Below, one piece after another: positions 1-30,202 of a stretch of DNA of 30,202 nucleotides. The notes below the pieces were generated by a model. The model worked only from the letters and a program-made list of their open reading frames with translations, searched no databases and was not told where the DNA came from. Positions within the stretch are counted from its first letter, which is position 1. Each line of letters begins with the position of its first letter. A program made the position numbers and the translations under genes. The DNA comes from Octopus sinensis (taxonomy: Eukaryota), in NCBI RefSeq assembly GCF_006345805.1, contig NW_021832687.1, forward strand, positions 1-30,202. The letters run 5' to 3'.

Positions 1-81
1 ACTCGAGTTTGGGATTAACTATAAATATATTTTGTGTCATTCTCTTTAGAATTACATTTTTTCTGGTTTGGGTTTGGCTGC

Positions 82-123
<42 letters not shown>

Positions 124-126
124 GAT

Positions 127-157
<31 letters not shown>

Positions 158-619
158 AAAAAGAAGTTTGAAAATGCCACTATATTAGATAAATTTTAAT
201 TTTACATGTTTCGGGTCTTGAAATAACGAACCTTATCAAAATTTTTTTTTTAATATAATAAAGAGTATAATGGAACAGTTCATAATTGTTACATACATTC
301 AATAGAGTCCATGCTATATACATTCAATAGAATCCATGTTCTTGTAAAGGCAAAAAATATATTATAAGGCGTATAATAGAAAAAATCCATACTATTTTTT
401 CAAGTGTAGTGCAGGAGTTCATTATAGATTTTACCTTGTGTTCCAATGGGAGCAACAGTAGTGATTCTTGGTCGTCGACTGTTAGCGTAATTTTGGTAAA
501 CTTGTGATGGTTGGGTTTATATCAGTTAAGCTGTGGCTGTGAAAGCAGTAGTAGCCGTGGTCTCTGGCACTGTTCACTGACGTCATATAATTCCAAACCA
601 ATCAAAGCCAAGCTTCAAC

Positions 620-1022
620 GAATATAAGGAAAAGACCCCCAACTGTATCCTGTTTAGGAAACCAGCCAAGCAGAACGACAAGTTTGACCACGGAAGAAAA
701 ACGTCATCAATTTTTTAGCGAATCAAAATCAGATCTGACCCATAATTGTATCCTGTTAGGTGGCTAACCTTGCAGAACGGCTAGTTTGACCACGGAAGAA
801 AAACGTCATCAATTTTTTAGCGAATCCAAATCAGATCTGACCCATAATTGTATCCTGTTAGGTGGCTAACCTTGCAGAACGGCTAGTTTGACCACAGAAG
901 AAAAACGTCATCAATTTTTTAACGAATCAGAATCAGACCTGACCCATAACTGTATCTTGTAAGGAAACCAATCAAGCATGGCGACGAGCTTGGCCACTGA
1001 GGTAAAACGTCATCAATTTTTT
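620..1022. repeat. 102-bp-unit tandem repeat, about 4 copies
   Basis: ACGTCATCAATTTTTT recurs at 701, 803, 905 and 1007. The unit has stops in all six frames. Confidence 0.9.
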
Positions 1023-1142
1023 GACTAATCAAGTTACGGATACGTAAACACACCAGCATTTGTTGAGGGAACAAACACAGACATAAACACACACACACAC
1101 ACCACACACACACACACACCACACACACATATATATATATAT

Positions 1143-1287
1143 ACGACGTGCTTCTTTCAGTTTCCGTCTACCAAATCAACTCACAAGGCTTTGGTCGGCC
1201 CGAGGTTATTGTAGATGACACTTGCTGAAGGACTGAACCTTGAACCATGTGATTGATAAGCAAGCTACTTGCCACACAGGCACTCCA
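1143..1287 (-). mobile_element. SINE fragment (family with internal TA/TG microsatellite)
   Basis: The minus strand reads CAAGTGTCATCTACAATAACCTCGGGCCGACCAAAGCCTTGTGAGTTGATTTGGTAGACGGAAACTGAAAGAAGC, homologous to 12517-12770. Confidence 0.7.
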
Positions 1288-1740
1288 ATATTAGATATTT
1301 AAATATTATTATATATTATATATTATATATATCATATATTATTATTATATATATATATAGAGATATTATAAATATAAAGTAAGTGTATGTATGTACATGT
1401 ATAAAGTTACTATGGTCATATATGCGTGTGTGTGTTGGCTTGATGAATGAGAGAAAACGGAGTGAATATCGCAGTTTATTTAGGGGGATCACAGGCTCTT
1501 TTAGTTCTGTGGTTAAGTGGTTCCTCAAAGGGAAGTAGACTGGAAAGAAGGAGGACAACAAAATTTTTATCAAGACTGACTGAACAGCCGACACACATGG
1601 ATGGTTAAATTTACACGCCGGATTTTGAATGTGGTCACTTGAGGAAGAACATAGAGTGAATTAGGAAGCGAATAAGCTAGCACGTATGAATATTTGCTAT
1701 AGTGTCATACACATTCACGTAAACATTTATAAATCAGCAT

Positions 1741-1921
1741 TACAGTTCGATATTTAGGAGATGAGGAATTATGTACATTATTTACATTTGACGGATATTT
1801 GTCCTCCTCTTGTTTGTTGTTAACACAACTTTTCGGCTGATATACCCTCCAGCCTTCATCAGGTGTCTTGGGGAAATTTCGAACCTGAGTTCTCATTCCT
1901 AAGTTATTTTTCGATGTTATC
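1741..1921 (-). mobile_element. Short hammerhead-bearing repeat (Penelope pLTR / retrozyme-like), copy 1
   Basis: Near-identical to 2713-2871 in the opposite orientation. It abuts an AAT-type tract and contains AATGTAAAT repeats near its 3' end. Confidence 0.7.
1822..1867 (-). ncRNA. Second copy of the same hammerhead, stem III palindrome broken
   Basis: The minus strand reads GACAC-CUGAUGA-A-GGCUG-GAGGGUAUAU-CAGCC-GAAA-AG-U-U-GUGUU. Stem II is 5 bp, but ACGU has become AAGU. Confidence 0.62.
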
Positions 1922-1930
1922 ATTATTATT

Positions 1931-1991
1931 ATAGTGGTTAAGTGCAGGTTACTAACCCCATGATTCGAGTTCGATTCCATGCAGTGACCTG
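1931..1991 (+). mobile_element. ~60-bp tRNA-derived mini-SINE with (AAT)n tail
   Basis: A-box-like TAGTGGTTAAG and B-box-like GAGTTCGATTCC, followed immediately by (AAT)n. No intact acceptor stem. Confidence 0.6.
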
Positions 1992-2057
1992 AATAATAAT
2001 AATATAATAATAATAATAATAAAAAATAATAATAATATAATAATAATATAATAATAA

Positions 2058-2106
<49 letters not shown>

Positions 2107-2107
2107 T

Positions 2108-2661
2108 ATAAATGCCATGATGCAGTACCAGGCAGTGGCTCTCATGGCTTCTGATCTTAACTGATGGTAGTGTTATCATGTACATTGTTTTGTCTTAGTA
2201 TAAAAGATGGGCTACAGCAAATATTCTGCTCAATACCACAGATTTGCTTCTCAGTTTGTTGACCTTAACCAGTCGAGGATGTCCCTTAGTGGCTGACGAT
2301 ATGTGCATCTCTGATCACGAGCAGAAGTAGTGGGGGAGCATCATAGCCATGTGTTGAGAGGGATTCTTTGGGGTTTGAATAATTCACCTCTGGAAACATG
2401 GGTGGTTCTTTCAACATCCTAACAACCCTTATTCAGGGACCTTTTGAGCGGGATGAGATACTCAACTGAAGAAAATTCTAACTGGGCCCCACCTGCAAGG
2501 TCATGTGCTGTTTATCTTGATATGAGATCACCATGTCGCGCACATATGGTTGTGATGCATGTGCCTGGTGTACCCTTATCAGACGGGTAGTCATGATGGT
2601 ATATTGGGCTTCGTATATTTTACCCAGTGTCACTTTGATGGCATGAACTGGTCTCTCACTC
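2108..2661 (+). mobile_element. ~555-bp non-coding (AAT)n-associated element, copy 1
   Basis: Begins ATAAATGCC(A/C)TGATGCAG and ends ...CTCTCACTC followed by an AAT-type tail. Clearly homologous to 11602-12163, 24515-25063, 25957-26470 and 23885-23937. Confidence 0.9.
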
Positions 2662-2712
2662 AATATATATATAATAATATATAATAATAATAATAATTAA
2701 TAAATTAATAAT

Positions 2713-2871
2713 AACAACATCGAAAAATACCTGAGAAATGAGAACCCAGGTTCGAAATTTTCCCAAGACACCTGATGAAGGCTTGAAGGTATATCAGCCG
2801 AAACGTTGTGTTAACAACAGACAAGAGGAGGACAAATATCCGTCAAATGTAAATAATGTAAATAATGTAAA
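2713..2871 (+). mobile_element. Short hammerhead-bearing repeat (Penelope pLTR / retrozyme-like), copy 2
   Basis: Inverted copy of 1741-1921. It contains the hammerhead at 2767-2812 and ends in tandem (AATGTAAAT) units. Confidence 0.7.
2767..2812 (+). ncRNA. Minimal type I hammerhead ribozyme motif
   Basis: GACAC-CUGAUGA-A-GGCU...AGCC-GAAA-CG-U-U-GUGUU. Stem I is 5 bp, stem II 4 bp, and stem III is the palindrome ACGU. Predicted cleavage is after U2807 (GUU triplet). Confidence 0.72.
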
Positions 2872-3063
2872 TCAGCTATTTTTGGGGATTGAGAAACGAA
2901 GAGGAAAACAGTAGGCAGATTGCGAACCGAGGAGGAAATAAAGATAGGAATAAGTAAGAAAGAAAGTTGAGAAAAGAGAGTGAAATGAACGATACAGAGG
3001 AAGAATCGGGAAGTGAAGAGATAAACATAAAATGTGTGTCTTCGTAATATATCTTATTAATAA

Positions 3064-3576
3064 CTAGCAGTATCGCCCGGCGTTGCTCGGGTTTGTAAGG
3101 GAAATAACTATATAAGCATTTTTAGAGAGTTACTTCCCTTATAGATGCCAATTCGGGCTTTCTTAGCCATTTCTGTTTTGGTGTCTTCAAGCCATGAAGT
3201 CGTTGTTCTAAAAGAACGCTGGTCTCCTTGACAACGCTTTACGACGTTGATTTCCTTACACTCCCTTCCCCACAGCTTCACGAGGGAGGGAAGTAGGGGG
3301 AGAAGCAAACAGGTGCAAGTGTGACCATGGACGCCAACTCCGCCGCCATCGACACACGAAAAATTATGCATTAAAATGGAATAAAAAATGATGTTAAATT
3401 ATTTTAAAAATCGTAGACTCATCGTAGACGCGCGCTAATACTCAGACGGGCTCGATATGAATCACGACTATAAGATACCCGAATTTGGTTAAACTGCACC
3501 GCAAAATGTGGGAGTAGTTAGGAATCTAAATCGAAGGGGACAGACACTCACACAACTACAGTTTTATATATATAGA
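3064..3576 (-). mobile_element. Non-autonomous Helitron-like element (513 bp)
   Basis: The minus strand begins A|TCTATATATATAAAA and ends CTAG|T. A subterminal hairpin CCCGAGCAACGCCGGG lies at 3076-3091. No TSD. Confidence 0.8.
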
Positions 3577-4229
3577 TTTACAGGCTACGTCATGTTGGAG
3601 ATTTCTAAAACGAATGAAACAACGCTATAGATGATATTGCCACCAACTAGAAGTTGTGAACTTTGTAATAGAAAACAATTATATATGTGAACATTATACA
3701 TTTTCTTCCTCGCGTCCCTACTTTTTGAATCGAAATATATAATCTCAGTTTGTGTTGTGAGAGGATGATTATCTCCTTTGTGTCAACAGTCAAATCTAGA
3801 GGGCACTACATGTAAAAGATAAAAGGGGTATATAAAATGGATAAGTGATAAAAAATGGAGACTGAACTCGGCGTGTATGTGTACATACATTTTGGTCAAC
3901 ATCACTTCATCAACGTAATACAGTCATAGGTTTCGGATCAGTGGGTAGATATTCACATATAGATATGGAGTTCATACTTTTAACCAGAATAATTTACCTA
4001 ATTAAAAATAAGATGGACCAAGGAGAAAAACACAAATCGAGCAGCAACGTGAACTTTGATAAGTAAATCAAAATGCGATATACTAAATGCCGTAAACATA
4101 GATTATGTTAAAATTTCCTCTTTCTCGCTTTTTTCCGTCACTTTCTCCCAATGTATATATGTGTGTGTGTGCTTGTATGTGTGTATATGTGTGTGTGTGT
4201 ATATATATATAGTTGTGTATGTGTGTGAG

Positions 4230-4262
<33 letters not shown>

Positions 4263-4558
4263 TGACGCGTGCACACACATATACATCAATGTATACATGT
4301 GTGCAATAATTTCATTTAATAAAACTCTTGAGATGGGAAATCTGATTTTGATACATACATATATGCATATATACTTAGGTACATACACACACACACACAC
4401 ATATATATACATACATATATATATATACATATATGTGTGGTGACATCTATAAAATACTAACCTACATTCCTACATACCTATATTTACACACACGCACACA
4501 CACATATGCACACATACATACACATCCATATATCCATACATACATGTATGCATGCATG

Positions 4559-4613
<55 letters not shown>

Positions 4614-4790
4614 AAGAAATAGGTGTTTGACGACGTGTGTTGTATGCATGTCTGTGAGTATATGACTTCTCAACCGCTGTTCACATACAACACAATATCC
4701 ATCTCCTCTCTCTCACACACACACAAACCTCACATAATACAAGCAGATATACATATATATATTTATATATGTGTGTATACACACACACAC

Positions 4791-4849
<59 letters not shown>

Positions 4850-5105
4850 CGTGTGTGTGTGTGTGTTCATATACAAAAGACATGCACATATATATATACA
4901 TACGTGCTTAGAATCGAAGAATGAAGCAAGAAAGAATTAATGAATTTGGTAAAGATGATGTATAACATATTGATTCTTCTGCGGTTATTTCATTTTTCTT
5001 TTTTTGGTTAATAGTGGTACCACTCTAAAAACAGAATCTACAGAATTGGCTGCAAACCTGAATCTAATTTCATGGGTGCTGAGTCTTATTATTATTATTA
5101 TTATT

Positions 5106-5232
5106 CAGTAGTTTTATTTTTATTTTTATAGCGTGCTTTCACTTCACTACCGAGCGCAGCTCTGTGTGCCTTGGGTAAGTGCTGTGATTTGTTGTGATGC
5201 TCTGATGGTTATTGTATGGAAAGTGTTCTGCT
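5106..5232 (-). mobile_element. Very short 3' stub of the same Dong-like family
   Basis: RTLSIQ* followed by a 3' UTR containing CACAGAGCTGCGCTCGGTA. It is flanked by (AAT)n on its own strand. Confidence 0.68.
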
Positions 5233-5251
5233 ATTATTATTATTATTATTA

Positions 5252-5287
<36 letters not shown>

Positions 5288-5614
5288 TTAGATTTTAATT
5301 GTTTTTTAAAATTTTATATGTTTATTTTTTTGGTTTTGTTTTGTTTTTTGTTTATCAAAGAACATTTAGCGTAAAGAAAATTGCAAAAAAGAAACAGAAC
5401 TAAAGAAAGAATATAAATACCAAAATTTGAAATAAGAAGTATATTGTATACATTTCTGGATTTTTTTTTTTATCGTGTGTGAAAGAGCGGTAGCGGTGGT
5501 GCTGGTGTTGGTGGTAGTTGTGTGAGGTGTTGGTGGTGTAGCACTGCAAAGGTGTTGGTGTTAGTGGAGCTATTGGTGTTGATGGTGGTGATTGTGGTGG
5601 ATAGTAGTAATGTT

Positions 5615-6133
5615 GGCAGAAACGTTAGCACGCCGGGCGAAATGCTTAGTGGTATTTCATCTGCCGCTACGTTCTGAGTTCAAATTACGCCGAGGTCGAC
5701 TTTGCCTTTCATCCTTTCGGGGTCGATAAATTAAGTACCAGTTACGCACTGGGGTCGATGTAATCGACTTAATCCCTTTGTCTGTTCTGAGTTCAAATAC
5801 CGCCAAGGTCGGCTTTGCCTTTCATCCTTTCGGGGTCGATAAATTAAGTACCAGTTACGTACTGGGATCGATATAATCGACTTAATCCCTCTGCCTGTCC
5901 TTGTTTGTCTCCTCTGTGTTTAGCCCCTCGTGGGTAGTAAAGAAATAGGTATTTCGTCTGCCGCTACGTTCTGAGTTCAAATTCCACCGAGGTCAACTTT
6001 GCCTTTCATCCTTTCGGGGTCGATAAATTAAGTACCAGTTACGCACTGGGGTCGATATAATCGATTTAATCCGTTTGTCTGTCCTTGTTTGTCCCCTCTG
6101 TGTTTAGCCCCTTGTGGGTAGCAAAGAAATAGG
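5615..6133 (+). mobile_element. SINE-like element with its central domain tandemly triplicated
   Basis: Three copies of TTCTGAGTTCAAAT...GGTCGACTTTGCCTTTCATCCTTTCGGGGTCGATAAATTAAGTACCAG start at ~5672, ~5785 and ~5969. The domain resembles the conserved Meta/Nin-type SINE central domain from memory. Confidence 0.75.
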
Positions 6134-7070
6134 TAATGTTGGTATTGATGGTGATGGTGGTGGTGGTGGTGGTATTGATGGTAGGTATGGCAAAGGAAAT
6201 GGTGGATGTGATGTTTTGCTATTGGTGGTGATGGTGGGGATAGTGATGGTGGTGTTGGTGATGATTTATTGGAGATAATGGTGGAGCCGGTGGTAGTGAT
6301 GGTGGGATGGTGGGGGTGATGGTGAGATGGTGGTTGTGATGGTGGGGATGGTTGTGGTGGTGGTGGTTGTGGTGGTGGGCTGGTGGTGGGCTGGTGGTGG
6401 TGATGGTGGACGATGGCGATTGTGATGGTGGAACTGGTGGTGGTGATGGTGGGGATGATGGTGGGGCTGATGGTAGTCATGGTGGTAGTGACGATGGGAT
6501 GGTAGTTGTGATGGTTGTTGTAATGGTGGTTGTCATGGTGGTGGTAGTAGAGATATTGTTGCTATTGATAGTGATGGTGGAGCCGGTGGTGGTGGTGATG
6601 GGAGTGTCGCTGGCGTAACACTGTATTGGTGTTGGTGGTGTTGATGGTGCTATTGATGTTGATGGTGTTGGTGGTGTTGATGGTGCTATTGGTGTTGATG
6701 GTGGTAACGGTATTGGTGATAGTAGTGCTATTGGTGACGGTAGTGATAGTAGTGGTTGTAGTGGCAGTGGTGGTGGTGCTGATGTTGGTGTCGCTGACGA
6801 TGATGTTGGTGTTGGTTCTGTCATTGGTGATATTAGTGGTGGCGATGGTGATGATGATGGTGTTACTGTCGGTCGTTCTGATGTTCGTGTTGTTGTTTTT
6901 GCTGCTGATGACGATGGTAGTGGTGATGGTGGTGGTGGTGGTGGTGATGCTCATGGAGATAATGTCGATGTTATTGTTGTTGTTGTTGTTGTCAGTGACG
7001 GTATTGATGGAGTTGCTGGTCTTGGATTGTGGTGGCGATGGTGGTGGTGGTGGTGTTGGTAGAAGTTGTA
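6134..7070. repeat. GGT/GAT/GTT compound trinucleotide region
   Basis: Direct reading. It generates the poly-V/T/P ORFs in the track. Confidence 0.9.
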
Positions 7071-8209
7071 GTGAGAATTTGTGGTAAACGTTTCGTTTGT
7101 TATCCCTTTCTCAAAACTTCTCTCGCTTTATTGATTTTTTGTTGTTGATTGCTATTGTTATTTTCGTGGTTGTTGTTTCTGCTGTCTTTGTTGCTATCTC
7201 GGAACATTTTTGCAGTCATGTTTTTGTTATTTTTGTTCTTTTTCTGCTGTCCTTTTTCCTCTCGTATCTTCATTGTAGTAGTAGTAGTAGTAGTAGTAGT
7301 AGTAAGTAGTAGTTGCAGCAGCAACAGTAGCAACAGCAGCAGCAGTAGTAGTAGTAGAAATAGTAGTAGTACTGGTACTAGTATACTACTACTACTACTA
7401 CTACTACTACTACCAGCGAGTCCATCACGTCCTTCACGAATACTAGCCACATCCAGATAGTGCGGATGTGATAGCCCTAGCCGTCATTCTCTGTTGAAGT
7501 GTAGAGTTCATGTCCAGAGTTTTAGTGGGAATACAAGTTCATATGAAATCCCCAGTCACATGCATACACACTTTGGGATAATGTGATCCGTAACAGCTCA
7601 TCTCACCGTCGATTGTGGACCGTCACGGAGGATTCGCTGACCAAGTCACCGACGATTATCGGACAACACAGAACCTGGGCTTGAAGCGTGTTCTAGAAAC
7701 ATGCTTTAACAGTAGCTAAGAGGTGCCTCACTCGCAGAGGTCTTCCAGCACGCCGAACACCAATCTGGAACTTGTAAGGGCCCATGTTGTTGCTAGATAG
7801 TAGTTGGACTTGCACTAGGTTCGTCTGTCCTTTTGACATGTCCTGTTTCTAATTTTGCTGGAGTTTTGCCAATCCTCCTCACCAGGCAAGCCTAGTGAAA
7901 GCGCTATTTTAGTCGCAGACCACCCGACTATGCAACAGGTTGTATCGGATCCCATGTTACCAGTAGCGTTCATGAGCACTTCACAAATAGCCTTACCTTC
8001 TGGGTATGAAATAAATATAGATGGGATAACTAAACAGTACACAAGAACGTTCAACAAGATGTATTGCAGGAATTTGTTCAGGATCTTTGCATTCTGAACT
8101 GCATAAGCAGTTGTCGTAAGACATCAGCCAATAACCTAACGCTACTGACAACTATTTTGAGTAATTTCGGCGAAGCTCACGCTGCTAACTTTGAAAATAT
8201 CTTTTGTCA

Positions 8210-8348
8210 CCCTGAACAATCTGTTAACCTTGAGCGATTTTGGTTAACCTTGAACACATTTTGTTAACCATGAAAATTTTTGTAAACTTCACACAGTATA
8301 TGTTAACCTTGAACAATGTTTGTTAAACTTAAACAGGTTTTGTTAAAC
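8210..8348. repeat. Degenerate ~20-bp minisatellite with GTTAAC core
   Basis: About 7 units of GTTAA(C/A)CTTGAACA..TTTT. Confidence 0.65.
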
Positions 8349-8607
8349 ATATACAATATTACTAAATTGAAGGCAGTTTGTTAAATACACTTTTATGGCT
8401 GTTTTGTAAGATGCAGGTAATTCCTGAAATGATGTTGGTGTTGATGATGGTAATGATGTCCATAAAACCAACAACAACAATAAAAATAATAGTAATAATA
8501 ATAATATCAATAATAATAATAATTTAGTAAAAACAGTTGAATTGGAACGGTTGCCGAGAGATACAGTCATAAAATAAAGTATCAACAGAATTCGTTGGAC
8601 AAAATTG

Positions 8608-8888
8608 TATGTATGTATGTATGTATGTATGTATGTATGTATGTATGTATGTATGTATGTATGTATGCAGTATGTAGTATGTATGTATGTATGTATGTAT
8701 GTATGTGTGTACGAATGCAAGTATGTATGTATGTATGTATAAGTAGGCGTGTATATATATATGAATGTATGACTGTGTGTATGTATATATATATGCATAT
8801 AGTTATGAACACATGTATGCGTGTATGTATGTAAGCATGTGTGCATGCATGTATTGGTATACTCATGCTTGTTTCTATGTATGTATAA

Positions 8889-8958
<70 letters not shown>

Positions 8959-9151
8959 TTGCATGTATCAAGGTATGTATGTGTGCATATATATATATAT
9001 GTTTGTGTAATATATGTTTTATATGCACACATACATACCTTGGTGCATGCAAATATAATATTGTATATATATATACATACAATATATATATTGATTATCT
9101 ACCAAGGTATGTATGTGTGCATAATATACGTATATATACATATATATAATA

Positions 9152-9182
<31 letters not shown>

Positions 9183-9350
9183 CATAGTTATACATATAAA
9201 TGTGTGTATGTTTGTGTATGAATGTGTGTATACATATATGAACATATGTACATATATATATATGTAGTATATATTTATGTACATACACACACACATATGT
9301 ATGTGTGTATATCTGTATGTATGTATCTATGCCTGTTTATGTGTGTGTGT
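8608..9350. repeat. (TATG)n/(TA)n microsatellite block
   Basis: Direct reading. Confidence 0.9.
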
Positions 9351-9500
9351 GTGAGAGTGTGTGTATGCCTATGAAACAACTTGCATATGTTGTCAAAGGA
9401 AATCATTAGAGTCATTAAAGTATTTGAACAATGAGGTGTTAGTTATTACGAACACAGGCTCCTCTCCTTTGAAATGTGTTGGCAACAACAGGACCACCAG

Positions 9501-9569
<69 letters not shown>

Positions 9570-9889
9570 TTTTTGTTGATGCTGTTGCTGCTGCTACTGT
9601 TGGTGTAAAAGTTGCAGCAACAGTAAAAACGAATACAGTAAAGGCAAATCATGAACTACAAGAAAAGCGACGACAATGTTAAGAAGAAGAACAGCGAGAA
9701 AAAAAAACACAAACACACACAACCATAACGAGTGCAATATCAGCAAAAAACAATTACTGCAAAAGAAGCAAAGTCAAAACCCAGCAGCAACAACAAAAGA
9801 ACAACAACAAAAAAAGAACAACAGTAGCAACAACAAAAGCAACAACAAGAAAAACAATATGTGCAGAAGCAATAAAAGCCAGGAAGAAA

Positions 9890-10020
9890 ACAATAATAAT
9901 AATAATAATGATAATAATACTAATAATTATAATAATAATAATAAAATAATAATGTTAATAATAATAATAATAACAATAATGATGTTAATAATGATGATGA
10001 AAATAATAATAATAATAATA

Positions 10021-10059
<39 letters not shown>

Positions 10060-10072
10060 TTGATGCTGATGC

Positions 10073-10103
<31 letters not shown>

Positions 10104-10385
10104 CATGATCATGATCATGATGATCATGATGATGATGATAATAATAATAATATAATAATGATGATGATGATGATGAGATGATGATGATGATGATGATGAT
10201 GCTGATGCTGATGGATGATGATGATGATGATGATGATCATGATCATGATCTGATGATCATGATGATGATGATAATAATAATAATAATAATAATGATGATG
10301 ATGATGATGAGGATGATGATGATGATGATGATCTAAGTAATAATAATAATAATAATATATAATAATATCATAATAATAATAATAA
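9890..10385. repeat. (AAT)n/(GAT)n compound microsatellite
   Basis: Direct reading. Confidence 0.9.
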
Positions 10386-10394
10386 ATATATATA

Positions 10395-11085
10395 CCACAC
10401 AAGTGCAACGAACCTCGGTAAAATATGCGGAAAGAGAGCAGAAAGCGTGATTCACATTGTTAGTGCTTGTGAAAGTCTTGTGCAGAAAGAGGATAAGCGC
10501 AGACACGACAAGGTAGCTCAGAACCTTCACTGGTTACTATGGATACGAGGTAACGGTTGCTGGGTACAAACATACACCAGAAAAGGTAATGGACGAAAAA
10601 GGGAAGGCAAAAATTCTCTGGGACTTTTGACGTCCAGGCAGGCAAGGTGTTAGAGCACGAAGGCCGGACATGGTAACTTTTAGGAAGGACAACAAGAGTG
10701 CCTAATAATCGACATGGCAGTGCCAGGAGATCAACATATTATCATGAAAGAAGGGAGAAAGGGTCAATAAAATGGAAACCTGAGAATTGAAATCGCTAAG
10801 ATGTGGCAGCTACGTGAGTCAAATATAAGGTTTGTCCCTATTTTCATTGGAGCACTGGGTTCAATACCACCCCAACCTGGAGAAACATCTGGAAACTTTA
10901 GAAATACCCTACAATCTAGGTGTATTGCAAAAATCGGCATCACTTGGAACTGCACGCATATTGCGTAAAGAACTGTCTGTCTGGGGGGAGGGGGTCCTTG
11001 TGACTTGACAGACTTTACAAATCTCCTGTAGACACAATGTCTTCAATCAACAACCTCACGATATTGTATACTGTGCGACGTCTAA
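10395..11085 (+). mobile_element. 5'-truncated R4/Dong-like non-LTR retrotransposon (RLE type), frameshifted
   Basis: Translates to KICGKRAESVIHIVSACESLVQKEDKRRHDKVAQNLHW (CCHC knuckle remnant), RRPDMV..., CLIIDMAVPGD (PD..D restriction-like endonuclease) and LQKSASLGTARILRKELSV. (AAT)n lies on both sides. Confidence 0.88.
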
Positions 11086-11130
11086 AATAATAATGATAAT
11101 AATAATAATAGTAGTAGTAGAAGTAGTGAA

Positions 11131-11472
11131 GGCGCGTGGCTCAGTGGTTAGAGCGTCGAGCTTACGATCGTGAGGTTGTGAGCTCGAATCCCGGACCGGG
11201 CTGCGTGTTGTGTTCTTGAGCAAGACACTTTATTTCATGTTGCTCCAGTTCACTCAGCTGTAGAAATGAGTTGCGACGTCACTGGTGCCAAGCTGTATCG
11301 GTCCCTTTGCCTTTCCCTTGGACAACATCAGTGACGTGGAGGAGGGAGGCCGGTATGCATGGGCGACTGCTGGTCTTCCTTAAAAAAACAACCTTGCCCA
11401 GACTTGTGCCTCGGAGGGTAACTCTCTAAGTGCAAACCCATGGTCAGTGTCTGACCGAAGGGGGTCACCACC
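11131..11472 (+). mobile_element. tRNA-derived SINE with CORE-like central domain
   Basis: A box TGGCTCAGTGG, B box GAGCTCGAATCCC, CORE-like TTCTTGAGCAAGACACTT...CAGCTGTAGAAATG, and an (AGT)n tail. A paralog lies at 16322-16622. Confidence 0.85.
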
Positions 11473-11515
<43 letters not shown>

Positions 11516-11601
11516 TAGTAGTAGTAGTAGTAGTATTAGTAGTGGTGATGATGGAGATAGTGATAGTGATGGTGATGGTGATGATGATGATGATGATGAT
11601 G

Positions 11602-12163
11602 ATAAATGCCCTGATGCAGAACCAGGTACTGGCTCTCATGGCTTCTGATCTGAAATGATTGGAAGTGTTATCATGTGCATGTTTTGTCTCGGAATAAAAG
11701 ATGGACTACAGCAGATATTCTGCTCAAATACCACAGATTTTCTTGTCAGTTGTTTGACCTTAACCAGTTGAACGTGTCTCTTAGTGCCCGACGATATGTG
11801 CATCTCTGATCACGACCAGAAGTAATAGGGGAGCACCATAGCCATGTGTTCAGAGGAATTCTCTGGTGTTTGAATAACTCACTGCTGGAAACGAGTGTTT
11901 CGTTCAATATCCTTAAACAACCCTTATTCAAGGAACATTTGAGCGGAATGGGCTACTCAACCTGAAGAAAATTCGAACTCCGCTACCCACCGCCGCAAGA
12001 TCATGTGCTGTTTATCTTCATATGAGATCAACATGTCACGCACATATCATTGTGATGCATGTGCTCGGTATACCCTTATCAGGCAGGTAGGCATGATGGG
12101 TTACTGGACTTCGTATATTTGCACCCCAGTGCCACTTTGATGGCATGTGCTGCTTTCTCACTC
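11602..12163 (+). mobile_element. ~555-bp (AAT)n-associated element, copy 2
   Basis: Same 5' start and 3' end as copy 1, followed by a long (AAT)n. Confidence 0.9.
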
Positions 12164-12197
<34 letters not shown>

Positions 12198-12223
12198 TAA
12201 TAATAATAATAATAATTAATAAT

Positions 12224-12282
<59 letters not shown>

Positions 12283-12296
12283 TAATAATAATAATA

Positions 12297-12507
12297 ACTG
12301 TTTAAAATTTTAGCACAAGGCCAGCGATTTCGGGTGTGCGGTTAAATTGATTGTATCGACCCCAGTATTCAACTGGTACATGCTTCATCGACATCGAATT
12401 GCTAGGGTGAAATAAAAAGAAATAAAGGAATAAAAGTAAAACTCGGACGAGATGCTAGAAAAAATTTTGTCCGGCGTGCTTAACGATTCGGCCAGCTTGC
12501 CGCTTTA
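12297..12507 (-). mobile_element. Degenerate copy of the same SINE-like family
   Basis: The minus strand reads GCGGCAAGCTGGCCGAATCGTTAAGCACGCCGGAC...GTACCAGTTGAATACTGGGGTCGATACAATC. A partial duplicate of its 3' end is at ~12873-12947. Confidence 0.65.
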
Positions 12508-12516
12508 ATAACAACT

Positions 12517-12770
12517 TTAATAATAGTGTGTTGAGAAGTTTTCTTCCCAACAACCTGGTTCCGCGTTCAATTCGACTACGTGGTACGTTTGACAAACGTC
12601 TTCTTACTATAACTTAAAGCCGACCTTGCGGATGGATTTGATAAACAGAAACTGAAAGAAGCCCGTTTTATGTGTGTATGTGTGTGTGTCTCTCCTTCTC
12701 CGCTTTACAACCGGTGTTGGTATGTTTACGTCCCCATAACTTAGCGGTTCGGAAGAAATAGATTGATAGA
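12517..12770 (+). mobile_element. Degenerate SINE of the same family
   Basis: GCCGACCTTGCGGATGGATTTGATAAACAGAAACTGAAAGAAGCCCG, then (TG)n, then ACAACCGGTGTTGG...TAACTTAGCGGTTCGG. Confidence 0.65.
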
Positions 12771-12809
12771 ATAATGATGATTATGATGATGATGATGATG
12801 ATGATGATG

Positions 12810-12841
<32 letters not shown>

Positions 12842-13339
12842 TATAATAATAATATAATAATAATAATAATAATTTTAAAATTTTAGCACAAGGCTAGCAA
12901 TTTCGGGTGTAGGGTTAAATTGATTGTATCGACTCCAGACATAGAAACAAATTAATGTTGGATCGTCTTGTCTGCCTAAAATTCTTCAAGGTGGTACTCC
13001 AGCATGGCCGTAGTCGAATGAGTGAAACAAGTAAAAGGATAAAACAGACAGTAAAAACAACAGCAGCAGCAGCAAAAACAATTACAGCGACATGGACATC
13101 ATCATCATCAGCAACAACATCAAAGAAGAAGAAGAAGAACAACAACAACAACAAGAGCAAGAAGAAGAACAAGAACAACAACATCAACAACAACAATAAC
13201 AACAACAACAACAACAACCAAAGCAACCGTACCAATATAAATGCCATCATCAATAGCAACGACAAAGAAACTATGATCAGAAAGAATGAGGAACATTTTG
13301 ATCACCAGGGTAAATGAAATTTTTATGTGAAGAAGTCAG

Positions 13340-13416
13340 AACGACGATGACGATGATGACGATGATGATGATGATGATGATGATGATGACGATGATGATG
13401 ATGATGATGATGAGAC

Positions 13417-13450
<34 letters not shown>

Positions 13451-13634
13451 TTGATGATGTTGATGATGACGACGATGATGATGACGATGATGACGACGAT
13501 GATGATGACGATGATGTTGATGACGATGATGACGATGATGACGATGATGACGATGATGACGATGATGATGACGATGATGATGACGATGATGATGACGATG
13601 ATGATGACGATGATGATGATGACGATGCGATGAC

Positions 13635-13671
<37 letters not shown>

Positions 13672-13754
13672 GTGATGACGATGATGACGACGACGACGAC
13701 GACGACAACGATGATGATGAGGAGGAGGAGGAGGAGGAGGAAGATGAGGAGGAT

Positions 13755-13786
<32 letters not shown>

Positions 13787-13820
13787 GGGGGAGGAGGAAG
13801 GCGACGACGACGACGGTGAT
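13340..13820. repeat. (GAT/GAC)n followed by (GAG)n compound microsatellite
   Basis: Direct reading. Confidence 0.9.
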
Positions 13821-13955
13821 TTAACAGCCACGTAATTTTCCACAAGTACGATTTAAGAATAAATTTCAAAGGAGCAGCTACTAGTCTGAAGATATGACCA
13901 TCTGCTGCTGGTTACGTCCAGCACCATCAACATACCCTCCGAGACCATGAAGATA

Positions 13956-14397
13956 CGAGGAGTGTTCATTCAAGTTTTTTTTCCCTGAGCCACTTCCGGT
14001 TATTGTAGGAAACGCAACTTGTACAGGTATAATCATACCTGTCGCTACATGGTACGTTGTAAATTGTAGCTTTCCACAAGTGTTCGTTTGTCTTTTACGA
14101 CTACTGAAGTGGACTAAAGTGTTATAATGGACTTCCATCTCTTTCCAACCATGAAATCTTTTTTGAAGAGGAAACACTTTTCGGTTGATGATGAACTTAT
14201 TTCCGAGGTAAAGTTTGGCTCCAGACGCATCCTACCGACTTCTACAGATGAGGTCTTTATAGCTGCATAAAGCGATGGGAGAAGTGTGTCACCATTTGGT
14301 GGTGGCCATGCAGAGAAGGACTAATAATTATGCCAAGTTTCATTTAACTCAGACCTTGGGAAGTGGGTCAGGGGAAATATTTAATGAACTTTCCTTG
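13956..14397 (+). mobile_element. Internally deleted mariner transposon (442 bp)
   Basis: TA duplications at 13954-13955 and 14398-14399. Imperfect ~40-bp TIRs (CGAGGAGTGTTCATT...CCACTTCC / GGAAGTGG...AATGAACTTTCCTTG). Retains the transposase C-terminus DFHLFPTMKSFLKRKHFSVDDELISEVK..DFYR*GL...KRWEKCV. Confidence 0.9.
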
Positions 14398-14438
14398 TAA
14401 TACGTATCATGAGATCCAGACCCTTCCGAAACGGCACA

Positions 14439-14840
14439 TTTGGAGATGCGTACGCTTCATAGTAGGCGTGGAATTAAGCGTGAGGGGTCGTACCTCGAAA
14501 GATCTGGTCTTGCTAATTTGCTTCCACATCTATATCTAATGATCCGTGTCCGTTGAGTCAGTGGCTTTGCTTCGAAGGTGACCCCCAAACTGCTTGTAAT
14601 CATACTGTGTATTCTGATTAAGGCTTTGTTAAATATATAAAAAAAAACAAACAGAAAGCGAGAAGGGATACTTGCCTTACCCCCGTGAAAAATAAGGGAT
14701 ATAAAACTCTCCTAAAATGTTACCAACGATTGCAATGTTATTCAACCTAGAGTAGGGTCATTTAGCTCTATCGAAGTTTCTATATATTACAAACAGCTGT
14801 AATTTGTCATGCTCTTCGTGGACAGGAAAATATGTAATCA
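14439..14840. repeat. ~400-bp direct duplication, copy A
   Basis: TTGGAGATGCGTACGCTTCATAGTAGGCGTGGAATTAAGCGTG ... CTATCGAAGTTTCTATATATTA is shared with 17034-17420. Confidence 0.9.
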
Positions 14841-15602
14841 ATCTCGGATGAAACTTTAAAAACCGCTGAAACTAATCTAATCGATTCCTTTTTTTTCTCG
14901 TCAAAAGAGAAAATATGCTTTTTATAATATACACAATTTTGATAGAACTGAATTGGTCTGCCCTAATTTGCATAACAGTTCAAGTCTTGGTAACGTGTAT
15001 CGATTTCGTAATAAATGTAGCATACAAGTATACAGCAGTGTTCTTTTTATGTTTAAGGAAGAGATAAAGTTTTGCATTTTTAGCCTCTCTGCAAAACGTA
15101 GATACTGTGCATAAATAGTGCCAACTATTTTTTTTTCAGTGAAGCTTAAAATATGTTTCTTTGATTTTCTGAAAATTTCATTTATTTCGCCTCTCACCCG
15201 AGAATTTTCGATGTATCATAGCTACTAACCTTTACGTTATAGAAGGGTACGTTCGTGATTTATCTCATTTGATTATTTCTATTTACCATTTAATACTGTT
15301 TTCATCATGAAATTCGCCATTTTATTATGATTGAAACTATTTCAAGCAAACAAATATTAGTAGCAGTATACTTTAAAAGTAAAGTTCAGAGTTTTCGATT
15401 ATAAAGAAGCATTAAATTTAACTATACATTTTATAAGCACGAATTCAAGATAGAAAACATGTGTACAGAGTTGTTGTCCTCAGTTCGTGATTAGACAGTG
15501 TCTAACTTCATGCTTATTTCCAAGCGTATTTGTTTATTAAATTTCGATGTCTTCGTTACATCCTCATCAAAAGACGCTATATAGTAATTCTATTAATGAA
15601 TA

Positions 15603-16078
15603 CAGTGATCCCTCGTTTATCGCGGTAGAATGGTTCCGAGACCGGCCGCGAAAACTGAATTTCCGCGAAGCAGGGACACCATATTTACAGTATTTATTTG
15701 TGTATTTGGACATTTTAAAACCCTCCCTGTACTGTTAACAACCCACCCATTACAGTAACCTATTAATAACAAGGGCAACTATTAAACAATAACACTTTAG
15801 ATTTAAAAAATGAGATTGTTACTATTACACAGGCCAGATTGCAAAAGAGAAAGCTGTGATTCGTCGTCTATCTCCATTGCACCAATCATAGCCCGTCTTA
15901 AGTTCAAATACCCCTGTATATGCTTTTTTGCTATTTTACGCTTGTTTTGTTGTTCCTAGACTAGGAAATAATATTTATTATTAATATTTTAAGGGATTTA
16001 ATGAAAAATTTTAGGCGTTCATTATATATATATATATTCTAAAAATCCGCGAAGTCGTGAAGTAGCGAGGGATCACTG
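15603..16078. mobile_element. pogo/Tigger-like MITE (476 bp)
   Basis: TA|CAGTGATCCCTCG ... CGAGGGATCACTG|TA: perfect 13-bp TIRs with TA target duplication and no ORF. Confidence 0.9.
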
Positions 16079-16321
16079 TAAACGATTTATATATTTATTA
16101 ATACCTCGTTTCTAATTTTTTTATTCGAGTCACTCAAACCAGTTTAGTTTTATTCGAGTTTGTGTCTACTATAAATAGCAATAAGTTGCTGTTGTCTTCG
16201 TCGTTATATAAACGAGTAACTGGTCTCTGATGAAGCAGTAAAATATCCGGCCATGACTGGACAAGTCGAGGTCCATTTCTCTTATCACAAAGAGAAATCC
16301 GTGTTGTATAACTACAGTGAA

Positions 16322-16622
16322 GGCGCATGGCTCAGTGGTTAGAACGTCGGGCTCACAATCACGAAGTAGTAAGTTCGATTCCCGGACCGGCCTGTGTGTT
16401 GTGTTCTTGAGCAAGACACATTGTTTCACGTTGCTCCAGTTCATTCAGCTGTAGAAATGAGTTGTGACGTCACTGGTGTCAAGATGTATCAGCCTTAGAT
16501 AACATCGGTGGCGTGGAGATGGGAGGTTGGTATGCATGGGAGACTGTTGGTCTTCCCTAAACAACTTTACCCGGTGATGTGTCTCGAAGAGTAACTTTCT
16601 AGGTGCAATCCCATGTTCATTC
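16322..16622 (+). mobile_element. tRNA-derived CORE-like SINE, second copy
   Basis: Homologous to 11131-11472 (GGCGCATGGCTCAGTGG...GTTCGATTCCC...TTCTTGAGCAAGACAC). Confidence 0.85.
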
Positions 16623-17033
16623 TTTGCCATTTATAACCACACTACCTACTTTTTACTGCAAGTTTCCAAATGCTCTACGAAGACGTAGAAGAAGAAGAAG
16701 AAGAAGAAGAAGAAGAAGAAGAAGAAGAAGAAGAAGAAGAAGAAGAAGAAAAGAAAGAAGAAGAAGAAACAAAGAAGAAAACACACATTCCATGAACTTC
16801 TTCCGGGCCGTGATTATTTTTAATCTGGAAGGAATATCTCATTTCATAAAATGTTTAATTAATATATCCAAGGTTATATCATGCTGATGACTTCTATAGA
16901 GAATGAAATAGTGTTATACAGGGTTACTAGCGATTTTAATAATTTCATAATATGCAACAACAACAAAATTAATACGCGTATTCAATGGATCCTTTTCCTT
17001 ATTCCTTAATTTCAAATGTAACTGATCAGACTT

Positions 17034-17420
17034 GGAGATGCGTACGCTTCATAGTAGGCGTGGAATTAAGCGTGCAGGTTCGTACCTCGGAAGATCTGGT
17101 CTTGCTAATTTGCTTCCACATGTATATCTAATGGACCGAGCCCGATGAGTTAGTCGCTTTACTTCGAAGGTGATCCCAGAATGCTTGTACTCATTCTGTG
17201 TATTCTGATTAAGGCTTTGTTAGATTAAAAAAAAAACGGAAATTGAGAATGTATACTTGTCTTACTCTTGTGAAAGACGAGGGATCTAAAAATTTCCGAA
17301 AATGTTACCAACGATTGCAATGTTATTCAACTTAGAGTAGAGCAATTGAGTTCTATCGAAGTTTCTATATATTATAAACAGTTGTTATTTATCATTCTCT
17401 CCGTGGATATGAAAATGTGT
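17034..17420. repeat. ~400-bp direct duplication, copy B
   Basis: Colinear diverged paralog of 14439-14840. Confidence 0.9.
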
Positions 17421-18661
17421 GACCATTTGAGCTTTGTTGTTGCTGTTCTTGCTTAGCCCTAGGCTAAAGGTGATTCATCTGAGCTCTGATGAAATATTTC
17501 CAGCTTGGCAGCCATCTTGTACGGGTATATACAATAACATTATCGAATGTTTTCTCTCTTTCAAATGTGACGAGATTTTGCTGCTAATACTAACAGGTCG
17601 AGCAACAAAATAAATATTCCCCAGGCATTATCATCGACATCATCATTGCTGTTTCCATTGTTGATGTTGTTGTTGTTGTTGGTGTTGTCGTTGCTGTTTG
17701 TGTTATGATGTTATCGAGGTTTACCTCCATCTTATGATATATACCGTAATGAATACCTTTTAGCATATACATCTGAGAAATTTAATTGGAAGGAATTCAA
17801 CAAAACAGATGAGTTAAAACAAAACGAATGTAATTGGTAAAATATATAGAACGTCCCATCTATTCTTTTAAAATTTAATCCAACTATAGTATCTTTCAGG
17901 GTATATACATATATGAAAAAATAATGCAGAAGTCAGTTTTATTTAGCACACTAAAATAGGGTTTTAGTTATACAAATGTTCAGACGCATGTGCATTTCTG
18001 GCAGAAGTGCGCTGGCAAAAGTAAATTCGCTTTCATTTTTGTATGTTGGAGGTAAAACTGAGCATATTTCGAAATACATACAACACAAAAGAGGAACCAA
18101 ACGGAAAGTTTAAAGAACACCCAAAGATCATATCTTACCCAATCAAAAATGATCTGTAATATTAATATGTATCGTAAAAATTAGCTGTGAAACAAATTTA
18201 ATTGATCTGATGGGTATAAAAAAAATAACTCCCAACTAAAATATTGTTACGATAGCAAGACATTATCCTTCTGTAATGTATTGAAAAAAAAGAATAAATT
18301 AGACACAATGACAAAACGTATTTAGACCAACTTAAATCAATGCATTCCTATAAACGTGCCGATTCATATGAACAAAGTCATATTTTAGAGTGATAAAAAA
18401 AATCTATGCAGCAAATATCTTAATCAGTAACAGTCGCATCCAGAAAATATTATATTTACATATTCATGTTTTGCTTTTGTTTTTTTTTATATTTTCATGC
18501 AGTTCTTTATAAACGTGATTTACTGTTGTCCCAGGATATTATATCGCATTGTTAATTGCTTTGTACATATATACATACATACATATACATTCATCACATG
18601 CATACAATACATACATAACATACATACATACATATAGGTAGATACATATACATACAACATA

Positions 18662-18713
<52 letters not shown>

Positions 18714-18724
18714 GTATAAGATGA

Positions 18725-19144
18725 TCCCCTAGGTGTAATTGTAGAATTAAATCAAAATGCCCGGCACCTGGTCTGTGTGGGGTAAGTAACGTAATCTATA
18801 AATGTACCATAACTACTGAGAATAGCAAATCTTTTTATTTAGGTTGTACTATAAAATTTAAACAAAGAGTTAGCAACCATATCTCCTCATTTAAGTTACG
18901 TCATAAAGCTGGTTGCACCACACTTTCAAGTAAGATCTGGGAACTCAAAAATAATATTAAATATTGGGAAATAGTTAGAAGAGCGATGCCTTATAGAAAT
19001 AACTGGGTAGGTTGCCAACTCTGCTCCATGGAGACATATGAAATTTTAAGGCATAGAAAAAATAAAAATTTGTTAAATAACCGTATCGAATTAGGTCAAT
19101 CTTGTATTCACTCAAAAATTAAGACTCTTAAATATTTTAAATAA
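18725..19144 (+). mobile_element. 5'-truncated Penelope-like element: C-terminal GIY-YIG endonuclease, open 139-codon frame
   Basis: Stop-to-stop frame reads SPRCNCRIKSKCPAPGLCGVSNVIYKCTITTENSKSFYLGCTIKFKQRVSNHISSF...LSSKIWELK...CQLCSMETYEIL...LLNNRIELGQSCIH...*. It has VIY (18791-18799) and YLG (18836-18844) motifs, a Cys-rich linker, and terminal CxxC...CxH. It begins right after a (CA)n(TA)n tract. Confidence 0.88.
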
Positions 19145-19179
19145 AAATCGTATAGAATAATCGTATAGAGCTATGACTA

Positions 19180-20460
19180 TCTTGTGTTTACTAAAAAAGC
19201 AAAACTCTAATAAATATTTTAAATAGATATCCGCGAGCTCTTCCACTGGTGTTCTTTCTTTCTAACTGTACCTGTTTTAGAACACAAAGAAACAAATGGT
19301 ATTTGTACGTTGCCAAAAATGTAATTGACTATATAGTTAATTTAATTTAATCTAATTTAATTAACCCAACTTAAATCAAATAAATTGCTAATACTTCCTA
19401 ATTCTATTCTAAGTTTAATAAGTAATGCTACTCCCTTAATAATAATATAAAGAATTTTCACTATGATTTTCACTATATTTTGAATAAACAATACTCTCAC
19501 AACTTTTACTATAGAAATTAATTGACCTCTAGGTATAGACCTAAAGTCTGTCTTACAATGTATAAACATTTGTATAAATAGAAACAATAATAAATAAATA
19601 AATAACCTCCTGTTCTAGTGTTGCACTTAAATCTCTTAATGTATTTTCCTCTACTGATAGCCTTTGACCCCTTTGATACTTTCTTTTGTTCTCTTTATAT
19701 TCTTATACCTGCCTTTAACTCTGTAGGAGTGGCAGTATGATGGTCAAAAGTAATGTTCTCTTTTATAACTTATAAATCTCAGGTTCCTGCAACACTGACC
19801 TAGATTTTCTGTCACCACAGAAATAAACTAAACTTTGTAGGTTGTGTACTTACACCCCTTCCTCCCATAATGTCCTTATTTGGGCGGTTTCTGCTTCACT
19901 GACTTCTTTTTGCGACTTCTTTTAGACAATATAGCCAATCTCTTCTTCCAACATAGTAGTTTTGTGAAACGAGTAGAAGTGTGATCAACATCTTACATTC
20001 ATCTTCTCTGAGTATGAAATATCTCCTCATATCTCCGGAAATTACACCTGCATTATTATGGATGGATTTACCTTTTCTGTGAAGCTAACAAACTTTTTAA
20101 AAAACCTTTTATAAAACTGTGCCTCATTAGAGAACTTTTGAAGTCTGCTTACAATATAACTTTGCTTTTCATAGAACTCTCTTCGATACTTCATGAGTGT
20201 AGCCTCACCCCCTAGGATGTTTGGAAAACTCATATGTGCTTTGGCTTATGAATACGGGACACTTGTATTTGCTGCAATATTTGCAGCTTTTAATAAAGCT
20301 GTTCTTCGTATGAAACAATTGTACTGAACAACTAATCCATTCTTGTTGCTTTTTTCTTGTTTATAATCACCCACAATTATTTTATGGTTAATACCACATA
20401 GATCTGGTGCATCTAAGTTGAGTACCGCATTCATGTGAATTCATTGGAACTCACTTGAAT
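19180..20460 (-). pseudogene. Degenerate A-rich coding remnant, possibly a decayed Penelope-type reverse transcriptase
   Basis: Several long frames are broken by stops and frameshifts. Eroded motifs occur in RT order: IVSIYTNV (~19562-19590), LYIIIKGVAL (~19421-19452), YIVNYIF (~19315-19335). Assignment is tentative. Confidence 0.35.
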
Positions 20461-20484
20461 CTTAATTGTTTTTACTATAATATA

Positions 20485-20520
<36 letters not shown>

Positions 20521-20565
20521 TATATATATATATATATATATCATAGACACACAACCGCACACACA

Positions 20566-20612
<47 letters not shown>

Positions 20613-20718
20613 ACACACATAACGATTAAGCTGAAGGGTTACTATCCTAAAAAGCAGAGCACATATTTATTAATTCTTACAAAAAAAACAAGTTGGCAGT
20701 GATTCCAGAGCTTGACCT

Positions 20719-20755
20719 GACACCGCTGACGATGGTAAACCGAAAATCAGGCGTT
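20719..20755 (+). ncRNA. Degenerate hammerhead-like motif
   Basis: GACACCG-CUGACGA-U-GG-UAAA-CC-GAAA-A-UC-AGGCGUU. The core is intact, but stems I and III are imperfect. Confidence 0.35.
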
Positions 20756-21256
20756 ACTGTCAACCTTTCCATTACAATTTATACATATACATACATACAT
20801 ATATATATATATTGTGTGTGCGTGCGTGTGTGTGTGTATGTGTGTGTGTGTGTGTATGTTTGTGTGTGTTTGTGTGAGAGTGTGCTTGTGTGTTTGTGCG
20901 TGTGTGTGTGTGCTATGTCATTATTCAGTTTATTTCCAGATGTCTTGCCTATAGAGAAAGAACCAGTTTCTAACCTAGATCCAAGACTTCTTCATTGGAA
21001 TGTCAACATCAACAACAGGGTATTTTTGTTTGTAAGCATGTATGTATGTATGTATGTATGTATGTTTGTATGTATGTATGTATGTATGTATGTATGTATG
21101 TATGTATGTATGTATGTATGAATGTGTGTACACACAAACACACACGCACACACACACACAAACATATATATATAGTTTAAATTTATAGAAAACAAAGATA
21201 GGTGCAGGGACAACAAGCAGGTATATTAGTTTCACGCTCAGGAAAAATGGAAAAGT

Positions 21257-21292
21257 CTTTTACGTTTCGAGACCACGCTCTTCGACAGAAAG
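21257..21292 (-). ncRNA. Atypical minimal hammerhead-like motif (A6 to U)
   Basis: The minus strand reads CUUU-CUGUCGA-A-GAG-CGUGGU-CUC-GAAA-CG-U-A-AAAG. It has an ACGU palindrome, 4-bp stem I and 3-bp stem II, with a non-canonical core. Confidence 0.45.
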
Positions 21293-21665
21293 GAATAAGA
21301 GAAAATAAATAGGGAGAGAATGAAAAGAACGTGTTGAGTTCAATGAAATACATACACACCACGACACACACACACACACACACACACACCACAACACACA
21401 CGGCCTTGGTTTTTTTATCTCATTACGCAAAATATTATTGCATGTGTGTATATATATATATGTGCATGTACATAGGTATGTATATGTATATATATATATA
21501 ATATATGTGTGTGTTGTGTGTGTGTGTATAAATATACATCCACAAACACACGCTTATACATGCATATATATATATATATATATATAATATGGGTGTGCGT
21601 ACGTATGTGTGTATGCATATTTGGATTGTTTAGATGAATGTACATACACAAGCACACATATACAT

Positions 21666-21764
<99 letters not shown>

Positions 21765-21823
21765 CAAAGAACAGGGTGTGAGTATAGAAATAGAAAGAGT
21801 GAAGGAGATGATAAAATGAAAGT

Positions 21824-21973
21824 TTAATCCAGTGTATTCAGTGTTGATAGCATGTCAGGACGCGGTGCCTGCGACGGAGCCATGCTCTTCAGTGCGGTCC
21901 GTGCGTACTCGGATGTCAAAAGTCCAGCGTCCCGCAGCTTCTCTTCCAAACGAAAGCGTGGATCAGATGTAAC
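21824..21973 (-). CDS. CCDC148: Terminal coding exon of a CCDC148-like gene (49 aa + TAA)
   Basis: The minus strand shows a pyrimidine tract and acceptor (tcttctcttctgtcatcgcag|), then the phase-0 frame [49 protein letters not shown]. This matches my recollection of the CCDC148 C-terminal motif (SDPRxRxExxLRxAGL..xYA...P..PRxDMxST). It is a GC-rich island within SSRs. I could not identify upstream exons in the window. Confidence 0.8.
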
Positions 21974-22029
21974 CTGCGATGACAGAAGAGAAGACATTAA
22001 ATATTATGATCAGCATCACCAACTCTGTA

Positions 22030-22189
22030 TCTATTTCTCTCCTCCCTCTCTCTTTTCTCTCTCCTTCTTTCTCTCTCTATTTATCTCTCTCTCTCTCTCT
22101 CTGTCACACACATATATACATGTATATATATATACATATATATAGATATATATATATATACATACGTACATACGTACATATACATATAT

Positions 22190-22234
<45 letters not shown>

Positions 22235-22322
22235 TACATACATATATATATCCCAAAAATATACATATATATAGATGCATACTTTATAATATATACATAA
22301 CTACATACATACATATATATAT

Positions 22323-22380
<58 letters not shown>

Positions 22381-22417
22381 CTATATATATAATATATATA
22401 TATGTATATATAATATA

Positions 22418-22471
<54 letters not shown>

Positions 22472-22485
22472 TATATATATAATAT
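22030..22485. repeat. (CT)n/(TA)n/(TACA)n microsatellite block in the last intron of the CCDC148-like gene
   Basis: Direct reading, immediately upstream of the acceptor on the minus strand. Confidence 0.85.
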
Positions 22486-22627
22486 GTAGTCCCGGGTTGA
22501 TTCGGGGTTAACCACAGTAAATAAGGTACTCAATACATAGCAGAGTAAAATTAATTTATTATATAGAAGGAGCTTCTACAGGACTAGAACTGTTTCATTC
22601 AATAGAATCTTCAGGAAGCTCCTATAT
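22486..22627 (-). mobile_element. ~140-bp hammerhead-bearing insert within an (AT)n tract
   Basis: A complex-sequence island flanked on both sides by long (AT)n, containing the hammerhead at 22568-22623. Confidence 0.55.
22568..22623 (-). ncRNA. Type I hammerhead ribozyme motif
   Basis: The minus strand reads AGGAGCUUC-CUGAAGA-UUC-UAUU-GAA-U-GAAA-CAG-UUCUAGUC-CUGU-A-GAAGCUCCU. Stem I is a perfect 9 bp, stem III 4 bp, with a GUA cleavage triplet. Stem II is short and atypical. Confidence 0.75.
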
Positions 22628-22628
22628 A

Positions 22629-22679
<51 letters not shown>

Positions 22680-23737
22680 TGATAATATATTATTACTATT
22701 AGGAATTAAAATATATATCAAAAAACTCCTCAGAAAGATATACACGTATGAAAAATAATTGTTGTATTAAAAATATAAATATAAATAAGTATAAATTTGT
22801 ATAAAAATGTATGTAAATATGTATAAGTAAGAATATATATGTGTATGACAGTTTAAAAGTTTTGAATTGAGTATTTACAGCATCTTACGATAGTTTCACA
22901 GAATTGTTGTCCCTGTAATGAAATCCTATATCGATAAGCATTTATAGTCAACTCTTCTGCTCTTCAGAGATATAAATTTGAATTTTGTATAATATATCGA
23001 ATGATAGTTTTTTTTTTTTTAAATTTGAAGTAATACTATAAAATGGTGTTTGTTTGAAAGATGAATTAAAAATGAAGACCCTGTGGAGGGCTCTTCATTG
23101 AACCTTTGACCCAATAATGACACTTCATGCATTAAGTAAATATTAAATTTTTTAAACTTGACCAATATTTGTCAAGCAATGGACAATTTTCATCAAAACA
23201 ATGATATAATTTGCCGACTTGGAACTTATTGGAAAGTTGCATGATAAATGATATTATTTGTCTTCCTATTTAGGGGTCAGTACAATTTTTTGTCTAACCT
23301 CTTTCTATCTCTCTCTCTCTCTCTCTCACCCTCTTTCTCATTCTGTTGATTGTTTTCAACCAACACGAGTACCACCACCATCGCCACCACAACTGCCATA
23401 CGCACATCAGTCAGATTTCTGACGCCACCACCACCAATACCAATGACTTCGCCGCCTTCCTCTCCACCACCATCACTACTGTCTTTCACATCGCTTACTA
23501 TTAGCGTCATCCCTGACCGCCTCGGTTACCACCATCATCACCGTCGCCTCCATCACAACTACAGTTCATACTATTACTATCACCCCATGACCATCACAAC
23601 CGTCAATCTACTACCGCCGTCACCGTCTCTATGCCTGCATGATGAATAGTAGGAGTGTCACTGAATAGTGAGAGAAGAGGTCAAAGTGTGACACACTGAC
23701 ACAGAAATTCGGGTTGGCATTTATTATTATAGATGTA

Positions 23738-23848
23738 TTTTTGTAGGTGTTCTATCTTTACATTTCTACCAACCTTTATGAGCCATGTTGGTAGCTGAGT
23801 GCTAAAAAAAGACTGGTACAAATGTAAAGATATAACACCTACAAAAAA
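23738..23848. repeat. ~110-bp foldback / MITE-like inverted repeat
   Basis: TTTTTGTAGGTGTTCTATCTTTACATTTCTACCA pairs with TGGTACAAATGTAAAGATATAACACCTACAAAAA. Confidence 0.75.
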
Positions 23849-23884
23849 TCAGTATTGGGTGGAATTATTATTATTATTATTATT

Positions 23885-23937
23885 GAGTGAGAGAGCAGTG
23901 CATGCCATCAAAGTGACACTGTGGTAAAATATACGAA
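23885..23937 (-). mobile_element. Heavily 5'-truncated copy 5 (last ~53 nt) of the ~555-bp element
   Basis: TTCGTATATTTTACCACAGTGTCACTTTGATGGCATGCACTGCTCTCTCACTC followed by (AAT)n. Confidence 0.85.
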
Positions 23938-24184
23938 TTCTTCTTCTTCTTCTTCTTCTTCTTCTTCTTCTTCTTCTTCTTCTTCTTCTTTTCTTATTAT
24001 TATTTCTATTTATTATTATTATTATTATTATATTATTATTAATTATTATTATCATAATATCAACATCATCATCATCATCATTATTATTATTATTATATCA
24101 TCATCATCATCATCATTATTATTATTATTATATCACCATCATCATCAATCATCATCATCATTATTATTATCATTATTATTATTA

Positions 24185-24226
<42 letters not shown>

Positions 24227-24421
24227 CATTATTATTATTTTTATATTATTATTATTATTATTATTATTATTTTTATATTTTATCATAATATCACATCATC
24301 ATCATCATCATTATTATTATTATTATATCATCATCATCATCATCATTATATTATTATTATTATATCACCATCATCATCATCATCATCATCATTATTATTA
24401 TCATTATTATTATTATTATTA

Positions 24422-24514
<93 letters not shown>
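23938..24514. repeat. (TTC)n/(TTA)n/(TCA)n compound microsatellite
   Basis: Direct reading. Confidence 0.9.
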
Positions 24515-25063
24515 GAGTAAGAGAGCAGTGCATGCCATCAAAGTGATACAGGGGTACAAATATACGAAATCCAGTATACCCATCATGACTACCCGTCTAA
24601 TAAGGGTACACCAGGTACATACATCACATCCATATGTGTGTGACATGGTGATCTCATATCACAATATAAACAGTGCATGACCTTGCAGGTGGAACCCAGT
24701 TCGAATTTTCTTCAGGTCGAGTAACCCTATCCTGCTCAAACGTTCCTTGAATAAGAATTGTTTAAGAAGGTTGAAAGAAACACCCCTGTTTCTAGCAATG
24801 AGTTGTTCAAAATCCAGAGAATTCCTCTCAACATATGGCTATGATGCTCCTCCACTACTTCTGGTCGTGATCAGAGATGCACATATCTCCAGCCACTAAG
24901 AGACATTTTCAAATGGTTATGGTCAAACAGCTGACAAGAAAATCTGTGGTATTGAGCAGAATATTTGCTGTAGCCCATCTTCTATACCAAGACAAAACGT
25001 GCACATGATAACACTTCTAGAAGTGATGTGAGTCAGTACCTAGTACTGCATCAGGGCTTTTAT
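24515..25063 (-). mobile_element. ~555-bp (AAT)n-associated element, copy 3
   Basis: Full-length reverse-complement copy, directly downstream of the Dong-like LINE tail. Confidence 0.9.
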
Positions 25064-25080
25064 CATTATTATTATTTTAT

Positions 25081-25916
25081 AATCTTTGCAAGCTTCTAAC
25101 GCTGGAGATGTATGCGGTATCTGCTGTTCACTACCAATGAACTAAGGTAACACCCGCCTTACTTTTCGAACACCATCCGGAGTATTCGAGCGGTTCTAAG
25201 CAGTGTTATTTTCTGCAAGTGCGCCACCCTTATTGCAACCCCTATTTGTTCCATGTACTTCTCAAAATTTTACTCACTGTTCCCAGGGCTCCGACAATTA
25301 TTGGTACTACTGCTACCTTTTTCATCGACCACAACTGCTTTACCTCCCAAGCTAACCTGTCATACCTATCGACTTTTCTTTCTTCCTTATCACATATCTT
25401 GTTGTTAGCTGGACAGGCTATATCTATGATCCAGGATTGTTTGCTTTCTTTCACAATTAAGACTATGTCTGAATTCCTATTCTCTATCTCATGGTCCCAC
25501 CGAATCATAACATCCCATTTGATCTTTGCATTATCATTTTAGATGATGACTTCGGGTTTATGTTGTTCTTTCTTTTGCTCTGTCAAGTCCATACTTGTTG
25601 CATAGTGTCCGATGGATAATCCTTGCTACATTGTCATGACGTCTCTTATATTCTTTCTGGGCTAGTGGCATACATTGACTGGTAATATGCCATACGGTTT
25701 CACCATTTTGTCCACACATTCAGCACCTATCACTTTCTGATGTGTTGTCTATTCTGTATTTGATGTAATTGATTCTTAGTGCTTGCTCTTGGGCAGCACA
25801 GATTAGAGCCTCCGTTTCCCGGTTTAAATCACTTTCAGTCATCCATAGCCATCTTTTTTCTGTCATATCTTCAACATCCCTATGAAATTGTCCATGCATT
25901 CTTTTCTTTATCCACC
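25081..25916 (-). mobile_element. 5'-truncated R4/Dong-like non-LTR retrotransposon, second family
   Basis: Translates to WIKKRMHGQF...LNRETEALICAAQEQAL...C, RHDNVA, NSDIVLI...WIIDIACP...VVPIIVGALGTV and LQKITLLRTARILRMVFEK*. It is flanked by (AAT)n. Confidence 0.9.
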
Positions 25917-25956
<40 letters not shown>

Positions 25957-26470
25957 GAGTGAGAGAGCAGTGCATGCCATCAAAGTGACACTGGGGTAAA
26001 ATATACGAAGCCCAATATACCCATCATGACTACCCGTCTGATAAAGGTACACCAGGCACATGCATCACAACCATATGTGCGTGACATGGTGATCTCATAT
26101 CAAGATAAACCACATGACCTTGCAGGTGGGGCCCAGTTAGAATTTTCTTCAGGTTGAGTAGCCCATCCGCTCAAAAGGTCCCTGAATAAGGATTGTTAAG
26201 GATGTTGAAAGAACCACCATGTTTCCAGAGGTGAATTATTCAAACCCCAAAGAATCCCTCTCAACACATGGCTATGATGCTCCTCCACTACTTCTGCTCG
26301 TGATCAGAGATGCCACATCGTCAGCCACTAAGGGACATGCTCAACTGGTTAAGGTCAAACAACTGACAAGCAAATCTGTGGTATTGAGCAGAATATTTGC
26401 TGTAGCCCATCTTTTATACCAAGACAAAACAATGTACATGATAACACTTCCAATCAGTTAAGATCAGAAG
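25957..26470 (-). mobile_element. ~555-bp (AAT)n-associated element, copy 4 (about 40 nt 5'-truncated)
   Basis: Starts at TTCTGATCTTAAC with an intact 3' end. An (AAT)n tail joins it to the LINE at 25916. Confidence 0.9.
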
Positions 26471-26656
26471 TTATTATGATTATTATTATTATTATTATTA
26501 TTATATTATTATTATTTATTATTATTATCATCATCATTATTATTATTACTATCATTATTATTACTATCATTATTATTATTACTATCATTATTATTATTAT
26601 TATTATAATTACTATTATTATCATTATTATTATTATTATCATTATTATTATTATTA

Positions 26657-26705
<49 letters not shown>

Positions 26706-26715
26706 AATTATTATT

Positions 26716-26951
26716 GTTCGGTAGTTCGATTTAAAAAAAAATAATTACATTCTTTCATTGCATTACCGAGCGCAGCTCTGTGGTGCTTCGGTATGTGCAG
26801 CGGTTTGTTTTTGGTGTTATTATTTTTACTGCATTGAAAGTGCTTTAGTAGAATGTATGCGGTGCCTAGCATGCTATTTTCGGTACGCTATATATATTCG
26901 TAAGTCCTGATGTTTTGGTTATGTATTTATATGTTATTTATATGCATTCTG

Positions 26952-26952
<1 letters not shown>
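26716..26952 (-). mobile_element. 3' stub of an R4/Dong-like LINE (ORF end + 3' UTR), third family
   Basis: Frameshifted KYITKTSGLTNIYSVPKIA..LGTAYILxKALSMQ* followed by a UTR shared with 5106-5232 (CACAGAGCTGCGCTCGGTA). (AAT)n lies on both sides. Confidence 0.72.
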
Positions 26953-26982
<30 letters not shown>

Positions 26983-27032
26983 ATTATTATTATTATTTAT
27001 TATTATCATTATTATCATTATAGTTGTTGTTG

Positions 27033-27082
<50 letters not shown>

Positions 27083-27449
27083 GTCATTTCATTAATTCTG
27101 TATTTGTTTTGACTTCCATCTGAAACAAGTGGAAGGAGAGTGGAACATTTTAATTCGCAGCAATATTAGACAACAATTGAATTCATGATGGAACAATCTT
27201 CTGCAAAATAAATATACAAATATATAAATAAATAAATAAATAAATAAATTACTAAATAGCTGAATAAATACATAAAAAGTAAGCCTTAAAAACGAAAGAA
27301 AAATATGAAATCCAAAAATGTAACGAAGATTTTCTTCATTTTGTTTGCGAAGAAACTACGAAAAGGAGAAGTGGGAAGAAGCACCAAAAGTAACAAAGAA
27401 ATTAATAACTAACACGACTATGAAGAAAACATCAGCAGCAAGAACAAGA

Positions 27450-28026
27450 ATAAATTGAAAAGGAAGAAAGAAAGAAAGAAAGAAGAAAAGGAAGGAAAAC
27501 GGAATGAAAGAAAGAAAGAAAGAAAGACGGAAGGAAGGAGGGTAGGCAGGAATGAAGGAACGAAGGAAGGAATAGAGTGAGGAGGGATGGCGGTAAAAGA
27601 AAGAAAGAAAGGAAAAGGAGAGAAAGAAAAAAGAAAGGAAACAGGAAAGAAATACAGAAGTGGCAGAGAGAAAGAGAAAGGAAGAAAGAAGGAAGGAAGG
27701 AAAGAAGGAAGAAGGGATGGCAGGAAGAGAAGGCAGGAAGGAAGGAAGAAAGGAAAGAAGGAAAGAATAGAGGAAGGAGGGAAGGCGGAAGAGAGAGAAA
27801 AAGAAAGACAAAAGGAAAGAAAGACAGAAAGGGAGTGAAAGAAAAGAAGGAAAGAAGGAAACAAGAAAGAAATACAAAAGAGGCAGAGACAAAGAAAGAA
27901 AGAAAGAAAGAAGGAAGGAAAGAAGAAGGAAGGGATGAAGGAAGGAAGGAAGGAAGGAGGGATGGAAGGAAGGAAGAGAAGAAGGAAGGAAGGAAACAAG
28001 AAAGAAATACATAAAAGGCAGAGACA

Positions 28027-28058
<32 letters not shown>

Positions 28059-29142
28059 GAAAGAATGAAAGAAGGGATGGAGGAAGGAAGGAAGGAAGGA
28101 AGAAAGGAAGAAAGGAATAGAGGAAGGAGGGAAGGCGGAAAAAGTAAAAAGAAAAGTAGAGAGAGAGAAAAAGACAAAAAGAAAGGGAGAGAAAGAAGAC
28201 AGAAAGAAAAAAGGAGGAAACAAGAAAGAAATGCAGTAAAGAAAGAAAGGAAGAAAGGAAGAAATAATGGAAGAAAGAAAGACACAAAGAAAAAAGAAAG
28301 AAGAAAGAAAGAAAGAAGAAAAGAAAAAAGGATGAAGAAATAAAGAAAAAACGGAAGCAATGAATGAAGGGAAAAAAGGAAGAAGGAAAGAAAGAAAGAA
28401 AAAAGAAAGAAAGAAAGAAGAAAGAAAGGAACGAACGAACGAACGAAGGGATGGAGGAAGAAAGGAAGGCGCGAAAATAAGGAAAGAAAGGTAGACACAG
28501 AAATAAAGAAAAAAGAAAGAAGGAAAGAAAGAAAAAAAGAAAGAAAGAAAGGAAGAAAGAAAGAGAAAGAATGAAATAAGGGATGTAGGAAGGAAGGAAG
28601 GATTAGAAAGGAAATAAAGGAATAGAGGAAGGAGGGAAGTCGGAAAAATTAAAAAGAAAAGTAGAGAGAGAGAAAAAGACAAAAGAAATGGAGAGAAAGA
28701 AGACAGAAATAAAAAGGAGGAAACAATAAAGAAATGCAGTAAAGAAAGAAAGGAAGAAAGGAAGAAATAATGGAAGAAAGAAAGACACAAAAAAAAGAAA
28801 GAAGAAAGAAAGAAGAAAAGAAAAAAAGGATGAAAATAAAGAAAAAACGGAAGCAATGAATGAAGGGAAAAAGGAAGAAGGAAGAAATAAAGAAAAAAGA
28901 AAGAAAGAAAGAAGAAAGAAAGGAACGAACGAACGAACGAAGGGATGGAGGAAGAAAGGAAGGCGCGAAAATAAGGAAAGAAAGGTAGACACAGAAATAA
29001 AGAAAAAAGAAAGAAAGAAAGAAGGAAAGAAAGAAAAAAAGAAAGAAAGAAAGAAAGAAAGGAAGAAAGAAAGATAAAAAGAAAGGAAAGAAGAAAGAAT
29101 GAAAGAAGGAAAGAAAGGAAGGATGGAAGGAAGGAAGAAAAA

Positions 29143-29173
<31 letters not shown>

Positions 29174-29741
29174 GAAGGGTGGAAGAAAGATAAAAAGAAA
29201 GGAAGGAAGAAAGAATGAAAGAAGGAAAGAAAGGAAGGATGGAAGGAAGGAAGAGAGAAAGAAAGAAAGAAAGAAAGAAAGAAGGAAAGAAAAAAGGATG
29301 AAGAAAGAAAGAAAAAACGGAATAATGAACGAAGGGAAAGAGGAAGAAGGAAAGAAGTAAAGAAAGAAAGAAAGAAAGAAAAAAGAAAGAAAGAAAGAAA
29401 GAAAGAAGAAAGAAAGGAACGAACGAACGAAGGGATAGATGAAGAAAGGAAGGCGGGAAAATAAGGAAAGAAAGGTAGACACAGAAATAAAGAAAAAAGA
29501 AAGAAAGAAGGAAAGAAAGAAAAAAAGAAAGAAAGGAAGAAAGGAAGGGTGGAAGAACAGAAGATAAAAAGCAAGGAAGGAAGAAAGAATGAAAGAAGGA
29601 AGAAAGGAAGGATGGAAGGAAGAAGAAAGAAAGAAGAACGAAAGAAAGAAAGGAAACAGAAGGTGGAAGAAGAAAGATAAAAAGAAAGGAAGGAGGAAGG
29701 AAGAATGAAAGAAGGAAAGAAAGGAAGGATGAAGGAAGGAA

Positions 29742-29774
<33 letters not shown>

Positions 29775-29998
29775 GAAGAAAGGAAGGGTGGAAGAAAGAA
29801 AGATAAAAAGAAAGGAAGGAAGGAAGAATGAAAGAAGGAAAGAAAGGAAGGATGGAAGGAAGGAAGGAAGAAAGAAAGAAAGAAAGAAAGAAAGGAAGAA
29901 AGGAAGGGTGGAAGAAAGAATGAAAGAAGGAAAGAAAGGAAGGATGGAAGGAAGGAAGTAAGAAAGAAAGAAAGAAAGAAAGAAAGGAAGGAAGTAAG
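27450..29998. repeat. Polypurine (GAAA/GGAA) satellite with higher-order structure
   Basis: The plus strand is almost entirely A/G. Diagnostic motifs recur about 490-495 bp apart. Confidence 0.92.
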
Positions 29999-30119
29999 AT
30001 AATTTGAAAATTTTATCAAAATTAAAATTTTGATTAATCACTGGTTAGGATTTCGTGACTGCTATTTTTGTCGTACTAATACACCACACACACGTACTCA
30101 CACACACTAATACGCACAC

Positions 30120-30157
<38 letters not shown>

Positions 30158-30202
30158 TACATACAAATACAAACGTACAAATACAGATATGACGTATATA
30201 TG

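What the first reader, a model, noticed from the sequence alone, without database searches (positions are those of the whole stretch)
22568..22623. Well-formed type I hammerhead in the sense strand of the last intron, ~600 nt before the 3' splice site
Seen: perfect 9-bp stem I, CUGAAGA/GAAA core, a closed 4-bp stem III and a GUA site (cleavage predicted between 22577 and 22576), so it could fold as a monomer. Stem II is unusual (UUC/GAA plus an extra U). It lies in a ~140-bp insert within (AT)n. Known: intronic hammerheads occur in vertebrate genes. Inference: together with 21257-21292, sense-strand ribozyme-like motifs bracket the terminal exon and could affect pre-mRNA processing, though they may be neutral TE passengers.
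Basis: partly seen in the sequence, partly recalled or inferred. Interest (0 to 1): 0.78.

Follow-up and report, generated by a model that had tools for sequence, protein, structure and literature searches.

The report
Hammerhead-like relic in an octopus intron
A hammerhead-ribozyme-shaped sequence really lies in the sense strand of the last intron of an octopus CCDC148-like gene, but it is an off-consensus single copy at the head of a short mobile-element-like insertion in an (AT)n repeat, so it is most likely a neutral passenger rather than a regulator.

Summary
On the minus strand, 22623->22568 forms a three-way junction with a 9-bp stem I, the CUGAAGA and GAAA core, a closed 4-bp stem III, and a GUA site that predicts cleavage between 22577 and 22576. 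It is the only such hit in the window and none of 400 shuffles matched it. Stem II departs from consensus: 10.1-11.1 is U-A, not G-C, and an extra U lies before G12. The predicted fold pairs A9 with that U. No Rfam hammerhead model accepts it.

The motif heads a 149-bp insert (22634-22486) in (AT)n. The insert ends 91 nt after the cut site in a stem-loop with an AC-rich loop. That layout matches a studied Penelope-like element and a multi-copy hammerhead repeat family seen here. The window holds three other hammerhead relics of the Penelope type.

No second copy of the target turned up in about 158 kb of related DNA, so family membership is unproven. The gene context is supported: the terminal exon matches CCDC148 C-termini.

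Most likely this is a weak or dead ribozyme in a retroelement fragment with no role in mRNA processing. Cleavage was not testable here.

The parts
22568..22623 (-). Hammerhead-shaped three-way junction as flagged: stem I 9 bp, core, stem II, stem III and cleavage-site triplet GUA
   Evidence: Sequence. Descriptor scan gives one hit in the window. MFE fold -16.6 kcal/mol, z -2.7. Coordinates of each piece.
22608..22614 (-). Core C3-A9, CUGAAGA
   Evidence: All six specified core positions match the consensus.
22597..22607 (-). Non-canonical stem II: UUC-UAUU-GAA followed by an unpaired U at 22597. 10.1-11.1 is U-A instead of G-C. In the predicted fold, A9 (22608) pairs with U22597.
   Evidence: P(A9-U pair) is 0.29 against P(stem II) 0.31. 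The hammerhead-competent structure is 1.7 kcal/mol above the MFE.
22593..22596 (-). G12 A13 A14 and A15.1 (GAAA)
22577..22593 (-). Stem III, ACAG/CUGU with 8-nt loop, then U16.1 (22578) and A17 (22577). Predicted scissile bond between 22577 and 22576.
22624..22634 (-). 5' arm of an 11-bp extension of stem I (AUUUAUUAUAU). It pairs with 22564-22554 across the 3-nt bulge UCU (22567-22565).
   Evidence: MFE of the 153-nt stretch is -38.4 kcal/mol, z -4.3. None of 772 stretches of the neighbouring AT arrays could give 11 bp.
22554..22567 (-). Bulge and 3' arm of the stem I extension
22486..22553 (-). 3' tail of the insert. It ends in an interrupted 10-bp stem-loop (UGUGGU..CCCG-AAUCAACC-CGGG-ACUACA) with an AC-rich loop. 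The insert ends 91 nt after the predicted cut site and abuts (AT)n.
   Evidence: Compared with the PAc Penelope-like element, where the cut lies at +26 and reverse transcription starts at +111-118 in an AC-rich stem-loop (PMC11167929).
22112..22485 (.). (AT)n array flanking the 3' end of the insert
   Evidence: Tandem Repeats Finder.
22635..22690 (.). (TA)n array flanking the 5' end of the insert
   Evidence: Tandem Repeats Finder reports 22623-22690. The first 12 bases are assigned here to the element because they pair in stem I.
21827..21973 (-). Coding part of the terminal exon of the CCDC148-like gene (VTSDPRF...NTLD, then the stop codon at 21826-21824). Acceptor cag|GTTACA.

Best explanation
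The motif is a hammerhead-derived sequence carried at the 5' end of a roughly 149-bp fragment of a retroelement (22634-22486, minus strand). The fragment is most likely a severely 5'-truncated or non-autonomous element of the Penelope-like or retrozyme world that integrated into an (AT)n microsatellite.

Shown: the hammerhead architecture is there and is far beyond chance. The insert sits in (AT)n, ends 91 nt after the predicted cut site in a stem-loop with an AC-rich loop, and lies in the sense strand of the last intron of a CCDC148-like gene.

Inferred: the element arrived by endonuclease nicking of AT-rich DNA and reverse transcription starting in its 3' stem-loop, as shown for one Penelope-like element. 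As a ribozyme this copy is weak or dead, for three reasons. U-A replaces G10.1-C11.1. An extra U lies 3' of stem II and tends to pair with A9. The perfect 9-bp stem I offers no partner for a stem I / loop II tertiary contact, so at cellular Mg2+ it would behave at best like a slow minimal hammerhead.

It therefore rides in the intron as a neutral passenger and is removed with the intron.
For: 1. The motif is real and not chance.

2. Hammerhead-bearing repeats are dense in this genome. The window holds three further motifs with all Penelope-type minimal-hammerhead hallmarks: a nucleotide between A9 and 10.1, G10.1-C11.1, and palindromic ACGU. They lie at 2772(+), 1862(-) and 21288(-). Chance expectation is 0-0.01 per window. 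88 kb of Octopus sinensis DNA holds more.

3. Two of these three families are multi-copy. The family of the 21288 motif shares a 3' end..TT(A/C)AAC, that abuts (TA)n or (CA)n 86-95 nt after its cut site. The target has the same layout, 91 nt and then (AT)n.

4. In the Anolis PAc element the hammerhead cut lies at +26 and reverse transcription starts at +111-118 in an AC-rich stem-loop, which is 85-92 nt. Its endonuclease prefers AT-rich DNA (PMC11167929).

5. Penelope-like elements favour microsatellite targets including (TA)n (PMC8557442). Most genomic hammerheads of this kind occur as single motifs from truncated elements (PMC4209133).

6. For weak or no activity: Rfam hammerhead models reject it. 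The predicted fold pairs A9. G10.1-C11.1 is described as the most conserved pair apart from A15.1-U16.1, and tertiary contacts raise activity by orders of magnitude at low Mg2+ (PMC3088659).
Against: - No second copy of the 149-bp insert was found in the window, in 88 kb of O. sinensis, or in 40 kb of two ENA contigs that share no repeats with the window and whose source organism I did not identify. A repeat family is therefore inferred, not shown.
- The motif lacks all three hallmarks of metazoan Penelope-type minimal hammerheads. It has a stable helix III and a 20-bp interrupted helix I instead.
- No Penelope-like RT or endonuclease ORF is in the window.
- The insert keeps the whole extended stem I, which random 5' truncation does not explain.
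- Natural active hammerheads tolerate 2-bp stem II and even a U10.1-U11.1 mismatch (PMC3088659), so inactivity is not proven.
- The 91-nt match rests on one studied lizard element and one octopus family.
Confidence: 0.6

Rival explanations
1. It is an active, monomeric type I hammerhead of an unusual variant (U10.1-A11.1 with a bulged U before G12). It self-cleaves the CCDC148-like pre-mRNA in the last intron and so lowers or modulates use of the terminal exon.
For: All invariant core positions, A15.1-U16.1 and an allowed H17 are present, and stems I and III are stable enough for action as a monomer. It is in the sense strand, about 595 nt upstream of the acceptor. Natural hammerheads with weak or mismatched stem II and with some core insertions do cleave (PMC3088659). 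Conserved intronic hammerheads exist in amniotes (reference list of PMC7229834).
Against: No conservation data could be obtained. Stem II deviates at the most conserved stem pair, and the predicted fold removes A9 from the core. No tertiary contact is evident. Rfam models do not recognise it. It sits in a mobile-element-like insert in a genome dense with hammerhead relics. In vertebrates, retrozyme hammerheads are reported as depleted from introns (abstract of 10.64898/2026.07.22.740005), which argues that active ones in genes are removed rather than co-opted.
Confidence: 0.05
2. The insert is a 5'-truncated tRNA-derived SINE lying on the plus strand. Its T-arm or B-box-like hairpin is at 22488-22511 and its tail is (TA)n. 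On this reading the hammerhead shape lies on the element's antisense strand and has no role in the element.
For: The plus strand reads CCCGGGTTGATTCGGGG, which resembles the tRNA B box GGTTCGANTCC and folds as a hairpin. Another hammerhead-bearing element in the window carries GGTTCGAAATT. SINEs are common in cephalopod genomes (PMC6962438).
Against: ARAGORN finds no tRNA-like gene. There is no similarity to any other repeat in the window or in L128. The hammerhead shape is about 1e-7 unlikely by chance even given a hairpin, so the strand that carries it is the meaningful one. In the other element the B-box-like site and the hammerhead lie on the same strand.
Confidence: 0.12
3. It is a plain inverted repeat or foldback: a 20-bp interrupted stem with a 38-nt loop, for example a MITE-like or microRNA-like hairpin. 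Its loop only happens to resemble a hammerhead core.
For: The arms 22634-22615 and 22576-22554 form a long interrupted stem. Several microRNA models give weak Rfam hits.
Against: The probability that a random 38-nt loop meets the descriptor is about 1.2e-7. All Rfam microRNA hits are far below threshold, with E of 0.6 or more in a search of 74-82 nt.
Confidence: 0.05

Closest known systems
Hammerheads of Penelope-like elements and their truncated copies (Cervera and de la Pena 2014, PMC4209133; PAc element, PMC11167929)
   Same: A type I hammerhead carried by a short insert. Insertion into AT-rich or microsatellite DNA. Occurrence as a single dispersed motif. About 90 nt from the cut site to the 3' end of the insertion, which ends in a stem-loop with an AC-rich loop. 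Low expected activity as a lone motif.
   Different: Metazoan Penelope-type hammerheads are 'minimal': helix III is absent or tiny and palindromic, helix II is 6-8 bp, helix I is 4-5 bp, there is an unpaired nucleotide between A9 and 10.1, and G10.1-C11.1 is conserved. The target has none of these. It has a 4-bp helix III with an 8-nt loop, a 3-bp helix II starting with U-A, an extra U on the 3' side of helix II, and a 9+11-bp helix I. No RT or endonuclease ORF is nearby.
Metazoan non-LTR retrozymes with canonical type I hammerheads (Cervera and de la Pena 2020, PMC7229834)
   Same: Type I topology, low G+C content, invertebrate (including mollusc) host, and a helix III more stable than in amphibian motifs.
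   Different: Retrozymes are tandem repeats of about 170-400 bp with canonical helix I and II sizes, and many have loop-loop contacts. The target is a single non-tandem copy with a deviant stem II and no evident tertiary contact.
Amniote intronic hammerheads HH9 and HH10 (Rfam RF02275, RF02277)
   Same: Sense-strand position within an intron of a protein-coding gene, and a closed helix III that would allow action as a monomer.
   Different: HH9 scores only 12.9 bits against a gathering score of 52, and the alignment deletes the catalytic core. HH9 and HH10 are defined by deep conservation, which could not be shown here.
Large-helix-III type I hammerheads of fungal and protist Penelope-like elements and of bacteria (PMC4209133)
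   Same: A stable helix III, helices I and II of unusual sizes, and no recognisable tertiary interaction.
   Different: Those motifs are described from other kingdoms (PMC4209133). Whether they share the stem II deviation was not checked, and there is no evidence of relatedness.

Membership tests
Hammerhead ribozyme (class) | Conserved core C3 U4 G5 A6 N7 G8 A9 and G12 A13 A14 | tested here: met
   CUGAAGA at 22614-22608 and GAA at 22596-22594.
Hammerhead ribozyme (class) | A15.1-U16.1 pair followed by H17 (not G) at the cleavage site | tested here: met
   A22593 pairs with U22578, and A17 is at 22577.
Hammerhead ribozyme (class) | Three helices radiating from the core | tested here: met
   Stem I 9 bp, stem II 3 bp, stem III 4 bp. 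This is the MFE fold in every context tried.
Hammerhead ribozyme (class) | Helix II stacked directly on the core: G10.1-C11.1 (most conserved stem pair) with 11.1 adjacent to G12 | tested here: not met
   The pair is U22607-A22598, and an extra U (22597) precedes G12. The predicted fold pairs A9 with that U. Conservation of the pair is stated in PMC3088659 and PMC4209133.
Hammerhead ribozyme (class) | Tertiary contact between loop II and a loop or bulge in stem I (extended, fast form) | tested here: inconclusive
   Stem I is uninterrupted for 9 bp. The only bulge lies beyond that, and stem II is 3-4 bp with a UAUU loop. The geometry looks unfavourable, but no 3D test was possible.
Hammerhead ribozyme (class) | Score at or above the gathering threshold of an Rfam hammerhead model | tested here: not met
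   No hit at gathering thresholds. At E up to 10 the only hit is HH9, 12.9 bits against 52, with the core unaligned. Hammerhead_1 is not listed.
Hammerhead ribozyme (class) | Site-specific self-cleavage | not testable with these tools
   Needs an in vitro transcription and cleavage assay.
Penelope-type minimal hammerhead | Unpaired nucleotide between A9 and 10.1, G10.1-C11.1, and palindromic 15.x-16.x with little or no helix III | tested here: not met
   None of the three is present in the target. All three are present in the motifs at 2772, 1862 and 21288.
Penelope-like element insertion (5'-truncated or non-autonomous) | Insertion into AT-rich or microsatellite DNA | tested here: met
   (AT)n lies on both sides. 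The target preference is described in PMC8557442 and PMC11167929.
Penelope-like element insertion (5'-truncated or non-autonomous) | 3' end at an internal RT start site in a stem-loop about 85-92 nt after the hammerhead cut | tested here: met
   The distance is 91 nt, and the insert ends at the base of a stem-loop with an AC-rich loop. The benchmark is a single element plus the octopus family in alignment A1, at 86-95 nt.
Penelope-like element insertion (5'-truncated or non-autonomous) | Membership of a multi-copy family, or linkage to an RT/GIY-YIG ORF | tested here: inconclusive
   No other copy was found in about 158 kb: the window, L128, L129 and L130. No such ORF is in the window. Whole octopus genomes were not searchable.
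Metazoan non-LTR retrozyme | Head-to-tail tandem repeats of about 170-400 bp, each with a type I hammerhead | tested here: not met
   A single motif with no tandem or nearby copy.
Amniote-type conserved intronic hammerhead (HH9/HH10) | Conservation at the orthologous intron across species | not testable with these tools
   The only octopus locus retrievable (O. sinensis L128) stops before the terminal exons.

The most novel reading that the evidence does not exclude
A catalytically competent hammerhead variant that tolerates U10.1-A11.1 and a bulged U between helix II and G12. It would act as a monomer in the last intron of an invertebrate protein-coding gene and tune terminal-exon use. That would make it the first gene-embedded, possibly co-opted hammerhead in a mollusc, and a core variant I did not find described in the papers read here.
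Probability: 0.04. Interest if true: 0.6.

Novelty: new member of a known kind. Interest (0 to 1): 0.2.

Why it matters
If it is what it appears to be, it adds one more example to the known flood of retroelement-borne hammerhead relics in invertebrate genomes, and little changes.

Two points have modest value. First, current Rfam models miss every hammerhead-like motif in this octopus window, four in 30 kb, so cephalopod hammerhead counts based on Rfam are likely large underestimates. Second, the target combines a monomer-competent architecture with an unusual stem II. If it cleaved, it would widen the known tolerance of the core and give a natural test of what a sense-strand intronic ribozyme does to splicing in an invertebrate.

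Tried and rejected
- **Rfam scans.** The whole window at gathering thresholds gave nothing. Three permissive scans of 321, 82 and 74 nt gave only a misaligned 12.9-bit HH9 hit.
- **Other copies in the window.** BLAST of the insert against the window found none.
- **Pattern scan of public collections.** I scanned metagenome and viral contigs for CTGANGATTC-N3-6-GAATGAAAC. It returned 128 matches, none with hammerhead-compatible flanks, so all are chance.
- **Orthologous intron.** A word-index protein search with the exon peptide found nothing. An exact-ORF contig look-up found nothing. The O. sinensis CCDC148-like protein (522 aa) is C-terminally short, and its 88-kb locus contains neither the terminal exon nor DNA colinear with the window.
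- **More octopus DNA.** Using a LINE-tail ORF as bait gave only two ENA contigs that share no repeats with the window.
- **Penultimate exon.** The candidate at 23052-22963 was rejected: it has no donor site and the surrounding frame is poor.
- **Pfam.** Window ORFs gave nothing informative.
- **tRNA or SINE reading.** ARAGORN found no tRNA.
- **Relatedness to the other hammerhead elements in the window.** No similarity beyond the core.
- **Supplementary consensus sequences of PMC8557442.** Not held in the library.

Full report
**1. What is in the sequence**

On the minus strand, 22623->22568 reads:

AGGAGCUUC CUGAAGA UUC UAUU GAA U GAAA CAG UUCUAGUC CUG U A GAAGCUCCU.

| Piece | Sequence | Coordinates |
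|---|---|---|
| Stem I, 5' strand | AGGAGCUUC | 22623-22615 |
| Core C3-A9 | CUGAAGA | 22614-22608 |
| Stem II, 5' strand | UUC | 22607-22605 |
| Loop II | UAUU | 22604-22601 |
| Stem II, 3' strand | GAA | 22600-22598 |
| Extra U | U | 22597 |
| G12 A13 A14 | GAA | 22596-22594 |
| Stem III, 5' strand (from A15.1) | ACAG | 22593-22590 |
| Loop III | UUCUAGUC | 22589-22582 |
| Stem III, 3' strand (to U16.1) | CUGU | 22581-22578 |
| H17 | A | 22577 |
| Stem I, 3' strand | GAAGCUCCU | 22576-22568 |

The predicted scissile bond lies between 22577 and 22576.

**2. Is it more than chance?**

- A relaxed descriptor found only this site on both strands of the window. The descriptor required stem I of at least 4 bp, stem II of at least 2 bp and stem III of at least 3 bp, and allowed 0-1 extra nucleotide on either side of stem II.
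- Dinucleotide-preserving shuffles gave 0.0375 relaxed hits per window, never with a stem I longer than 6 bp. None of 400 shuffles was as good as the real site.
- If a 9-bp hairpin with a 38-nt loop is taken as given, the chance that a random loop meets the descriptor is about 1.2e-7.
- ViennaRNA predicts the three-way junction as the minimum-free-energy structure for the 56-mer (-16.6 kcal/mol, z -2.7) and within contexts of 111, 281 and 501 nt.

**3. Where it departs from a 'well-formed' hammerhead**

- The 10.1-11.1 pair is U-A rather than G-C. The G-C pair is described as the most conserved stem pair apart from A15.1-U16.1 (PMC3088659) and as a hallmark even of minimal Penelope-type motifs (PMC4209133).
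- An extra U (22597) lies between stem II and G12.
- The predicted fold uses that U to pair with A9. The hammerhead-competent structure lies 1.7 kcal/mol above the MFE, and nearly every ensemble member that forms stem II also forms the A9-U pair (P 0.29 against 0.31).
- Stem I is uninterrupted for 9 bp and stem II is only 3-4 bp. I see no partner for the loop II / stem I contact that raises activity by orders of magnitude at physiological Mg2+ (PMC3088659).
- Rfam does not recognise it. There is nothing at gathering thresholds in the whole window. In permissive scans of 74-321 nt the only hammerhead hit is HH9, at 12.9 bits against a threshold of 52, in an alignment that deletes the catalytic core. 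The classical type I model is not listed.

On the other side, natural active hammerheads with 2-bp stem II, a U10.1-U11.1 mismatch and some core insertions are documented. Inactivity is therefore likely but not proven.

**4. The element around it**

- Tandem Repeats Finder places (AT)n at 22112-22485 and (TA)n at 22623-22690.
- Stem I continues beyond the flagged coordinates. After a 3-nt bulge (UCU, 22567-22565), eleven more pairs form between 22634-22624 and 22564-22554. The 153-nt MFE is -38.4 kcal/mol, z -4.3.
- None of 772 stretches taken from the neighbouring AT arrays could give 11 pairs; the maximum was 9. These bases therefore belong to the element, which spans 22634-22486, or 149 bp.
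- Its 3' part ends in an interrupted 10-bp stem-loop with an AC-rich loop (..CCCG AAUCAACC CGGG ACUACA). The last base before (AT)n lies 91 nt after the predicted cut site.

**5. Comparison with hammerhead-bearing retroelements**

From the literature:
- Penelope-like elements carry hammerheads in their terminal repeats, and most genomic copies occur as single motifs from truncated elements (PMC4209133).
- They favour microsatellite targets, including (TA)n (PMC8557442).
- In the one element studied biochemically (Anolis PAc), the hammerhead cut lies at +26. The endonuclease nicks AT-rich DNA. Reverse transcription starts internally in an AC-rich stem-loop at +111-118, which is 85-92 nt after the cut (PMC11167929).

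From the window itself:
- A descriptor for the Penelope-type minimal hammerhead found three further motifs: 2772(+), 1862(-) and 21288(-). Chance expectation is 0 to 0.01 per window.
- The first two are inverted copies, 93% identical, of a roughly 150-bp element next to (AAT)n arrays.
It belongs to a diverged multi-copy family that is also present three times in 88 kb of Octopus sinensis.
- That family shares a 3' end..TT(A/C)AAC, which abuts (TA)n or (CA)n 86-95 nt after its cut site (alignment A1).

The target has the same layout: hammerhead, about 90 nt, 3' end, microsatellite. That is the main reason I read it as a retroelement fragment.

**6. What argues against simple membership**

- The target has none of the three hallmarks of metazoan Penelope-type hammerheads. 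It has a stable helix III and a very long helix I instead.
- It shows no sequence similarity to the other hammerhead elements.
- No second copy was found in the window, in 88 kb of O. sinensis, or in 40 kb of two ENA contigs of unidentified origin that share no repeats with the window.
- A pattern scan of metagenome and viral contigs returned only chance matches.
- No RT or endonuclease ORF lies nearby.

The family is therefore inferred from architecture, not demonstrated. I could not search whole cephalopod genomes with the tools available.

**7. Gene context**

- The ORF at 21976-21827 (minus strand) follows a polypyrimidine tract and cag|GTTACA.
- Its peptide matches the last 45-49 residues of roughly 600-aa proteins (E down to 1.8e-11). 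Their sources name them coiled-coil domain-containing protein 148 or 148-like.
- In the two closest full-length relatives, unnamed Logan transcript products (P0002, P0055), the junction reads ..SDQ|V(T/A)SDPRF.
- No upstream exon was detected in the window, so the last intron probably runs past 30202.
- The annotated O. sinensis protein is C-terminally short (522 aa). Its locus plus 10 kb does not reach the terminal exon, so the orthologous intron could not be compared.

**8. Function**

With four hammerhead relics in 30 kb, three of them on the gene's strand, one in the last intron and one about 535-570 nt after the stop codon are expected by density. The first AATAAA downstream of the stop is at 20934. 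The downstream motif has an A6->U change in an essential core position and no helix III.

I therefore see no support for a designed 'bracket' of the terminal exon. The most likely reading is a weak or dead ribozyme in a retroelement fragment that is spliced out with the intron (confidence about 0.6). Rivals:
- An active regulatory intronic ribozyme (0.05).
- A plus-strand tRNA-SINE fragment with the motif in antisense (0.12).
- A coincidental foldback (0.05).

The remainder is an origin I cannot name.

**9. Novelty**

Retroelement-borne hammerheads in invertebrates are well known, and hammerhead hits have been reported in a cephalopod genome (235 in Architeuthis, PMC6962438). This is a new, off-consensus member of a known kind. 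Its interest is low unless cleavage or conservation is shown.

Noticed in passing
window 2767-2812 (+) and 1867-1822 (-); elements 2716-2875 (+) and 1918-1768 (-): Two inverted copies (93% identical) of a roughly 150-bp element, each next to an (AAT)n/(ATT)n array. Each carries a Penelope-type minimal hammerhead with a perfect core (GACAC CUGAUGA A GGCU..AGCC GAAAC GU U GUGUU; the minus copy has GAAAA). A tRNA B-box-like GGTTCGAAATT lies about 25 nt upstream on the same strand. One more copy is in O. sinensis L128 at 11814-11660. Rfam does not detect them.
   Followed up: partly
It has an A6->U core change and sits between (GT)n/(TG)n runs. It belongs to a diverged multi-copy family. L128 49708 carries the intact core CUGACGA, and further copies lie at L128 58694-58854 and 76893-76789. 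The family's 3' end abuts (TA)n or (CA)n 86-95 nt after the cut.
   Followed up: yes
L128 (Octopus sinensis CM016873.1, 35273979-35362162): The annotated O. sinensis CCDC148-like protein (522 aa) ends ..VGEQFTLQI and lacks about 80 C-terminal residues that are present in other cephalopod and mollusc orthologues. The terminal exon seen in the window is not within 10 kb of the annotated gene end. This is either an incomplete gene model or an alternative 3' end.
   Followed up: partly
window 25242-26061 (-): ORF fragments (..CGQNGETVWHITSQC.., ..IDIACPANNKI..VVPIIVGALGT..) that look like the C-terminal region of a LINE-type reverse-transcriptase protein, going by my own recollection of such proteins. 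Pfam gave no hit. The closest database relatives lie on ENA contigs next to RVT_1 ORFs.
   Followed up: partly
window 27356-30041 (-): A purine/pyrimidine-skewed low-complexity block of about 2.6 kb (GC skew up to 0.93, AT skew up to 0.90). It produces long spurious ORFs of 869 aa (S/F/L-rich) on one strand and K/E/R-rich ORFs on the other.
   Followed up: no
window 13881-14270: ORF fragments resembling the C-terminus of a mariner/Tc1-type transposase (..DFHLFPTMKSFLKRKHFSVDDEL..), going by my own recollection. Pfam found nothing for the one ORF I tested.
   Followed up: no
window 22634-22554 (-): Unexplained: the insert keeps the complete 20-bp interrupted helix I, and its 5' edge lies exactly at the base of that helix. 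Random 5' truncation would not predict this. It may be the natural 5' end of a small non-autonomous element.
   Followed up: no
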